Below, piece by piece: positions 1 to 64,000 of a DNA stretch of 64,000 bases. Origin of the DNA: Gammaproteobacteria bacterium (GTDB taxonomy: Bacteria > Pseudomonadota > Gammaproteobacteria > DSM-16500). A program made the translations under genes and the position numbers. How positions within the stretch are numbered: the first letter of the stretch is position 1; every line of letters starts with the position of its first letter. The stretch is from positions 13,930 through 77,929 of the forward strand of contig DATIJJ010000014.1 in the NCBI GenBank assembly GCA_035478795.1, written 5' to 3'. Below the pieces are notes generated by a model. It was not told the DNA's origin. It saw only the letters and a program-made list of their open reading frames with translations, and did no database searches.

Positions 1-540
1 ACCTTTTTTAACAGGTTTAATGATTCTTCACTCCACTTTAGACCAGCTTCAGAATAAATAATTCCTGCTTGTAATGTCATATATTGATACAGATTATGTC
101 CTGACAATTTACCTTTCATCATTTTTTTTGCTGTTTCTTTATAATAATCTAAATTTTTGTTAATCTGGCGACAAAATTTTTCTATATGTTTAACAGTTAC
201 ATTAGAATTCATATTTGCGCCAAAAAATACTTTCAACATCAATTCATTTCTGTTTTGAAATAATACAGGATCCTCTTCAAGCCATTTATTTAATTCCAGT
301 TTCCCTTTATTTGTGATTGTGTAGATTTTTTTTGGCTTATCACTTTCGGCATTACCCAGCTTACAGGTTACCATTTGTTCTTTTAAAAGCTGCTTTAAAA
401 CAGGATAAATTGAACCATCCCCTTCTCGCCAAAAGTGATCGGTGCATTTTTCCATCGTTTTTTTAATATCATAGCCGCTAGCAGCTTTGATCGAGAGAAT
501 CCCTAATACGGCAAAACGAGTTTTGCTGGATCTTTTCATC
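1..540 (-). pseudogene. PadR-family transcriptional regulator with reading frame broken by a 1-nt insertion; 3' end runs off the window
   Basis: Reverse-strand ATG at 540-538 reads MKRSSKTRFAVLGILSIKAA and then TAG (plus-strand cta at 478-480). Shifting one base restores SGYDIKKTMEKCTDHFWREGDGSIYPVLKQL... to the window edge. This is collinear with the intact PadR at 16565-17107 (RYTVLGMLTIENLSGYEM..HFWSESEGQIYPTL). Confidence 0.6.
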
Positions 541-734
541 AAAAAAGCTTTCCTTTTAAATTATGTATAATTATAATACATCTAATAGATATATTTTGTC
601 AATCCTTATATAATCAGAATAGCTATCTATTTAATATAAATATATGTTTATTAAAACAATTTATTTATAATGCGATTATTTTTATGGGTTATTTTGCTGA
701 TGAAACATAAGATAAATTTTCATTTGAGGTATTT

Positions 735-1433
735 ATGTCCGGGTTAAAATTAGATCATATAGTACTGGCTGTTCCCAATTTAAAAAAAGCCATTGATGAT
801 TTACAGGAAAATTTTGGTATTACAGCTATTATAGGAGGTAAACATGTCGGATTCGGTACGCATAATGCTTTATTAGGAATCGGCCAACCTGCGAAAAAAA
901 TGTATTTAGAAATAATTGCAATTGATCCGGAAGATACTACCCCTCATAAAAATTATTTTTTTGGGTTACAAAAAGAGATGAAAGAATCTTATGTAGCCGC
1001 CTGGTGTCTCCGCTGTGAAATGGGTGACGATATTGAAAAAATAAATCAAAAAATGAGCCAAATGGGCGTTAAATATCAACATGGTTCAGTTCGTCAAATG
1101 CAACGTCAAATGCCAACAAGCGCCATATTATCCTGGCGTATTGCAGCTGCTGAAGAACAGTTAATTGCTTCAGCTGGACAAGTTCCATTTTTGATTTGTT
1201 GGGATGATTTCCATTCACATCCCACCAGCAATTTTACACCGGATAACTATTTAGATTTTTCTATTGAATTTTCTGGTCTTGATAATCAAGTGCTAGAAAA
1301 CAACTTGCATGCTTTAGGTTTCATAAAACCACCAGAAGTGACGTTTAGTTTTAGTGAAAAAACTACTATTAAATTGACCCTTCGTAATGCAAGAAACAGC
1401 ATAAATTATTTTAATAACCAGGGCAGTAACTGA
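735..1433 (+). CDS. VOC/glyoxalase-like domain protein
   Basis: 232-aa ORF. The N-terminus LDHIVLAVPNLKKAIDDL..FG...GG.H.GFGTHNAL is typical of the glyoxalase-like (VOC) fold. Confidence 0.55.
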   Translation: MSGLKLDHIVLAVPNLKKAIDDLQENFGITAIIGGKHVGFGTHNALLGIGQPAKKMYLEIIAIDPEDTTPHKNYFFGLQKEMKESYVAAWCLRCEMGDDIEKINQKMSQMGVKYQHGSVRQMQRQMPTSAILSWRIAAAEEQLIASAGQVPFLICWDDFHSHPTSNFTPDNYLDFSIEFSGLDNQVLENNLHALGFIKPPEVTFSFSEKTTIKLTLRNARNSINYFNNQGSN

Positions 1434-1479
1434 GAATCTCGTCAAGATCAAAACATTAATATAGAGTAGTAAATAAGCA

Positions 1480-1989
1480 ATGATTACGATAAGAAACGCA
1501 CAAATTTCTGATGCCAGGGCTATTGCAAAAGTACACGTTTTATCCTGGCAGGCCATTTATCGAGGTCATATTCCTGATAACGTTCTCGACAATTTATCGA
1601 TAGATGAACGAGAAAAAATGTGGAAAACATTATTAGAAAAAAATATAACTGTTTTAGTGTTAGAAAATGATAATAATCTTGTTGGCTTTGTCAGTTTTTG
1701 TCCTTGCCGAGATCAAGATGTTGATCCTCTTATTGTTGCGGAAATTAGTGCTATTTATATTGTTCCTGATGAATGGCGAAAAGGTTTCGGAAAATTGCTT
1801 TTAAAAGCTGCCATTTCCGAGCTTAAAAAAAATGGATTCAATGTAACCACTTTATGGGTAATTGAGAACAATCAACAAGCAAAAAAATTTTATGAAGCTA
1901 TGGGGTTTAAAAATAGTTTTGAAATTAAAATTTTACAAAGAGACAATTATACATTACACGAAGTTAAATATGTAAAAGATTTATTATGA
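1480..1989 (+). CDS. GNAT family N-acetyltransferase
   Basis: 169-aa ORF with an acetyl-CoA motif region (WRKGFGKLLLKAAISELKKNGF) and a C-terminal FYEAMGF. Confidence 0.8.
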   Translation: MITIRNAQISDARAIAKVHVLSWQAIYRGHIPDNVLDNLSIDEREKMWKTLLEKNITVLVLENDNNLVGFVSFCPCRDQDVDPLIVAEISAIYIVPDEWRKGFGKLLLKAAISELKKNGFNVTTLWVIENNQQAKKFYEAMGFKNSFEIKILQRDNYTLHEVKYVKDLL

Positions 1990-2087
1990 TGTAATCTGAG
2001 TCCGTCTACCTCATCATTTGTCCTTTACAATATATTTAATTTCTTCATATTCATGCTTTTAAAATATATTACTTTGGAAAAAATATA

Positions 2088-2456
2088 ATGAATAACTTTA
2101 TCTTATCTATTGCTGAAGCATATTACGCTACATTGGCAGAAAAAAACGTTTCCGCCATAGAGAAGTATTTACATCCTGATGTTAAGCTTGTTTCACCTCT
2201 TGCTGAAGAATCAGGTAAAATAGCTGTGCTTCAGGCTATTGCTCAAGCTGCTTCTCTTTTCAACACACTTATCATACGAGCAAAATTTTGCTATGATAAC
2301 CAGGCCATGTTAGCTTATGATGTAAATTTCCCGGAACCTGTTGGAAATATAGCATCAGCAGTACTGATGACTTTTCAAGACAATCTGATCTTAAAAATTG
2401 AGCTTTTTTATGATGCACGTAAAATACAAAATGCGTGGAAAAATCCTAATGAATAA
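2088..2456 (+). CDS. SnoaL-like / NTF2-fold small protein
   Basis: 122-aa ORF. The size and the N-terminal pattern (YYATLAEKNVSAIEKYLHPDV) resemble SnoaL-like polyketide-cyclase-fold proteins. Assigned by weak motif only. Confidence 0.45.
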   Translation: MNNFILSIAEAYYATLAEKNVSAIEKYLHPDVKLVSPLAEESGKIAVLQAIAQAASLFNTLIIRAKFCYDNQAMLAYDVNFPEPVGNIASAVLMTFQDNLILKIELFYDARKIQNAWKNPNE

Positions 2457-2850
2457 AAAAATATTATTATTAACCCCAAACAAAATGGTTAGCTGGGGTG
2501 ATCCTCAAGTCCTGGCAAAGGGTGCAAAAGATATTATCTTATATGGAAATCCTGGGAAGGCTGAAAATTATTTGTTTAGATTCAAGCTCCCAAAACATTT
2601 TGAGATTAAGCCCTTTATTCTAAGCTCTATATGCTTCTTAACTGTAATAGAAGGTGACATTTTAATTGGTGAAGGTGATAAATTTGAAAAAAATTTAATG
2701 ACCATTTTGCCGGCCCAGAGTTTTTGCTGTATTCCAGAAAACTATCCCATATATTTTATGAGCAGCGAACAAACTATTCTACAATTCCATGGTATTGGTC
2801 CAGTTGATATGAAATATGTAAATTCAACAGATGATCCTCGAAATATATGA
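2449..2850 (+). CDS. Small cupin-like hypothetical protein
   Basis: Tracked ORF is 2398-2850. The internal ATG at 2449 (MNKKILLL) avoids a long overlap with the upstream gene. Beta-rich sequence; the cupin assignment is tentative. Confidence 0.4.
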   Translation: MNKKILLLTPNKMVSWGDPQVLAKGAKDIILYGNPGKAENYLFRFKLPKHFEIKPFILSSICFLTVIEGDILIGEGDKFEKNLMTILPAQSFCCIPENYPIYFMSSEQTILQFHGIGPVDMKYVNSTDDPRNI

Positions 2851-4211
2851 AACCTGAACTGAAAAACAATTTGATCTCACTCCTCAAACTGGCTATACCT
2901 TTAGTACTGACAGGACTTGTTCAATCAGGCTCCTATTTTTTTGAAACATTGTTTCTTGCGCATTTAAACAAAGACATTCTGGCAGCGGGTGCTCTGGTCA
3001 GTTGGCTTTTTGCAACCATTGCGGTCATTTTTTTTGGAGCGTTAGGTTCAATCAACATAACTATTTCGCATAAGTACGGCGCAGGCAAACATCCGGATAT
3101 TGCTGCAGTTTTACGAGACGGGCTGGCAATGGCGATTTTATTTTCAATTCCTATTTTTATTCTATCTCGCAACATGGCACCTATTTTCATTTTTTTTGGG
3201 CAGACAAAAATAGTAGCCACGCTCGCGCAGTCCTATTTACATGCTTTATCATGGGGGATTATTCCCGGTTTTTGTCTAATCGCTCTTCTTGAAATGCTTG
3301 TTGGTCTGGGCCATGTAAGAACCGTCATGTTATTTTCAATGTATTCTGTCTCGCTAACGATATTTTTTAGCTATGCTCTTATTTTTGGAAAATTTGGCTT
3401 TGCTCCTTTTGGCATAGCGGGAGCAGGATGGGGGATTGCTATTGGTAATATAGCAACTTTTCTTATTGTTCTCATTTACACATTGATCAGCAAAAAATAT
3501 AAGATATACCTTCAACTTATTTTTAAATTCAAATCGCCATTTTATTTTTTTGAATTGCTTCGAATTGGGATACCAATGGGTCTCATGTATTCAGTTGAAG
3601 TTGGATTTTTCTTTACCATGACATTGATCATGGGAACATTGGGAACCGCTGTTCTTGCTGCCAATCAAATTGCAATGCAATATTTGGGGTTACTGATGTC
3701 AATGGTTTTTTCTGTTGCACAGGCCATTACAGTACGAATGGGTCATTTGCTGGGCGCAAAAGATATTCAGTCCGCCAAACAAACTGCAATCATTGGTCCT
3801 GCCGTTTCAGGTGTTTTTATGTTGTTAATCGGGTTGATTTTTTGGTTTTTTCCATCTTGTCTGGTTTCAATTGATTTCAACACCAGGGCAAGCCAAAACC
3901 AGGAACTTCTTTTCTATACGATGCAGTTTCTTTTAATCAGCCCTCTTTTCCAGATTGTAGAAGCAATACGGATTTCACTTTTTGGCGTTTTAAGAGCATT
4001 GAGAGACACGCATTTTACGTTATTGACATCCATTATCAGCTTTTGGTTTTTAGCATTACCCATCGGATATGCACTAACAATCTGGTTTAATATGGGTGGA
4101 TCCGGTTTTTGGTATGGCATGATTTTAGGTGCCAGTGCAAGCATCGTGATGCTGATTTGGCGATATAATATAAAAATCAGACGGCTACACAGTGACGCTA
4201 CGAAATCCTAA
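2847..4211 (+). CDS. MATE family efflux transporter
   Basis: 454-aa ORF with about 12 hydrophobic segments and NorM/MATE-type sequence throughout. The 4-nt start/stop overlap with the upstream ORF suggests an operon. Confidence 0.85.
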   Translation: MKPELKNNLISLLKLAIPLVLTGLVQSGSYFFETLFLAHLNKDILAAGALVSWLFATIAVIFFGALGSINITISHKYGAGKHPDIAAVLRDGLAMAILFSIPIFILSRNMAPIFIFFGQTKIVATLAQSYLHALSWGIIPGFCLIALLEMLVGLGHVRTVMLFSMYSVSLTIFFSYALIFGKFGFAPFGIAGAGWGIAIGNIATFLIVLIYTLISKKYKIYLQLIFKFKSPFYFFELLRIGIPMGLMYSVEVGFFFTMTLIMGTLGTAVLAANQIAMQYLGLLMSMVFSVAQAITVRMGHLLGAKDIQSAKQTAIIGPAVSGVFMLLIGLIFWFFPSCLVSIDFNTRASQNQELLFYTMQFLLISPLFQIVEAIRISLFGVLRALRDTHFTLLTSIISFWFLALPIGYALTIWFNMGGSGFWYGMILGASASIVMLIWRYNIKIRRLHSDATKS

Positions 4212-4233
4212 AAGGACAATAGCGAAATATTGT

Positions 4234-4818
4234 TTAATTCGTAATTAATTTTTCTTTCAATAAATCAGATTTTAATTGATTGTATAAAGCTGAAAATGTT
4301 TTGCTGAATATAAACGATGGATATTTAATTTTTTCCAAATCAGCAATTGTCAGATTAAATGGGATATATGATTGTTTCGACTGAAGACGCTGAAAGATTG
4401 GGCATATTGCATCAGCTGCTTTTGCAATCTTTGCTTCGATGCTTTTTTTATCTTCAAATTCATACCATAGATCGTGCAGTTGCTGAGCCAGCTCAGGGTT
4501 GACCTCCATCAACTTTTTAAGTGCATCAACTTCAATTTTTTCTTTATTTTTTCTTGCTTCTATGTCAAATACACTGACATCACCAGCATAAATTTCAACA
4601 ATATCATGTATCATCGTAAGTTTAATTGTTTTCAATTCATCAATTTCTTCAAATTCATCTTTTAGTCTGTCCATAAGTGTCATGACTATCATGCTTGCTG
4701 ACCATGAGTGCTCTGCTGTACTCTCTTTTCTATTTGGCTCAGTAACATTATTTCTTAAAACAAGCTTGAGCTTGTTAAGTTCTAAAATAAACCGGTACAC
4801 ATGACTGATATCTTCCAT
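4234..4818 (-). CDS. HD-domain phosphohydrolase (YfbR-like 5'-nucleotidase family)
   Basis: 194-aa ORF with AEHSWS...IHDIVEIYAGDV (H..HD..D metal ligands). Confidence 0.7.
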   Translation of the reverse strand: MEDISHVYRFILELNKLKLVLRNNVTEPNRKESTAEHSWSASMIVMTLMDRLKDEFEEIDELKTIKLTMIHDIVEIYAGDVSVFDIEARKNKEKIEVDALKKLMEVNPELAQQLHDLWYEFEDKKSIEAKIAKAADAICPIFQRLQSKQSYIPFNLTIADLEKIKYPSFIFSKTFSALYNQLKSDLLKEKLITN

Positions 4819-4836
4819 ATTATTGCCTCATTATGA

Positions 4837-6171
4837 TTAAAGTTGATCACCGCTCTGATCCGAATGGTTTATAAAATTAGCAGCCCATTTACCTGTATAG
4901 GCAGCGCCATCAGTATAGGGAAATCCCATATAGTCTCCCGAAAGCACGATTGGTGAATGAGAAGACAGCGTTTCTTTATATTTCTTTATGCAGCTACTTT
5001 TACCAATAAAAGATACCGGTTCTGCTTCAGGCCAACGAATACAATGATAAAATCGAATAAAATTGGAAATTCCCGGAAAATATTTTTCAAGCTCCGGAAT
5101 GATTTCTTTTAAAATTGCATCATCTGATTGACCTAATAATCTTTTCGCATGCTTGTCTTCAAGCATTACATCAATCAACTCCCCTTCTCTTGCACTGTTT
5201 CTATTTTTATTGGATTCAATGCCAATAGCTGAAATACATTGTCTCTCCAGTCTCGGAATTAAAAATCCATATACATTTCGCAACTCATTGGGTAATTTCC
5301 AATCTTTATGTGTTGCAATGCCAATATTGATTGTTGAACTGTATTGTGTATTTAATAACATATTCTCAATTTCATTTGGAGAAGAATAAAGCTGTCTACT
5401 CACAGTAGAAGGAGTTGCCAGAACCACTTTATTTGCATGAAATTTATTATCACCAGATATAATGGTAACTGTGCCATTAGATTCCATAATCAGGGATTCA
5501 ACAGGAGTATTAAGTTTGATATTTAATGTAGAAGCTATTTTTTCTGGCAACGTTCCCATGCCATTTTTAAAACAAATCAGATTCCCCTTGCGAAGCGCAA
5601 AATTAAGCAGCATGAGTCCTTGTATTTTAGATGTTTCATCAGGTGTCTGGTAATAAAATCCTTGTAATTGCGGTTCTATCATATATTCAAGAATTGTTTT
5701 TCCAAATTCTCTCGAGATGAAATCAGAACAATTTTCATCATCAAACTCAACCCATTCAGAATAATCACTTAATGAAAGAGGAAGAATCCTGTTTTTCCAT
5801 TTTTGCAGATTTTTCAAAAATAAAAATGCTTCTTTCACGCCAAGATAACCGCTTAAAATAGGAGATAAAATATGATTTACAGAAATTTTACGTATTTTAT
5901 TTTTACGAACAATACCTGTCCATGAGCTCGCATCAAGCAGATCATCCTGAAGCCCTGATTCATTAATTAATGGCATGAGTGTTGAATAATATCTCGATAA
6001 AAATTGCGCGCCTCTATCAATCATAAATCCGTCAATTTTATCTGTGCTCATTCTTCCGCCGACTCTATCGGCAGCTTCATATACGGTAACGTTATACCCA
6101 TATTTTTTTAAATAATAAGCCGCTGTTAATCCTGCAATGCCTGCGCCAATAACAGCAATATTTTTATTCAT
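4837..6171 (-). CDS. FAD-dependent oxidoreductase (amine oxidase / protoporphyrinogen oxidase-like)
   Basis: N-terminal dinucleotide fold IAVIGAGIAGLTAAYYL.....V.VYEA.DRVGGR; 444 aa. Confidence 0.75.
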   Translation of the reverse strand: MNKNIAVIGAGIAGLTAAYYLKKYGYNVTVYEAADRVGGRMSTDKIDGFMIDRGAQFLSRYYSTLMPLINESGLQDDLLDASSWTGIVRKNKIRKISVNHILSPILSGYLGVKEAFLFLKNLQKWKNRILPLSLSDYSEWVEFDDENCSDFISREFGKTILEYMIEPQLQGFYYQTPDETSKIQGLMLLNFALRKGNLICFKNGMGTLPEKIASTLNIKLNTPVESLIMESNGTVTIISGDNKFHANKVVLATPSTVSRQLYSSPNEIENMLLNTQYSSTINIGIATHKDWKLPNELRNVYGFLIPRLERQCISAIGIESNKNRNSAREGELIDVMLEDKHAKRLLGQSDDAILKEIIPELEKYFPGISNFIRFYHCIRWPEAEPVSFIGKSSCIKKYKETLSSHSPIVLSGDYMGFPYTDGAAYTGKWAANFINHSDQSGDQL

Positions 6172-6204
6172 ATTTTAAAACGCCTTTATGCAATTCATCC
6201 TCTA

Positions 6205-7065
6205 TTATTTTCCTATGCAAATCTGATGCATAGAAGATAAAGTAACAAAATAACTTGTATCTTTCTGAATTTTTTCTAAATCACGCATAAATAATTCCCA
6301 TTCAGATGCTGTTAAAATATTTAACGCAATTAATTTATCCTTTATTTCATAAAAAATCAAAGTTAATAATTTTCTATTAACGGGCGTTGTTAATAATGGT
6401 TGAAAAACAGATTCATTTAAAATTTTTAATTTAATTTTTCTCAGGATTTCTGGTAGCGTTAAGGAAAAATTAGGATTAAGGCCATTTTTTATAGAAAATT
6501 GTTCCAATATTTTTCGTCTTTGATCAAAGACAGGGGAGCCAGGGTAACAAAAACTGCATGAGTTGAGCATGTCATTAATGACTAAACGGCCGCCTGTTTT
6601 CAACCGATCTTTAATCTTAATTAATGCATTTAATGGATCATCCAGATGAATTAAAACAAAACGCGAATATACAAGATCAAATTTTTCTTTGAGCTGATCA
6701 AGATCAAATACGGATAATTCATGGCATTCTACTTGTTTTAACCCATTTTTTTTAACAACCTGTTTTGTCGCGCGTATTTGTGCAGAACTATTATCAATGC
6801 AAACAACTCTTCCACGTTTACCAACCTGTTCTGCTAACCATGATGTCATGGTTCCGGAGCCGCAGCCAACTTCTAAAACTGACCAGCCTTTTTTAAGGCC
6901 TTGATCCAGTAAAAATTGTTGTGAGCCTGGATTATACACTTTACCTTGCAAATTTAAACGTTTTCTGCCAACCGAATCTGTTTTTAAATGATATTGACTC
7001 ATTAAATAATCCTCGAAATTAATATTTTCTGACCGTTTTACTTCGTAGCTTATGGATAAAATCAA
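6205..7065 (-). CDS. Class I SAM-dependent methyltransferase
   Basis: Motif I VLEVGCGSGTMT and post-I VVCIDNS; 286 aa. Confidence 0.75.
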   Translation of the reverse strand: MILSISYEVKRSENINFEDYLMSQYHLKTDSVGRKRLNLQGKVYNPGSQQFLLDQGLKKGWSVLEVGCGSGTMTSWLAEQVGKRGRVVCIDNSSAQIRATKQVVKKNGLKQVECHELSVFDLDQLKEKFDLVYSRFVLIHLDDPLNALIKIKDRLKTGGRLVINDMLNSCSFCYPGSPVFDQRRKILEQFSIKNGLNPNFSLTLPEILRKIKLKILNESVFQPLLTTPVNRKLLTLIFYEIKDKLIALNILTASEWELFMRDLEKIQKDTSYFVTLSSMHQICIGK

Positions 7066-7136
7066 TTAGCTATATATTGTAGCATTTTATATTCAAATAG
7101 TTTATTCTTTAATACGCATATTAGATGGAGAAAAGC

Positions 7137-7349
7137 ATGGGCATTGTTAAAATCTCAAATGAATTACATGAAGCAGCCAAATTAATGGCAAAAGCCATGA
7201 ATCGCTCTATCAATGCTCAAGCCGAACATTGGATGCGGATTGGCAAGTTGGTTGAAGAAAATCCCGCTATCACTTATCCAGACGTATTGAAATTATTAGT
7301 CAACCAGGCCTCAATGGGTGAAATCAGCTATGTCACTGAAGACGTCTGA
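7137..7349 (+). CDS. ParD-like antitoxin family protein (no adjacent toxin)
   Basis: MGIVKISNELHEAAKLMAKAMNRSINAQAEHWMRIGKL matches my memory of the ParD_like family. GGAG lies 8 nt upstream of the ATG at 7137. The 3' end overlaps map. Confidence 0.55.
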   Translation: MGIVKISNELHEAAKLMAKAMNRSINAQAEHWMRIGKLVEENPAITYPDVLKLLVNQASMGEISYVTEDV

Positions 7350-8091
7350 TGAAATAAAAAAAATGCGTGTAGCAGGTCGTCTTGCAGCATCCGTTCTTGA
7401 AATGATAGAACCTTATGTGATTGCTGGTGTGAGCACAGGCGAGCTTGACGAGCGCTGTCGCAAATACATTGTCGATGATTTACAAGCGGTTCCATCTACA
7501 TTGAATCATCATGGATTCCCGGCGAGTATTTGCACCTCTCTCAATCATGTAGTGTGTCATGGCATCCCTTCCAACACTCGATTTTTAAAAAATGGAGACA
7601 TACTGAATATTGATGTGACAGTACAGAAAGATGGATTTATCGGTGATACCAGCAAAATGTTTCTTATAGGTGAAGTGAAACCTTATGCTAAAAAATTGGT
7701 AGAAGTCACACAAGAGTGCCTGTATCAAGCGATTAAAATAGTAAAACCTGGTATTCATTTAGGCGACATCGGTCATGTGATACAACAACATGCTGAACTG
7801 CATCGTTATTCCGTTGTGAGAGAATATAGTGGACATGGTATTGGTCGTAACATGTGGGAAGAACCACAAATACTGCATTACGGTAAACCCAATACAGGCC
7901 TGACATTAAAAGCAGGCATGACTTTTACCATTGAACCCATGATTAATCTCGGCAAAAAAGAGGTGAAAATGCTGGGTGATGGCTGGACGGTGGTGACCAA
8001 AGATCATAAATTATCTGCGCAATGGGAACATACTATTTTAGTAACAGAAACAGGACATGAAATCTTAACGTTACGCGTGGATGAAAGATAA
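7330..8091 (+). CDS. map: Type I methionine aminopeptidase
   Basis: Full-length similarity to bacterial Map: KMRVAGRLAA, VCHGIP, DV...DG..GD, GHGIG, EPM, WEHT. Confidence 0.9.
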   Translation: MSLKTSDEIKKMRVAGRLAASVLEMIEPYVIAGVSTGELDERCRKYIVDDLQAVPSTLNHHGFPASICTSLNHVVCHGIPSNTRFLKNGDILNIDVTVQKDGFIGDTSKMFLIGEVKPYAKKLVEVTQECLYQAIKIVKPGIHLGDIGHVIQQHAELHRYSVVREYSGHGIGRNMWEEPQILHYGKPNTGLTLKAGMTFTIEPMINLGKKEVKMLGDGWTVVTKDHKLSAQWEHTILVTETGHEILTLRVDER

Positions 8092-8129
8092 ATTACCTGT
8101 AAAAATAATTTATACCTCATTAATTTTTT

Positions 8130-8762
8130 TCAATAAATCATTTTTCTGCAATAAATTCTAAATGCAGAATGCGTCTGATAGGATGAGTTTTTCTCAACAA
8201 CAGAAAAATCAATAATGTCGAAATTTGACATTGTAAGAAACTGCTTGATCTCATCCTCTTCAAAATAAGACCAAAATTTCTTATGATTTCCATCATAACG
8301 CCTATCCTGTTCCAGAGATTCACCCTGGCCTTTCTTGAGGGCAAGATAAAAATATCCGCCATTTTTTAATAAAGAATAAACTGTATCCATAACATTCTGA
8401 AATTCATTTTTAGCAATATGGCCAAGAGAACAGGTTGACCAGATTCCATCATAATGAGATTCTGGTAAATTCATTTCCTCTATATCCATTATTTCAAATC
8501 TTGCCAACGGTGCATGACGTCTTGCAATGTTGATCATATTGGAACAGAAATCAATCCCGAGTACATTCGCGCCCATTTCAGAAAATATTTTCGCATCGCG
8601 ACCTGATCCACAGCCAAGGTCAAGAATCTCGGGATTAGATGGTAATAAGCTAATAAATTCTTTGATTGATTCCATAGGAGCAAGATGAGAGACATTATGA
8701 GCAAATTCATCTGCTGTTGCTTCATAGCTTTCTTTTGTTATCTGCTTGTTTGATAGCATCAT
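8130..8762 (-). CDS. Class I SAM-dependent methyltransferase
   Basis: Motif I ILDLGCGSGRDA; 210 aa. Confidence 0.75.
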   Translation of the reverse strand: MMLSNKQITKESYEATADEFAHNVSHLAPMESIKEFISLLPSNPEILDLGCGSGRDAKIFSEMGANVLGIDFCSNMINIARRHAPLARFEIMDIEEMNLPESHYDGIWSTCSLGHIAKNEFQNVMDTVYSLLKNGGYFYLALKKGQGESLEQDRRYDGNHKKFWSYFEEDEIKQFLTMSNFDIIDFSVVEKNSSYQTHSAFRIYCRKMIY

Positions 8763-8800
8763 TTAATCCTCACAAAATTTAGTGCATTTTTTAAATAATA

Positions 8801-9490
8801 TCAAGTCGTGACATTATTTAAAAATGAAGATGTTTTTAACCAATTTCTATCCGGATAATAGGCAACAACCAATGTATTATTTTTAATGGTATCAATCAAT
8901 GGCCTTGAAATATTTTTGCTAACTGCCATGCAGCCCCAACTTCTCCCCAATGCTCCGCGTTTTGCAATGTCAGCACTTGCATACCAGGCACCGTGTATCA
9001 AAACACCGCGCTTGTAAGCATTGTCATTAATCCCTCTCTCAAGACCCCTCACACGCAAGGCATATCCAACATGATCGCTAAAATAGGCATTATCTGTCAC
9101 AAAAACACCTAAACTTGATTTCAGACTATTCGTTTTGTTTGAGAAGGAGCTGGAGTTTAATGTACCGCTATTTTGTCCATGTGTGACCCACGTGTTAAAT
9201 AAAATATGTGTATGTTTTAAATCAATCACCCACAATCGTTTTTCAGAAGATGGCTTTGTGTAGTCTATGATCGTCAACAGCTCCTTTCTATCCAATCCTT
9301 CCTGCTCCGCTTTAAGATAGGCTTTCAAGCCAATTTTCAGCACATCGGTATCAAGATTATCTGCGTGCGCCTCAATTAATCGAGTTTCATTATCAATCCA
9401 TGCGTTCGAAGAAATTGAAACGCTTGAAAAAGGACCCCAACCAACAATACATAATAAAAATAGAACAGATAATAAATATTTCATTGACAC
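8801..9490 (-). CDS. Secreted L,D-transpeptidase-fold (YkuD-like, EnhA-like) protein
   Basis: N-terminal signal peptide. C-terminal HG....A......G.S.GC motif (IHGAWYAS...LGRSWGCMAV) is typical of the YkuD catalytic domain. Confidence 0.7.
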   Translation of the reverse strand: MSMKYLLSVLFLLCIVGWGPFSSVSISSNAWIDNETRLIEAHADNLDTDVLKIGLKAYLKAEQEGLDRKELLTIIDYTKPSSEKRLWVIDLKHTHILFNTWVTHGQNSGTLNSSSFSNKTNSLKSSLGVFVTDNAYFSDHVGYALRVRGLERGINDNAYKRGVLIHGAWYASADIAKRGALGRSWGCMAVSKNISRPLIDTIKNNTLVVAYYPDRNWLKTSSFLNNVTT

Positions 9491-9778
9491 CCCACGAACA
9501 TTTTTTATGTTGACTGATCCAATACGGAAATTAGACTGAGAGTTTTGTTTAAATGATATGGAAAATGATTTTCAAAAATTGTGCCGATTATCAGCTAAAC
9601 TGTTCCTTGTGTCAATTATTTAATCTGTTTTGAACTAACGCTTTGAACAATAAACAAAAACTTTTGCTGAGAAGTTTATAACATGCATGATTCACTGTTT
9701 AACCGATGCCAAAGTGCGTTGTGGCTTTTTGATAAGCTGTGCTACAGTTCAGATACCGGGGGTCAACGGGAGAAGTGA

Positions 9779-10540
9779 ATGGCATTATTTGTCGGGCTGG
9801 GATTGGGTATCCTGATATTGGTATTTCTGGGTTTAAGAATTGTCCAGCAATATGAAAAAGGCGTTGTGTTTCGATTTGGAAAAATAATTAGCGTTCGAGA
9901 GCCTGGGTTAAACCTGGTTATTCCATTTATTGACTGGATGCGGAATGTTGACCTGCGGATTGTGACGCTACCGATTCCACCACAAAAAATCATCACCAAA
10001 GATAATGTATCTGTTGATATCTCGGCTGTCGCTTATTTTAAAATTATAGATGCTGTGAAAAGCATCGTTGCTATTCAGGATGTCTATTCGGCAATTGACC
10101 AGATAGCCCAAACGTCCCTTCGCAATATTGTAGGAAAATTTCAGCTGGATGAAATTCTCTCTGAACGAGCCACAATAAATTCGGAAATTACTAAAATTCT
10201 TGATACATATAGTGAAGTATGGGGTGTCGTGGTAAATAGTGTTGAAATCAAAGACATCGAATTACCCGATAATATGCAACGTGCCATTGCCAAACAAGCT
10301 GAAGCAGAACGGGAAAAGCGCGCTAAAATTATTTCTGCTGAGGGCGAGTTTTTGTCTGCACAAAAACTCGCGGATACAGCAGACATTATGATGGCACATC
10401 CGATCGCTTTACAGCTCAGAAATTTACAAACGCTTTCCGAAATTGCGGTAGAAAAAAATTCAACGATCATTTTTCCTGCGCAATTAATGGGAACGGTGTC
10501 CGAGATTCAACGTTTTGTGAGAGAAGAAAAGATCACATAA
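9779..10540 (+). CDS. SPFH/band-7 (stomatin-like) membrane protein
   Basis: N-terminal TM segment followed by [16 protein letters not shown].....PGL..VIPFID...VDLR and the Ala/Glu-rich [17 protein letters not shown] segment. Confidence 0.85.
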
Positions 10541-10546
10541 CAGCTG

Positions 10547-10640
10547 AGTGCCGTTTGAATTTTTTCTTGCCAAACATCTGTGGTGATATCAGCAGAAATA
10601 ATTCTAATTTTATCCGGATTGGATGCTTGAACTCTTTTTT
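10547..10640 (-). pseudogene. About 90-bp fragment of an SDR gene (paralog of 21873-22664)
   Basis: The stretch gtgccgtttgaattttttcttg..gtgatatcagcagaaataatt.taatt..atccggattg aligns with few mismatches to 22455-22545, inside the intact SDR gene. No ORF context is left. Confidence 0.6.
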
Positions 10641-10644
10641 AAAA

Positions 10645-11085
10645 TCAGGATGCTCCAATTATTTCAAATTCAACTTCAACATTATTACGCGTTGCGTGCG
10701 AGTAAGGACACACTTTTTCATGCGCTTCTTTAACAAGCATTGATAAATCTGCTTGTGACAGGTTTTTATCTTCCACGCACATTTTTACTGAGAGCGCAAA
10801 ACCGGTTGGTTCACGTTTTCCAATTGAAACACTGCATTCAATCTTTGCTTTTGATGCATCTTTTTTGTTTTGTTTGGCAACAAAATCAAGCGCACCTCCA
10901 AAACAGGCTGCGTACCCCACTGCAAACAAATGCTCAGGAGTCACTGTGTCCGGCCTCCCGGGTCCGCCCATTTCTTTCGGGACTGACAGGTTAACCTTTA
11001 CTGCTCCATCACTTGTTTCACTGTGCCCGTTTCGTCCACCAAAAGCTGTAGCCGTTATTGTAAAAATCGGGTTTATTTTATCCAT
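10645..11085 (-). CDS. ohr: Organic hydroperoxide resistance protein (Ohr/OsmC family)
   Basis: 146 aa with the Ohr-type pattern GGR.G.....G...V.L..P.E.GG.G...TPE.LFA.GYAACF and the second Cys in VCPYS. Confidence 0.85.
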   Translation of the reverse strand: MDKINPIFTITATAFGGRNGHSETSDGAVKVNLSVPKEMGGPGRPDTVTPEHLFAVGYAACFGGALDFVAKQNKKDASKAKIECSVSIGKREPTGFALSVKMCVEDKNLSQADLSMLVKEAHEKVCPYSHATRNNVEVEFEIIGAS

Positions 11086-11192
11086 ACTAAATTCATCTCC
11101 TTATTGACCGGATTAAAAATTTGCTATATTAGAAATGGAGTATACTATACCATTGATCGCGATATGGTTAAAATAATTAATAAAAGGTTTTT

Positions 11193-11573
11193 ATGACGAC
11201 AAATAATAAAGATATATTTAAAAAAATAACCTCTCTTGAAAATGAAGCCGCAACATTCGGTTTTAAATGGGAGAAAGCATCCCAAATTATGGAACAAATT
11301 CGTAGTGAACTGACCGAAATCGAAGCTCATTTGGAAGATACCGACACAAAAAAATTACAAGAAGAAGTCGGCGATCTATTGCACGCCACTTTTTCTCTAT
11401 GCATTTTTTGTCATCTGGATGCAGAAGAAACCTTATCAAAAAGTATCGTAAAATTTGAATCTCGCTTTAAAACAGTCCAACGATTAGCCGCAATGGAAGG
11501 TCTTGGCGATTTGAATAATCAATCATTCAATAAATTAATGGCGCTTTGGAATAAAGCGAAAGAAATATCCTGA
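11193..11573 (+). CDS. MazG-like nucleotide pyrophosphohydrolase domain protein
   Basis: FGFKWEK......Q...EL.E......D.....EE.GDLL is the MazG EExxE/D helix pattern; 126 aa. Confidence 0.7.
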   Translation: MTTNNKDIFKKITSLENEAATFGFKWEKASQIMEQIRSELTEIEAHLEDTDTKKLQEEVGDLLHATFSLCIFCHLDAEETLSKSIVKFESRFKTVQRLAAMEGLGDLNNQSFNKLMALWNKAKEIS

Positions 11574-11599
11574 TATTACTTTTAAAATAGATTAAAATT

Positions 11600-12400
11600 T
11601 TATCCTTTATAACACACCATAAATATTCTTTTAAATGGCAGTAAAATTTTATTATTCGCTTGCAAAGAATATTCTTTTGAAATTGCTTCAACGTACGCAT
11701 CAGAAAATTGAGTTTGATTTTTAACATCCATTTCGGATAAAACAGGGCGTAATCCGGTTCCTTTTACCCAATTAAAAATGGCATGATAACTATTCATTTC
11801 CTGAAAATATTCAGTTTCCCAAATTTGTAATGAATGAGCACCCGATTGAATAAGCAGATCATAGTACCATGTCAATTTATAAAGAGGCTCTTTTAAAATA
11901 CCATAACGTAAATTCTTCAAATAAGACCGCCATGGATGATAGGTTTGTAAAAGATTTATCGTTACCTGATGCGATGGCGAATGAAAATTATTCGGCATTT
12001 GAATGCCTAATACCCCATTTTTATTCAGATATTTTAAAAGTCTCGGAATCAGAATTTCGTGGTTATCCAGCCATTGCAAGGAAGCATTTGCAAAAAGACA
12101 ATCTGCTTTTTTGGATAATGAGAAATTTGCAATATCATCTTGTATAAATTCCATGTCAGGATAATTTTTTTTTGCCTCATTCAACATATCTGATGAGGAA
12201 TCAAGCCCAATGACATGTGCATGAGGCCAGCGGTTTTTTAACAGAATAGTACTATTACCGGGACCACAACCAAGGTCATACACCCTTTCAGGTTGAAAGG
12301 AATCAGGAATAACAGATAATAAATCCTTCGCAGGACGTGTTCTTAAATCAAGAAACTGGCTGTAGATTTCAGCATTCCATGCGTCTTTACTTTTATTCAT
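11600..12400 (-). CDS. tam: Trans-aconitate 2-methyltransferase
   Basis: Collinear with E. coli Tam as I remember it (DLGCGPGNST.LL..RWP, FANASLQWL..H, G.LG.QMPNN, W.T.Y...M.S..AI..WV..TGLRP). Start taken at the MNKSKDAW ATG. Confidence 0.8.
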   Translation of the reverse strand: MNKSKDAWNAEIYSQFLDLRTRPAKDLLSVIPDSFQPERVYDLGCGPGNSTILLKNRWPHAHVIGLDSSSDMLNEAKKNYPDMEFIQDDIANFSLSKKADCLFANASLQWLDNHEILIPRLLKYLNKNGVLGIQMPNNFHSPSHQVTINLLQTYHPWRSYLKNLRYGILKEPLYKLTWYYDLLIQSGAHSLQIWETEYFQEMNSYHAIFNWVKGTGLRPVLSEMDVKNQTQFSDAYVEAISKEYSLQANNKILLPFKRIFMVCYKG

Positions 12401-12436
12401 ATCGCCCCTTAAAATCCCCAAACCAGGTTTTCAAGA

Positions 12437-12949
12437 TCATATACTGCCCTGTTTTCTATCTTGCGCTGTTTTAGCCAGATGACCCACATCCACTCGAACA
12501 AAAATGGAATCGCCCAGTGCAGTCAAGACATCGCCAGCATATACCTCGCATAATACACGTGTTGCACGTTTGAACGCACCTTCAACACGTGCCTTGAGAG
12601 TCAATGGAACTCCCATTGGCGTTGGCCTGATATACTTCACACCTAAAGAACCCGTTACACAATCAATGCGTGGCTTCGATCCCACTTCACGGTTCTCTGT
12701 ACGATAATGGTTGGCCATTGCAGTCCAATTGGAATGGCAATCGACAAGACAACCAATTAACCCACCATAAACGAGTGATGGCCAACCGACATACTGCGTA
12801 TCTGGCATGTGCGTCATCACCACGTGTATATCGTCCGGATCCCAATAACTTTTAATCCTGAGGCCATTCGCATTTTTTGCGCCACAACCAAAACACACAC
12901 CATCTGCTGCAGCCAGGTCTTGCAATGCAATCATTTTTTTATTCATCAT
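12437..12949 (-). CDS. PaaI/hotdog-fold thioesterase with N-terminal CxxC motif
   Basis: CFGCG..N..GL followed by a hotdog-fold core (GG....L.D). The tracked ORF extends to 13027, but that stretch crosses the upstream terminator. Start taken at MMNKKM. Confidence 0.6.
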   Translation of the reverse strand: MMNKKMIALQDLAAADGVCFGCGAKNANGLRIKSYWDPDDIHVVMTHMPDTQYVGWPSLVYGGLIGCLVDCHSNWTAMANHYRTENREVGSKPRIDCVTGSLGVKYIRPTPMGVPLTLKARVEGAFKRATRVLCEVYAGDVLTALGDSIFVRVDVGHLAKTAQDRKQGSI

Positions 12950-12981
12950 GCACCTTATTCCTATCATTCTTGTCGTGTTCC

Positions 12982-13019
12982 AAAAAATAAAAAAAGCCTC
13001 CTGCCAAATGACAGGAGGC
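12982..13019 (-). terminator. Rho-independent terminator of the 85-aa ORF
   Basis: On the minus strand: GCCTCCTG-tcatttgg-CAGGAGGC followed by TTTTTTTATTTTTT. Confidence 0.7.
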
Positions 13020-13026
13020 ACAACCA

Positions 13027-13284
13027 TTATGGTCTACGCGATGGTTGAGCAGGCTCCTTTTGCCCCGCCTCCCGTTTTGGTCTCAAGGACAGCTTATTGT
13101 AACCGCAAACTCCGCCAAAAGACTTCCACTCGCTCACGATATCGCAATCAGGATTAGCCTCTTGTAACGCATTCCACCTCTTCGTTTCAAGAAACACACT
13201 GGCGCCAGTGGCTGCAGACAGTCCCACGAAATAACCAGTACCTCGCAACGCTCTTCCTACCTTTTGCTCAAAAAATTTAAACAT
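13027..13284 (-). CDS. Hypothetical 85-aa protein (paralog of 27202-27459), one predicted TM segment and a basic Pro-rich tail
   Basis: Tracked ORF with a GAGAGG Shine-Dalgarno ~8 nt upstream and its own terminator. A paralog preserves the frame and length, with conserved MFKFFEQ, ANPDCD(I/V)VSEW and AGQKEP. Confidence 0.6.
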   Translation of the reverse strand: MFKFFEQKVGRALRGTGYFVGLSAATGASVFLETKRWNALQEANPDCDIVSEWKSFGGVCGYNKLSLRPKREAGQKEPAQPSRRP

Positions 13285-13372
13285 AAAAGATTCCTCTCAA
13301 ATCAAAAGATTAAATAATAGTAAGTAGTTTATTATCTGCCGGATGTATCACCCTGAGACGGGCAGATAACGG

Positions 13373-13516
13373 TTACCGGCTCAGAGCTTGAGAGAGGGTG
13401 ATAATGAGCACCACAATTGAAGAGGTCAAAAGGATAAGGACGAGAGAAAACCCAACGGACGATTCGCTGTGTGTTTCAAAATAGCTATTTTGAGGAATAC
13501 TTCGTCTCGGGTTCAT
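13373..13516 (-). CDS. Candidate 47-aa small membrane peptide (not in ORF track)
   Basis: My translation is MNPRRSIPQNSYFETHSESSVGFSLVLILLTSSIVVLIITLSQALSR*. The second copy at 27538-27681 differs at 4 nt: 2 synonymous changes and 2 replacements in the polar N-tail. No obvious Shine-Dalgarno sequence. Confidence 0.4.
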   Translation of the reverse strand: MNPRRSIPQNSYFETHSESSVGFSLVLILLTSSIVVLIITLSQALSR

Positions 13517-13554
13517 TTTTTTAAAATCATCATTAAATTGACGTATAACGATAG

Positions 13555-13583
13555 ACCATAGCCATTCAATAAAGAAAAGTCAA
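13555..13583 (-). promoter_or_regulatory. Sigma70-like promoter for the leader / 47-aa / 85-aa transcript
   Basis: Minus strand reads TTGACT-17 nt-TATGGT. The sequence is identical in the second copy (27720-27748). The -35 element overlaps the stop codon of the AlaX-like reading frame. Confidence 0.4.
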
Positions 13584-13693
13584 CAATCGTTTATCAGTCG
13601 AATTTCAATTCTTTACTTAATTGAACATATTTTGCCATCAGTTAAATTTTTAAGATCACTGGATTGCTGGTTTAAAATTAAAATGGTGTGATA
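13580..13693 (-). pseudogene. Deletion scar: 5' end of a GNAT gene fused to the 3' end of an AlaX-like gene
   Basis: ATG at 13693 reads MSEISHHFNFKPAIQ* (compare MREISHRFNFKPAMEP of 29166-29744). Positions 13580-13650 retain ..RIEIRLINDC* (compare the C-terminus of 27745-28095). Confidence 0.55.
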
Positions 13694-13721
13694 TCTCACT
13701 CATACGAATCCCGCCATGAAA

Positions 13722-14114
13722 TCATACTTCGATCTTATAACCCACTTGAACGTCACAAGCAGCAAAACCGCCCAGTATTCCCCAATTTTCTCGTATAGCT
13801 TCTCTTATAACAATTTTGACATGATCTTTTGGGATACCTGATGCATGCAAGTTTTCAACAATCGTCTGATACAAGTTACGCTTGGTTGCAAGCGAACGTC
13901 CGGAAAAACAATCAATACCAACAATCACATAATGATCCGGATTGTAATTAACCGGAACAGAAAAACGATGAGGCTCATGGGCTAATAATCTTGTATTAAT
14001 AGCCTCCTCTGTCACGTTAAATGATGCAATCAATGCAGAATGCACTGCTTGCATGAGCGCTATTTCCTGCTCTTTCGTGTGTTTATTTACAACTTCGATC
14101 AATATCATCGGCAT
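13722..14114 (-). CDS. Tautomerase-superfamily protein
   Basis: Starts MPMILIEV (Pro right after Met). 130 aa, consistent with a duplicated 4-OT-like fold. Confidence 0.65.
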   Translation of the reverse strand: MPMILIEVVNKHTKEQEIALMQAVHSALIASFNVTEEAINTRLLAHEPHRFSVPVNYNPDHYVIVGIDCFSGRSLATKRNLYQTIVENLHASGIPKDHVKIVIREAIRENWGILGGFAACDVQVGYKIEV

Positions 14115-14150
14115 AATATTCCCTCTCGATCGTCAATTCGATATTTAAAT

Positions 14151-14693
14151 TTAGTCATTCGATTTTTTAGCTACTCTTAATACTTTTTTAATAAATTCAC
14201 TTTTTTCATTCGTATATTTTTCTCGGTCATATATATATTGTTCCGCCAACATTATTTTTAATTTTTGATATTCATATGCCACTTCAGGATGTTGAATCAG
14301 ATAATCTCTGAAAACGATTTTATCAATCCAATGCCTTGATGTCTGCTCAACAATATGGACATGATGAGTACGTTTTTCACCAAAAGGTGGCATGCCTTTT
14401 ACAAAAAACATTCTTTCAGAATCCGGGTTTTCATACCAGTATTCGTAATCCAGTTTTTTCAATTCAAGGATAGCAATTTTTTTTATTTCTTCCAATGACA
14501 AAACTGCAATCTGAATATCAATAATTGGCTTTGCTGCCATCCCGGGAATCGCTGTGCTTCCCACATGCTGAATATCAATAATCATGGATGATGGCAATAC
14601 AGATATCAGCTTTTGAATTTCAGCATCAGCCCTGACTAACCACTCCGGATCAAATGCTACAATCTCAACAAAGTCCTCTTTATGCGTTTTCAT
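14151..14693 (-). CDS. GrpB family protein
   Basis: I..HVGSTAIPGMAAKPIIDI...V.........L...GY and HHVH are typical GrpB/UPF0157 motifs. Confidence 0.8.
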   Translation of the reverse strand: MKTHKEDFVEIVAFDPEWLVRADAEIQKLISVLPSSMIIDIQHVGSTAIPGMAAKPIIDIQIAVLSLEEIKKIAILELKKLDYEYWYENPDSERMFFVKGMPPFGEKRTHHVHIVEQTSRHWIDKIVFRDYLIQHPEVAYEYQKLKIMLAEQYIYDREKYTNEKSEFIKKVLRVAKKSND

Positions 14694-14708
14694 TATGTTC
14701 TTGCCTTT

Positions 14709-15023
14709 TCACATAAATAATTCCAGTTTTACGACATCATAAGCAGGCTCTTCATATGGATGTGCTTTTTTTAAGGCTGCAACAACCGCGCGAATCACGT
14801 CATCTTCGCAGATAACTTGTACACAATATTCAGGAACTTTATTTAGCTGATTTTTTTGTCCTGTAAAAGGATCGGCCTCTTCATTTGGCATAAACTGGCC
14901 TTCGCCCAGCGTTTGCCAGGCGCAATGTTGATAATTGCCTATTTTCCCTGCACCTTCATTAAAAACAGCAAGCTTGACCTGATCAACGTGTGTGACTGGA
15001 ACCAAAAAACTTATTTTATACAT
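14709..15023 (-). CDS. Small YqfO/NIF3-insert-like protein
   Basis: MYKISFLVP..HVD.VK.A.F.AGAG.IGNY..C......G.F.P....PF.G and HPYEEPAYD resemble the stand-alone NIF3 cap-domain family. Start taken at the internal ATG. Confidence 0.45.
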   Translation of the reverse strand: MYKISFLVPVTHVDQVKLAVFNEGAGKIGNYQHCAWQTLGEGQFMPNEEADPFTGQKNQLNKVPEYCVQVICEDDVIRAVVAALKKAHPYEEPAYDVVKLELFM

Positions 15024-15076
15024 ATTGCTCCAATAATCGAAAATATAATTACCCGTTCCTTCTTGAAAATCAGGAA

Positions 15077-16441
15077 TCATTTCTCATCGTGATATTTTTT
15101 ACTTAATTTATGCCATCGATAAATCATGATAAGCATTCCAGCAAACATGCCTGTCATCCCGCCAATTACAAAACCGGGTGCTCCATAGTGTAACGGAAAT
15201 GCCAATAACCAGGAAAGTGGCATGCTGATTCCCCAGATGGTTAAAAGGCTCATAACCATCGGAAATCGGGTATCAAATAACCCACGTAATATTCCGATTA
15301 AAACATTTCTTACAGAATCAAATATCTGGGAAAAAGCGATAATAAGAAATACCAAAACGGTCAAGTGCAACGTTGCAGCATTTCCCGGATCATTCACATT
15401 CATATAAAAAGCTGCCAGGCTTTTTGGAAATGCCAAAAATACAATTGCAACAAGAAGGCTCATCATGAGCGCCATCGCAATACTGGCGTGGCTTATTTTT
15501 TTGACTTCGTGAAATTGCTTTGCACCACAGGCCTGGCCTATCAGAATGCCGCTTGCCTGTGACAATGAAAACACAGGAATAACAATCAGAAAATAATATT
15601 GATTTACAATTTGAAAGGAAGCCAGTGCAACAGTACCTATCCAGCCTATCATGATCCCGCTGACAAAAAATGATAGCATTTCACCGCCCATTTGCACGCT
15701 GATAGGCCAACCCATTTTAAACATTTTTGCAAAATGATCCAGATGTTGATGAACGCGATAGCGAAATAATTCAAATCGGGAAAAACTTTTTTCATAAAAA
15801 AAGAATAGTGTAGTAAAAACAAAGAAAAAACTGTATTGCGCCACTGTTGCATAACCTAATCCTGCAACACCCAATTTCGGAAACCCGAATTTTCCAAAAA
15901 TTAAAACATATGCTGTCACAAGAAGCACAACGACACTCATGATACTGGTTGAAACAATTAACGTCTTTTTATGGATACCATAACCAAATTGCATATTGCA
16001 TGTGGACAAAAATCCGGGAATAACAGCCCATACAAAGGCATGAAAATAGGAATGCACAATACTCGCAATCTCTTTTGATTGGCCGAAAAATAACAAAACA
16101 GTATCAATATTCCAAAAGAGCAACATCACAGGAAGACTGATTAACAGAGCGAGGGTCCATCCTTGCTGAACATAATTTCCAATAGTGAGATAATCTTTCG
16201 CGCCATAAGCATGACCTGTCAGCACACTGATAGAAAATAAAACAGACATGCCACTGACCATAATCGATAATTGGGTCGAAAAAATCAGCGCACTGGCCGC
16301 AAGCACATCATGGCCTAAAGCAGCCAGCATGGCCATGCACAGGAATCCGCTGGTGACATTGATAATTTGACTGCCAGTCATGGGTAATGCCAGTGCAACT
16401 ATTTTTTTTATAGCTTCAAAAAAATCGATGTTTTTATTCAT
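15077..16441 (-). CDS. MATE family efflux transporter (second copy)
   Basis: About 12 TM segments with MATE-type sequence. Start taken at MNKNIDFF. Divergent from the PadR gene at 16565. Confidence 0.85.
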   Translation of the reverse strand: MNKNIDFFEAIKKIVALALPMTGSQIINVTSGFLCMAMLAALGHDVLAASALIFSTQLSIMVSGMSVLFSISVLTGHAYGAKDYLTIGNYVQQGWTLALLISLPVMLLFWNIDTVLLFFGQSKEIASIVHSYFHAFVWAVIPGFLSTCNMQFGYGIHKKTLIVSTSIMSVVVLLVTAYVLIFGKFGFPKLGVAGLGYATVAQYSFFFVFTTLFFFYEKSFSRFELFRYRVHQHLDHFAKMFKMGWPISVQMGGEMLSFFVSGIMIGWIGTVALASFQIVNQYYFLIVIPVFSLSQASGILIGQACGAKQFHEVKKISHASIAMALMMSLLVAIVFLAFPKSLAAFYMNVNDPGNAATLHLTVLVFLIIAFSQIFDSVRNVLIGILRGLFDTRFPMVMSLLTIWGISMPLSWLLAFPLHYGAPGFVIGGMTGMFAGMLIMIYRWHKLSKKYHDEK

Positions 16442-16564
16442 TTTTTCCACTTTTGCCTCGCTCAAAAAACAGAGGATATTGTACATGCAAAACCTGAAAT
16501 GTGCTTGACACATTTTAAATCATCTGTATAATACCTCTAAAAGATATAAACTAAAAGAGGTTTT

Positions 16565-17107
16565 ATGACAACAGAAAGCCGCACACGCTATACCGTATTG
16601 GGAATGCTCACGATCGAAAACCTCTCAGGCTATGAAATGATTAAAATAATCAAATCCAGTACTAATCATTTCTGGTCAGAAAGCGAAGGCCAGATTTACC
16701 CCACTCTTGCAAAATGTGTCAAAGATGGGCTGGCTACCTGCAAAGAATATTCGGCAGAAAAATCTGGCAGACCAAAGAAAATCTATTCAATTACAGAAAA
16801 AGGTAAAAAAGAATTAACTGCATGGCTAAAAAAAGAAGTTAATCCCTGCCTGATTCGAAATGAACTTTTATTAAAACTTTTTTTTGGGAAAAATATCCCA
16901 ATGAATGACAATATCCATCATATCGTACACCACAAAAAACAAATCGAATCAGAATTAATTTTTTATAAAAAAATTCGCACAGAAATCGCAATTGAACATG
17001 AAAAATCACCGCATCTTAAATATTGGCTAATGACCATTGATTATGGGATCGAAATCTCGAAAGCTGAATTAGCATGGTGCAAAAAAACGCTTAAAACGTT
17101 GAGGTAG
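16565..17107 (+). CDS. PadR family transcriptional regulator
   Basis: The winged-helix region YTVLGMLTIENLSGYEMIKIIK.....FWSESEGQIYPTL..L...GL is the PadR signature; 180 aa. Confidence 0.85.
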   Translation: MTTESRTRYTVLGMLTIENLSGYEMIKIIKSSTNHFWSESEGQIYPTLAKCVKDGLATCKEYSAEKSGRPKKIYSITEKGKKELTAWLKKEVNPCLIRNELLLKLFFGKNIPMNDNIHHIVHHKKQIESELIFYKKIRTEIAIEHEKSPHLKYWLMTIDYGIEISKAELAWCKKTLKTLR

Positions 17108-17110
17108 TGT

Positions 17111-19066
17111 ATGTTAAAAGAAATGTTGAAAAATTTTATGCCATGGATATTGTTTTTTATTTTAATGGGCTCCTCAAAGCAACAATTGGAAACAGCCATT
17201 ATTGTAGCAATAATTGCAGCTTTTTTATTTGATTTCAAAAGACTCAAAAATGGATTTGTTCTGAACTGGGGAACCATTTTGTTTTTTGGATTTATTTTTG
17301 TTGCTGTTATTATTTTCAAAAATAAATGGATAGCGACTTATTCCGGATTGCTCTCAAATGGCGCATTGGCTATGATTGCATGGGTTTCCATTCTAATTCG
17401 AAAACCCTTTACCATTCAATATGCAAAAGAAACGGTTCCCTCTGACCAATGGAAACATCCCTTATTTATTAAAATAAACTACTTATTGACAGCTGTCTGG
17501 GCTATTCTTTTTTCAATTGGCACTGCATTACCGTTAATTTTACTTTATCAGCCGTCATTCAGTTCATCCATTTTCCAAATCATCTCATGGTTACCTCCCG
17601 TTTTGGGTATCTGGTTTACGACGTGGTTTCCGGAATGGTATAAGGCAAATTATTTCAAAAAGAAAAGGCAGCCTGACACAGCGTCTAACCCATACCTTCA
17701 GGGAAATTTTGCGCCTGTCTCTGATGAACTTTCCATCCATGATTTAAAAGTCATTGGCGAAATTCCGAATGATCTGACAGGCATTTATATGCGAAATGGC
17801 CCCAATCCGGCATTTCCGCCCGTTTCATACACCTATCCATTCGATGGCGACGGAATGATACATGCTGTTTATATTAAAGATGGCAAGGCGTCTTATTCAA
17901 ACAAATTTGTTGAAACAAGCGGACTTATCAGAGAAAGAAAAGCTGGAAAGGCTTTATATGGTGGTTTATCCAATTTAATGCCGATGGATCCCGAATGGGC
18001 TGAAGAAGGCGACGGCCCTGTCGCCGTCAAAAATGGTGCCTTCATTCATGTTATTCGTTTTGCAAATCAATATCTGGCAATGAGTGAAACAGCGCCTGCC
18101 TATCAGATCACGGCCGAATTAAAAACACTGGGTGAATGGAATCCGTTACATACTGAATCACCTCTCGAGGTGGGGCCGCATACGCGTTATGATCCGTTAA
18201 CAGGTGATTTATGGTTTATTAACTATGCACTCACACCGCCTTTTTTAACCATCTATCAATTTAATAGTGAAGCCTCACTCGTGAAAAAATGGGATATCAC
18301 CAAACCTTATCCAACCATGATTCATGATTTCGTGCTGACTGAAAATTATGTGGTTATTTTTGATTGCCCGACGCTATTTGATCTGGATGAAATCATGCGC
18401 GGTGGATCACTTTTAAAGTGGAGACCTGATCTCGGCACACGTATCGGCATCATGCACAAAAAAACTGGCGAATTAAAATGGTTCGAAACAGAAGCATTTT
18501 TTGTATTTCATTATGCAAATGCTTTTGAAAATAAATCAGAAATAACAGTTGATTTTGTTCGCCACGAAGAAGTATTTATGTCGCGTGATGAAAAAATGGA
18601 AGAAAATAAATCGTCACCCTGTTTATATCGATCCATCATTGATTTGAAATCAGGAAAGATAAAACATATCGCTCTGGATGATCGAATGATTGAATTTCCG
18701 CGAATTCGGGAAGATAAAAATTCGCTACCTTATCAGTATATTTATGCACCCTCACGTACACCTGATATTACAAATAAACGTGCTTTTAACAGTTTGATCA
18801 AATACGATGTAAAAAATCAACAGAATGATGTGTACTCGTTTGGTATCCATGCTGAAATTGGCGAGGCGGTTTTTGTTCCGTCAGCTTTCAGCAAACAGGA
18901 AGATGATGGATATCTCATGTTATTTGCTTTTGACAATACGACGAATCAATCTGAGTTTGTGATTCTGGATGCAACGCACATGGGTGATACACCATTGGCC
19001 CGAATTGTGATGCCAGGACGTGTTCCAGCCGGGTTGCATGGTTCGTGGATGCCGGGGGAATGGTAA
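17111..19066 (+). CDS. Carotenoid/apocarotenoid cleavage oxygenase (RPE65 family) fused to an N-terminal ~190-aa polytopic membrane domain
   Basis: After ~5 hydrophobic segments the sequence reads NPYLQGNFAPV..E. The four His ligand contexts are GDGMIHAV, MIHDF, FHYANAFE and GLHGSW. Confidence 0.8.
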   Translation: MLKEMLKNFMPWILFFILMGSSKQQLETAIIVAIIAAFLFDFKRLKNGFVLNWGTILFFGFIFVAVIIFKNKWIATYSGLLSNGALAMIAWVSILIRKPFTIQYAKETVPSDQWKHPLFIKINYLLTAVWAILFSIGTALPLILLYQPSFSSSIFQIISWLPPVLGIWFTTWFPEWYKANYFKKKRQPDTASNPYLQGNFAPVSDELSIHDLKVIGEIPNDLTGIYMRNGPNPAFPPVSYTYPFDGDGMIHAVYIKDGKASYSNKFVETSGLIRERKAGKALYGGLSNLMPMDPEWAEEGDGPVAVKNGAFIHVIRFANQYLAMSETAPAYQITAELKTLGEWNPLHTESPLEVGPHTRYDPLTGDLWFINYALTPPFLTIYQFNSEASLVKKWDITKPYPTMIHDFVLTENYVVIFDCPTLFDLDEIMRGGSLLKWRPDLGTRIGIMHKKTGELKWFETEAFFVFHYANAFENKSEITVDFVRHEEVFMSRDEKMEENKSSPCLYRSIIDLKSGKIKHIALDDRMIEFPRIREDKNSLPYQYIYAPSRTPDITNKRAFNSLIKYDVKNQQNDVYSFGIHAEIGEAVFVPSAFSKQEDDGYLMLFAFDNTTNQSEFVILDATHMGDTPLARIVMPGRVPAGLHGSWMPGEW

Positions 19067-19132
19067 ATGACATCTTACAATAAATAAATTATAATTCAGC
19101 CTCAATATTTCGCACACAAACAGGAACCCGCA

Positions 19133-19906
19133 ATGAACCTTGATTATGAACTTGTTTTCTTCTATGCCATTGTTTTTTTCGGAATCATCGCATTGGGTGA
19201 CGTGCTTTTCTTCGCCTCAAAACGCAAGAAAGCTGAGAAAAAACAGCCTGTTGTCGTGGAATATGCGCGTTCTTTTCTCCCCGTTCTACTGCTGGTTTTT
19301 TCAGTACGATCCTTTGGCTATGAACCATTCCGTATCCCGTCCGGTTCACTTAAACCCACCTTGCTGGTAGGCGATTTCATCCTGGTCAACAAGTTCTCAT
19401 ACGGGTTTCGTTTACCTGTTGTGCATACCAAAATACTCGCTGTGAATGAACCGCAACGAGGCGATATTGTTGTGTTTCGCGAACCGCCTAAAAAATCACG
19501 CGACCTGATCAAACGCGTTATTGGATTACCAGGCGATCACATTACCTACAAAAACAAATTGCTTTATATTAATGGGCAGGCAATACCACAACAATTTGAA
19601 AAATACGACATTGATCAGGAAGATGACTTCAATCCATGGGAAGTGGAACAAAAACAGGAAAATTTATTCGGTGTCACACATCATATCTACCAAATTCCTG
19701 CAAGAGAAAATGATGATTTTGATGTTACCGTGCCTGCAGGGCATTATTTTATGATGGGCGATAATCGGGATGACAGTGCTGACAGTCGTTCATGGGGATT
19801 TTTACCTGAAAAAAATATTATAGGGAAAGCAACGCGCGTGTTAGTTAGCTTTGACACGCTCACTCACCCTATTCGATGGGAAAGAACGGGTGAAAAAATC
19901 ATTTAG
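19133..19906 (+). CDS. lepB: Signal peptidase I
   Basis: IPSGSLKPTL..GDFILVNK, GD.VVF, IKRVIGLPGD, GDNRDDSADSR.WGF. Confidence 0.9.
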   Translation: MNLDYELVFFYAIVFFGIIALGDVLFFASKRKKAEKKQPVVVEYARSFLPVLLLVFSVRSFGYEPFRIPSGSLKPTLLVGDFILVNKFSYGFRLPVVHTKILAVNEPQRGDIVVFREPPKKSRDLIKRVIGLPGDHITYKNKLLYINGQAIPQQFEKYDIDQEDDFNPWEVEQKQENLFGVTHHIYQIPARENDDFDVTVPAGHYFMMGDNRDDSADSRSWGFLPEKNIIGKATRVLVSFDTLTHPIRWERTGEKII

Positions 19907-19917
19907 TGTTGGTTATA

Positions 19918-20721
19918 TCACAAAATTTTTACAACAGCCTGTTCCCAATTCTGATTAAAGGCAATATACTCTGCCTTCTTCCCACTTTGATGCAAAAATT
20001 CCTGAAAAGCTCTAAACTCATCATTCTCATGGCCTTCATAATTGTAAAATTCATCAAACACAATAATTGTTCCAGAAACAATATTGCCTTCAAGAAAATC
20101 AAAAACATCTTTTGCAGATTCATAAAGATCACAATCTACATGAATAAATGAAATTGGCTTTTCTTTTAAAGTTATGTTTTTAAAAATAGGCAGAGTATCG
20201 CGAAATAATCCTTTCATGAGTCTTACATTATTGACAATCGGCGGATATTCCAGATCCTTGTTAAGCTTAAAAGACCCCTTTGGAATATGAAAATCCTTTC
20301 GAGTATTCCAGTCATCAGGAAGCCCTTCAAATGAGTCAAAACCATAAATTTCTTTTCGTGGATTCAAGTTTGCAATGAAATTGATAGACTTTCCACTTCC
20401 AACGCCCATTTCAATATAAACTCCATCATTCAAATTGATTTGATTTGCAGTGTCTGATGCGAATCGCAGGACTTCAGAATCAATATTCAACGGCTTTGCA
20501 TTACCAAAATATGTTTCAACAAATTTTACGGAGGATGGGTTATTTTTGTAGCATTTATCCATTGGAATAAAATTTAGAACCTGATTCCCCTGCCAGCATT
20601 CTTTCGGCGCCGGAAACCCTTCAACAACCTGACCCCATGCCTGACCCGCGCGTTTATTTGATATGTATGGATCAGATTCTTCCCTGTCTTCATATATAAA
20701 TTCGTTCATTTTGATCTCCAT
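19918..20721 (-). CDS. TylF/MycF-like class I SAM-dependent (O-)methyltransferase
   Basis: GVGSGKS...I........YGFDSFEGLP and IHVDCDLYESAKDVF resemble the macrocin-O-methyltransferase family. Confidence 0.6.
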   Translation of the reverse strand: MEIKMNEFIYEDREESDPYISNKRAGQAWGQVVEGFPAPKECWQGNQVLNFIPMDKCYKNNPSSVKFVETYFGNAKPLNIDSEVLRFASDTANQINLNDGVYIEMGVGSGKSINFIANLNPRKEIYGFDSFEGLPDDWNTRKDFHIPKGSFKLNKDLEYPPIVNNVRLMKGLFRDTLPIFKNITLKEKPISFIHVDCDLYESAKDVFDFLEGNIVSGTIIVFDEFYNYEGHENDEFRAFQEFLHQSGKKAEYIAFNQNWEQAVVKIL

Positions 20722-20751
20722 GGATATTTTTAAATTTTCATCAGGTAAATT

Positions 20752-21273
20752 TCATGGTAAAAAATCACTATCTTTCATCATAAATAAATCATCTTTATAG
20801 AAAAAAGGGAAATTGTCAGGCAGCATCGATTTTTGTATGACACGAAATCCATTTTTTATATAGAATTTTTTTGCTGAAATGGCATCGATTTCTTTCGTAC
20901 TTAAATAAAATGACACTTTGTCAAATTCAATTGAACCAATCATGAGAGAAAATAAATTGTTTAATAACATCTGGGCTATTCCAAGCCTTCGATAATTTTT
21001 ATCAACAAACATTCTCTTCAAAACAAAACTGTGATGTGTCAATCTATTACAGGCAATAGTACCAACAATTTGATTACCAATTATTGAAACCAGAAATATA
21101 CCATCTTCTTTGGAATAATATTTTTCAATTTCGTGAAGATCGGGGAAATGTTCTTTTTTAACATCAAAATGATACTCGTCAACCCATATTTTAAAAATCA
21201 AATCCAGTATATGTGTCGAATCACTATTATTTGCCTCTCTGATAGTGATATCTTTACAAGTTCGATCTTTCAT
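20752..21273 (-). CDS. GNAT family N-acetyltransferase
   Basis: Acetyl-CoA-binding segment RMFVDKNYRRLGIAQMLL and FYIKNGF; 173 aa. Confidence 0.8.
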   Translation of the reverse strand: MKDRTCKDITIREANNSDSTHILDLIFKIWVDEYHFDVKKEHFPDLHEIEKYYSKEDGIFLVSIIGNQIVGTIACNRLTHHSFVLKRMFVDKNYRRLGIAQMLLNNLFSLMIGSIEFDKVSFYLSTKEIDAISAKKFYIKNGFRVIQKSMLPDNFPFFYKDDLFMMKDSDFLP

Positions 21274-21274
21274 T

Positions 21275-21829
21275 TCATGCCTTTAAATTTCGAATAATTG
21301 CGCTTGATAACTCAGGGAAATCAGCTTTGTAATAATCTCCACCAAAATGCCCTTCATTCTTATATTCGTGGTATTCACAGTCAAGTTTTAAATGAATATA
21401 GCGAGGCTGCTCTATTGGAATCCACGGATCATCTTGTGAAGCAAATAATACTATCCATTGCTGATTTTTTTTAATGTTTTTCCAATCCCATTCTTTATCA
21501 AAATAACCTGACAATATCTCTTTTTCCATGCCAAGATCAGTATAATAGGCTCCTACTAATATGGAGCCAAAAACAGGACGCGTTTCAGCTAACCGCATAG
21601 CTGCAATTGCACCTGATGAATGCCCTACCAATATAGTATTTTCATCTACCTTCAAATCGTTGATCAAAAAAGGTAGCCAAAATGATGATCTTGCCAGATC
21701 ATTATCAGGAAATTCTTCTGCAATCACCTCTAAACCTTGATCTTCCAGTTCTTTTTTAACACTTGGGAACCAATTATCATGAGGAGAGCCGCCGCCATTA
21801 CCTGGAATAAAAACTATTTTTTTGTTCAT
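21275..21829 (-). CDS. RBBP9/YdeN-family alpha/beta serine hydrolase
   Basis: IVFIPGNGG......WF.....L and the nucleophile elbow LVGHSSGA; 184 aa. Confidence 0.7.
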   Translation of the reverse strand: MNKKIVFIPGNGGGSPHDNWFPSVKKELEDQGLEVIAEEFPDNDLARSSFWLPFLINDLKVDENTILVGHSSGAIAAMRLAETRPVFGSILVGAYYTDLGMEKEILSGYFDKEWDWKNIKKNQQWIVLFASQDDPWIPIEQPRYIHLKLDCEYHEYKNEGHFGGDYYKADFPELSSAIIRNLKA

Positions 21830-21872
21830 GTGTTGATTTCATCCCTTTCGCAGTATCTTTGAAAAAAATTAC

Positions 21873-22664
21873 TCACGAAGCTTCACTCCCTGATTTTGCC
21901 AATTTCTTTTTATTCAGTGGCTGTGGTATCGGTTTGTCATAATCCCGATAAATATTCCATTTTTTCATAGAAAATTCTTTATAAGTTGTATTGAGCAATA
22001 TATTTGCCAAAAATTCAGCACAAATTGATGCCGGAATTAAGGTTTTTTGTTTTTTCGCTTCCTCAAATTCAATGGCTAATGGAAATTCTTCTTTGGAGGC
22101 ATTTCTCAAATTGCCTTGCATATCCGTGTCAACCTCTCCGGGTATCACATCGGCTGCGGCAATATAGGAAGGAAGTTCTTTTTTCAATGTCGCTGTCCAT
22201 ATATTAAGAGCTGCCTTGGCAGCACAATAAGCGCCAATGCCCGCCACAGCTTCATCACCTGCGACAGAGGTAATATTTAGAATTCGCGCTCCTTCGGTAT
22301 TAAATTGAGATATAAGCGAATTTGTCAAAAATATTGGTGCAAGCAGATCTGTTTCAAATAATTTTCTGATTTCATGTTGAGACGCATGATGGAGCAATCC
22401 TATTGGATGAATAATACCAGCATTATTAATTAAATAATCAATTTTCATATGATGAAGTGCCGTTTGAATTTTTTCTTGTCCATCCTGTGTCGTGATATCA
22501 GCAGAAATAATTTTAATTGCATCCGGATTGAATTTTTGTAAATCCTTCAGTGCATTTTCATTTTGAGATATGGCAAATACAGTCAGGCCACGATTGACTA
22601 ATTCGAGTGTCAAAGCATGACCAATGCCTCGACTTGTTCCTGTAATCACTGCAATTTTATCCAT
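21873..22664 (-). CDS. Short-chain dehydrogenase/reductase (SDR)
   Basis: TGTSRGIG cofactor motif, NNAG, and the catalytic Y...K (GAYCAAKAA). Confidence 0.85.
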   Translation of the reverse strand: MDKIAVITGTSRGIGHALTLELVNRGLTVFAISQNENALKDLQKFNPDAIKIISADITTQDGQEKIQTALHHMKIDYLINNAGIIHPIGLLHHASQHEIRKLFETDLLAPIFLTNSLISQFNTEGARILNITSVAGDEAVAGIGAYCAAKAALNIWTATLKKELPSYIAAADVIPGEVDTDMQGNLRNASKEEFPLAIEFEEAKKQKTLIPASICAEFLANILLNTTYKEFSMKKWNIYRDYDKPIPQPLNKKKLAKSGSEAS

Positions 22665-22761
22665 GCCAAATTCACTTTCTTATTGTGCGAGTTAAAAATT
22701 TACTATTAAAAATGCTGGAGAATCAAGTGATTTTAATAGAGAATAACCCCAATTTGGAATA

Positions 22762-23772
22762 ATGTATATGTCAGAAATATTACTTGCAGACCATTGTATT
22801 ATTGATTGCCTGAAAATAAACTATGGTATTCCGGTTGCCAAACTCATCCTTCTTCCGCTTGGTGCAGATTTGAATGCATCCGTCTATAAAGCTGTGGCGC
22901 ACGACCAGTCTTCTTATTTCGTAAAATTAAGACGTGGGCACCATACTGATCTCAGCGCTGCCATCATTACATTACTCCGGAATGCCGGCATCCAACACGT
23001 GATTCCTCCCATCAAAAACGGTCGTGGACACCCTCTTCAACATATTGATGACTGTACTCTTATTGTGTATCCCTTTGTTGAAGGACAAGATGGATTCAGC
23101 CGTCATTTGACAAATAATCAATGGACCCTGCTTGGCAAGGTAATGAGACAGATTCACGAAATTAATGTACCGTCATCAGTTCAACAAACGATCAGACGTG
23201 AAAGTTATTCATCAAAATGGCGAGAAGCCATACGATCACTCTATGCCCATATGGAATTTGAGCCAGTTATTGATGAAATTGCAGAGAAATTAACATTGTT
23301 TATGAAAAATCATGCAACAATGATTTATCGCCTGGTGGATAGAGCAGAACAGCTGGGCTGCGAAATTCAAAATCAATCACCAAAATTTGTTTTGTGCCAT
23401 TCTGATATTCACGCCGGAAATGTGCTAATGGATAAAAATGATGTTATTTATATGGTGGACTGGGATGATCCTGTGATGGCACCTAAAGAACGTGATCTGA
23501 TGTTTATTGGTGGAGGAATTGCCAATACATGGAATAAGCCCCTTGAAGAAGAATTTTTCTATCAAGGCTACGGCCATACTGAAATAAACAGGACAATACT
23601 CGCATATTACCGACACGAGCGCATTGTCGAAGATATAGCTGTCCTTGGCCAGCAACTTCTTCAAACGTCAGGAAGTATTCAGAGTCGGACTGAGTCATAT
23701 AACCATTTTCTTGCCCAGTTTGATCTTCATGGGGTTATAGAGATTGCATTTAAAACAGATGAACTCTTTTAA
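22762..23772 (+). CDS. Aminoglycoside/choline-kinase-like phosphotransferase (APH family)
   Basis: Brenner motif CHSDIHAGNVL followed by VDWDD; 336 aa. Confidence 0.75.
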   Translation: MYMSEILLADHCIIDCLKINYGIPVAKLILLPLGADLNASVYKAVAHDQSSYFVKLRRGHHTDLSAAIITLLRNAGIQHVIPPIKNGRGHPLQHIDDCTLIVYPFVEGQDGFSRHLTNNQWTLLGKVMRQIHEINVPSSVQQTIRRESYSSKWREAIRSLYAHMEFEPVIDEIAEKLTLFMKNHATMIYRLVDRAEQLGCEIQNQSPKFVLCHSDIHAGNVLMDKNDVIYMVDWDDPVMAPKERDLMFIGGGIANTWNKPLEEEFFYQGYGHTEINRTILAYYRHERIVEDIAVLGQQLLQTSGSIQSRTESYNHFLAQFDLHGVIEIAFKTDELF

Positions 23773-23776
23773 CATT

Positions 23777-25084
23777 TTATTTCATAGGCTGATCTTTCGG
23801 ATCTGCTTTTAATGTCATACCTTCCAAGGCAGATTTCAATAAAGATTGATCATTTTCAGCAGCTACGTCATCACCTATATTCCATGTCATCATGCCAGCA
23901 AGATGATTTTTTATAACATATGCCGCTTTTTCTTTAATAAGAGATGAATTGTCATATGTTAACAACTGTTTTGTCTCTGAATTATATGCCCACACACCGT
24001 TCATGTGATTCTTTATAAAAGAAGCATGCTCTATAAATCCTGATTTTAATAGCCGTAAGACAGTGCGATATTGAACTCTCCCTTGTGATTTAATGCCAAA
24101 ATCAAACACCGGCGTTTCATTCTGATTAAATGGCTGAAACAATCCATAATTCACATTTTTAACACCACCATAAGCTAGCGCATAGGATGGATAGCCTAAA
24201 ACAATTTTATCAGGCGGAACACCTGAAAATGTTAATGATTTAATCGACTGATCACAGCTAATATGATAATAACGACTGATTAATGGTTCATGAAAATCAG
24301 CGTACAAATTACTGTTATAACCTGTAATAGCTGGCTGATTAAACGGAGAATGAAACTCATAACACATGTCTGACACATAATTTACTTGCTCTGAAATTTT
24401 TTTCCAGCTTTTAGCATTGATGTTTTGATCAGCCGAAACAGTTACAATAATAATTTTATCAGAACCTAATTTTTTTCTTAATGCAAAAAGAAGATTAGCG
24501 TATCCATTCATTCTTTCCAGAGTGAAATTATCCGGTTCGAAATCCAGATCTACACCGTTCAAATGATAATGGGCTACTATTTTTTCAATAGAATTGACAA
24601 AATTATCTACGTTTAATATTGCATGATCAAATGATTGGGCACTGTTAGCACCACCAACAGAAATAATTTTTTTCAAAGAATGCGTATTGTTTTGTAATAA
24701 TGAAAATGCTGAAAAATTGCCAGCGCCTGGAGAATACAGATTATGCCGATCAAGACATATGTTTTTATTCAAAACACAAAAAGCATTGTCTAAATAGGAT
24801 AAATCGACCTTGCTATCAGTGAAACGGGCGAAACCCGATGGGTCTACCCATAAAAATGCGTAGGCAATCATGTTCAGGTAATTTAATTTATCCAGCATAT
24901 CTTTATTAGTTATCCGGAAACCCATAGTATTAAAACTGCCAGCGACAGGATAAAGCGAATAGCTTTTATCATGATAAGACCAATAACTCATAAGAAGTTT
25001 TGGTTCATTTGCAAATGCTGCACAGGAAAATAACCAGCAAATGAATTGGACAATGTATTTTAGATAATGTTGTTTATTTCTCAT
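23777..25084 (-). CDS. Secreted glycoside hydrolase family 18 (chitinase-like) protein
   Basis: Signal peptide present. The catalytic strand is LNGVDLDFE (DxDxE retained, first Asp of DxxDxDxE is Asn). Also MTWNIGDD near the C-terminus. Confidence 0.7.
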   Translation of the reverse strand: MRNKQHYLKYIVQFICWLFSCAAFANEPKLLMSYWSYHDKSYSLYPVAGSFNTMGFRITNKDMLDKLNYLNMIAYAFLWVDPSGFARFTDSKVDLSYLDNAFCVLNKNICLDRHNLYSPGAGNFSAFSLLQNNTHSLKKIISVGGANSAQSFDHAILNVDNFVNSIEKIVAHYHLNGVDLDFEPDNFTLERMNGYANLLFALRKKLGSDKIIIVTVSADQNINAKSWKKISEQVNYVSDMCYEFHSPFNQPAITGYNSNLYADFHEPLISRYYHISCDQSIKSLTFSGVPPDKIVLGYPSYALAYGGVKNVNYGLFQPFNQNETPVFDFGIKSQGRVQYRTVLRLLKSGFIEHASFIKNHMNGVWAYNSETKQLLTYDNSSLIKEKAAYVIKNHLAGMMTWNIGDDVAAENDQSLLKSALEGMTLKADPKDQPMK

Positions 25085-25941
25085 ATACCCAGATTTCTTA
25101 AAATATCATCCATGTGATTTTTTAAAATCGAAATATGCCCCTCATTATCCAATACATTTAATTGCGCATTCGGAATTAATTTCGCATACAATTCCGCACA
25201 TGATTTGGGAGCCTGTTTATCCAACGCACCATACCAGATAAAAAAAGGAACCCTGATATCTTCCGGACGAAATCCCCATGGCCTTAATAACAACTTCATT
25301 TCATAGGCAGGACCTTTGGATCCATTTTTAAATGCTTCTCGCGCGCCCGAGATAAGTGCTGCTTTTTCAGACGGATCACTAAAAATAATCTGATCCGGTT
25401 TCGGTAGCTGCTTCACCATGTGCTGAAACAATTTGTCCGGATTTTCCAGCATTTTATTTGTTAACCACATCATCAGATCAGCAGATGGAGGAATAAAGCG
25501 AATCAATTGATTAACAATTTTTTGACTCCTGGCCAATCCAATCTGTGCTTCTGGCCTCTCAAATGGGCCCATACCAGAAACGATGGCCACAGAATTTAAT
25601 CGTTCAGGTATGGCATAAGCACAAGCTGCCACATAAGGTGCGCCACCAGAATGCCCAATTAAGGAAAATTTTTTAATCGATAAATAATCAGCGACATGGC
25701 TTACATCTTTTGGCCATGAGAGAAGCGTTCTTTCAGGATCAAACGTTGAATTTCCCATGCCCGGACGATCAATCCCAATCAAGCGACAATGCTGTGCGGT
25801 TGCTATTTCATGAAATCGCCCTGCTTCCAGTCTGCTGCCGGGTGTCCCATGAAAATAAAAAACCGGTGTTCCTTGCGGATCACCATATTCGGTAAACCCC
25901 ATTTTTCTTCCGTCAGGTAAATCAATTGAATACTCTGTCAT
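25081..25941 (-). CDS. Alpha/beta hydrolase
   Basis: HGTPGSR oxyanion region and the nucleophile elbow GHSGGA. There is a 4-nt overlap with the GH18 gene start. Start taken at MTEYSIDL. Confidence 0.8.
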   Translation of the reverse strand: MTEYSIDLPDGRKMGFTEYGDPQGTPVFYFHGTPGSRLEAGRFHEIATAQHCRLIGIDRPGMGNSTFDPERTLLSWPKDVSHVADYLSIKKFSLIGHSGGAPYVAACAYAIPERLNSVAIVSGMGPFERPEAQIGLARSQKIVNQLIRFIPPSADLMMWLTNKMLENPDKLFQHMVKQLPKPDQIIFSDPSEKAALISGAREAFKNGSKGPAYEMKLLLRPWGFRPEDIRVPFFIWYGALDKQAPKSCAELYAKLIPNAQLNVLDNEGHISILKNHMDDILRNLGI

Positions 25942-26211
25942 AGAGGTATGCGCTCCTGCTTTTTTTCGAAAAATAAAATGCAGTGTAGCCATAACCTGTT
26001 GAATGTCAATTTATGATAATAAAAATGCACTCATGGACTCATCAATACCCTCAAAATCGCACGGATACAAAAAATAAAAATGTTATATTAATCAACAAGT
26101 TATAAAAATAAAATGCCGACTGAGAAGTTGAAGAATTTTCCTTATTAATCAAGATGTTATAACTTTTGCCAAGCATTGTATAGCTGTTCAGGGTCATTAA
26201 TTAATTAAAAA

Positions 26212-26451
26212 GTATCATTCGTTAGAAGCGTCATCAACCATGTTGATTTTGGTTATTTCAGGCCTCTATCCGCGGGTCATCCTGAGCGCGTTTTTTAGCG
26301 AAGGATCATCTGCTATTTTAAAGACTTTTTTGCGTGAGTTTTGTGAATAGCAGTGGATCCTTCGGCGAGAAGATGCCTCAGGATGACCCGCGGATAGAGG
26401 CCTGAAATAACCAAAATCAACATGGTTGATGACGCTTCTAACGAATGATAC
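26212..26451. repeat. 240-bp palindromic element: 75-bp perfect inverted arms (26212-26286 / 26377-26451) around a 90-nt spacer that itself holds a 19-bp imperfect inverted repeat
   Basis: I reverse-complemented the left arm and it is identical to the right arm over all 75 nt. The inner pair is cgaaggatcatctgctatt / aatagcagtggatccttcg. Confidence 0.95.
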
Positions 26452-26524
26452 GTTTCAAAAATACTGAATAGTTACAGCATTTTTGCATAAATCAGATCGT
26501 TATCCGCCCTTTTGCCATAAATCA

Positions 26525-27055
26525 TTACATCTTGATAAACTTTATAACCTTATCGACATCCTGCTCAACCGTTTTACTGATTTCTGAAAGTTCATCTGAA
26601 CAATCAACCGATTCAACAATCAACGTAGAAACTTCTTCATAAAATGCATCGCGTTCCTGATGTTGCTTTTCAAGAAACGCTTTCATATCATCCACGGGAA
26701 GCGCTGGAACTCGCCCATTTTTCATGCGAGCCAGTTGAGTTGGAATAGATACTTTCAGATAGACAACAAATTCGGAAGATAACAATTTTCGGCATTGTTC
26801 ACTTGATACAACACATTCTTCCAATAAAACAACAATATTTTCTTTTCCGAGGCAATGCGTCATGATATCAAGCTGACATTGATTAAATGCTGCTTCACCT
26901 TGTTCGCCAAGAATATCCCGTGTTTGTCTGCCAATGTAACGTTCAATACTCGGGTTTGCATCAACGATTTGCCATCCCAGTCTTTTTGCCAATGCTTCAG
27001 TAAATATAAATTTGCCTGCGCCCATATGGCCGACGATAAAGATTCGTTTTGTCAT
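26525..27055 (-). CDS. Shikimate-kinase-like P-loop protein with atypical active-site motifs
   Basis: The overall AroK-like layout is IFIVGHMGAGKF......LA..LG......(D)....I... Walker A ends in Phe instead of Ser/Thr. The DSD and GGG shikimate-site motifs are not recognisable. Confidence 0.55.
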   Translation of the reverse strand: MTKRIFIVGHMGAGKFIFTEALAKRLGWQIVDANPSIERYIGRQTRDILGEQGEAAFNQCQLDIMTHCLGKENIVVLLEECVVSSEQCRKLLSSEFVVYLKVSIPTQLARMKNGRVPALPVDDMKAFLEKQHQERDAFYEEVSTLIVESVDCSDELSEISKTVEQDVDKVIKFIKM

Positions 27056-27156
27056 TTTTAATATCCTCTATCCAGTTGTTGCCTGTTCCCGGGTAATTTA
27101 TACTTTTTAAATTTTATCGGCAATAATCAACATTCCAATCATTCATTTTTGGCTCC

Positions 27157-27194
27157 AAAAAAATAAAAAAGCCCCCTGCCAAACGACAGGAGGC
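27157..27194 (-). terminator. Rho-independent terminator of the 85-aa paralog
   Basis: Minus strand reads GCCTCCTG-tcgtttgg-CAGGGGGC (one mismatch) followed by TTTTTTATTTTTTT. Confidence 0.6.
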
Positions 27195-27201
27195 ATAACC
27201 A

Positions 27202-27459
27202 TCATGGTCTACGCAATGTTTGAGAAGGTTCTTTTTGCCCTGCTGCCTGTTTTGGTTTCAACGACAGATGATCATAGCCGCTAGTCAGCCCGAAAGGCCT
27301 CCACTCACTCACAACATCACAATCAGGATTAGCATCTTGCAATGCTTTCCGTCTCCTTGCTTCGAGTAAAACATCGACATATACGAGCGCAGAGAGCCCT
27401 GCGAAATAACCGGCACCAGAAAGCACTCTTTTTGCATTTTGCTCAAAAAATTTAAACAT
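27202..27459 (-). CDS. Hypothetical 85-aa protein (paralog of 13027-13284)
   Basis: Same length, same N-terminal MFKFFEQ, ANPDCDVVSEW and AGQKEPSQ..RRP tail. Flanking elements are conserved. Confidence 0.6.
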   Translation of the reverse strand: MFKFFEQNAKRVLSGAGYFAGLSALVYVDVLLEARRRKALQDANPDCDVVSEWRPFGLTSGYDHLSLKPKQAAGQKEPSQTLRRP

Positions 27460-27537
27460 AAAATGATCCTCTCAAAAGATTAATAATGATAAGTTGCTAT
27501 CTGCCGGATGTATCGCCCTGAGACGGGCAGATAACGA

Positions 27538-27681
27538 TTACCGGCTCAGAGCTTGAGAGAGGGTGATAATGAGCACCACAATTGAAGAGGTCAAAAGGAT
27601 AAGAACGAGAGAAAACCCAACGGACGATTCGCTGTATGTTTCAAAATAGCTATTGTGAGGTATACTTCGTCTCGGGTTCAT
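27538..27681 (-). CDS. Candidate 47-aa small membrane peptide, copy 2
   Basis: MNPRRSIPHNSYFETYSESSVGFSLVLILLTSSIVVLIITLSQALSR*. The TM segment is identical to copy 1. Confidence 0.4.
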   Translation of the reverse strand: MNPRRSIPHNSYFETYSESSVGFSLVLILLTSSIVVLIITLSQALSR

Positions 27682-27719
27682 TTTTTTAAAATCATCATTA
27701 AATTGATATATAACGATAG

Positions 27720-27748
27720 ACCATAGCCATTCAATAAAGAAAAGTCAA
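27720..27748 (-). promoter_or_regulatory. Sigma70-like promoter, copy 2
   Basis: TTGACT-17-TATGGT on the minus strand. The -35 element overlaps the AlaX-like stop codon (27745-27747). Confidence 0.4.
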
Positions 27749-28095
27749 CAATCATTTATCAACCGAATTTCAATTCTTTCCTTTCCTCTGCCAACATTAA
27801 CTCTTTTCAAATTAATCGCCCCAACTTCACCGGTAGATTTTACGTGCGTCCCGCCGCATGGCACTTGTGAAAATCCATCAATTTCCCAATAGCGTCTTTG
27901 ATTTTCAATATCAGAAAATCCTGTTTTAATTGGCATATTCTGAGCGATAATTTTATCATACTCACTATCACTTTCCTGACCGACAAAAAAAGAAAAAGCA
28001 ATCGTTTCATCAAATAAAATACAATTTCCATTGACCGACGATACATGAGTGATTAAATGAGTTTGATATGGGTTATCCCAAAACACTTTTTGCAT
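27745..28095 (-). CDS. AlaX-like (Ala/Thr-tRNA editing, tRNA_SAD) protein, internally shortened to 116 aa
   Basis: The N-terminus resembles the AlaX N-domain (DNPYQT....V.SV.G..ILFDETI). The C-terminus carries the CGGTHV zinc motif. The central part that normally carries the HxxxH motif appears to be missing. Confidence 0.5.
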   Translation of the reverse strand: MQKVFWDNPYQTHLITHVSSVNGNCILFDETIAFSFFVGQESDSEYDKIIAQNMPIKTGFSDIENQRRYWEIDGFSQVPCGGTHVKSTGEVGAINLKRVNVGRGKERIEIRLINDC

Positions 28096-28096
28096 A

Positions 28097-28519
28097 TTAT
28101 CGCCACAAAGAGAATTTTTTCGTTAATTCTGTTACCTTATCCCATTCACCAAATAGTACAATACCGTAATAAATCAAATTTTCATCTTTAACATTCGCTG
28201 TTCGTTCAATCTGCTCTTTATATGTTCCGACTGTCATAGTATCAGCGAAATCATTAAAAATAATGTTATTTGCAATCGCTTCATTACGTAGTTTTCGTAT
28301 TTTGTTTGAATTTTCTGACAGGATGATGAAAGGGATTTCCGAAATAAAAGGATGGGAACCGCCATCCGCGTCACGATAATCCGTTAAACGTAATTCCTCC
28401 TTGCCAATAGCCGACCCCAACCCGATGCACATGTGCGCGAGTGCATTCATTATTTTTCCTGTTTCTATACTTTTATTTAATACAGCAACCAGCTTGTTTT
28501 TAAACTTCTCATCTGTCAT
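28097..28519 (-). CDS. DUF2000-family protein
   Basis: 140 aa. KLVAVLNK....G...NALAHM..GLG and the C-terminal FSLW(R) pattern match my memory of DUF2000. Confidence 0.6.
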   Translation of the reverse strand: MTDEKFKNKLVAVLNKSIETGKIMNALAHMCIGLGSAIGKEELRLTDYRDADGGSHPFISEIPFIILSENSNKIRKLRNEAIANNIIFNDFADTMTVGTYKEQIERTANVKDENLIYYGIVLFGEWDKVTELTKKFSLWR

Positions 28520-28624
28520 AGGGCACCTGATTTAAGTAAATAAAGATCGTGCGTTATAACGCATATTGAGATATAATAGCATTGTGCGTTATGGCGCACA
28601 ACATTTTTCTACACAGGATAGCGC

Positions 28625-29191
28625 ATGAAAAATATTAATAAACGCATCTCTTTGATTTTAAAAAAATTACGCCATGACAAAGGATGGAGTCTCGATAAAG
28701 CAGCTGAAAAAACGGGCGTAAGCAAGGCGATGTTAGGTCAAATTGAACGGGAAGAATCAAGCCCGACGATTGCCACTTTATGGAAAATCGCCAGCGGGTT
28801 TGACACCTCATTTTCTTCTTTCATTGAAGATACGCATTCCAGATCAGATCATTCTGTTCATAGAGTCGGTAAAACCCGGCAACTGCACCCATCCGATAAA
28901 AAAATTCGCGTTATGCCGTTATTTCCTTATGATGATGAATTAAAGTGTGAAATATTTGTCATTGAATTATTGCCAACATGTGAACATTTATCTCCACCTC
29001 ACCAGGCAGGCGTCATAGAACATGTCATTGTAGCGTCAGGAACAATAGAAGTTTTAGTCAATAAAAAATGGAAGTTACTTAAAAAGGGCGACGGGCTTCG
29101 TTTCAATGCAAGTCAACCACATGGTTATAGAAATCTTTCGAAAAAGACTGCTCTATTTCATGATATTATCCACTATCCTGTTGGCTCATGA
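28625..29191 (+). CDS. XRE-family HTH regulator with C-terminal cupin domain
   Basis: The HTH is GWSLDKAAEKTGVSKAMLGQIEREESSPTIATLWKIA. The C-terminal cupin carries H..G..E......G. Divergent from the DUF2000/AlaX-like genes. Confidence 0.8.
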   Translation: MKNINKRISLILKKLRHDKGWSLDKAAEKTGVSKAMLGQIEREESSPTIATLWKIASGFDTSFSSFIEDTHSRSDHSVHRVGKTRQLHPSDKKIRVMPLFPYDDELKCEIFVIELLPTCEHLSPPHQAGVIEHVIVASGTIEVLVNKKWKLLKKGDGLRFNASQPHGYRNLSKKTALFHDIIHYPVGS

Positions 29192-29744
29192 TCTCATTCA
29201 TGTCAAGCTTCATAATATGATGCGGAACAGGATGCCATGATGCAATAAATTCCCCTACAATACGAAATCCTGCCTTTTGATAGACATGAGTCGCCCTGAC
29301 ATTTGATTTTTCCGGATCTATAAAAACTTCCGAGATATCTGAAAAATGACTTGTCAGAAATTCTTTAATAACCCTGCTTGCAAGTCCTTTTCCAAGATAA
29401 TTTTTATCGCAAATAAAAATATCCAGTGTGATGGCCAATCCATCTGATTCACTGTATTTCGCATATACGTTGGATGAATTTTTAAAAATATTTGATGTTA
29501 ATAAATAAACAAAAGGTGTTTCATTATCATAACCGATCCAATGTTGTGTCATTTCTGATTGTCGATCTATTTTTTTATTTTTTGTATAAAATTGGAAAAA
29601 TTTTTCAAGTCCTGACAATGTATTTTGTAATCCCTGCCCATGAATCCATTCTCGAATATAGTCTTGCTGAAGCCACCGATGAATGAGCTCCCGCTGTGGC
29701 TCCATTGCGGGTTTAAAATTAAAACGGTGTGATATTTCACGCAT
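29166..29744 (-). CDS. GNAT acetyltransferase (Acetyltransf_8 / AAC(6')-like subgroup)
   Basis: 192 aa with W.....I..W and YLGKGLASRVIKEF, ATHVYQKAGF. The 3' end overlaps the XRE-cupin gene by 26 nt (convergent). Confidence 0.7.
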   Translation of the reverse strand: MREISHRFNFKPAMEPQRELIHRWLQQDYIREWIHGQGLQNTLSGLEKFFQFYTKNKKIDRQSEMTQHWIGYDNETPFVYLLTSNIFKNSSNVYAKYSESDGLAITLDIFICDKNYLGKGLASRVIKEFLTSHFSDISEVFIDPEKSNVRATHVYQKAGFRIVGEFIASWHPVPHHIMKLDMNEIMSQQDSG

Positions 29745-29818
29745 ACGAACCCTGTCATTCTGATTTTTGTCTATCAGGGGTATTTAACCACGGGTATAAA
29801 ACAAGCTTGACCTATAGC

Positions 29819-29992
29819 TTAATAATGGCCCGAGCAGCATCCATTATTACACCCGGAATAGCCGGTATATTGGGTACAGCTACAATAAGTTGTTCTTTGG
29901 CAGCAACCGCCACAACTCATTTTTTCAACACAAGCTGTTAATCCTAAACATCCTATTGCTATCAATGTACTTACCCATATTTTCACTTTCAT
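29819..29992 (-). CDS. Candidate 57-aa cysteine-rich lipoprotein (not in ORF track)
   Basis: GAGGAGGG lies 8 nt upstream of the ATG at 29992. My translation is MKVKIWVSTLIAIGCLGLTACVEKMSCGGCCQRTTYCSCTQYTGYSGCNNGCCSGHY*. The lipobox is L-T-A-C. Confidence 0.55.
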   Translation of the reverse strand: MKVKIWVSTLIAIGCLGLTACVEKMSCGGCCQRTTYCSCTQYTGYSGCNNGCCSGHY

Positions 29993-30013
29993 TTTCAGAC
30001 CCTCCTCATTAAC

Positions 30014-30127
30014 CAGGTCGTGTCCTCACACACTGTAACTTATTGTTTTTACAATGACTTCTCAGGCGCCGGGTTCCCTTGATCTACTTTAAAAACAATA
30101 AGTTACAGTGTGTGAGGACACGACCTG
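30014..30127. repeat. 114-bp palindromic element: 38-bp perfect inverted arms (30014-30051 / 30090-30127) with a 38-nt spacer
   Basis: The left arm caggtcgtgtcctcacacactgtaacttattgttttta is the exact reverse complement of the right arm. Confidence 0.95.
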
Positions 30128-30194
30128 ACTTGTCTCGTTTATATTATTTTAACATAACCAAACAGGAGTGATTTTATCGACCTGGTCCGACAAA

Positions 30195-30227
30195 GCAGCT
30201 GTGCGATATATCGCACAACTGCTTTTT
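30195..30227. terminator. Hairpin between the palindromic element and the OMP gene (possible terminator)
   Basis: GCAGCTGTGCGAT-at-ATCGCACAACTGC (one mismatch) followed by TTTTT on the plus strand. It lies 15 nt beyond the stop of the minus-strand OMP gene. Confidence 0.4.
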
Positions 30228-30241
30228 GGACTTTCAACAGA

Positions 30242-31003
30242 TTAAAAGTGGTAGCTCAAACCAAGCGAGCCGCGGTTATCAGCGGGTGAATTTTTAGAAC
30301 CGGTGGGTCCATTATTATTAAAAGAATTATAGTTAATGTAATCGTATTCCAGTCTTCCCGTCACTTTTCCAAAAAGAGGAACTTCAACACCCAACCCCAG
30401 ATTGTACCCGCCTGACCAATGCGTAAAATTGGAACCCGAACTGCCTGACCAGTCCTGTACCTTAAATTGCGTATCAACATATCCAAGGCGTCCATAGACT
30501 AAAGGTCCCGCGCCATTCGCGAGTTTAATACCGGGTAAAATCGAGGCACCGATACTGGTTCCGGCAGAGAATTTGCCATCATACATAAAACCGGACGTCT
30601 GCAGCGAATCCTTGCCACTGGCGCCACTTGTTCCTAAAAAGAGTTCGCCGCCCAGATAAAAATTGTTTCTGAAGGATTGACCATACCCGCCAAACAACCT
30701 GCCGTTCCAGCCATTGGCATGGGTATTTAAGGAACCAATGGGATCATCCAGCACCCACGGATTACGTTTTATCTGAAACCCTTCATAACCGAGACTCACC
30801 CCGGTATAAAAACCGCCGAACAAGGAATGAAATGGCGGGCAGGGGCAATCATCCATGGCATCATCATAACCATCGTCATAGCCATCATCATAGCCTCTGT
30901 TATAGGTATGATGCGCTGATTGCGCAAACGAAGCGGTTCCGCATGTCAAAAGCGGAATGGTCATTAACAAACAAAGTGTTGAGAGACGAAACATCCTTTT
31001 CAT
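30242..31003 (-). CDS. Outer-membrane beta-barrel protein with acidic GYDD repeat and CPCPP motif at the mature N-terminus
   Basis: Signal peptide (..TASFA-QS), alternating aromatic/Gly beta-strand pattern, and a C-terminal ...LGLSYHF ending in Phe. Confidence 0.75.
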   Translation of the reverse strand: MKRMFRLSTLCLLMTIPLLTCGTASFAQSAHHTYNRGYDDGYDDGYDDAMDDCPCPPFHSLFGGFYTGVSLGYEGFQIKRNPWVLDDPIGSLNTHANGWNGRLFGGYGQSFRNNFYLGGELFLGTSGASGKDSLQTSGFMYDGKFSAGTSIGASILPGIKLANGAGPLVYGRLGYVDTQFKVQDWSGSSGSNFTHWSGGYNLGLGVEVPLFGKVTGRLEYDYINYNSFNNNGPTGSKNSPADNRGSLGLSYHF

Positions 31004-31176
31004 ATCAAAATCCTTTTAAGTGAGGTCGACACCATACTAGATAATTTTCTTTTGAAAAACAATTGAGAACTTCCTTAAAGCACACAAATCCATGGCAGAT
31101 TATTGGCGAATGTACGATAATACAGTCCTTGAAAACTTCATTTCTGTTGCATCAAACCCGTTTTCTCAGGAAATTT

Positions 31177-31551
31177 ATGATGGATAGCCTGCATACAACA
31201 CTGCTTCTTATAAGCCACCTTTTAATTGGATTTTATTTCACTTTTTTTGGACTGTGGAATATCTATCACTGGAAGCCCATGATAGAGGTCATGTTACAAA
31301 AAAAGATACCGTCCCCCTTGTTTCTTTTATCAATTGCCATAGGCTGGCAAATGATATGCGGGATCATGATTATGTTCGGGATTCTGACCAAACTTGCCGC
31401 ACTTCTACTTATTCCATTCACTGTGCTGATCGTATTGATGTTACATTCCTACTGGGATTTTAAAGGTGAGTTACGCAAACAACATATGGCGTTATTTATT
31501 ACAAATTTCACCATTTCCCTGGGAGCATTGATTTTATTATTGTCAAATTAA
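31177..31551 (+). CDS. DoxX family membrane protein
   Basis: About 125 aa with four hydrophobic helices and a G.......G pattern. Start taken at the MMDSLH ATG. Confidence 0.7.
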   Translation: MMDSLHTTLLLISHLLIGFYFTFFGLWNIYHWKPMIEVMLQKKIPSPLFLLSIAIGWQMICGIMIMFGILTKLAALLLIPFTVLIVLMLHSYWDFKGELRKQHMALFITNFTISLGALILLLSN

Positions 31552-31620
31552 CCGATTGTTATATTCATTATAAGGCTATTTGCTATACCATAAGCGGTTT
31601 TAATCGCCATAAAGAATGTT

Positions 31621-32604
31621 ATGTTGAATACTAATCCGAATACGCCGTATGCAAACCTGAAGCCTGATAGCATTCTTGATGCCGTAGAAAGTGTTGGTTT
31701 TCGTTGTAACGGCAGCCTGTTTCCCCTGAATAGTTATGAAAATCGTGTTTATCAGATTGGAATAGAGGAAGCCGATCCTGTTATCGCGAAATTTTACCGC
31801 CCCCTGCGCTGGAGTAATGAGGCGATTCTGGAAGAACATCAATTTGCGGCGGAATTATCCGCGCACGAAATTCCTGTGGTTGCTCCACTGGTGATGAAAA
31901 ATAAAACGCTACACGATTACAAGGGTTTTCGTTTTGCCCTGTTCGTGCGCCGGGGTGGACGAGCGCTTGAGCTGGATAGCCTGGAGCAACTGGAGTGGAT
32001 GGGTCGATTTATTGGTCGTCTTCATGCAACAGGCGCCTGTCGATCCTTTCATCACCGACACACACTCACTGTGGATTACTTTGGATTCGCTCCCTGTCAT
32101 TTTTTGCTTGAAAACAATTTTATTCCTGACTATTTGAAACAGCCATTTGGCGAAGCCATTGAGACCGCTTTAAACCGGATTAAAATTATTTTTCAACAAA
32201 CCGGTGAAATAAAGCAAATCCGCCTGCATGGTGACTGTCATGCAGGTAATGTTTTATGGCGCGACAGCGGCCCACACATTGTAGATCTCGATGATTGCAT
32301 GATGGGTCCGGCTATTCAGGATCTCTGGATGTTGCTGTCAGGAAATGAAATGCAAATGCAAGCGCAACTGGAACGGATCTTGTGGGGTTATTGTGAATTT
32401 CATGATTTTAATTATCGTGAGCTTCACCTGATTGAAGCCTTGCGTACCTTGCGCATGTTGCATTATTCAGCCTGGCTTGCCAAACGCTGGGAAGATCCCG
32501 CATTTCCCTTAAATTTTCCCTGGTTTAATACAGCGCATTACTGGCAAGAACAACTGAACAATTTAAATGAACAAATTCAAAAGCTGCCATTAGCTCTCAG
32601 CTAA
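31621..32604 (+). CDS. srkA: Stress response Ser/Thr kinase SrkA (YihE/RdoA)
   Basis: Collinear with E. coli YihE as I remember it: PLNSYENRVYQ, KFYRP.RW, ILEEHQFA, RLHGDCHAGN.LWRD, VDLDD...GPA.QDLWML, DPAFP.NFPW. Confidence 0.9.
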   Translation: MLNTNPNTPYANLKPDSILDAVESVGFRCNGSLFPLNSYENRVYQIGIEEADPVIAKFYRPLRWSNEAILEEHQFAAELSAHEIPVVAPLVMKNKTLHDYKGFRFALFVRRGGRALELDSLEQLEWMGRFIGRLHATGACRSFHHRHTLTVDYFGFAPCHFLLENNFIPDYLKQPFGEAIETALNRIKIIFQQTGEIKQIRLHGDCHAGNVLWRDSGPHIVDLDDCMMGPAIQDLWMLLSGNEMQMQAQLERILWGYCEFHDFNYRELHLIEALRTLRMLHYSAWLAKRWEDPAFPLNFPWFNTAHYWQEQLNNLNEQIQKLPLALS

Positions 32605-33054
32605 TAATGAAAGCCGCTGGTAATGTTCCAGTGCCTGCTCGAGTGCCCGTTTGTCATGGGTCAGAGCCATTTTTTCCTGCTGCCATTGATTAAACAGCTG
32701 TTGCCAACGCCGGTTATTTTGACGGTATTTTTCCAACTCTGTTTTTAATTCGGCTATTTCCTGCTGATAGTTCAATTCAATTGGTACAAACTGTTCTGTT
32801 GATTGACTCAGTACGTTTTCCCAGAGTCCTTTAATCATTTCAATCAAAAATTCCGGCATCGGCCCCCTCAAAACGATTTTGGAAGTTTTGTTTTGTGCCT
32901 GTCTAAAACGACGCAAGTGCTGATTGATGGTGCCGGCGCTTCCTGTGCCGAGAAAATGGCGCACATTCTCAATAGTAATATTTTTATCCTGGCCTTTTAA
33001 TGCGCTGATTGCCGAGATAACATCTTCGTACGTAATTCCATGACGAGCCATCAT
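32590..33054 (-). CDS. KfrA_N-like DNA-binding protein with coiled-coil tail
   Basis: The N-terminus ITYEDVISAISALKGQDKNITIENVRHFLGTGSAGTINQHLRRFR resembles the KfrA N-terminal domain. The remainder is heptad-rich. It overlaps the srkA 3' end by 15 nt (convergent). Confidence 0.5.
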   Translation of the reverse strand: MMARHGITYEDVISAISALKGQDKNITIENVRHFLGTGSAGTINQHLRRFRQAQNKTSKIVLRGPMPEFLIEMIKGLWENVLSQSTEQFVPIELNYQQEIAELKTELEKYRQNNRRWQQLFNQWQQEKMALTHDKRALEQALEHYQRLSLLAES

Positions 33055-33116
33055 TCATTCCTTTTTTGTATTACGTTTTATGAATTATACCGGTTTTCGC
33101 AATAAAATAAACGACG

Positions 33117-33488
33117 TTAACTGTGTATATATTTATCAATTATATCGGGCAATGTTTTTATATCGACAGGCTTGGCAATGTAACCATTACATCCTGCCGC
33201 CAATGCCTTTTCTTTATCTGTTTTCATGGCATAAGCGGTTATTGCAATAACAGGAATGTGTTTATACCGGGGATCAGCTTTTAGTTTGCGCGTCAATTCA
33301 AGACCATCCATTCCGGGTAATTGTATATCAACCAGAATAAGCGCCGGTTTAACTGTTTCCAGCAGAGATAACGCTTCTCTCGCATCCATTGCCCGATAAA
33401 CGTCATACTTTTTCGCAGTCAATAAATAATCCATCATTTTCAGATTAAGCAGATTATCTTCTATGATCAAGATGGCTTCGCCTGACAT
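33117..33488 (-). CDS. Single-domain CheY-like response regulator
   Basis: IIEDN, LILVDIQLPGMDG, IAITAYA, KP: all canonical receiver residues are present; 123 aa. Confidence 0.9.
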   Translation of the reverse strand: MSGEAILIIEDNLLNLKMMDYLLTAKKYDVYRAMDAREALSLLETVKPALILVDIQLPGMDGLELTRKLKADPRYKHIPVIAITAYAMKTDKEKALAAGCNGYIAKPVDIKTLPDIIDKYIHS

Positions 33489-33512
33489 GTAAAAAATTTA
33501 CCTCATTCTCTC

Positions 33513-35174
33513 TTATAGCTCAGATTGTGGAAGATATTTTTCAACCCCAATAAATTTGCTTATGTTCAGGTCTTCGCCTTGTATCATCACTCGCTGGATT
33601 GAAGCATTAAAATGTAGCTGCTCTTCATCACTTAACTGTCTTGTCGACCAAATAATGACGGGCGTAAACAACCCTCTTTCAGTTTGCCGATAATAACGCA
33701 GAAATTCCGATCCATCCATTCCCGACGCGTAGGGATCCAATAAGACAACATCAGGACATTCCTGCTCCAATGCAAGCAATGCACCCACTTTATCTTTTCG
33801 AGAAATGACACGAAAACCAGCCTTGCTTAATACAGTATGAGCAAATAATAATGCTTCCTGATCGCTATCAATAATAAGAATCATTTTATTTTGACCGGCC
33901 AGTATTTCAATCCGCGAAAGAGCAGAAAGCAATTCTTTTTGCGTGGATGGCTTCACTAAAAAATCCCGAATTTTACAGCCTGTTTGTATCGGCGGCTCCA
34001 ATATGGCTTTAATCACCGTCGGATAAATATCATGCGCAGCAATTTTGGAACGCAGCGTACGAATCAGTTCAAAGCTGCCAGAATCTGGTTGAAATAAATC
34101 AAGAATGATCGCATTAAATGGATGCTGCATATTTTTTTTAATTGCTTCTTCCGTACTATTTGAGATGACAACATGATAACCCGCTTGAATCAAAGCATTG
34201 ACCATGAACTCTCTTGCTTGTGATGCTTGTTCAATAACAAGAATAGCAGGGACCTGTTCATTATTTTCGGGCGAACCTTTTCCTTTTGTTTTGTCATTTT
34301 CCCAGGTTTTATAGTAAGGAAAGCACGGCAACACAGCAAAAAAGGTGCTTCCTTTACCGATAAGACTCTCCACACCCACCTGCCCTCCCTGAGCTTCGAC
34401 AATTTTTTTGGTAAGAGCAAGCCCAAGACCTGTGCCTTGATAGGATTTTTTTGAACCGATATCCAGTTGTTGAAATTTAACAAACAGTTTTTTTAAATCT
34501 TCCTCGCGAATACCAATACCGGAATCCTGCACTTCCAAACGAAAATTCTTTTTTCCGAACCGGGCAATATTGACAGTAACACGCCCATCAGGTGGAGTGA
34601 ATTTAAGCGCATTGGATATATAATTATAAAATACCTGTTTAAGTTTTTTAGGATCAATGATGATCTCATTCAAAGCAGGGTCCATTTTAATTTCAAACTG
34701 AATATTTTTATCAGCGATAATTTTATAAAAAATTTTTCGAATGTTTTTGATTAATTTATACAAGTCTGTTTTTTCAGGATGAAATTCCATTTTATTCGAT
34801 TCAATTTTTGCAAGATCAAGCACATCGTTTATAAACACCAGCAGATGATTTGCGCTATCAACAATGTCATTCAAAAATTCATGATACCTGGGTGACCTGG
34901 TATCTAACAGACCATCTTTTAATATTTCTGAAAACCCAATAATGGCATTTAATGGAGTGCGCATTTCATGTGATATATTGGCAATAAACTCGTTTTTTAA
35001 TCGATCAGATTCTTTTGCTGAATAGATGATTTTTTCAAATGCCTGGTTTTTTGCCTGAAGATTTTTTACAGAAATTTCCAGTTGTTCTGCATAATGTAAT
35101 GCCGCCTGCCATTCCTTGTAGTAATTGGTCGCATTACTTTTGTTGCTTCCCATAAACACATCCCTGTCAGCCAT
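33513..35174 (-). CDS. Soluble hybrid histidine kinase (short coiled-coil N-terminus, HisKA, HATPase_c, two receiver-like domains)
   Basis: H-box ISHEMRTPLNAIIGFSE, N-box NYISNALKFT, G-boxes DSGIGI and GTGLGLALTK. Two REC-like segments follow (AIILDLFQPD.., VVLLDPYASGMDG). There is no hydrophobic segment and no recognisable sensor domain ahead of the H-box. Confidence 0.85.
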   Translation of the reverse strand: MADRDVFMGSNKSNATNYYKEWQAALHYAEQLEISVKNLQAKNQAFEKIIYSAKESDRLKNEFIANISHEMRTPLNAIIGFSEILKDGLLDTRSPRYHEFLNDIVDSANHLLVFINDVLDLAKIESNKMEFHPEKTDLYKLIKNIRKIFYKIIADKNIQFEIKMDPALNEIIIDPKKLKQVFYNYISNALKFTPPDGRVTVNIARFGKKNFRLEVQDSGIGIREEDLKKLFVKFQQLDIGSKKSYQGTGLGLALTKKIVEAQGGQVGVESLIGKGSTFFAVLPCFPYYKTWENDKTKGKGSPENNEQVPAILVIEQASQAREFMVNALIQAGYHVVISNSTEEAIKKNMQHPFNAIILDLFQPDSGSFELIRTLRSKIAAHDIYPTVIKAILEPPIQTGCKIRDFLVKPSTQKELLSALSRIEILAGQNKMILIIDSDQEALLFAHTVLSKAGFRVISRKDKVGALLALEQECPDVVLLDPYASGMDGSEFLRYYRQTERGLFTPVIIWSTRQLSDEEQLHFNASIQRVMIQGEDLNISKFIGVEKYLPQSEL

Positions 35175-35331
35175 TCTTCTGATTATATTATCAAAAAAAA
35201 GACATCAATGATGTATTTTATTGATTAAATTAACAAAATATCTGGCACTTTTTCTCTATAAAACCCCATTTTTTTAAAATATGAACCATACTTAAAACGT
35301 AGACATGTGATTTATCAGGGGTTAATAACTC

Positions 35332-38300
35332 ATGCAGAAGACCGGAAGGTTTCTTTTGGGTGTGCGTAGGAGCGTGACTCATTTCGCTCTGTCTTTTCTG
35401 TTGAGTTTGTTTTTATTTTTGGATGCCGCAGCCAATCCGGCAGGCGGTGTGGTCGCAGCCGGTGATGCGACGATTTACCATGGGCTTACTACGACCGTCA
35501 TTCATCAAACTACAAACAAGGCGATTATCAATTGGCAAAGTTTTAATATTGCCGCTCACGAAACAACGAATTTCAGACAGCCCTCATCCAGCGCTGTGAT
35601 GTTAAATCGCATTAATCCGGCGCAAGGCGTTTCGCAAATTTATGGGCATCTGAATGCAAATGGGAGAATCATCCTGGTCAATCAGGCTGGAATCTATTTT
35701 GGCCCGGGGTCCTTTGTGAATGTCGGTGGAATTATTGCATCGACTTCCAATATTTCAAATGAAAATTTTCTTGCCGGAAAATATATTTTTGATGAAGCCT
35801 CGCCTTATGCCGGCTCAATCATTAATGAAGGATCCATTATTGCAAAAGATAATGGTCTTGTTGCATTAATTGGAACGGGCGTCAGTAATAGTGGCTTGAT
35901 TCAGGCAAAACTGGGAAATGTTGTGCTTGCATCAGGAAATAAATTTACGATGGATTTTAATGGCGATCAACTGATTAATTTCACTGTTGATGAGGCGACA
36001 GGTGTTGCAGGTAAGGATAGAAATGGCAATCTTTTAAAAAATGGCATCAAAAATACAGGAAAAATTATTGCGAATGGCGGCACTATTCTTGTAACAGCAC
36101 GCGTCGCAAAAAATGTATTGGATAATGTCATCAACATGAAAGGTATTGCCATGGCCCGCTCGGTTGGAAAACATAATGGCGTTATTATTTTATCGGCGGG
36201 TGATGGAACGCTGAAAGTGTCGGGTCGTTTAGACGTTTCTTCGCGTAAAGATCAGGGCGGCACGATTAAAGTGTTGGGCGATCGCGTTCAAATTGAATCA
36301 CACGCCGTATTAAATGCCAGCGGTAAAACAGGTGGCGGTGAAATTTTAATCGGCGGTAATGCACACGGTGCAGGGCCAGAACAGAATGCGAGTTACACTT
36401 ATATTGGTCCAAACGTTACTATTTTTGCCGATGCGCTTGATAAGGGGAATGGTGGGAAAGTCGTCGTCTGGTCTGATCAGGGAACCGGATTTTATGGAAC
36501 TATTTTTGCTCGCGGCGGCGCTTCAGGCGGCAATGGCGGTTTTGTTGAAACGTCAGGCAAAGCGTATCTGGATGCCATGGGTATGGTTGACGCCAGTGCA
36601 AAGGCAGGGTTGCCCGGACAATGGCTGTTGGATCCGTTTAATGTCACCATCACAACGACCACAACAAATGGTGCATTTGACTCAGGTAATCCCAACACCT
36701 ACACACCCACCGCGAATAATGGCACTGCAAACGCAGCGACAATTAATGCCTCATTAAACGGTGGAACCAGTGTCACCATTACAACAGGATCAACAGGTGC
36801 CCAGGCAGGCAATATCACAGTCAGTTCTGCCATTCTGAAAAATGCGGGCCTAACCACACCAACGCTGACATTAAATGCAGCAGGAACCATTACGATTAAT
36901 AACACCCTTTCCGCAACCAGCGGCGGTCTCAATGTGACATTAACAGGCGATGCATTAACCCTGAACTCAGCCGTCACAACCAATGGCGGAAACTTTTTAA
37001 GTACCACACAAAATGCAACGACGCTCGCGAGTGCCATTTCGACGGGAGCCGGAACCGTTAGTATTAATGTCAATCAGGATGGTTTAGGCGCAAATGCATT
37101 TGCAATGAACGCAGGCAGTTCTATTACCACAACCAATGCAAGTGCCTCTGCTGTCTCAATTGCTGTGAATACAGCATCAGGCGGCACGGGCACGGCAGCT
37201 TTACGAAGCATTACAACAGGGAGTGGCGGGACAATTTCTGTTTCAACCAATTCAGCAAATGGTAATGACATTACAATGCCTGCAGGCCTGTTGGATGTCG
37301 GTACTGGAACTGTAACGCTATCTACATCACAACTGGCTGGACGAACAATTGGCACATCTGCTTTAAATATACAGATCAAAGCGGGAAATTTTAATGCCAC
37401 AACAGGAAATAGCGGGATCTTCGTCACCAATACAGGAACAACAGGACTCAATCTGGGAACAGTCAATTCAACAGCCGGATTAACACTGACATCCACAGGA
37501 AGCACAGGTATTACGGATAGCGGAACGCTGACCCTGCCAGGAACACTCACCGTTGCTGCGGGCGCGACGCAAGATATCACTCTGAATTCCGCTACCAATA
37601 ATTTTGGTACTGCTGCGATAACCAGTGGACGCAATGTCACGCTGGTTGATACAGATGGAATTATATTGGGCGCTTCAACTATTTCCGGCACATTGAATAT
37701 TTCAGCAGGTGGCACGGTTTCACAAAGCGCTGCATTAACGGTTTCCGGAACACCGACTTTTACCGTCACAACACCCTTATCTGATATTTTATTATCTACC
37801 CAGGCAAATGCGTTCAGCACAACACCGGTCTTTACGAATAACGGAAATATACGTGATTTGGGCTTAAGAAACACACTGGCGAGCGCTGCTGTTCCTGTGA
37901 TACCAACAGGCATGAGAAATTTAACGTTGACATTTGATAATGCAGGCATGACGCTGCCCGCCATGACGTTAACCGGTACATTAACGGCAACAGCAAATGG
38001 AGTTATCGCGCAGAGTGGTGCAGAAAACATTACAGGGGTTACGACACTTTCAGCAGGTAGTGGAAATGATATTACTTTAAATAATGCAGGCAACAACTTC
38101 AGTACAGCAACGATTACATCGGGTAATAATGTCTTGCTGCGTGATCTCAATGCATTGATATTAGGTGCATCAACGATCAGCGGTACATTAGGTGTCACGA
38201 CTAATGGTGCCATTACACAAAGTGGTGCTGGCGGATTATCTGTAACAGGTGCAACTACCCTCGATGCCGGATCAGCAAATAACATCACACTGAATACAGC

Positions 38301-41103
38301 AACCAATAATTTCAGTTCTGTCGGTATTACAAGTGGAAATAATGTGTCATTACGAGACGCCAATTCACTTGTTTTAAATACATCAACAGTCAGTGGAACG
38401 TTAGGCGTTACAACAGCAGGATTACTTTCCCAGTCAGGGGCTTTAACAGTCACAGGCGTAACTACTCTGGCAGCAGGTGCCACAAACGACATTACACTGA
38501 ATAATACCAATAATGATTTTAGTCGTGTGAATGTCACAACAGGCAATAACGTTACGTTAGTGGATACCAATGCGTTGATTCTGGGTACCTCGACTGTCTC
38601 AGGTACATACAATGTAACAGCAGGCGGCACGCTCTCTCAAAATGGTGTGTTAACCATTACGGGAACACCCACTTTCACCCTGACGACACCACTGACCGAT
38701 ATTTTATTATCAACATCGGCGAATGTATTTACGACAACGCCGGTTATTACCAATAATGGGAACGTACGCGATTTGTCACTACGCAATACAGCAGCCACTG
38801 CTGCCGTGCCAACTCTTCCATCCGGTCTTCGCAATTTGACACTGACTTTTAATAATAATGCAATGACATTGCCTGCAGTCACCCTGACAGGCGCATTTAC
38901 AGGACAGGCATTGGGGAATCTGGCCATCGGCGGCAATCTGACGACAGGTGCCAATTCAACTGTCACGGTGACAGCCGGTTCGTTTTCCGTATCAGATGGT
39001 GCAACGTTTAATACAAATAATACGAATCTTTCTGTCACCGCGACAGATCTCAATTTAAATACCACCGGTGCATTAAATGTGGGAAGTGGTACGTTAAATG
39101 TCACACAGAATACAGCCAGCGGAAGTATTGGTTTGGGAAATACCGCGGGCACGATGAGTATTAGCGGTTCAGAACTGCAACGCATGATAGCGGCTATTTT
39201 TAATCTCAATGCCCCTTCCGATGGACAAATTATTGTAGATGGCATCACGGCAGCTAACAGCGCAAACATTGCATCAATGCGTTTCTTTGGAAACAGTGGA
39301 CAAGTCAGCAGCATGATTTTCGAGAATAATCCTTCAAGCTTCAAATCACTGACTGCCAGCATCGATGATGGTATCACAATCGGTAGCGGAGCCGCTTTAA
39401 CAACGACTGCCGGGAGTATGACACTGAATGGTGATTCCGGTGGTATCGGTGGCGTAAATAATGCCGTTATTTTATTTGATAATGTCACTTCAGCAGGAAC
39501 GCTAACCTTAACTGCACCGACCAACGGTGTTATTTTAAATGCGCCTGTCACTCTGACTGCAAATGGTATAACAATCAATCCTGTCGTGAATGGGGCACAA
39601 AATCTCATCATTAACGCCGGCACAGGAACAATCAACTTTAATTCTGCAGTGGGTGCAACAACTCCCTTATCCAGCTTGAGCATCACAACAACGACAAATC
39701 CTGCGATTAATGTCAATGTTAATACGACCGGCAATATCAGCGTGATTTCCGCTGGAAATCTGACGTTAGCTGCCGGTGGCAATCTGACAAGCAGTGCAGG
39801 GAGCATTTTTCTGATGAGCGGTAGCGCTATGACACTGAATTCAACGATCACAGCCAATGCAGCAGGTGACTCGATTGTAGTGGTTGGACAAACGTTTAGA
39901 AATAACAAGGGAACCAGTGTTTTTAATCCGGGTATCGGCAATTATCTTGTCTGGTCAGGTGATCCGGCCAATGACAATCGTGGCGGTCTGACCTATAACT
40001 TTAAACAATATAACGCAACCTATGGATCAACACCGGTTGCAGGAACAGGGAATGGATTCCTCTATACAACAGCGCCTGTCATTACAGCTTCTCTGACCGG
40101 TTCGACCACAAAAGTATATGACGGTAATACGAATGCAACGCTGACAAACAGTAACTATATTTTTTCCGGCGAAATAGATGGTGATACAGTCACGCTTAAC
40201 GAACCGTTGAATGGAAATTACAGTTCACCGAATGTGGGTACAAACATTCCGGTAACCGTTTCAGGAATAACTATTCTGAGTGCAACGAATGGAAGTGCAA
40301 CCGTGTATGGCTATCAGGTTACGCCAACAGCAAGTGGAAATATCGGCATCATTACCCCGGCTATCATTCCACCGGTTCCGCCAGTTCCACCTGTGAATGA
40401 ATCGTCGATAGTCAATGCGATTACGCCATTCCAGAATGGAAATCAGCTTCAGAAAAATAACACAGAAAATACAAATATCAGTATCGTTAACAATAGCCTG
40501 ACAGGAAGTGGTATTCAAAATATCGCTATCGCAGAAAAAACATCCAGCGTTTTACAGCATGCATCTTCTGACACGCAAAGTGAATTCATGCAGTCGCTTT
40601 TTGCGGGTTATCCGAATCTCGAGGTCTCATCAAATAATAATTTAATATTGCTGCTCACCTTGTTAGTTCTGTCTTCTTTCCTGTTCACACAGACATTCAG
40701 AAAATACAGAGTTAATTTTATAAGTCATTTTCCATTAAATGAAAACATGTCAGCCATATCATTTAAGTTGCGTAGTTCGCTTGACAGTATTAATGGTTTT
40801 GCCGGATTACTGTATTTCAATGAAGCAGGAACATTCTCTCAAAAACAAATGGAATTTTTGAGTGATATTTTAACTGAGTCAAATATTATTTTATCCAATC
40901 TTTCAAAAATGGAATCCGGTTCAACTTCCATCGACGAGGCGTTATCCACCTTTCAATTTAATCTTCGTACATCCCTTAACAGCATCATTGGCTTTGCAAA
41001 TTTAATTGATCAGGGAACGGCTGGCGAAATATCCCCATTACAAAAAGAATTTATTCAAAATATTATTTCAGGATCCAATGAAGCATTAAAAACTGTACAA
41101 TAA
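35332..41103 (+). CDS. FHA-like two-partner-secretion exoprotein (TpsA), 1923 aa, with atypical C-terminal TM helix and two His-less HisKA-like modules
   Basis: Signal peptide (..LDAAA-NPAGG) and TPS domain (IINWQSFNI, FRQP, LNRI, GHLNANGRIILVNQAGIYFG). Then a long T/N/G/A-rich repeat region, an MBG-like segment (YDGNTNATL..), a PPVPPVPPV linker, the TM LILLLTLLVLSSFLFTQTF-RKYR, and finally SFKLRSSL..GF and QFNLRTSL..GF. Confidence 0.85.
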   Translation: MQKTGRFLLGVRRSVTHFALSFLLSLFLFLDAAANPAGGVVAAGDATIYHGLTTTVIHQTTNKAIINWQSFNIAAHETTNFRQPSSSAVMLNRINPAQGVSQIYGHLNANGRIILVNQAGIYFGPGSFVNVGGIIASTSNISNENFLAGKYIFDEASPYAGSIINEGSIIAKDNGLVALIGTGVSNSGLIQAKLGNVVLASGNKFTMDFNGDQLINFTVDEATGVAGKDRNGNLLKNGIKNTGKIIANGGTILVTARVAKNVLDNVINMKGIAMARSVGKHNGVIILSAGDGTLKVSGRLDVSSRKDQGGTIKVLGDRVQIESHAVLNASGKTGGGEILIGGNAHGAGPEQNASYTYIGPNVTIFADALDKGNGGKVVVWSDQGTGFYGTIFARGGASGGNGGFVETSGKAYLDAMGMVDASAKAGLPGQWLLDPFNVTITTTTTNGAFDSGNPNTYTPTANNGTANAATINASLNGGTSVTITTGSTGAQAGNITVSSAILKNAGLTTPTLTLNAAGTITINNTLSATSGGLNVTLTGDALTLNSAVTTNGGNFLSTTQNATTLASAISTGAGTVSINVNQDGLGANAFAMNAGSSITTTNASASAVSIAVNTASGGTGTAALRSITTGSGGTISVSTNSANGNDITMPAGLLDVGTGTVTLSTSQLAGRTIGTSALNIQIKAGNFNATTGNSGIFVTNTGTTGLNLGTVNSTAGLTLTSTGSTGITDSGTLTLPGTLTVAAGATQDITLNSATNNFGTAAITSGRNVTLVDTDGIILGASTISGTLNISAGGTVSQSAALTVSGTPTFTVTTPLSDILLSTQANAFSTTPVFTNNGNIRDLGLRNTLASAAVPVIPTGMRNLTLTFDNAGMTLPAMTLTGTLTATANGVIAQSGAENITGVTTLSAGSGNDITLNNAGNNFSTATITSGNNVLLRDLNALILGASTISGTLGVTTNGAITQSGAGGLSVTGATTLDAGSANNITLNTATNNFSSVGITSGNNVSLRDANSLVLNTSTVSGTLGVTTAGLLSQSGALTVTGVTTLAAGATNDITLNNTNNDFSRVNVTTGNNVTLVDTNALILGTSTVSGTYNVTAGGTLSQNGVLTITGTPTFTLTTPLTDILLSTSANVFTTTPVITNNGNVRDLSLRNTAATAAVPTLPSGLRNLTLTFNNNAMTLPAVTLTGAFTGQALGNLAIGGNLTTGANSTVTVTAGSFSVSDGATFNTNNTNLSVTATDLNLNTTGALNVGSGTLNVTQNTASGSIGLGNTAGTMSISGSELQRMIAAIFNLNAPSDGQIIVDGITAANSANIASMRFFGNSGQVSSMIFENNPSSFKSLTASIDDGITIGSGAALTTTAGSMTLNGDSGGIGGVNNAVILFDNVTSAGTLTLTAPTNGVILNAPVTLTANGITINPVVNGAQNLIINAGTGTINFNSAVGATTPLSSLSITTTTNPAINVNVNTTGNISVISAGNLTLAAGGNLTSSAGSIFLMSGSAMTLNSTITANAAGDSIVVVGQTFRNNKGTSVFNPGIGNYLVWSGDPANDNRGGLTYNFKQYNATYGSTPVAGTGNGFLYTTAPVITASLTGSTTKVYDGNTNATLTNSNYIFSGEIDGDTVTLNEPLNGNYSSPNVGTNIPVTVSGITILSATNGSATVYGYQVTPTASGNIGIITPAIIPPVPPVPPVNESSIVNAITPFQNGNQLQKNNTENTNISIVNNSLTGSGIQNIAIAEKTSSVLQHASSDTQSEFMQSLFAGYPNLEVSSNNNLILLLTLLVLSSFLFTQTFRKYRVNFISHFPLNENMSAISFKLRSSLDSINGFAGLLYFNEAGTFSQKQMEFLSDILTESNIILSNLSKMESGSTSIDEALSTFQFNLRTSLNSIIGFANLIDQGTAGEISPLQKEFIQNIISGSNEALKTVQ
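37549..38892 (+). repeat. Nested intragenic repeats inside the TpsA gene
   Basis: A ~143-aa segment (37549-37977, TVAAGATQDITLNS...PAMTLTG) recurs at 38464-38892 (TLAAGATNDITLNN...PAVTLTG). About 58-aa units (..AG..NDITLN.A.NNFS...ITSGNNV.LRD.N.L.LG.STISGTLGVTT.G...QSG) lie in between. Confidence 0.8.
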
Positions 41104-41188
41104 AGCAAGCCAATATCCATTCCAGGGTATTGAATCTGCAACCCAATGGCTATATGATTTTGACACTCGATCAACCGCAGGTCTCCTG

Positions 41189-42082
41189 ATGAATAATTTT
41201 ATGTTGGTAACAGGTGGTGCCGGATTCATCGGCAGCCATCTGGCAGAAGCTTTATTAAAGCGGGGATATCGCGTCAGAATACTGGACAATCTCATTTATG
41301 GTCGACGAGAATGGATACCCGATCAGGCGGAATTTATCGAGGGAGACATCACTGACCTTGCCACCTGCCATCATGCCATGCGTGATGTCACCGGTGTTTT
41401 TCATTGTGCAGCCATGTCGCGCTCGGCGCCATCCCTTGATATCATCGATACGTGCACGCGCGTCAATATTGTGGGGACGCAAAATATATTAATCGCTGCC
41501 CGGGACGCTCACGTCAAAAAAATCGTTTACAGTGGATCATCTACCTTTTATGGCAACCAGCCTCCACCTCATCATGAATACAAAACACCGGCCGATCCCT
41601 TTAATTTTTATGCCTTGTCAAAGCTGACCGGTGAAAAATATTGTCTGATGTTTGATGAATTATTTAATTTGCCGTGCGTCATTCTACGTTACTTTAATGT
41701 CTATGGGCCAAGACAACCGGACACGGGAGAGTACGCACTTGTGCTCGGGATTTTTTTACAACGAAGGTCACAAGGTGACGTGCTGCATATTCACGGAGAG
41801 GGTCATCAACGCCGCGATTTTATTCATGTGAATGATGTCGTGGCTGCAAATATTCGAGCCTTTGAAAGTGACATACGTCATGAAATATTTAATATTGGCA
41901 GTGGAACCAATATTTCCATTAAAGAGTTGGCGGATATCATTTCACCCCATCAGATTCATCAACCTCGACGAAAAGCCGATGCAGATATCACACTGGCGGA
42001 TATTGGACGCGCAAGGGAATTGCTTCATTGGCAACCCACGCTGTCTATTGAAGAAGGGATTCGTGATCTCATGGAGACATAA
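41189..42082 (+). CDS. NAD-dependent epimerase/dehydratase (UDP-sugar 4-epimerase-like)
   Basis: VTGGAGFIGSHL Rossmann motif and the catalytic Y...K (FYALSKLTGE); 297 aa. Confidence 0.85.
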   Translation: MNNFMLVTGGAGFIGSHLAEALLKRGYRVRILDNLIYGRREWIPDQAEFIEGDITDLATCHHAMRDVTGVFHCAAMSRSAPSLDIIDTCTRVNIVGTQNILIAARDAHVKKIVYSGSSTFYGNQPPPHHEYKTPADPFNFYALSKLTGEKYCLMFDELFNLPCVILRYFNVYGPRQPDTGEYALVLGIFLQRRSQGDVLHIHGEGHQRRDFIHVNDVVAANIRAFESDIRHEIFNIGSGTNISIKELADIISPHQIHQPRRKADADITLADIGRARELLHWQPTLSIEEGIRDLMET

Positions 42083-42104
42083 AACGACATAAACAGAGGG
42101 CAGG

Positions 42105-42240
42105 AATGATCGAAGAGCCTGATATGCCAGGTGGACGTCCAGGTGACGCTTCAGGCTTCCTGATCCAGTCAGGCTTGCACACCACGTCTACCGCCGACTT
42201 CCTGAAGTTAAAACGTTGGGCTTCGATTTATTTCCTGCCC
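42105..42240. other. GC-rich, multi-helix structured intergenic element of unknown nature
   Basis: Nested complementary pairs are GGGCAGGAA/TTCCTGCCC, ATCGAAG/CTTCGAT, GGTGGACGT/ACGTCTACC, CTTCAGG/CCTGAAG and CCTGA/TCAGG. AT-rich DNA flanks the element. Confidence 0.4.
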
Positions 42241-42357
42241 ATCTTCATTATAATAAAAGTCTGACCCTTTACAAATAAAAAACAAAAAAAATAGTCGTTG
42301 ACTTTTTGTATCACGCCGAAAATGATTACCCGTTAAATAAAATCAAAGGAGTTGAAA

Positions 42358-44388
42358 ATGTCATCGATTACGCCCAAACAACTTCTGCCATTTTATCCCG
42401 TTGAAAAGACAGAAAAGCTGGCGTACGACATCAATCACATTTTGTTGACCTGCTCTCCCGATAAGGCATGGAACACATTGTCCAAAGAAATTCTGTCGCG
42501 AGACATTGCTTTCGAATGCCATCTGCTTTTATTTTCCATCTGTTACCCGAACTGGCGTGACCTGCCCGATACTGCACCGGCATGGTTACCGGATGCCGAT
42601 ACACTGTCTTCATCCAACCTTGCTCTCTGTCTGCAGGAAACCCGGCATCCATCGATCAAGGCATTTCACGAATGGAGCACGAAACATCCGGGTGATTTCT
42701 GGCAATACATGATTGCCCGGCTGGATGTGCTGTTTTATACAAAACCGTCTGTGATTTATGATGCAACATCCGGTGCAGAAAACCCGGTGTGGCTGTCAGG
42801 CGCTACCTTTAACATCGCAGACAGTTGCCTCACAGCCGATCCTGAAAAAATTGCGATTATACAACAAAAAAAATCCGGGCCGCTTGAATACTACCGCTAT
42901 GATGATCTAAACAAACTTTCCAATCGTATCGCAAACAGTCTGGTCAAATGTGGATTTTCACAAGGTGATGCGCTGGCCATCCTGATGCCCATGAATTTTT
43001 ACGCCGTCGCCATTTACCTTGGTATACTCAAAATGGGCGGCGTCGTCGTTTCCATTGCAGACAGTTTTTCACCGGATGAAATTGAATTGCGTCTGAAAAT
43101 TGCATCCGCCAAAGGCATTTTTACACAGGATTTTATTTCTCGTGAAGACAAAATCATTTCGCTCTATGAAAAAGTGATTAAAACATCCGTACCCATGGCT
43201 ATTGTACTTTCTCTCAATGAAACACCGAATGACACGCTTCGAAAAAACGATATCTCCTGGGAAAATTTTTTGATAGGAGATGATCATTTTAATGCATGCG
43301 CATGCGAGGCAAATACATTTTGTAATATTTTATTTTCTTCCGGCACCACCGGAAATCCCAAAGCCATTCCATGGACGCATCTGACCGCCATCAAGGCAGC
43401 AAGCGATGCGCATTTGCACCAGGACATCCACGAAAATGACATTCTGGCCTGGCCCACCAGTTTGGGCTGGATGATGGGACCGTGGCTGATTTTTGCAGGA
43501 CTCATGAACCATGCAACGCTCGCTCTTTATGAAGATTCACCACGCGATCGATTCTTCGGTGAATTTGTTCAGGATGCAAAAGTGACGCTGCTCGGTGTCG
43601 TTCCAACGCTTGTTGCAACATGGCGCCAATCTGCTTCAATGCAAGGACTGGATTGGCATCACATCAGGCGTTTCAGTTCAACCGGTGAATGTTCAAATGC
43701 GGAAGACATGTTGTATCTTATGATGCTCGCAGACTACAAACCGGTCATTGAATATTGTGGCGGCACAGAAATCGGTGGCGCGTATGTCTCGGGCACATTG
43801 CTTGAAAATAATTACCCCTCCCTTTTTACCACACCGGCATTTGGCATCGATTTTGTGTTGCTCGATGAAAAAGGAAGCCTGACAGATCACGGTGAGGTTG
43901 CATTGATTCCACCTTCCATCGGTCTGTCACAGACCCTCCTGAATGCAGATCATCATAAAACGTACTATGCCGGTATGCCGACACTTCCCGATGGAAGAAT
44001 CACGCGTCGGCACGGGGATCAGTTACAACGGCTTCCCTCCGGCTATTACCGCGTTACGGGTCGAACAGATGACACGATGAATCTCTCCGGCATCAAAACA
44101 AGCTCTCAGGAAATTGAACGGGTATTGGCCGGTATGGAAAACATAACTGAAATTGCTGCCATTGCAATTACACCGCTTGCAAGGGGACCGGGTCGTCTCG
44201 TCATCATTGCTGCAACCGATAAAAACGTCGATCGGGAACTCATCAAAAAAAACATGCAAAAGAGACTCAATGAGCATTTGAATCCCCTTTTTAAAATACA
44301 CGAAGTGATTCTGGTACGAGAGTTGCCAAAAACCGCGTCCAATAAAATGATGCGGCGCCTGCTGCGAGAACAGTATCAGTCAACCTGA
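42358..44388 (+). CDS. AMP-forming acyl-CoA synthetase / AMP-binding enzyme
   Basis: AMP-binding core FSSGTTGNPKAIPWTH, GYY...GR.DD..N.SG.K. AAGGAG lies 7 nt before the ATG at 42358. Confidence 0.8.
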   Translation: MSSITPKQLLPFYPVEKTEKLAYDINHILLTCSPDKAWNTLSKEILSRDIAFECHLLLFSICYPNWRDLPDTAPAWLPDADTLSSSNLALCLQETRHPSIKAFHEWSTKHPGDFWQYMIARLDVLFYTKPSVIYDATSGAENPVWLSGATFNIADSCLTADPEKIAIIQQKKSGPLEYYRYDDLNKLSNRIANSLVKCGFSQGDALAILMPMNFYAVAIYLGILKMGGVVVSIADSFSPDEIELRLKIASAKGIFTQDFISREDKIISLYEKVIKTSVPMAIVLSLNETPNDTLRKNDISWENFLIGDDHFNACACEANTFCNILFSSGTTGNPKAIPWTHLTAIKAASDAHLHQDIHENDILAWPTSLGWMMGPWLIFAGLMNHATLALYEDSPRDRFFGEFVQDAKVTLLGVVPTLVATWRQSASMQGLDWHHIRRFSSTGECSNAEDMLYLMMLADYKPVIEYCGGTEIGGAYVSGTLLENNYPSLFTTPAFGIDFVLLDEKGSLTDHGEVALIPPSIGLSQTLLNADHHKTYYAGMPTLPDGRITRRHGDQLQRLPSGYYRVTGRTDDTMNLSGIKTSSQEIERVLAGMENITEIAAIAITPLARGPGRLVIIAATDKNVDRELIKKNMQKRLNEHLNPLFKIHEVILVRELPKTASNKMMRRLLREQYQST

Positions 44389-46950
44389 TTGCACAACAGG
44401 ATTTTTCAAAAATTTGAAAATCGTCTCAGCATCGGCGGGTGGACTGATGTAATACCCCTGAATTTCAGTGCATTTTTCCTGTGTTAAAAATTCATATTGC
44501 ACTTTTGTCTCAACGCCTTCTGCGACAGTTTTGATGCCAAGCTTGTTCGACATGGCAATAATGGCACTGACAACCGATGTACTTGCCGGATCTATTGTTA
44601 ATTTCTGGATGAATTTTCTGTCGATCTTGATTTTATCAATTGAAAAACGTCTGAGATAATCCAGTGAGGAATATCCTGTGCCAAAATCATCAATGGCGAC
44701 ACTAATGCCTTTTTCTTTCAGGGATAACAGAACAGGCAAAATATATTCCGGATCTTCCATGATGAGGCCTTCTGTAATATCCAGCTCAAGGTATTGCGAG
44801 GGAAATTCCAGTGTATCCAGCATGGTCAGCAGATTTTCTACAAAATTGGCCTGCTTGAATTGCTTGCCAGACAGATTGACCGATACACTCAACGGCATCA
44901 TGCCCGCCTGATGCCATGCCTTCACTTGCAGACAGGCTGACTGAAAAACCCACTCGTTTAGCGGAATAATCAATCCGGTTTCCTCGGCAAGATGAATGAT
45001 CTCGGAAGCATTGACATTGCTGTATTCGGGATTATGCCAGCGCAAGAGTGCTTCCACACCGGAAACAGCCTGCGTCGCGAGATTCAGTTTCGGCTGGAAA
45101 TAAAGGACAAACTCATCTCTCGCCATCGCTTGCACCAGCGCATTCTGACGTGCCATTTTTTGCTGGGCTTTGGTTGTCATTTCCAATGTACAAAACTGAA
45201 AATTATTTCGCCCCAGTTCCTTTGAACGATACAGGGCAAGATCCGCATTTTTCATCAAGGTCTGAACGTCAATACCATCGTAGGGGTAGACGCTGATCCC
45301 GATACTGGTTGTCACATAAATTTCGTGGCCCTTAATGGAAATCGGCTGCAAAAGATGCGCCAGAATATTACGGATGACGTTACTGATTTTATCGACCTGA
45401 TTCAATTCACTGAGAATGAGAACAAATTCATCGCCACCGACACGTGCGATAATATCTGTCGTCCGGATTTTATTTTTAAGACGCTGTGCCACAATCTGCA
45501 ACAGAGAATCACCTGCATCATGACCCATCGTGTCATTGATATTCTTGAAGCGATCAAGATCCAGAAAAATCAGTGCAAAACCATGCTCATGACGTGAGGC
45601 ATTTGTCAGGATTTCCTGCGCTTTTCTCTCAAGGGAATTTCGATTGTAAAGCCCCGTCAGTGCATCGTGATAGGCCAGATGCCGAAGCTGTTCCTCCGCT
45701 TTTTTTTCTGTCGTGATATTCTGTAATTGCATGATGAAATAAAGTGGAAGATCCTGACTGTCACACACCAGAGACATGCTGGCAGAAACCCAGACTATCT
45801 CCCCTTCCCTGTGCATATAGCGTTGAATTTTTTCATACATCTTATTTTTTCGATCCAGCATTTCACCGATGCGAATTCTGTTTTCCTGTAAATCCTCAAG
45901 ATGCATAAGTTTATAAATATCCATTGCCAGCAAACTGGCTTCGGGATATCCCAGAATATGGCAGAGTGCTCTGTTTACCTTAAAAAAACTGCCATTCGGC
46001 AATACGAGTGCCATACCGACCGCCGCATCGTCAAACGCAGAACGAAATCTGTTTTCGCTTTCTTTCAACAATAAATTGGTTCTCACCAGTTTTTTTTCCG
46101 AATTGATCATTCTTCCGATGATGGGCACCAGCTGCCATAAAAGTATTCCCATCCCGGTGATAACAGCCACTGACAGGATGGATTTCATTTGAGGCAACAT
46201 TTCATTGAAAGGAATACCCGAAGGCGAGAGTTTCAGGATGGCAAACACACTCATCAGCAGCGTGCAGAAAAGAATGGTCAACCCTAATGAGACAGCCTGC
46301 TTTCCTTCATCGTCCGGCGACATAAGCGACCATGCAGCCTTTTCTTTTTGATGCCATAAAGACCAAAGCCCCAATCCCAAAAAAGAATTACCAATTGCGC
46401 TCAGCAGTGACATTTTGGCATGCAGGTTCCAGCTATACAAAACTTCTGCTCCAAAGAGATACCCTGCCAATGCAGAAAATCCCAAAATCAGTGCCCCAAA
46501 AATACAAATCTGAACGAGCAAGGCAATCCTTTTTTTAGCAATCCAGGGAAAAAGAGCAAGCGCTCCTCCCGATAAAAAAAACACCCAGGCACTGCTGTCA
46601 GCCATTCGTCCGGGATGGGGATTTTGATCAATGAGCCAGGGATCCATCAACAGTTGATCGATCCCGAGAGAAAAATGAAAAATATTTTCACTGAGCGTCA
46701 TCAATGCAAACAACGCGACAAATACACCTGTCACTGAACGCATTTTTTCCTGGGATATTTTTTTCGAGCCGGGGAATAAAAGCGCCACGCCCATGAGGAG
46801 AAATCCGACAGCGGAATTAAAAACAATGTTTACCTCACCAGGGTAAAGTGAAATAAACATGCGAATATGCGCATACCAGCCCAGCATGGCAAGAAAACCG
46901 ATGGCAACGAGAATCAACCCTGTTACACGTGTGAGTGCTGTTTCTTTCAT
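44380..46950 (-). CDS. Membrane-bound PAS-GGDEF-EAL c-di-GMP signalling protein
   Basis: About 8 N-terminal TM segments and a PAS-like region. Also GGDEF (RVGGDEFVLIL), EAL (VEALLRW), and DDFGTGYSSL, KIDR.F. Confidence 0.9.
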   Translation of the reverse strand: MKETALTRVTGLILVAIGFLAMLGWYAHIRMFISLYPGEVNIVFNSAVGFLLMGVALLFPGSKKISQEKMRSVTGVFVALFALMTLSENIFHFSLGIDQLLMDPWLIDQNPHPGRMADSSAWVFFLSGGALALFPWIAKKRIALLVQICIFGALILGFSALAGYLFGAEVLYSWNLHAKMSLLSAIGNSFLGLGLWSLWHQKEKAAWSLMSPDDEGKQAVSLGLTILFCTLLMSVFAILKLSPSGIPFNEMLPQMKSILSVAVITGMGILLWQLVPIIGRMINSEKKLVRTNLLLKESENRFRSAFDDAAVGMALVLPNGSFFKVNRALCHILGYPEASLLAMDIYKLMHLEDLQENRIRIGEMLDRKNKMYEKIQRYMHREGEIVWVSASMSLVCDSQDLPLYFIMQLQNITTEKKAEEQLRHLAYHDALTGLYNRNSLERKAQEILTNASRHEHGFALIFLDLDRFKNINDTMGHDAGDSLLQIVAQRLKNKIRTTDIIARVGGDEFVLILSELNQVDKISNVIRNILAHLLQPISIKGHEIYVTTSIGISVYPYDGIDVQTLMKNADLALYRSKELGRNNFQFCTLEMTTKAQQKMARQNALVQAMARDEFVLYFQPKLNLATQAVSGVEALLRWHNPEYSNVNASEIIHLAEETGLIIPLNEWVFQSACLQVKAWHQAGMMPLSVSVNLSGKQFKQANFVENLLTMLDTLEFPSQYLELDITEGLIMEDPEYILPVLLSLKEKGISVAIDDFGTGYSSLDYLRRFSIDKIKIDRKFIQKLTIDPASTSVVSAIIAMSNKLGIKTVAEGVETKVQYEFLTQEKCTEIQGYYISPPADAETIFKFLKNPVVQSG

Positions 46951-46958
46951 ATGAGCCC

Positions 46959-47753
46959 CTAATATCCTTTTGCATTTTCATCAAATTCACCCACATACCC
47001 GGGCGCACGACGAATACCCGTTTCAAGGCGACCATCGGAATAAAGATCTATCCACCGATATCCGGGAGGCAATTTTTCCAGTGCGAACACATCACTCCCT
47101 CTCTTGAACTGAATGCAAGTCGACGGTGCGGAAAAATACCGGATCCCATTTTTTTCGCCTGCATGTTCCTGATGAACGTGCCCAAACAGAATGGTATGCA
47201 TTTTAGGAAAATGAGCCAACACGGACCATAATGCATCCGCATTCGTCAACCCGATGTTATCAAGCCATGCCGAACCCACCGGAACAGGCTGATGATGAAA
47301 AACAACAATCGCGTGATGCTCGGGAAACATTTCAAGGCAATGTTGCAGAAACTGCAATTGCGCATCATCCAGAAAACCTTCAACAGCATTTACTTTTTGT
47401 GAATTCAACAAAATGAGGTGCCAGTTTTTCAAAACAATGTGTCGATGATGCGTGATCGTTTCACGCGGATAAATACTGGCGAGTGTTTCAGGATCATCGT
47501 GATTTCCCGGGACATAGTATGTTGGAATCGCGAATCCTTTCAGCTTGTCCGCCACCTTGATATAAGACATGTCAGATCCATCCTGGGAAAGATCTCCACT
47601 GAGAAGAATCAGATCAGGTGTGGAATCCGTTTTGAGCAACTGGATGGCCGCATTAAAACTGTCATGGGTCTTGACCCCCAACAGGACTTTTTCCTGTTCT
47701 GCAAACAGGTGAATATCACTGATTTGCACTATCCTGAATGGATCATTCTCCAT
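46959..47753 (-). CDS. cpdA: 3',5'-cyclic-nucleotide phosphodiesterase (metallophosphoesterase)
   Basis: Collinear with E. coli CpdA as I remember it: QISDIHL, SGDLSQDG, PGNHD, HH.P.P.G..WLD, GHVHQE, STC.QFK. Confidence 0.85.
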   Translation of the reverse strand: MENDPFRIVQISDIHLFAEQEKVLLGVKTHDSFNAAIQLLKTDSTPDLILLSGDLSQDGSDMSYIKVADKLKGFAIPTYYVPGNHDDPETLASIYPRETITHHRHIVLKNWHLILLNSQKVNAVEGFLDDAQLQFLQHCLEMFPEHHAIVVFHHQPVPVGSAWLDNIGLTNADALWSVLAHFPKMHTILFGHVHQEHAGEKNGIRYFSAPSTCIQFKRGSDVFALEKLPPGYRWIDLYSDGRLETGIRRAPGYVGEFDENAKGY

Positions 47754-47946
47754 GCCGTCACTCCTTTTGCCATTCCCGCTTTCTCCACTCTTCCATCGTA
47801 CCATAGAGCAAATGGAGTCAAAAATTTTTCTGTTTCCCCCCCTGAAAGATATGATAAATTATGAGGACATGTATGCTTTATTTTTGAACACAAATCAATG
47901 CATACAGCCTGAATAATTTTAAGATTGGATTGATGAGGAGTTTTCC

Positions 47947-49527
47947 GTGAAAACAGAACCCGCCGATAGAAAGGTCATGATCGAGCAACATAAGCGATTC
48001 TCCCGGTCTGCATTATGGCGTTTACAGCGTGAATATTTTGATAAGGAAGGGATCAATGCCTGGGTCAATCAGGTCCCTTTCTACATTACCAGTAATCCTT
48101 TCATTGCAACGAGTTATGCCAAACTGGTCCTGGCTTTTATCCGTGACTGGCTCCGAAAAAATCCTGACTCAAAAAATCATCCGTTCTATATTATGGAACT
48201 TGGCACAGGCTCCGGGCGCTTCAGTTATTACTTTGTAAAATCGTTAAAGAAACTGCTGCACGATTCCGGCATGGCTGACATCCGGTTTTGTTACATCATG
48301 AGTGATTTTACAAAACACAACATGCAATACTGGGAAGAACATACCGCGCTGAAACCCTTTGTTCAGGAAGGTCTGATTGATTTTGCGATGTATGACATGG
48401 AAGCCGAACGTCCGATTACACTCGTCAAACAAAATACTCGTTTAAGTCCCGAGGTGCTCGTCAATCCATTGACCGTTTTTGCCAATTACATTTTCGACAC
48501 GATTTCGCATGATTCCTTTGCCGTTCATGAAGGAAAACTGTATGAACTGCTGTTAAGTCTTTCCACCGATGAAAAAAACATGGAAAACAACTGTCCGATT
48601 GACATGGAAAAAATTTCAGTCGACTACAGTGTCAATGAAATTAAAAATGCCTATTACGACGATCCCCATTTAGACAGCATTCTGGACATTTATAAAAAAT
48701 CCTTGACGGAATCCAGTTTTCTTTTCCCGATCGGTTCTTTTCATGCCATCCGGTTTTTGAAAAAATTGTCTGACAATAAATTATTTATTGTCTCGACCGA
48801 TAAAGGTTACAGCACAGTTGAATCGCTGGATCATCTGGGTCACCCCTCGATTTCCTTTCATGGCAGTTTTTCCATGATGGTCAATTTCCATGCCATTGCG
48901 GAATATTTTAAAAACAGTGGCGGGGATGCTTTTTTGCAGACTTCACGCAAGGGAATCAAAACTTCCGTTTTCGCCAGTGGCTTCCGGTTTTCTGAAATGC
49001 CGGAAACTTCCATGGCCATTGCAGATTGGGTAGAAGGATTCAGCCCGAGCGATTATTTTACCCTTCATCGCCGCATGAGCGATTCTTTCCAGGAGTGCGC
49101 GCTCGAAACGATCGCCTCGCACATGCAGCTCGCCGGTTGGGATCCACACATCTATCTGAAATTGACTGGCCGCGTGACATCACTCATTGAAAAATCAGAT
49201 AGCGATACCATCCAGTTCATGGCAGCCAACATGCCGAAAATGGCTGAAAATTACTATCACATGCCGAAAACAGAATGTATCCTGTTTGAAATCGGCGTAT
49301 TTTTTCATGCTATCAAACACTACAAGGAAGCTGAAAAATATTACCAGCTTGCGCATCCTTATGTTGGCGATCAGTTTGGTCTGTTTTTCAATCTGGCGCT
49401 TTGTCAGCATCATATCGGTGACAATGCATCGGCGCTGGCCAACTTCAGACACGCCCTGTCTCTGGACGAAACATCAAAAGAAACAGAAGAATGGATTGCC
49501 TATCTTGAAAAGCCGGAAAATAAATAA
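47947..49527 (+). CDS. Hypothetical protein: SAM-methyltransferase-like N-domain plus C-terminal TPR-like repeats
   Basis: GTG start. IMELGTGSGRFS looks like methyltransferase motif I. The C-terminus (HYKEAEKYYQLA...NLALCQHHIGDNASALANFRHAL) is TPR-like. I did not recognise a family. Confidence 0.45.
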   Translation: MKTEPADRKVMIEQHKRFSRSALWRLQREYFDKEGINAWVNQVPFYITSNPFIATSYAKLVLAFIRDWLRKNPDSKNHPFYIMELGTGSGRFSYYFVKSLKKLLHDSGMADIRFCYIMSDFTKHNMQYWEEHTALKPFVQEGLIDFAMYDMEAERPITLVKQNTRLSPEVLVNPLTVFANYIFDTISHDSFAVHEGKLYELLLSLSTDEKNMENNCPIDMEKISVDYSVNEIKNAYYDDPHLDSILDIYKKSLTESSFLFPIGSFHAIRFLKKLSDNKLFIVSTDKGYSTVESLDHLGHPSISFHGSFSMMVNFHAIAEYFKNSGGDAFLQTSRKGIKTSVFASGFRFSEMPETSMAIADWVEGFSPSDYFTLHRRMSDSFQECALETIASHMQLAGWDPHIYLKLTGRVTSLIEKSDSDTIQFMAANMPKMAENYYHMPKTECILFEIGVFFHAIKHYKEAEKYYQLAHPYVGDQFGLFFNLALCQHHIGDNASALANFRHALSLDETSKETEEWIAYLEKPENK

Positions 49528-49562
49528 GGGAAGGAACTTGCTAACCCATTCAGGATGATCAT

Positions 49563-50675
49563 GTGGAAAAAGCAGCGAACATTTATTTAAAAGACAGAGA
49601 GCTCCTTTGCGAAGGCACATGGACTGTTTCAAACATTCCGATTTTAAAAAAGGCATTTTTGAAAATCGCCCTGCCGAAGGGGGGCGATATTACCTTTGAC
49701 GGCGGAAAAATTACCGCGATGGATACAGCCGGTGCATGGTTATTAAACCAGTGGTCACACCAACTGTCCGCCAAAAAAATCACTGCCCAATGGGTCCATT
49801 TTCCTGAACACACGGAAGAATTGTTTCGTCTCATCCAAAAAAACCCGTTCAAATCGGAAGAGTTGCCAAGGCCCGAACGACTTGACTGGCTGGCGGCACT
49901 CGGCAAAATTACCATTGAACAGGCGCGGGAACTGTATCTTTACCTGAACTTCATTGGAAAACTGTCTATCGAATTACTGCGCATCATCCAGCGTCCGGGT
50001 CATATCCGCTGGAAGGCCATTTGCAGCAGCATTTACCGAACCGGTTATCAGGCCCTCCCCATCATCGGATTATTGTCATTTATGATTGGCGTTGTGCTGA
50101 CCTATCAAATGGGCGTGCAATTACGCAATTATGGCGCCAATATTTTTATTGTCGATTTGCTGGGTCTGGCCGTACTGCGTGAGTTTGGGCCACTGCTCAC
50201 GGCCATCATGGTGGCGGGTCGCACCGGCTCGTCTTTTACTGCTGAACTTGGATTGATGAAAGCCAACCAGGAAATTGATGCCCTTGACACACTCGGCGTC
50301 ACGCCGGGTGAATTACTTCTGATACCTAAAATCATCGGGCTTTTTATTGCATTGCCACTCCTCACCATCTGGGCAGACATATTTGGCATCCTGGGTGGCA
50401 TGGTCATGTCCAATAACATGTTGCATATCAGCTGGTATGACTTTTTGAACCGTTTTCAGCATCAAATACCGGTCAAGGCCCTTTTGCTGGGACTTTTCAA
50501 AGCCCCGGTTTTCGCTCTGCTCATTTCAAGCATCGGCTGTTTTCAGGGCATGTCGGTCAAGGATACTGCGGACAGTATTGGCAAGAACACCACCAAAAGT
50601 GTCGTATACGCCATCTTTTTTATCATGATGGCCGATGCCCTCTTCTCCATTATTTTCAGTAAACTAAAATTATGA
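49563..50675 (+). CDS. MlaE-family ABC transporter permease with N-terminal STAS-like extension
   Basis: GTG start. The C-terminal 260 aa are MlaE-like (REFGPLLTAIMVAGRTGSSFTAELG.MK...EIDAL). The N-terminal ~110 aa extension is common in this paralog class. Confidence 0.85.
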   Translation: MEKAANIYLKDRELLCEGTWTVSNIPILKKAFLKIALPKGGDITFDGGKITAMDTAGAWLLNQWSHQLSAKKITAQWVHFPEHTEELFRLIQKNPFKSEELPRPERLDWLAALGKITIEQARELYLYLNFIGKLSIELLRIIQRPGHIRWKAICSSIYRTGYQALPIIGLLSFMIGVVLTYQMGVQLRNYGANIFIVDLLGLAVLREFGPLLTAIMVAGRTGSSFTAELGLMKANQEIDALDTLGVTPGELLLIPKIIGLFIALPLLTIWADIFGILGGMVMSNNMLHISWYDFLNRFQHQIPVKALLLGLFKAPVFALLISSIGCFQGMSVKDTADSIGKNTTKSVVYAIFFIMMADALFSIIFSKLKL

Positions 50676-51439
50676 CAGCCGAACAACCCGTCATCGACAT
50701 CAGGCATTTAAAAACAGTGATCGGCGATACGCGCGTGCATCAGGATGTGAATCTCGAGGTAAAGACCGGTGAAATTCTCGTGCTCGTTGGCGGTAGCGGC
50801 TCGGGAAAGACAGTCCTCTTGCGCGAAATGCTTGCGCTTCGCACACCCACTGCCGGATCCATTCGCATATTTAACCATGAATTGACCAAAGCCAACGCTG
50901 AAACATTGCTGGCAATCCAGCGTCGATGGGGGGTTCTGTTTCAACAAAATGCCCTGTTCAGTTCCTTAACCGTCCTCGAAAATGTGTCATTCCCCTTCAT
51001 CGAGCACACCGAACTTGACGAAAAAACCATTCGGGAACTGGCCTTGTTAAAAATTGTTCTGGCGGGCCTGCCCATGGAAGCCGCCATCAAATACCCGGCC
51101 GAATTGAGCGGCGGCATGCAAAAACGCGCAGCACTGGCACGGGCCATCGCCCTCGATCCCGAATTGCTTTTTCTGGACGAACCGACTGCGGGCCTTGATC
51201 CTGGCAAGGTCATTGCATTTGATGAATTGATCCTGGACTTGCAGAGCACCATGGGTTTAACTATTGTAATGGTGACACATGATGTCGATAGCTTAAAACG
51301 CGTCGCCAATCGTGTTGCCTTTTTGGGTGAAGGAAAAGTATTGGCCGTGGAACCACCCGGGCAATTGTTACAAAACAGGCATCCTTTGATCCAGGCGTTT
51401 TTTGATAGCCAGAAAAACGGTAAACGACAGGGACAATAA
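50672..51439 (+). CDS. ABC transporter ATP-binding protein (MlaF-like)
   Basis: Walker A GGSGSGKT, signature LSGGMQKRAALARA, Walker B LLFLDEPTAGLDP. There is a 4-nt overlap with the permease gene. Confidence 0.9.
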   Translation: MTAEQPVIDIRHLKTVIGDTRVHQDVNLEVKTGEILVLVGGSGSGKTVLLREMLALRTPTAGSIRIFNHELTKANAETLLAIQRRWGVLFQQNALFSSLTVLENVSFPFIEHTELDEKTIRELALLKIVLAGLPMEAAIKYPAELSGGMQKRAALARAIALDPELLFLDEPTAGLDPGKVIAFDELILDLQSTMGLTIVMVTHDVDSLKRVANRVAFLGEGKVLAVEPPGQLLQNRHPLIQAFFDSQKNGKRQGQ

Positions 51440-51441
51440 CA

Positions 51442-52263
51442 ATGGATACAAAAGTGAACTACGCACTGGTTGGCACATTTGTTATTTTTCTGCTTTCAGC
51501 GATTATTTTAAGTATCCTGTGGCTTTCATCCGGCTTGAACGTACAAAATTATGATATCTATCAGGTCAACATGGATGAAGCCGTCACGGGATTAAGCATT
51601 GATGCCATCGTCGAATACAACGGTGTGAACGTGGGTGCCGTCAAAAAAATTGCGCTGCGTAAGGATGATCCGCAGTCCGTTGAATTGCTGCTCAAAATCC
51701 GCCGTGACACACCCGTCACATATGGCACCGTTGCAACACTCGCTACCCGGGGTCTGACGGGTATCACCTACATTGCATTGAAAGACAAGGGCACTGATTT
51801 AAGGCCCCTCAAAAAAGGGCCGGGGCAGGATTATCCCGTCATTAAAACAACACCCTCTCTGCTCCTGCAATTAAACGTCGGTTTGCAAAAATTAACAGAA
51901 AGCCTGGGCCAGGTCAGCACCACCTTTAAAAATCTTTTTGACCAGGAGAACCTGCAGGCCATCAAGGAAATCGTGATCAATATGCGAGAAGTGACATCGA
52001 ACCTTGCCGCAAACAATGCAAAACTCAACACCATTTTGACAAACACCAGTCTTGCGAGCCAACGTCTTCCCGCACTCATCCAGTCCAGCCAACAAACGCT
52101 TCAGGCATTTGAAAGCCAGACGTTGCCGGAGACTAACCATATTGTTGCCAATCTGAATACAATTACCGATAATCTGACTGGACTGTCCGTCGAATTACGC
52201 GACAATCCATCCCTGTTAATTCGCGGGAAACAGCCGCGTGTTCCTGGCCCTGGTGAAAAATAA
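51442..52263 (+). CDS. MlaD/MCE-domain protein
   Basis: N-terminal TM anchor and an MCE domain (GL.....V.YNGV.VG.V..I). Confidence 0.85.
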   Translation: MDTKVNYALVGTFVIFLLSAIILSILWLSSGLNVQNYDIYQVNMDEAVTGLSIDAIVEYNGVNVGAVKKIALRKDDPQSVELLLKIRRDTPVTYGTVATLATRGLTGITYIALKDKGTDLRPLKKGPGQDYPVIKTTPSLLLQLNVGLQKLTESLGQVSTTFKNLFDQENLQAIKEIVINMREVTSNLAANNAKLNTILTNTSLASQRLPALIQSSQQTLQAFESQTLPETNHIVANLNTITDNLTGLSVELRDNPSLLIRGKQPRVPGPGEK

Positions 52264-52865
52264 TGAAACTATTTTATTGGTTATCTATCACATGCATTGT
52301 CTGTTTTATGTCAGGCTGCAGCCTGTTATCTCCCGTACCGACACAAACCCAAAACACCTATATCATCAAAACACTGCCACCCGTTCAAACAAAAAAAACA
52401 CGCCGGCCAATCACCCTGCTGGTCAGAATGCCAAATACCCGGGCATTCTATGACACGAATCTCATGGCCTATAGCACGAAACCTTATCAAATCGATTATT
52501 ATGCGAAAAGCACCTGGCTTGATCGGCCAGGCAGTATGTTACAACCGCTCATCATCCAGTCGCTGCAAAACACGCATTATTTTCATGCAGTGACTTCGCC
52601 GTCCGCTGGCGGAGATTATCAATACAGTCTCACTCTGCAGATCGAAACCTTTTTACAGGATTACACACACGGTCACGCCGTTTTTCGTCTGGTTGCCCAC
52701 GCAAACGTGATCCGCTCATCCAGTAACCGGATCATGGCGACAAAAGAATTTGTCATCAATCAACCCATGTTGCAGGCATCGCCCTATGGTGGTGTGGTAG
52801 CCGCCAATCAGGCGACAGCAAATATGCTTCGACAGTTAACCCGATTCTGTTTAAAGACTCTTTAA
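52263..52865 (+). CDS. ABC-type transport auxiliary lipoprotein (PqiC/DUF330-like)
   Basis: Lipobox FMSGC. Its size and its position after the MCE gene are typical of this family. Confidence 0.7.
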   Translation: MKLFYWLSITCIVCFMSGCSLLSPVPTQTQNTYIIKTLPPVQTKKTRRPITLLVRMPNTRAFYDTNLMAYSTKPYQIDYYAKSTWLDRPGSMLQPLIIQSLQNTHYFHAVTSPSAGGDYQYSLTLQIETFLQDYTHGHAVFRLVAHANVIRSSSNRIMATKEFVINQPMLQASPYGGVVAANQATANMLRQLTRFCLKTL

Positions 52866-52875
52866 GGAAAATACG

Positions 52876-53487
52876 ATGAAACTCTATTTTTCAAAAGGTG
52901 CGTGCTCGCTCGCCACACGCATTACGTTAAACGAGCTTGGAATTGGCGCGGAATACGAATCTGTGGATTTAAAAACAAAAAAAACAGCAACGGGCGAAGA
53001 TTTCTTAAAAATAAATCCGAAAGGCGCGGTTCCAGCGATCCTGCTCGATGATAAAACCGTTTTGACGGAAAATGCAGCCATTTTACAGTACCTGGCCGAT
53101 TTGAAAAAAGCCGATCATCTGCTCCCGCCTGTTTTCGACCGGCAGCGTTATTCTATCATTGAGTGGCTAAACTTTATTGCAACCGATTTACACAAGGGTT
53201 GCGGCGTTTTTTTCAATCCATTAATCCCTGACACACTCAAAAATACTCTTTTTCGCCCGCTTCTCGTTAGCAAGTTAAAACGGGTGGAAGATCAACTGGC
53301 AAAAACAGCCTGGATCGGCGGCAGTCATTTTACGCTGCCTGATGCTTATCTCTTTGTCATTTTAAGATGGTTGCCTTACATTCAAATAGACATGGTTAAG
53401 GATTTTCCGCAGTCAGCACGTTATTTTGAAACGCTGAAAAACCGTGATTCCGTGATGAAATCATTAAAAGAAGAAGATCTGGCATGA
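52876..53487 (+). CDS. Glutathione S-transferase (GstA/beta-class-like)
   Basis: MKLYFSKGACSLA..I.L.E.G........D.........F..INPKG.VP.L: beta-class GST N-domain with Cys10. Confidence 0.85.
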   Translation: MKLYFSKGACSLATRITLNELGIGAEYESVDLKTKKTATGEDFLKINPKGAVPAILLDDKTVLTENAAILQYLADLKKADHLLPPVFDRQRYSIIEWLNFIATDLHKGCGVFFNPLIPDTLKNTLFRPLLVSKLKRVEDQLAKTAWIGGSHFTLPDAYLFVILRWLPYIQIDMVKDFPQSARYFETLKNRDSVMKSLKEEDLA

Positions 53488-54185
53488 ATGTTTGGCCGCC
53501 GGATTATACAGTGATACGGCATCCTCGCAGCAAGCGTGTCAAAATAAAAGCCTCGGCTAAAAAAGGTCTTGAATTAATCGTACCGCCGCGATTCAGCTTA
53601 AAACATATCCCGATTATTTTAGTGGAAAACAGGCCATGGATTGAAAAACAATTGTTGAAACTGGCGAACCCTGAACGTGCGACATTACCCGAAAAAATTG
53701 TGTTGCGCGCCATTGATGAGACATGGTCTATCGAATACATAGAAAGTGATTTTTCAGCGCGAATCATTGCTCGCCCGCACCAGGCTTTGGCAGTGGTTGG
53801 CGCCATCCGGAATCAATCCATCTGCAAAAATTTATTGATCAACTGGTTAAAACAATTGGCCAGGCATCATTTAAAAAATCAGTTGGATACCGTCAGTCGC
53901 GAAATCGATTTAACCTACCGGAAAATGACAATCCGGGATCAGGAAACCCGCTGGGGAAGTTGTACGAAAGACAAAAACATCAGCCTGAATTACCGATTAC
54001 TCTTTTTACCCGCACCCTTGATGAAACATATTTTAATCCACGAATTATGCCACACCGTCCATCTCAACCATTCCAGCCGGTTCTGGAAACTGGTTGAGAA
54101 ACATGATCCCAACTGGGAAACACACAGGCGTGACACAAAAAAAGTGCGTGAATTTGTGCCCGCCTGGACAGATCATTTTTTTTAA
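53484..54185 (+). CDS. M48-family metallopeptidase (YgjP/DUF45-like)
   Basis: RWGSC......I.LN..L......... and the zinc motif HELCH. Confidence 0.8.
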   Translation: MNVWPPDYTVIRHPRSKRVKIKASAKKGLELIVPPRFSLKHIPIILVENRPWIEKQLLKLANPERATLPEKIVLRAIDETWSIEYIESDFSARIIARPHQALAVVGAIRNQSICKNLLINWLKQLARHHLKNQLDTVSREIDLTYRKMTIRDQETRWGSCTKDKNISLNYRLLFLPAPLMKHILIHELCHTVHLNHSSRFWKLVEKHDPNWETHRRDTKKVREFVPAWTDHFF

Positions 54186-55111
54186 CGGTTAATCGTCGTT
54201 TCCAACTGCTTCTCAATCAATGCAGCAAAAATCTGATGCGTTGCAGCGGATGGATGGACGGCATCCCAGAACACATGGCGATTCGGATCCTCACACAATT
54301 TCAGATCACCGGCCTGATAGGCCTTGCCTGACATCACCTGATCAATGTGTACGGCGCGATGGCTGCCCAATAATAAACAATCATCCGTCACATTATTAAT
54401 GGATTGACCATATTCCTTGTTGAATTTATCAGGATCTTGCAACAAATCTTCCAGAATGGCGTACGTATCAACCAACTGAACCATCGGATACTGCCTTTGC
54501 AAACGACCCATCGCCTGGGCCAATTGTTCATTGTGCATGAGGGTCAGTGCATGCAATCTTTCTGCAAATTGACTTCTTTTTCCATAAGGTGTTCTCGAAA
54601 GATCCGGCAGATTCATGACCATCACCCTTGTCGCACCGTGTTCCATGAGTGATACGACACCGGCCTCAATTTTATCCACGACGGCTTTCGTCAATACTTT
54701 TTCTTTCGTTGTATTATCATGCAAATAATCATTTGCCCCGATCCAGATAAATTGAATCGCCTTGCCCCGATCATCCGCTGTGGTTTCGTTATAATAGGCC
54801 GTCTGCTCCTCTTCGAGCGTCCTGGTCGATGAATCATTCAGGGTCGCTGTTGCACCGCCAAACGCATAATTGGTTTCATCCGTGTAATATTTATCGTAAA
54901 AATAGTGACCGACCTGATCTGCCCACGTGTAACCATTTGAAAAACGACCATAAAAATACGGAGAGGGCGGCACTATTTTCGCCGTGTTTCGATAGAGATT
55001 GCCATCATCGGTCAAACTGTCTCCAAAAAAAACGAGCTGGCTGACGGGTAACGCAAAAACGGTTGAAGAACACACGAATAACAACATCAAAAAAAGCATT
55101 TTTTTCATCAT
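54182..55111 (-). CDS. Secreted SGNH/GDSL lipase-acylhydrolase
   Basis: Signal peptide, block I FFGDSLTDDGN, block III GANDY, block V WDAVHPS. Confidence 0.8.
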   Translation of the reverse strand: MMKKMLFLMLLFVCSSTVFALPVSQLVFFGDSLTDDGNLYRNTAKIVPPSPYFYGRFSNGYTWADQVGHYFYDKYYTDETNYAFGGATATLNDSSTRTLEEEQTAYYNETTADDRGKAIQFIWIGANDYLHDNTTKEKVLTKAVVDKIEAGVVSLMEHGATRVMVMNLPDLSRTPYGKRSQFAERLHALTLMHNEQLAQAMGRLQRQYPMVQLVDTYAILEDLLQDPDKFNKEYGQSINNVTDDCLLLGSHRAVHIDQVMSGKAYQAGDLKLCEDPNRHVFWDAVHPSAATHQIFAALIEKQLETTINR

Positions 55112-55244
55112 GCAGACACTCCTTGTAAGTTGACGGTATTCAAACCCCGGCCAGTATAAATGAAATTATTATGTCGCGAAAGGTGACAGGCCGTTCATTA
55201 TTACCTAGAATGCAGGGCCAAACAGTGAGTTGATTAAAAAAAGT

Positions 55245-58200
55245 ATGATCACGTTACGCAATGTGACCCTCAATCGGGGCACCACGGTTTTATTAAAAAA
55301 TGTCAACTGGACGATTTATCCCGGGCAACGTATTGGTTTGATCGGTGCGAATGGCTCCGGAAAATCCAGTTTGTTTGCCCTGTTATTGAATAATCTGCAT
55401 GCTGATCAGGGCGATGTCGATATTTCCTGTCAACGGGTACTGGCACATGTTGCGCAGGAAACGCCGGCGTATGCAAGATCGGCGCTTGATTTTGTGCTGG
55501 ATGGTGATCGGATTCTCCGTCATCTGGAAGCAGAATTGCTGAAAGCGGAAGAGGCGAATGACGGTCATCGCATCGGTGATCTCCATGAAGAATTCGGTAA
55601 AATTGATGCATACACCGCACCTGCCCGGGCAGCGCAATTGCTTTCCGGTCTTGGCTTCACGCAGGAAGAACAACAAAAACCGGTCAGTGATTTTTCAGGC
55701 GGCTGGCGCGTTCGTTTAAATCTGGCAAAGGCACTCATGTGCCCATCCGATATTTTATTGCTGGATGAACCGACCAACCATCTGGATCTTGATGCTGTCA
55801 TCTGGCTGGAACAATGGTTGATAAAATATCCTGGTACATTGCTGCTGATTTCACACGATCGCGATTTTCTCGATCAGACAGTTGATCACATTGCCTATAT
55901 TGTCCACCAGCAGCTTGAAATTTACGCGGGTAACTATTCGACATTTGAAAAAACACGCGCCGCGCACATTCTCTTGCAACAGGCTGCCTATGAAAAACAG
56001 CAAAAACAGATTGCGCACATGCAAGGTTTTGTGAATCGTTTTCGTGCGAAAGCCAGCAAGGCGCGTCAGGCACAAAGCCGGATGAAAGCGATTGAACGCC
56101 TTGAACTCGTGAATGCCGTGCAAATCGAATCGCCTTTTCATTTTCATTTCAGGCCTCCTTTAAAATGTCCGAATCCCTTGCTGACACTCGATGAGGCGAG
56201 CATTGCCTACGGCGAAAAAAAAGTGCTGGATCATTTGAGTTTCAGCATCGGGCCGGATGACCGGATTGGCATCCTCGGGCCAAATGGTGCGGGCAAATCC
56301 AGTCTCATCAAATTACTTGCGGGCGAAATCGATCCTGCAACCGGGATACGCGAAACGAGTTCCGGTTTAAAAATCGGTTATTTTGCGCAACATCAGGTGG
56401 ATCATCTGAATTTGCAGGAAACACCGATGACGCATTTGCGTGAACTCGCACCCAATGTGCATGATCAGGAATTAAGAACATATCTTGGCACATTTGGTTT
56501 TGTCGGGACGGATGTGTTTGATCCGATTAAACAGTTTTCCGGCGGTGAAAAATCACGTCTTGCGCTGGCTCTTCTCATCTGGCAACGTCCGAATTTATTA
56601 TTGCTGGATGAACCGACCAACCACCTCGATCTTGAAATGCGAAATGCCCTGAGCATTGCCCTGCAGGAATATGAAGGTGCGATGTTACTTGTCTCGCACG
56701 ATCGATTTTTGCTGCGCGCCACAGTCGACCGGTTGGTGCTCGTGGCCAATCATCGGGTAGAACCTTTTACAGGCGATATGCCTGACTATGAAAAATGGTT
56801 GCTGGATTATCGCCGACAGACAAACAATTCTCGAAAAAAGGGATCCACTGAACCCATGACAAATTTAATTACGCTGGATAATGTTTCACTCGCTTTTGGT
56901 CTCGATGTGTTGCTCGATCGTGTCAAATTGCAAATTGAAAAAGGGGAACGCGTTTGTCTGATTGGACGCAATGGTGCCGGAAAATCATCGCTCATGAAAA
57001 TCATTGAAGGTACACAATCGCCGGATAGCGGCACCCTTTGGCGAAAACCTGCACTGCGCATGGCGCGTCTCACGCAGGAATTACCGCAAAATTTGACTGA
57101 AACCGTTTATGAATTTGTGGCGGGAGGACTGGCTGAAACCGGTGAATTACTCGCGCAGTTTAATGCACTGACTCATCGCGTTGCAGACAATTATACGGAA
57201 CAGGATTTAAAAGAACTGGAACGTTTACAACACGCCATCGATAGCAAAAATGGCTGGCATTTTGAGCAGGAAATCAAACGCATCCTGGAACGTCTGCAGT
57301 TGCCAAACGATCAACGCATGGCGGATCTTTCCGGTGGCTGGCAACGACGTGCAGCGCTCGCCAGAGCGCTTGTGACAGATCCGGAATTATTATTGCTCGA
57401 TGAGCCGACCAACCATCTGGACATTGAAGCGATTCAATGGCTGGAAGAAGATTTGTTGCGATCCGGTGTCGCATTGATTTTTATTACACATGATCGCGCC
57501 TTGTTGAAGCGTCTTGCGACCCGCATTATTGAACTGGATCGCGGGCAATTAACGTCATGGCCCGGTGATTATGAAAATTTTCTGAGGCGTAAGGAAGAAA
57601 TGCTGCATGCGGAAGAAAAACAGAATGCGGAATTTGATAAGAAACTGGCGGAGGAAGAACGCTGGATTCGTCAGGGCATCAAGGCACGTCGTACGCGTAA
57701 CGAAGGACGTGTGCGTGCATTGAAAGCGTTACGTGAAACACGGGCAAAACGTCGTGAAGTTCAGGGCAAGGCCAGTTTTGATTTGCACGCGGCTGAAAAA
57801 TCCGGACAACTGGTTGTGGAAGTAAATCACATTTCGCAAACATATCATCACAAAAAAATCATCGGGGATTTTTCACTTCGCATCATGCGGGGAGATAAAA
57901 TTGGTTTAATCGGCCCAAACGGAATTGGAAAAAGTACGCTGTTGAATATATTACTCGGCAATCTAACGCCACAACAGGGCACGGTACGCATGGGCACGCA
58001 ATTGCATATTGCTTATTTCGATCAGTTACGCAAAGCGCTCGATCCTGAAAAATCCGTCATGGAAAATGTGTCACCTGGCAGTGATACGATTGAAATTAAC
58101 GGTAAAAAACGTCACATCATCAGTTACCTCGGTGATTTTTTATTTACGCCAGCACGCGCCATGACACCGGTCAAGGCACTCTCGGGTGGTGAATGCAATC

Positions 58201-58745
58201 GTTTGCTGCTCGCGCGTCTTTTCAGTCAACCGTCCAATTTGCTGGTGCTGGATGAACCGACGAATGATCTTGACATTGAAACACTCGAATTACTGGAAGA
58301 ATTGTTAGGAGATTATCCGGGAACCTTATTGGTAGTCAGTCACGATCGGGCTTTTCTGGATAATGTGGTCACAAGTACGCTGGTTTTTGAAGGCAATGGC
58401 GTGATTCAGGATTATGTCGGTGGTTATGAGGATGGGTTAGCGCAAAAAAAATCGAACACCGACATCAAAAATACGATTGAAAAAAAACCCGCCGCTGAAA
58501 AATCAGGGCAAAAATTAAGTTATAAAGAACAAAAGGAACTGGAAGAATTACCCAAACGCATTGACACACTTGAAGCCGAACAGGCAGCCTTGCAAGCTAA
58601 AACCGCACAGCCGGATTTTTATCAACAGGATGAAGCGACCGTGTCCGAGGCCATGCAGCGCCTGAAGACGCTCGCCGAGATGCTTGAAAAGGCTTATGAG
58701 CGATGGGCGGTGCTGGATCAGAAGGCGGCGTTGCAGAAGAAATAA
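55245..58745 (+). CDS. Four-NBD ABC-F protein: in-frame fusion of a YheS-like module (lacking its C-terminal extension) and a full Uup module
   Basis: A single frame with no stop. It has four Walker A motifs (GANGSGKS, GPNGAGKS, GRNGAGKS, GPNGIGKS), four signatures and four DEPTN.LD motifs. The junction reads ...DYEKWLLDYRRQTNNSRKKGSTEP-MTNLITLDNVSL (internal ATG at 56856). Confidence 0.8.
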   Translation: MITLRNVTLNRGTTVLLKNVNWTIYPGQRIGLIGANGSGKSSLFALLLNNLHADQGDVDISCQRVLAHVAQETPAYARSALDFVLDGDRILRHLEAELLKAEEANDGHRIGDLHEEFGKIDAYTAPARAAQLLSGLGFTQEEQQKPVSDFSGGWRVRLNLAKALMCPSDILLLDEPTNHLDLDAVIWLEQWLIKYPGTLLLISHDRDFLDQTVDHIAYIVHQQLEIYAGNYSTFEKTRAAHILLQQAAYEKQQKQIAHMQGFVNRFRAKASKARQAQSRMKAIERLELVNAVQIESPFHFHFRPPLKCPNPLLTLDEASIAYGEKKVLDHLSFSIGPDDRIGILGPNGAGKSSLIKLLAGEIDPATGIRETSSGLKIGYFAQHQVDHLNLQETPMTHLRELAPNVHDQELRTYLGTFGFVGTDVFDPIKQFSGGEKSRLALALLIWQRPNLLLLDEPTNHLDLEMRNALSIALQEYEGAMLLVSHDRFLLRATVDRLVLVANHRVEPFTGDMPDYEKWLLDYRRQTNNSRKKGSTEPMTNLITLDNVSLAFGLDVLLDRVKLQIEKGERVCLIGRNGAGKSSLMKIIEGTQSPDSGTLWRKPALRMARLTQELPQNLTETVYEFVAGGLAETGELLAQFNALTHRVADNYTEQDLKELERLQHAIDSKNGWHFEQEIKRILERLQLPNDQRMADLSGGWQRRAALARALVTDPELLLLDEPTNHLDIEAIQWLEEDLLRSGVALIFITHDRALLKRLATRIIELDRGQLTSWPGDYENFLRRKEEMLHAEEKQNAEFDKKLAEEERWIRQGIKARRTRNEGRVRALKALRETRAKRREVQGKASFDLHAAEKSGQLVVEVNHISQTYHHKKIIGDFSLRIMRGDKIGLIGPNGIGKSTLLNILLGNLTPQQGTVRMGTQLHIAYFDQLRKALDPEKSVMENVSPGSDTIEINGKKRHIISYLGDFLFTPARAMTPVKALSGGECNRLLLARLFSQPSNLLVLDEPTNDLDIETLELLEELLGDYPGTLLVVSHDRAFLDNVVTSTLVFEGNGVIQDYVGGYEDGLAQKKSNTDIKNTIEKKPAAEKSGQKLSYKEQKELEELPKRIDTLEAEQAALQAKTAQPDFYQQDEATVSEAMQRLKTLAEMLEKAYERWAVLDQKAALQKK

Positions 58746-58803
58746 CGACAGAAGAAATAACGACAGAAAAAACAACGTCAAAAAAAATGTCAGTATTCGA
58801 TGA

Positions 58804-58836
58804 TGTCATGCCAGCATGTTTTTAGCTGGCATGACA
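58804..58836. other. 12-bp-stem hairpin downstream of the ABC-F gene
   Basis: TGTCATGCCAGC-atgttttta-GCTGGCATGACA. No U-run follows on the plus strand. Confidence 0.5.
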
Positions 58837-59021
58837 GCGAAGAGCTTCTACTGAATATGGAGGAAACTTCGCTATTTCGACTGAGGATTTGCATTTAACT
58901 TGTTGAATATACAGGGAAATTTTGACTTCGTGGCTTGCGTTTTCGGGGCTGAAATCTGTAACTTATTGAATATACTAATATTTTTAATTTTTGGTCATTT
59001 GGCCAATTTGAGGGTTTTATC

Positions 59022-59047
59022 GAAAAAACCCGGCTTTCGCCGGGTTT
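59022..59047. terminator. Bidirectional Rho-independent terminator
   Basis: AAAAAACCCGGC-tttc-GCCGGGTTTTTTA: an A-run and a T-run flank an 8-bp GC-rich stem. It abuts the stop of the minus-strand 687-aa gene. Confidence 0.75.
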
Positions 59048-61111
59048 TTATCGGACACTTATCGCCGGAACTGTATTGATGCTGGGAGCACGGCTACGTA
59101 ATGGTTGTGTTGGATCATTTGAAGGCGCGCCTCCTCCAAACGACCATCGCAGTGACGACGTTTTGAGCGGCTTAAGACTGCTCAGTAGAGAAGGTCTTCT
59201 GGCAGACTCATCCTCCTGAACAAAACTGGATCTGTTGTGCCTCACCTCCGCATCCCGCCGTTTCTGAAACACTCTCAACGCCAGATTCGCCAGCTGAACC
59301 TGCTGCGTCAAATGTTTTGTCTTCTCGACCGATTCTTTCAAGGCTTCTTCTGCCTTGGCCTGCTTGCGGTTGATGTTGTATTCATACACCTTGAGCGCAC
59401 CGTACAAAATGCCGACACCAAATATGAGCGCAATTGTCACCGGATTACTAAAAGCCGCCGCCGCAAATGGCAAATAAATCGCAGCGCCCTTGATTAAAAG
59501 ACACCGCATCACAAAGGCAGCCGTCGTAATACTGTTGATAAAGGTTAACGAACGGATACCCGCCTTCTTGACCTGCGACCACCACTTGATGGAGGTACGC
59601 GATCTGGCACCACCAAATTGCGGATTATCGAGCTCCGGCAATGTCATCGGCAATACCCTGTCTTCAGGCGACAAGCCGGCTTTTATTTGATTAATCTCTT
59701 TAAGCGTATTCCGGTACTGTGCTTCGAGACTCAACACACCTGTCTCTGCCTGCTTCGCCAACTCGACTTTCGCATCCACCGCTACATTTTGGCGAGCGTA
59801 ATGACCGATTCCCGCTTTATAAATACCGTACAATACACTGCCCGCAATAATCGCAGAGCCCATGATGGTATTGATCACCGGGATACTCTCAAGACCGGCA
59901 CCTACCAGGAGCAGAAAATCGGATGTAATCCAGGAAACGTATTGGAGATTGACATACATTGATACCATGTTCGTAAACCAGGACAATGTATTTTTCTTCG
60001 ATACGATGTCCCCGTTATTTTGGGCCAGCAATTGTATCTGGGCATGCAATTTTTCAGACTGTCCCGTGACCTTCAGCAAATCCGGATTTTTGCTCGCTTC
60101 TTTCAACTCTTTCTGCAATGTCTCTGTTGCCGCATCAAATCGCTGACGCAACACGACTTGCCGCATGATAGCGATCTTGTCGGCCTCAACCATCGCCTGT
60201 TCATCATCGGTTGCAACATCGGGAGCCGGTGTTGCAGCCCGTTTGTAATGACGCACAAAATTAATCGTCTTGACCAGGGGATACAAGAGTCCAATCGCCG
60301 CTGGAATACCAAATGCAACCGGCGTCGACAAGCCCACAATGCCATTTGAAAAACGACCGACATAACTGCCTACAGAAATCCACATTAACCAGTACATGCA
60401 AGCGCTGATAAATGTTCCGGTATACACAGGATTCAAAATTCTCCTGTTAAACCAGTGATTCTTGTAAGCCAGGTACAGGTTTTGTCGCCTCAACTTTTTG
60501 TGCAGATCATAATTCTCTTCGCGAAGCTTGAAAACCCACTCGTTCTTATCAATCGTGACAGACTCATATTTTTTGCCAAGCTCCGGATTATCTTTCAAAA
60601 TAGCTGGCAAATGGCGTTCAATTGCCTTTTTGACAGTTTCCTCGGCCGCTGCTGCATCTGTTGCCTGCTTTTTCTTTTTAGACACGCCGTCTTTTTCTTC
60701 ATCCAAAAGCGCCTGACGGATATGTTCGTAACTGCTGTGTTCCTTTATTTTTTGTTGTTTGTAATATTCGCGTGCAGCATTACCTGTCACAAGCAGTACT
60801 GCAAGACACAGCAGAAAAAAAGTGTGCGTCGGATCATGCGCTGTAAAACCAATACCAGGACCTGTTGCATCGCTATTGCCCGAAAAAATCTGGTCGCATA
60901 ATTGAGGATAACGGCCTTCGTACGTCATATACAAATCAACAGGTGTGACGATAGTATCCAGCATCAGGTTTTCATACTGGGCTGATGAAGGCCACCGTTT
61001 TTGAAAGAAAGATTTTTTGGGCGTCGACAATGGCACCCGGACGGATTTTTTGTTTACTGTCTGGAGCTCCACTCCTTCGTTTAGAATAATTGTTTTTCGC
61101 ACGCCCACCAT
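59048..61111 (-). CDS. Hypothetical 687-aa membrane protein with three or four bilobed hydrophobic hairpins, coiled-coil linkers and a Ser/Pro-rich tail
   Basis: A long ORF with its own terminator. I recognised no catalytic motif. Hydrophobic hairpins include TGTFISACMYWLMWISVG...GLSTPVAFGIPAAIGLLYPLV. Confidence 0.7.
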   Translation of the reverse strand: MVGVRKTIILNEGVELQTVNKKSVRVPLSTPKKSFFQKRWPSSAQYENLMLDTIVTPVDLYMTYEGRYPQLCDQIFSGNSDATGPGIGFTAHDPTHTFFLLCLAVLLVTGNAAREYYKQQKIKEHSSYEHIRQALLDEEKDGVSKKKKQATDAAAAEETVKKAIERHLPAILKDNPELGKKYESVTIDKNEWVFKLREENYDLHKKLRRQNLYLAYKNHWFNRRILNPVYTGTFISACMYWLMWISVGSYVGRFSNGIVGLSTPVAFGIPAAIGLLYPLVKTINFVRHYKRAATPAPDVATDDEQAMVEADKIAIMRQVVLRQRFDAATETLQKELKEASKNPDLLKVTGQSEKLHAQIQLLAQNNGDIVSKKNTLSWFTNMVSMYVNLQYVSWITSDFLLLVGAGLESIPVINTIMGSAIIAGSVLYGIYKAGIGHYARQNVAVDAKVELAKQAETGVLSLEAQYRNTLKEINQIKAGLSPEDRVLPMTLPELDNPQFGGARSRTSIKWWSQVKKAGIRSLTFINSITTAAFVMRCLLIKGAAIYLPFAAAAFSNPVTIALIFGVGILYGALKVYEYNINRKQAKAEEALKESVEKTKHLTQQVQLANLALRVFQKRRDAEVRHNRSSFVQEDESARRPSLLSSLKPLKTSSLRWSFGGGAPSNDPTQPLRSRAPSINTVPAISVR

Positions 61112-61249
61112 AACACCCTGCTCCCGAACACCTTAAATTTATAGTATTCCCAACACTTTACCGGGCAATCATTAAGGTTTTCTTAAAAAATAAAGAAAAT
61201 AGTGATGATTTTTCAGAAAATTTTTCGCTTATTTAAGAATACGTTAAGG

Positions 61250-61669
61250 TTAGCCGGTATAGCCATGAAGGAGCCCCTCGCCGGAGGGAATCCAGGTCAG
61301 TTCATCATTCACTATTTTAGGGGTCAGGACGTAAGTATCTGTTTCAAGGACGCCTTTTCGGGGAACAGGTGTTGCAATAATAATGCCATTGGTGACAGTC
61401 ATGCTGGCCAGCGCACCGTGTGATTTCGTGATGGCTGCAGGAATCGCATAACGACCTGCGTTGCAACCCGTGAATGTTTTCAATTTTTTGAAGCACTTGT
61501 CGACTGCTATTTTAAACGGTTCTGTCGCATCAACGATTTCCTTGTAATAATCCCGACGCATGTAATCACGATAAGCCGGAAAAGCCATCGCAAACAATCC
61601 CAGAATGACAAGGAGCGTAATGAATAATTCTTTTAAAACAAAACCTTTCAGTCGTATTTTAACCATCAT
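61250..61669 (-). CDS. Type IV pilin-like protein (prepilin-type N-terminal domain)
   Basis: KG-FVLKELFITLLVILGLFAMAFPAY: Gly-Phe cleavage context with Glu at +5 and a hydrophobic alpha1 helix. Start taken at the ATG at 61669 behind AGGAAAAA. Confidence 0.6.
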   Translation of the reverse strand: MMVKIRLKGFVLKELFITLLVILGLFAMAFPAYRDYMRRDYYKEIVDATEPFKIAVDKCFKKLKTFTGCNAGRYAIPAAITKSHGALASMTVTNGIIIATPVPRKGVLETDTYVLTPKIVNDELTWIPSGEGLLHGYTG

Positions 61670-61682
61670 GGATTTTTCCTGA

Positions 61683-62702
61683 CTAAAAACAGTCACTTGT
61701 CATTGTCGCATCAATTATTTGTTTTGTAACCAGATTTTGCAGGTATTGCGAGAGCGTACACATGCCATGCGCCCCGCCGGTTTGCATGGCGCTCACCATC
61801 TGCGCCGCCTTGTCTTCACGAATGAGATGGCGCACAGCCGGTGTTCCCAACAAAATTTCAAATGCAGGCACACGGCCACCCTGTTTTGCTTTCACGAGCG
61901 TCTGACAAATAACAGCCTGCAATGACTCCGCCAGTAAATGACGAATCATCTCTTTTTCATTCGCCGGAAAAACATCCACGATACGACTGATCGCAGACGA
62001 TGCCCCGCGGGTATGTAAGGTGGCCATGACAAGATGGCCCGTTTCCGCTGCCGTGAGGGCGAGGCGAATGGTTTCAGGATCCCGCATTTCGCCCAACAAA
62101 ATAATATCAGGATCCTGGCGCATGGCAGAACGCAAGGCCTTATCAAAACTCCGTGTATCACGATGCACCTCGCGTTGCGTCATCACACTTTTTTGACTGA
62201 CATGAATAAACTCGATGGGATCTTCCAGCGTAATCACATGCAAACTGGCATGCCGGTTTATCTCATCCAGCATGGCAGCCAACGTCGTACTTTTTCCGGA
62301 ACCACTCGCCCCTGTCACGAGAATCAATCCACTTTGCAACGTTAATAATTTTTTGAATGTTTCAGGTAACCCCAATTGTTCCCATGTCGGCACGCGAGTT
62401 GGGATCATTCGAAAAACAGCACCTGTGCCTGTTTGATGATGACAGGCATTCACTCTGAATCGGGATCCGTCACGCAATTGCATGGCATAATCCAGCTCCC
62501 ATTCTGTTTCGAATTGATGGAATTCAGCCTCTGACATGCTTTGTCGAACCAGTTGTTTTGTGGTGTCAGCATCCAGCGAACCCCATGCCTCCATGGCCTC
62601 AAGATCGCCATCAATACGCAGAACAGGCGGTTTTAAAGGTGCAATATGTAAGTCAGATGCATTTTTTTGAATGCAATGGCGAAGCAATTGTGTAAGGTGC
62701 AT
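61683..62702 (-). CDS. pilT: Type IV pilus retraction ATPase PilT
   Basis: ASDLHI, Walker A GASGSGKSTT, Asp box, Walker B ILLGEMRD, His box ATLHT, and AVRHLIREDK (the PilT AIRNLIRE motif). Confidence 0.85.
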   Translation of the reverse strand: MHLTQLLRHCIQKNASDLHIAPLKPPVLRIDGDLEAMEAWGSLDADTTKQLVRQSMSEAEFHQFETEWELDYAMQLRDGSRFRVNACHHQTGTGAVFRMIPTRVPTWEQLGLPETFKKLLTLQSGLILVTGASGSGKSTTLAAMLDEINRHASLHVITLEDPIEFIHVSQKSVMTQREVHRDTRSFDKALRSAMRQDPDIILLGEMRDPETIRLALTAAETGHLVMATLHTRGASSAISRIVDVFPANEKEMIRHLLAESLQAVICQTLVKAKQGGRVPAFEILLGTPAVRHLIREDKAAQMVSAMQTGGAHGMCTLSQYLQNLVTKQIIDATMTSDCF

Positions 62703-62766
62703 AAAACACTCGATGATCAATTCAGGAGAGGGTTACGATTGAGGCAGAACGGAAGGATCGAAAGCA

Positions 62767-62799
62767 ACACGCCCCGGAACATCCTGTTCCAGGGCGTGT
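62767..62799 (-). terminator. Hairpin terminator after the H1-like gene
   Basis: Minus strand reads ACACGCCCTGGAACA-gga-TGTTCCGGGGCGTGT, then TGCTTTCG. Confidence 0.5.
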
Positions 62800-62820
62800 C
62801 TCCAGCAAAGAAAGGCCAAT

Positions 62821-63045
62821 TTATTTTTTAGCTTTTGCTTTTGCCTTACGTCGTTTTTTAGCCGGTTTTTTGGCTGTCTTCTTCTTTCCATCGGCCATGC
62901 CTTCTTTATAGGCTTTGGCGATTGCTTTTTTCAATGCAGACTTGTGTTCTTTCTTCATTGCCATCACTCTGGCTCTTAACGCTTTCATTGCTGCACCTGC
63001 TTTTCTTGCACCGGCTTTCTTTGCTACTTTCTTGCGAACGACCAT
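62821..63045 (-). CDS. Lysine/alanine-rich histone H1-like basic protein
   Basis: MVVRKKVAKKAGARKAGAAMKALRARV...KKTAKKPAKKRRKAKAKAKK. The composition is typical of bacterial H1-like proteins (for example Coxiella Hq1, Chlamydia Hc1). Confidence 0.7.
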   Translation of the reverse strand: MVVRKKVAKKAGARKAGAAMKALRARVMAMKKEHKSALKKAIAKAYKEGMADGKKKTAKKPAKKRRKAKAKAKK

Positions 63046-63133
63046 AATTAATTTCCCTTTTAAGTTAGTAACCGAAATATAATACAACATAATAATTTAT
63101 TTTTACACATCAATTTATTTTGACAGATTATTT

Positions 63134-63841
63134 TTACAGAAACCCATTCAACGTCCATTGCCATGAAACAATTTGACTGACAGGTTGGCATGTCGCAAAA
63201 GCTGACTGATAATCCGGATCAACAGAAAAATAATGCAAATAACAGGAATGGATTTTATTCGGATAGTGCCATGAAACCGTTTGCATATCCTGAAACAAAT
63301 CGAGAGAAAAATCAGGAAGCGTTGAATAAAGTCCGAGACCCGACATCTTGATGATGGCCTCACGCCCCACCCACAAACGGTAAAACGTGCGGTTTTTTTC
63401 AGATACCGGCAAGGATGCCAATGCAGCATATTCTGTTTCACTCAAAAACCGTTTCGCGACATCCTCATTAAAATGCGGCTCGATTTTTTCAATATCGACA
63501 CCCACCTCCGTGTGATTCGTGAGGACATACACGGCCCAATCATGTGAATGCGAAACATTAAACTGAAGCACATCCTGTTTCAGCCGCGGTTTGCCGTGAG
63601 GGCCCCGTTCAAACAGAATATTTTTCGGGGAAAGCTCACAATAAAGACCCAGAATTTGCCGCAGGATCGCGCGTGACAGAATAAAACGCTCGCGATGCAA
63701 GTCAAAACGAAATCGCTTCGCCCGCTCCATTTCGGTTGAATCAAGGAGCAGGGAATAATCGTGCAGTTTTGGAAGTAAATCTGGCAAAAAGGCTTGCCAA
63801 CGATGTACGCTATCTTTCTCAATTTTAAAAATAGGCTTCAT
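63134..63841 (-). CDS. Sfp/EntD-type 4'-phosphopantetheinyl transferase
   Basis: GKP......FN.SHS, GVDIE, and W..(R/K)EA..K motifs. Start taken at MKPIFKIEK (cat at 63839-63841). Confidence 0.8.
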   Translation of the reverse strand: MKPIFKIEKDSVHRWQAFLPDLLPKLHDYSLLLDSTEMERAKRFRFDLHRERFILSRAILRQILGLYCELSPKNILFERGPHGKPRLKQDVLQFNVSHSHDWAVYVLTNHTEVGVDIEKIEPHFNEDVAKRFLSETEYAALASLPVSEKNRTFYRLWVGREAIIKMSGLGLYSTLPDFSLDLFQDMQTVSWHYPNKIHSCYLHYFSVDPDYQSAFATCQPVSQIVSWQWTLNGFL

Positions 63842-63850
63842 GGAGACATT

Positions 63851-64000
63851 ATGGCCGGAACAAACAGCAATGATCAACATGACTTTCTCCACATGGAAGC
63901 TGTCAATCTTCTGGAGGTGGCGAGAGAATATGGCACGCCGTGCTATGTCTACTCTAAAAAAGCCCTGATTGATAACTGGCAGCGATTTCATGAAGCGTTC
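63851..64000 (+). CDS. lysA: Diaminopimelate decarboxylase, 5' partial (runs off window)
   Basis: My translation is MAGTNSNDQHDFLHMEAVNLLEVAREYGTPCYVYSKKALIDNWQRFHEAF. The ...L.A....L...A..YGTP.YVYS...I......F..AF pattern is the LysA N-terminus. Confidence 0.7.
   Translation, partial: MAGTNSNDQHDFLHMEAVNLLEVAREYGTPCYVYSKKALIDNWQRFHEAF

Follow-up and report, generated by a model that had tools for sequence, protein, structure and literature searches.

A gene encoding four nucleotide-binding domains

ABC-F proteins are described as factors with two nucleotide-binding domains (NBDs) that compete for the ribosomal E site. The physiological roles of two of these factors, YheS and Uup, are still debated. 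We analysed a 64,000-nucleotide stretch of DNA, hereafter the window, from a metagenome-assembled genome (MAG) of an uncultured soil member of the Coxiellaceae (G000). ORF listing and translation identified a single stop-free frame at 55230/55245..58745 (+). We assigned the start to ATG 55245 because homologues begin MITLRN. The resulting fused yheS-uup ORF (55245..58745, +) encodes 1166 aa (131.4 kDa) with four NBDs. A GDSL lipase gene (54182..55111, −; PF00657) lies divergently upstream and serves as a synteny marker. Between the two genes, 34 nt upstream of the start, a consensus scan found a promoter-like site, GTGACA-17-TAGAAT (55183..55211, +), matching at 10 of 12 positions. This is the best match in the region, yet the scan gave nine sites where shuffled sequence would be expected to give 6.4, which makes it weak evidence.

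Pfam analysis of the fused protein detected PF00005 (ABC_tran) four times, PF12848 (ABC_tran_Xtn) twice and PF16326 (ABC_tran_CTD) once. The initial annotation had described one frame with four complete NBDs, and every motif that it quoted is present. For NBD1 to NBD4, respectively, the Walker A motifs are GANGSGKS, GPNGAGKS, GRNGAGKS and GPNGIGKS, and the signatures are FSGGWRVR, FSGGEKSR, LSGGWQRR and LSGGECNR. All four NBDs also carry a DEPTN(H/D)LD Walker B motif with catalytic Glu and an H-loop, as expected of ABC-F proteins. The motifs of all four NBDs are conserved in 11 relatives. The two PF12848 stretches, which correspond to the PtIM linker typical of ABC-F proteins, score 119 bits in total. 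None of the 28 Pfam hits is a membrane-domain family; NBDs, linkers and the C-terminal domain (CTD) fill the whole length. Judged from these hits, the protein has no transmembrane domain, again as in ABC-F proteins. Two tandem NBDs with full motifs thus occur twice. Hence, the fused protein contains two full ABC-F modules. In two MAFFT alignments, the rows of two-NBD YheS proteins all fell on the Uup half; the N-terminal half would be covered by only three to four fused rows, and a signal between the modules was not to be expected.

The YheS module (residues 1–525; 55245..56819, +) comprises NBD1 with the Arm, the PtIM linker and NBD2, and stops at the boundary between core and extension. Residues 1–537 align with the YheS equivalog NF007921, at 737.3 bits, along positions 1–531 of the 638 in the model. 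The curated cut-off of 917 bits is missed because the last 107 model positions, at the C-terminus, are absent. The best PDB matches are the YheS chains 9vvi_W (665 bits) and 9nlh_H (663 bits); YbiT scores 336. With the unfused YheS of a syntenic locus in a relative (L010), the core shares 84% identity. Best family and PDB match, synteny and grouping with the YheS of relatives in the tree all identify it as YheS. Alignment to E. coli YheS (NF007921; 9vvi, 9nlh) is collinear from NBD1 with its Arm through PtIM to NBD2 (model positions 1–531), and the ATPase motifs are all there. Unlike E. coli YheS, the window protein lacks the extension of ~100 residues (E. coli 527–637) and has a whole Uup covalently attached instead. 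The missing segment, a C-terminal helical extension of roughly 90 aa, is replaced by a 15-aa linker. No separately encoded YheS tail was found in the same genome, by a search run without a positive control. Against PF16326, the lost tail scores a sub-threshold 17–28 bits; hhalign aligns it to the Uup CTD with 30% probability (E = 5.6e-4). Homology between the lost tail and the Uup CTD is, at sequence level, only suggestive.

The Uup module (residues 538–1166; 56856..58745, +) consists of NBD3, PtIM, NBD4 and a C-terminal coiled coil, and retains the ancestral start ATG 56856. It covers positions 2–634 of 636 in the Uup equivalog NF050005, with 891.8 bits against a curated cut-off of 900. Uup 9nlj_U is by far the best PDB match (625 bits; EttA 383). 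The coiled coil, at ~residues 1090–1157, scores 68.3 bits against a PF16326 cut-off of 32, identifying a Uup CTD. Like E. coli Uup (NF050005; 9nlj), the module is collinear over its full length, including this coiled-coil domain. Unlike it, the window Uup has no free N-terminus; a 60-kDa YheS module and the linker precede M538. The proposal that a YheS core is joined to Uup and its coiled coil by a short linker, in place of the YheS extension, is borne out.

Fused orthologues occur in two further species of the same genus, G001 (1169 aa, 82% identity) and G002 (1182 aa, 80%), and on a Logan metagenome contig from a more distant organism (L009; 1169 aa, ~74%). In a junction search of 5.8 billion clusters, only the window's own protein and P0003 exceed 1000 aa. 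Among 1.84 billion representatives, no protein of YheS-Uup type was listed; the sole long match was the unrelated P0240. A JGI metagenome scan turned up 80 loci, none of them a further fusion, and the literature searched contained no description of a four-NBD ABC-F protein. The database searches thus support the view that the architecture is unusual. The P0240 cluster of metagenome ABC-F proteins (1307–1459 aa) likewise has four PF00005 domains in one chain and an ABC-F-type second half. Its modules are, in contrast, unrelated, with 38% identity to one half only; it is not a YheS-Uup protein and is not related by descent. Some of its members are named 'ATP-binding cassette subfamily F protein 2' in the source, and the composition of the cluster looks eukaryote-like.

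The junction and its possible products

The 15-aa linker RRQTNNSRKKGSTEP and the internal ATG 56856 are as initially described. In the junction DNA alignment, the linker feature (segment TNNSRKKGSTEP) occupies 56820..56855 (+). No other segment varies as much between the fused proteins. From the sequence, the 3' portion of the linker (RKKGSTEP) resembles the final codons of an ancestral yheS read in the uup frame. The G002 linker KKKERSIEP compares with MRTERSIKP, the uup-frame reading upstream of uup in an unfused relative (L012). Full-length translation would yield the junction-spanning tryptic peptide GSTEPMTNLITLDNVSLAFGLDVLLDR.

The strongest alternative to a fused product accepts the genomic fusion as real and proposes that the working products are separate. 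Free Uup would start at ATG 56856, and tail-less YheS would arise by a −1 slip. The junction has features that fit. An A_AAA_AAG heptamer lies in frame at 56834-56840 (+; A6 tract 56834-56839, whole feature 56834..56851) and is one of only two in the 16,405 codons of the window's long ORFs. From the heptamer on, the −1 frame gives K K G I H and then TGA (56849-56851), which leaves 4 nt to the uup ATG. Slippage by −1, or a change in length by 1 nt within 56834-56840, would therefore give a YheS of ~535 aa, and a ribosome terminating so close to the uup ATG could re-initiate. The G002 gene carries an A9 run followed by the same TGAACCCATG as the window. M538 is invariant in all four fused proteins. 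Before ATG 56856, anti-SD pairing reaches −5.1 kcal/mol (10th percentile of random positions) in G000; in G002, the SD-like GAGAGGAG precedes the uup ATG (−8.3 kcal/mol, <1st percentile).

Set against this, SD strength at the internal ATG is inconsistent among the fused genes. Pairing is weak in G001 (−3.5) and L009 (−2.9), both of which also lack a slippery site. Unfused relatives are equally weak, and the sequence may be merely inherited. An AT-rich linker is expected to hold Lys-rich A-tracts. The consensus scan found no promoter-like site near the junction. No stimulatory hairpin was found downstream on the plus strand; the hairpin at 56841-56855 belongs to the minus strand and needs G-T pairs. 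The heptamer is not conserved among the fused genes and no such hairpin accompanies it, which does not fit a programmed −1 frameshift of the dnaX type. Finally, any ribosome that does not slip still makes the full-length protein by default. We regard separate working products as unlikely overall. Some free Uup may nevertheless be made from M538, and free YheS core could be made by way of the heptamer and the −1-frame stop. On the adaptive reading considered below, slippage by 1 nt in the A-tracts of G000 and G002 would also toggle the output between fused and split products.

Origin and maintenance of the fusion

The initial annotation had proposed asking whether relatives have yheS and uup next to each other with a stop between them. 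Unfused relatives do. Tail-bearing yheS genes of 616–635 aa were found in two species of the same genus (G003, G004) and in G008, L010, L012, L038, L040, L043, L044, L119 and L120. In most unfused relatives the stop codon of yheS and the start codon of uup overlap in an ATGA (ATGACTAA in L010); L045 and L125 have a short gap instead. The tail is kept by all 14 complete unfused YheS proteins examined in close relatives. Unfused yheS in L010 and L011 likewise has a divergent GDSL lipase gene of this family upstream, and the gene is syntenic in the window and L010. From the EKWL codons to the uup ATG, fused loci measure 66–99 nt, versus 302–359 nt in four unfused loci aligned. Fused loci are 236–293 nt shorter than the unfused loci compared, and the frame offset has been removed.

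Since the genes of relatives are separate, mostly overlap as ATGA and encode the tail, we conclude that the fusion arose by deletion of most of the tail-coding DNA. As read from these alignments, the comparison shows an ancestor in which yheS and uup were adjacent and translationally coupled, and a fusion that came about through this deletion together with a frame shift of one or two bases. The coupled pair of other Coxiellaceae MAGs (G003, G004, G008, L010, L040, L044) is, by this sequence comparison, the direct evolutionary precursor of the fusion. These genes are orthologous to the modules of the window, in the same order and 65–84% identical, with synteny in L010. They differ in giving two polypeptides, in keeping the YheS tail, and in having offset frames with an ATGA stop/start overlap. 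Orthologues that are separate but adjacent in relatives, one frame free of stops here and recurrence elsewhere together mark the locus as a fusion of a coupled pair.

In the tree, a clade of G000, G001, G002, L010 and G003 has 100/100 support, and the fused L009 falls outside. A single clade of all four fused genes was rejected by the AU test (p = 2.5e-5); one clade of the three same-genus fusions was not (p = 0.20). The tree and the AU test reject a single origin and, hence, indicate at least two independent fusions. The end points of the deletion also differ between fused lineages.

The fusion could still be a side effect, tolerated in genomes that shrink under a deletion bias. On this account uup translation relied on coupling to yheS, so that only in-frame deletions survive, and the YheS half is a non-functional, decaying passenger. 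Fused genomes, at 1.8–2.0 Mb, are indeed small for the genus; the unfused G003 and G004 have 2.7 and 3.3 Mb. The extension is also essential for E. coli YheS in vitro; without it, release of SecM arrest is abolished (PMC11162784). L116 shows a different outcome at this locus: there, only a 3' remnant of yheS is left in front of uup. Decay is not what the YheS module displays, however. In none of the four lineages is its frame of ~520 codons broken by a stop or frameshift. Each of the four fused proteins has, in every one of its four NBDs, an intact Walker A, signature, Walker B-Glu and H-loop. Across both modules dN/dS is 0.045–0.10 (dS 1.2–3.6), and the YheS module, at 0.045–0.076, is as low as the Uup core; if the fusions are recent, these low pairwise values largely reflect evolution before fusion. 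The YheS branches of fused lineages are not longer than unfused ones, and show no acceleration. The tail has been lost only where Uup was fused on, at least twice, which favours compensation over decay. We consider a passenger YheS half very unlikely.

The chance that the fusion is an artefact, be it a lost stop codon, a shifted frame or a chimera joined through repeated Walker B DNA, is very small. The source is a MAG of 104 contigs, and the Walker B DNA of different NBDs is near-identical over ~35 nt, where Logan contigs end, but the junction sits in unique linker sequence outside this repeat. Logan contigs (2684 nt) from two soil runs, at 15x and 42x, cover 56500-57200 without a gap and with a single SNP. 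Three more independent assemblies, of different species, have the same architecture. These contigs and assemblies rule out an assembly artefact. They equally dispose of the lost or mis-sequenced stop that had first been offered as an explanation, for the four divergent fused assemblies each miss most of the tail-coding DNA, not one altered codon.

Proposed function of the fused protein

We think it probable that two ABC-F translation factors are truly fused at this locus and that selection maintains the fusion. The conserved sequence indicates that its product is most likely a functional two-module ABC-F translation factor. Fused genomes contain no other yheS or uup; their sole other ABC-F gene is EttA-like. 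YheS, Uup and an EttA-like protein are present, with no YbiT-like protein, in the five genomes of the genus and in G008 and G011. BipA is present in all eight genomes checked. Neither loss of BipA nor an altered ABC-F complement distinguishes the fused genomes from the unfused ones.

Translation from ATG 55245 would yield a 131-kDa polypeptide with two complete NBD-PtIM-NBD modules and one remaining C-terminal coiled coil, that of Uup. [quoted passage not shown] Each module would behave like its free orthologue. The ATP form would bind a vacant E site, where the PtIM hairpin of the bound module would push toward the P-site tRNA and peptidyl-transferase centre, with exit after hydrolysis. The E site would accommodate one module at a time. 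The likely outcome would be two stall-relief specificities in one molecule at a fixed 1:1 stoichiometry, with fusion replacing translational coupling as the route to Uup expression. The 70S complexes of both E. coli proteins have been solved (PDB 9vvi, 9nlh; 9nlj). On the E. coli 70S ribosome, the ABC2 C-terminus lies ~45 Å from the mRNA exit channel, and the C-terminal domains of YheS and Uup are invisible and hence flexible (bioRxiv 10.1101/2023.06.15.543498; PMC13249984). Given this position and flexibility, covalent linkage is sterically plausible.

Since E. coli YheS without its extension no longer releases SecM arrest in vitro, the YheS core here might lack activity if the fusion did not make up for the loss. 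Whatever the extension did may now be done by the attached Uup module or by its CTD. An adaptive version of this idea goes further. The Uup module, with the sole remaining coiled coil, would replace the YheS extension, and the resulting two-headed ABC-F protein would deliver both stall-relief specificities to one and the same ribosome, or to one 50S assembly intermediate. We advance this tentatively, as a possibility that is, on balance, doubtful. If it is true, the recurrence of the fusion, and tail loss only with Uup fused, would mean that YheS and Uup share one pathway.

In E. coli, both proteins interact genetically with BipA (PMC6723617). A natural YheS-Uup protein agrees with this and is a Rosetta-stone hint that the paralogues cooperate. 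As in other Rosetta-stone fusions, the partners are separate in most genomes, fused in few and adjacent in intermediates. They stand apart from such cases: they are neither consecutive enzymes nor parts of a single complex, but paralogues that should compete for one and the same site on the ribosome, the E site. The locus exemplifies an ATGA-coupled gene pair becoming a fusion via a single deletion. It is also a natural experiment on the YheS extension, which is essential in vitro in E. coli and, as the sequences suggest, dispensable here with Uup attached. For the ABC-F family, the fused protein is a convenient construct for finding out whether two modules can act in cis on the same ribosome.

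A single gene encoding YheS joined to Uup

The initial annotation described an in-frame fusion of YheS and Uup with four nucleotide-binding domains (NBDs). All of the motifs that it quoted are found in the translated frame. In the ORF listing, 55230..58745 (+) is the sole long ORF spanning the region. Homologues begin MITLRN and, therefore, the start codon is ATG 55245. The product is a protein of 1166 aa and 131.4 kDa. Pfam stretches comprise four ABC_tran, two ABC_tran_Xtn (PtIM linker) and one ABC_tran_CTD. Residues 1-537 align with positions 1-531 of 638 in the YheS equivalog NF007921. The score of 737 bits is below the cut-off of 917 bits only because the last 107 model positions are missing. 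For residues 538-1166, the match to the Uup equivalog NF050005 runs over its whole length (891.8 bits; cut-off 900). Among solved structures, E. coli YheS (9vvi_W and 9nlh_H) is the top match to the first half, and Uup (9nlj_U) to the second half. The junction reads ...DYRRQTNNSRKKGSTEP-MTNLITLDN, and the former uup ATG is at 56856. What the initial annotation observed is confirmed, and its main interpretation is supported. Downstream, the 687-aa ORF at 59048-61111 (-) matches no Pfam family (E <= 0.001).

Two further species of the genus also have this stop-free four-NBD gene: G001 (1169 aa, 82% identical) and G002 (DATIJV010000038.1; 1182 aa, 80% identical). L009, a Logan contig of an unrelated run, encodes a protein of 1169 aa (P0003) with about 74% identity.

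Separate YheS and Uup products could be made from the fused gene, via an internal start at M538 (the ATG at 56856) or a -1 slip. M538 is invariant among fused proteins, and the anti-SD pairing upstream of it is of moderate strength in the window's own genome, G000 (-5.1 kcal/mol), and strong in G002 (-8.3). The G000 linker also contains an in-frame dnaX-like slippery A_AAA_AAG (56834-56840), one of only two in the 16,405 long-ORF codons of the window. Past this heptamer, the -1 frame encodes G I H before it stops at TGA (56849-56851), 4 nt upstream of the former uup ATG. G002 carries an A9 run at the corresponding place (L036:4618-4626), with an identical TGAACCCATG. The two-protein state would be restored by a slip or by a 1-nt indel. 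However, the slippery features are absent from G001 and L009, where anti-SD pairing is also weak. Separate products are thus a minority reading, and a single polypeptide is preferred.

An assembly or sequencing artefact, such as the mis-sequenced stop considered in the initial annotation, is ruled out by junction-spanning Logan contigs and, more strongly, by the fused genes of G001, G002 and L009. The Logan contigs (2684 nt) derive from two metagenome runs of soil, at 15x and 42x, which may be the samples behind the MAG holding the window (1.9 Mb, 95.5% complete). They span 56500-57200 with one SNP (57020 G>A) and no indel. The Walker B DNA (LLLDEPTNHLD; 56601-56635 and the other Walker B sites of the gene) differs so little between NBDs, over ~35 nt, that Logan contigs end there, and short contigs of many other organisms accumulate at it. 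Contigs from three soil/rhizosphere runs (X1, X2 and X4) carry the G>A difference at 57020, which is probably strain variation.

Origin and recurrence of the fusion

In unfused relatives, uup lies directly after yheS. This is so in G003 and G004 (same genus), G008 (another genus) and metagenome contigs L010/L011, L012, L038, L040, L043, L044, L045, L118, L119, L120 and L125. As the initial annotation had proposed checking, a stop intervenes, mostly as an ATGA overlap with the uup start (ATGACTAA in L010); in L045 and L125, a short gap separates the genes instead. Some family members carry the two genes on different contigs. A divergent GDSL-lipase gene is upstream in both the window and L010 and, hence, these loci are orthologous.

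Complete unfused YheS proteins (616-635 aa) have a tail of ~80-100 aa rich in heptad-like repeats. The conserved EKWL codons are 302-359 nt from the uup ATG in four aligned unfused loci; the distance is 66 nt in G000 and G001, 99 nt in G002 and 75 nt in L009. The yheS and uup frames, offset by one or two bases in unfused loci, are in register in every fused gene. Linkers end GSTEP (G000) or ERSIEP (G002), which corresponds to the end of yheS translated in the frame of uup; for comparison with G002, the uup frame of unfused L012 reads MRTERSIKP-M upstream of and into uup. Together, the shortened distance, lost offset and linker residues indicate a deletion, not a multiple of three in length, that removed most tail-coding DNA and joined the frames.

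The JGI contig L116 (Ga0207003_1066; locus at 1246-1560) has a uup that is 77% identical. A short yheS 3' remnant (ending AREQRDQLNS-stop) overlaps its ATG. No yheS gene precedes it, and stops abound in the 300 nt upstream. Thus, the coupled locus has also been resolved by yheS loss.

We built a maximum-likelihood tree of concatenated YheS core and Uup from 11 loci. Fused G000, G001 and G002 form one clade with unfused L010 and G003 (support 100/100). Fused L009 is outside, with unfused G004 and G008. Separate trees of each half agree. A single clade of all four fused genes is rejected (AU test, p = 2.5e-5); one of the three same-genus fused genes is not (p = 0.20). The L009 deletion end points differ from those of the other fused genes on both sides. 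These results set the minimum at two independent fusions, unless the 80-aa tail was regained through recombination. A clean 11-codon gap between the G000 and G002 linkers fits a single fusion within the genus and later linker trimming. The three fused assemblies are the smallest in the genus (1.8-2.0 Mb); the unfused two are 2.7 and 3.3 Mb.

Probable retention of function and the lost YheS tail

Walker A, signature, Walker B with catalytic Glu, and H-loop are kept in all four NBDs of every fused protein. When fused genes are compared in pairs, the YheS module has a dN/dS of 0.045-0.076 and the Uup core one of 0.059-0.097 (dS 1.2-3.6), although part of this signal predates the fusions if they are young. 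Constraint is looser in the linker and the Uup CTD. In the YheS module, terminal branches of fused lineages do not exceed those of unfused ones in length. No second yheS or uup was found in the fused genomes. All five genomes of the genus have only YheS, Uup and one EttA-like ABC-F; BipA is present in 8/8 genomes checked. Within a well-known family, the fusion is a genuine variant architecture that has recurred and is maintained by selection.

In the E. coli 70S complex, the YheS extension (residues 527-637) cannot be seen (PMC13249984; bioRxiv 10.1101/2023.06.15.543498). Without it, SecM-arrest release in vitro is abolished (PMC11162784). All 14 complete unfused YheS of close relatives keep the tail. 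Its loss is confined to proteins with a fused Uup and has occurred at least twice, which suggests that the attached Uup compensates. Unfused relatives' tails give sub-threshold matches (17-28 bits) to nearly the full length of PF16326, the Uup CTD family. In a profile-profile comparison, tails and Uup CTDs align in register, with a probability of only 30% (E = 5.6e-4). Both may plausibly be hairpins of one type; in that case, the fused protein would have a single CTD for its two modules.

Rarity and proposed mode of action

Among 5.8 billion protein clusters searched with the junction region, only the window's protein and P0003 exceed 1000 aa; the next matches are two-NBD proteins with half the score. 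The best 150 of 1.84 billion 50%-identity representatives include no YheS-Uup type protein. Their one long match, P0240, is an unrelated four-NBD ABC-F with eukaryote-like composition. Its cluster (1307-1459 aa) shares the NBD number but, unlike the fusion, has modules unrelated to YheS-Uup. Its spacers are rich in Gly/Ala, and one source gives its second half the name ABCF2. Sixteen members of the cluster, from JGI and ENA metagenomes, share this architecture, which looks eukaryotic. No further YheS-Uup fusion was found among 80 JGI metagenome loci, and full-text search of published literature found no four-NBD or YheS-Uup ABC-F. The survey of ABC-F domain architectures by Murina et al. (PMC6723617) catalogues neither form. 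So far, the fusion is confined to a few uncultured soil Coxiellaceae.

By orthology, each module would occupy the vacant E site when in its ATP state and, via its PtIM, remodel the PTC and the tRNA in the P site. One E site cannot take both modules, so alternating use is expected. In E. coli complexes, the ABC2 C-terminus is solvent-exposed, ~45 A from the mRNA exit channel (bioRxiv 10.1101/2023.06.15.543498). Because of this, a linker of 15-25 aa could keep one module outside the ribosome during binding of the other. Fusion would replace translational coupling as the route to making Uup, and YheS and Uup activities would be in fixed 1:1 stoichiometry. Uup and YheS each interact genetically with BipA (PMC6723617), which fits a functional link between them. 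The fusion is valuable chiefly because it offers a natural test of whether YheS and Uup cooperate and of what the YheS C-terminal extension does.
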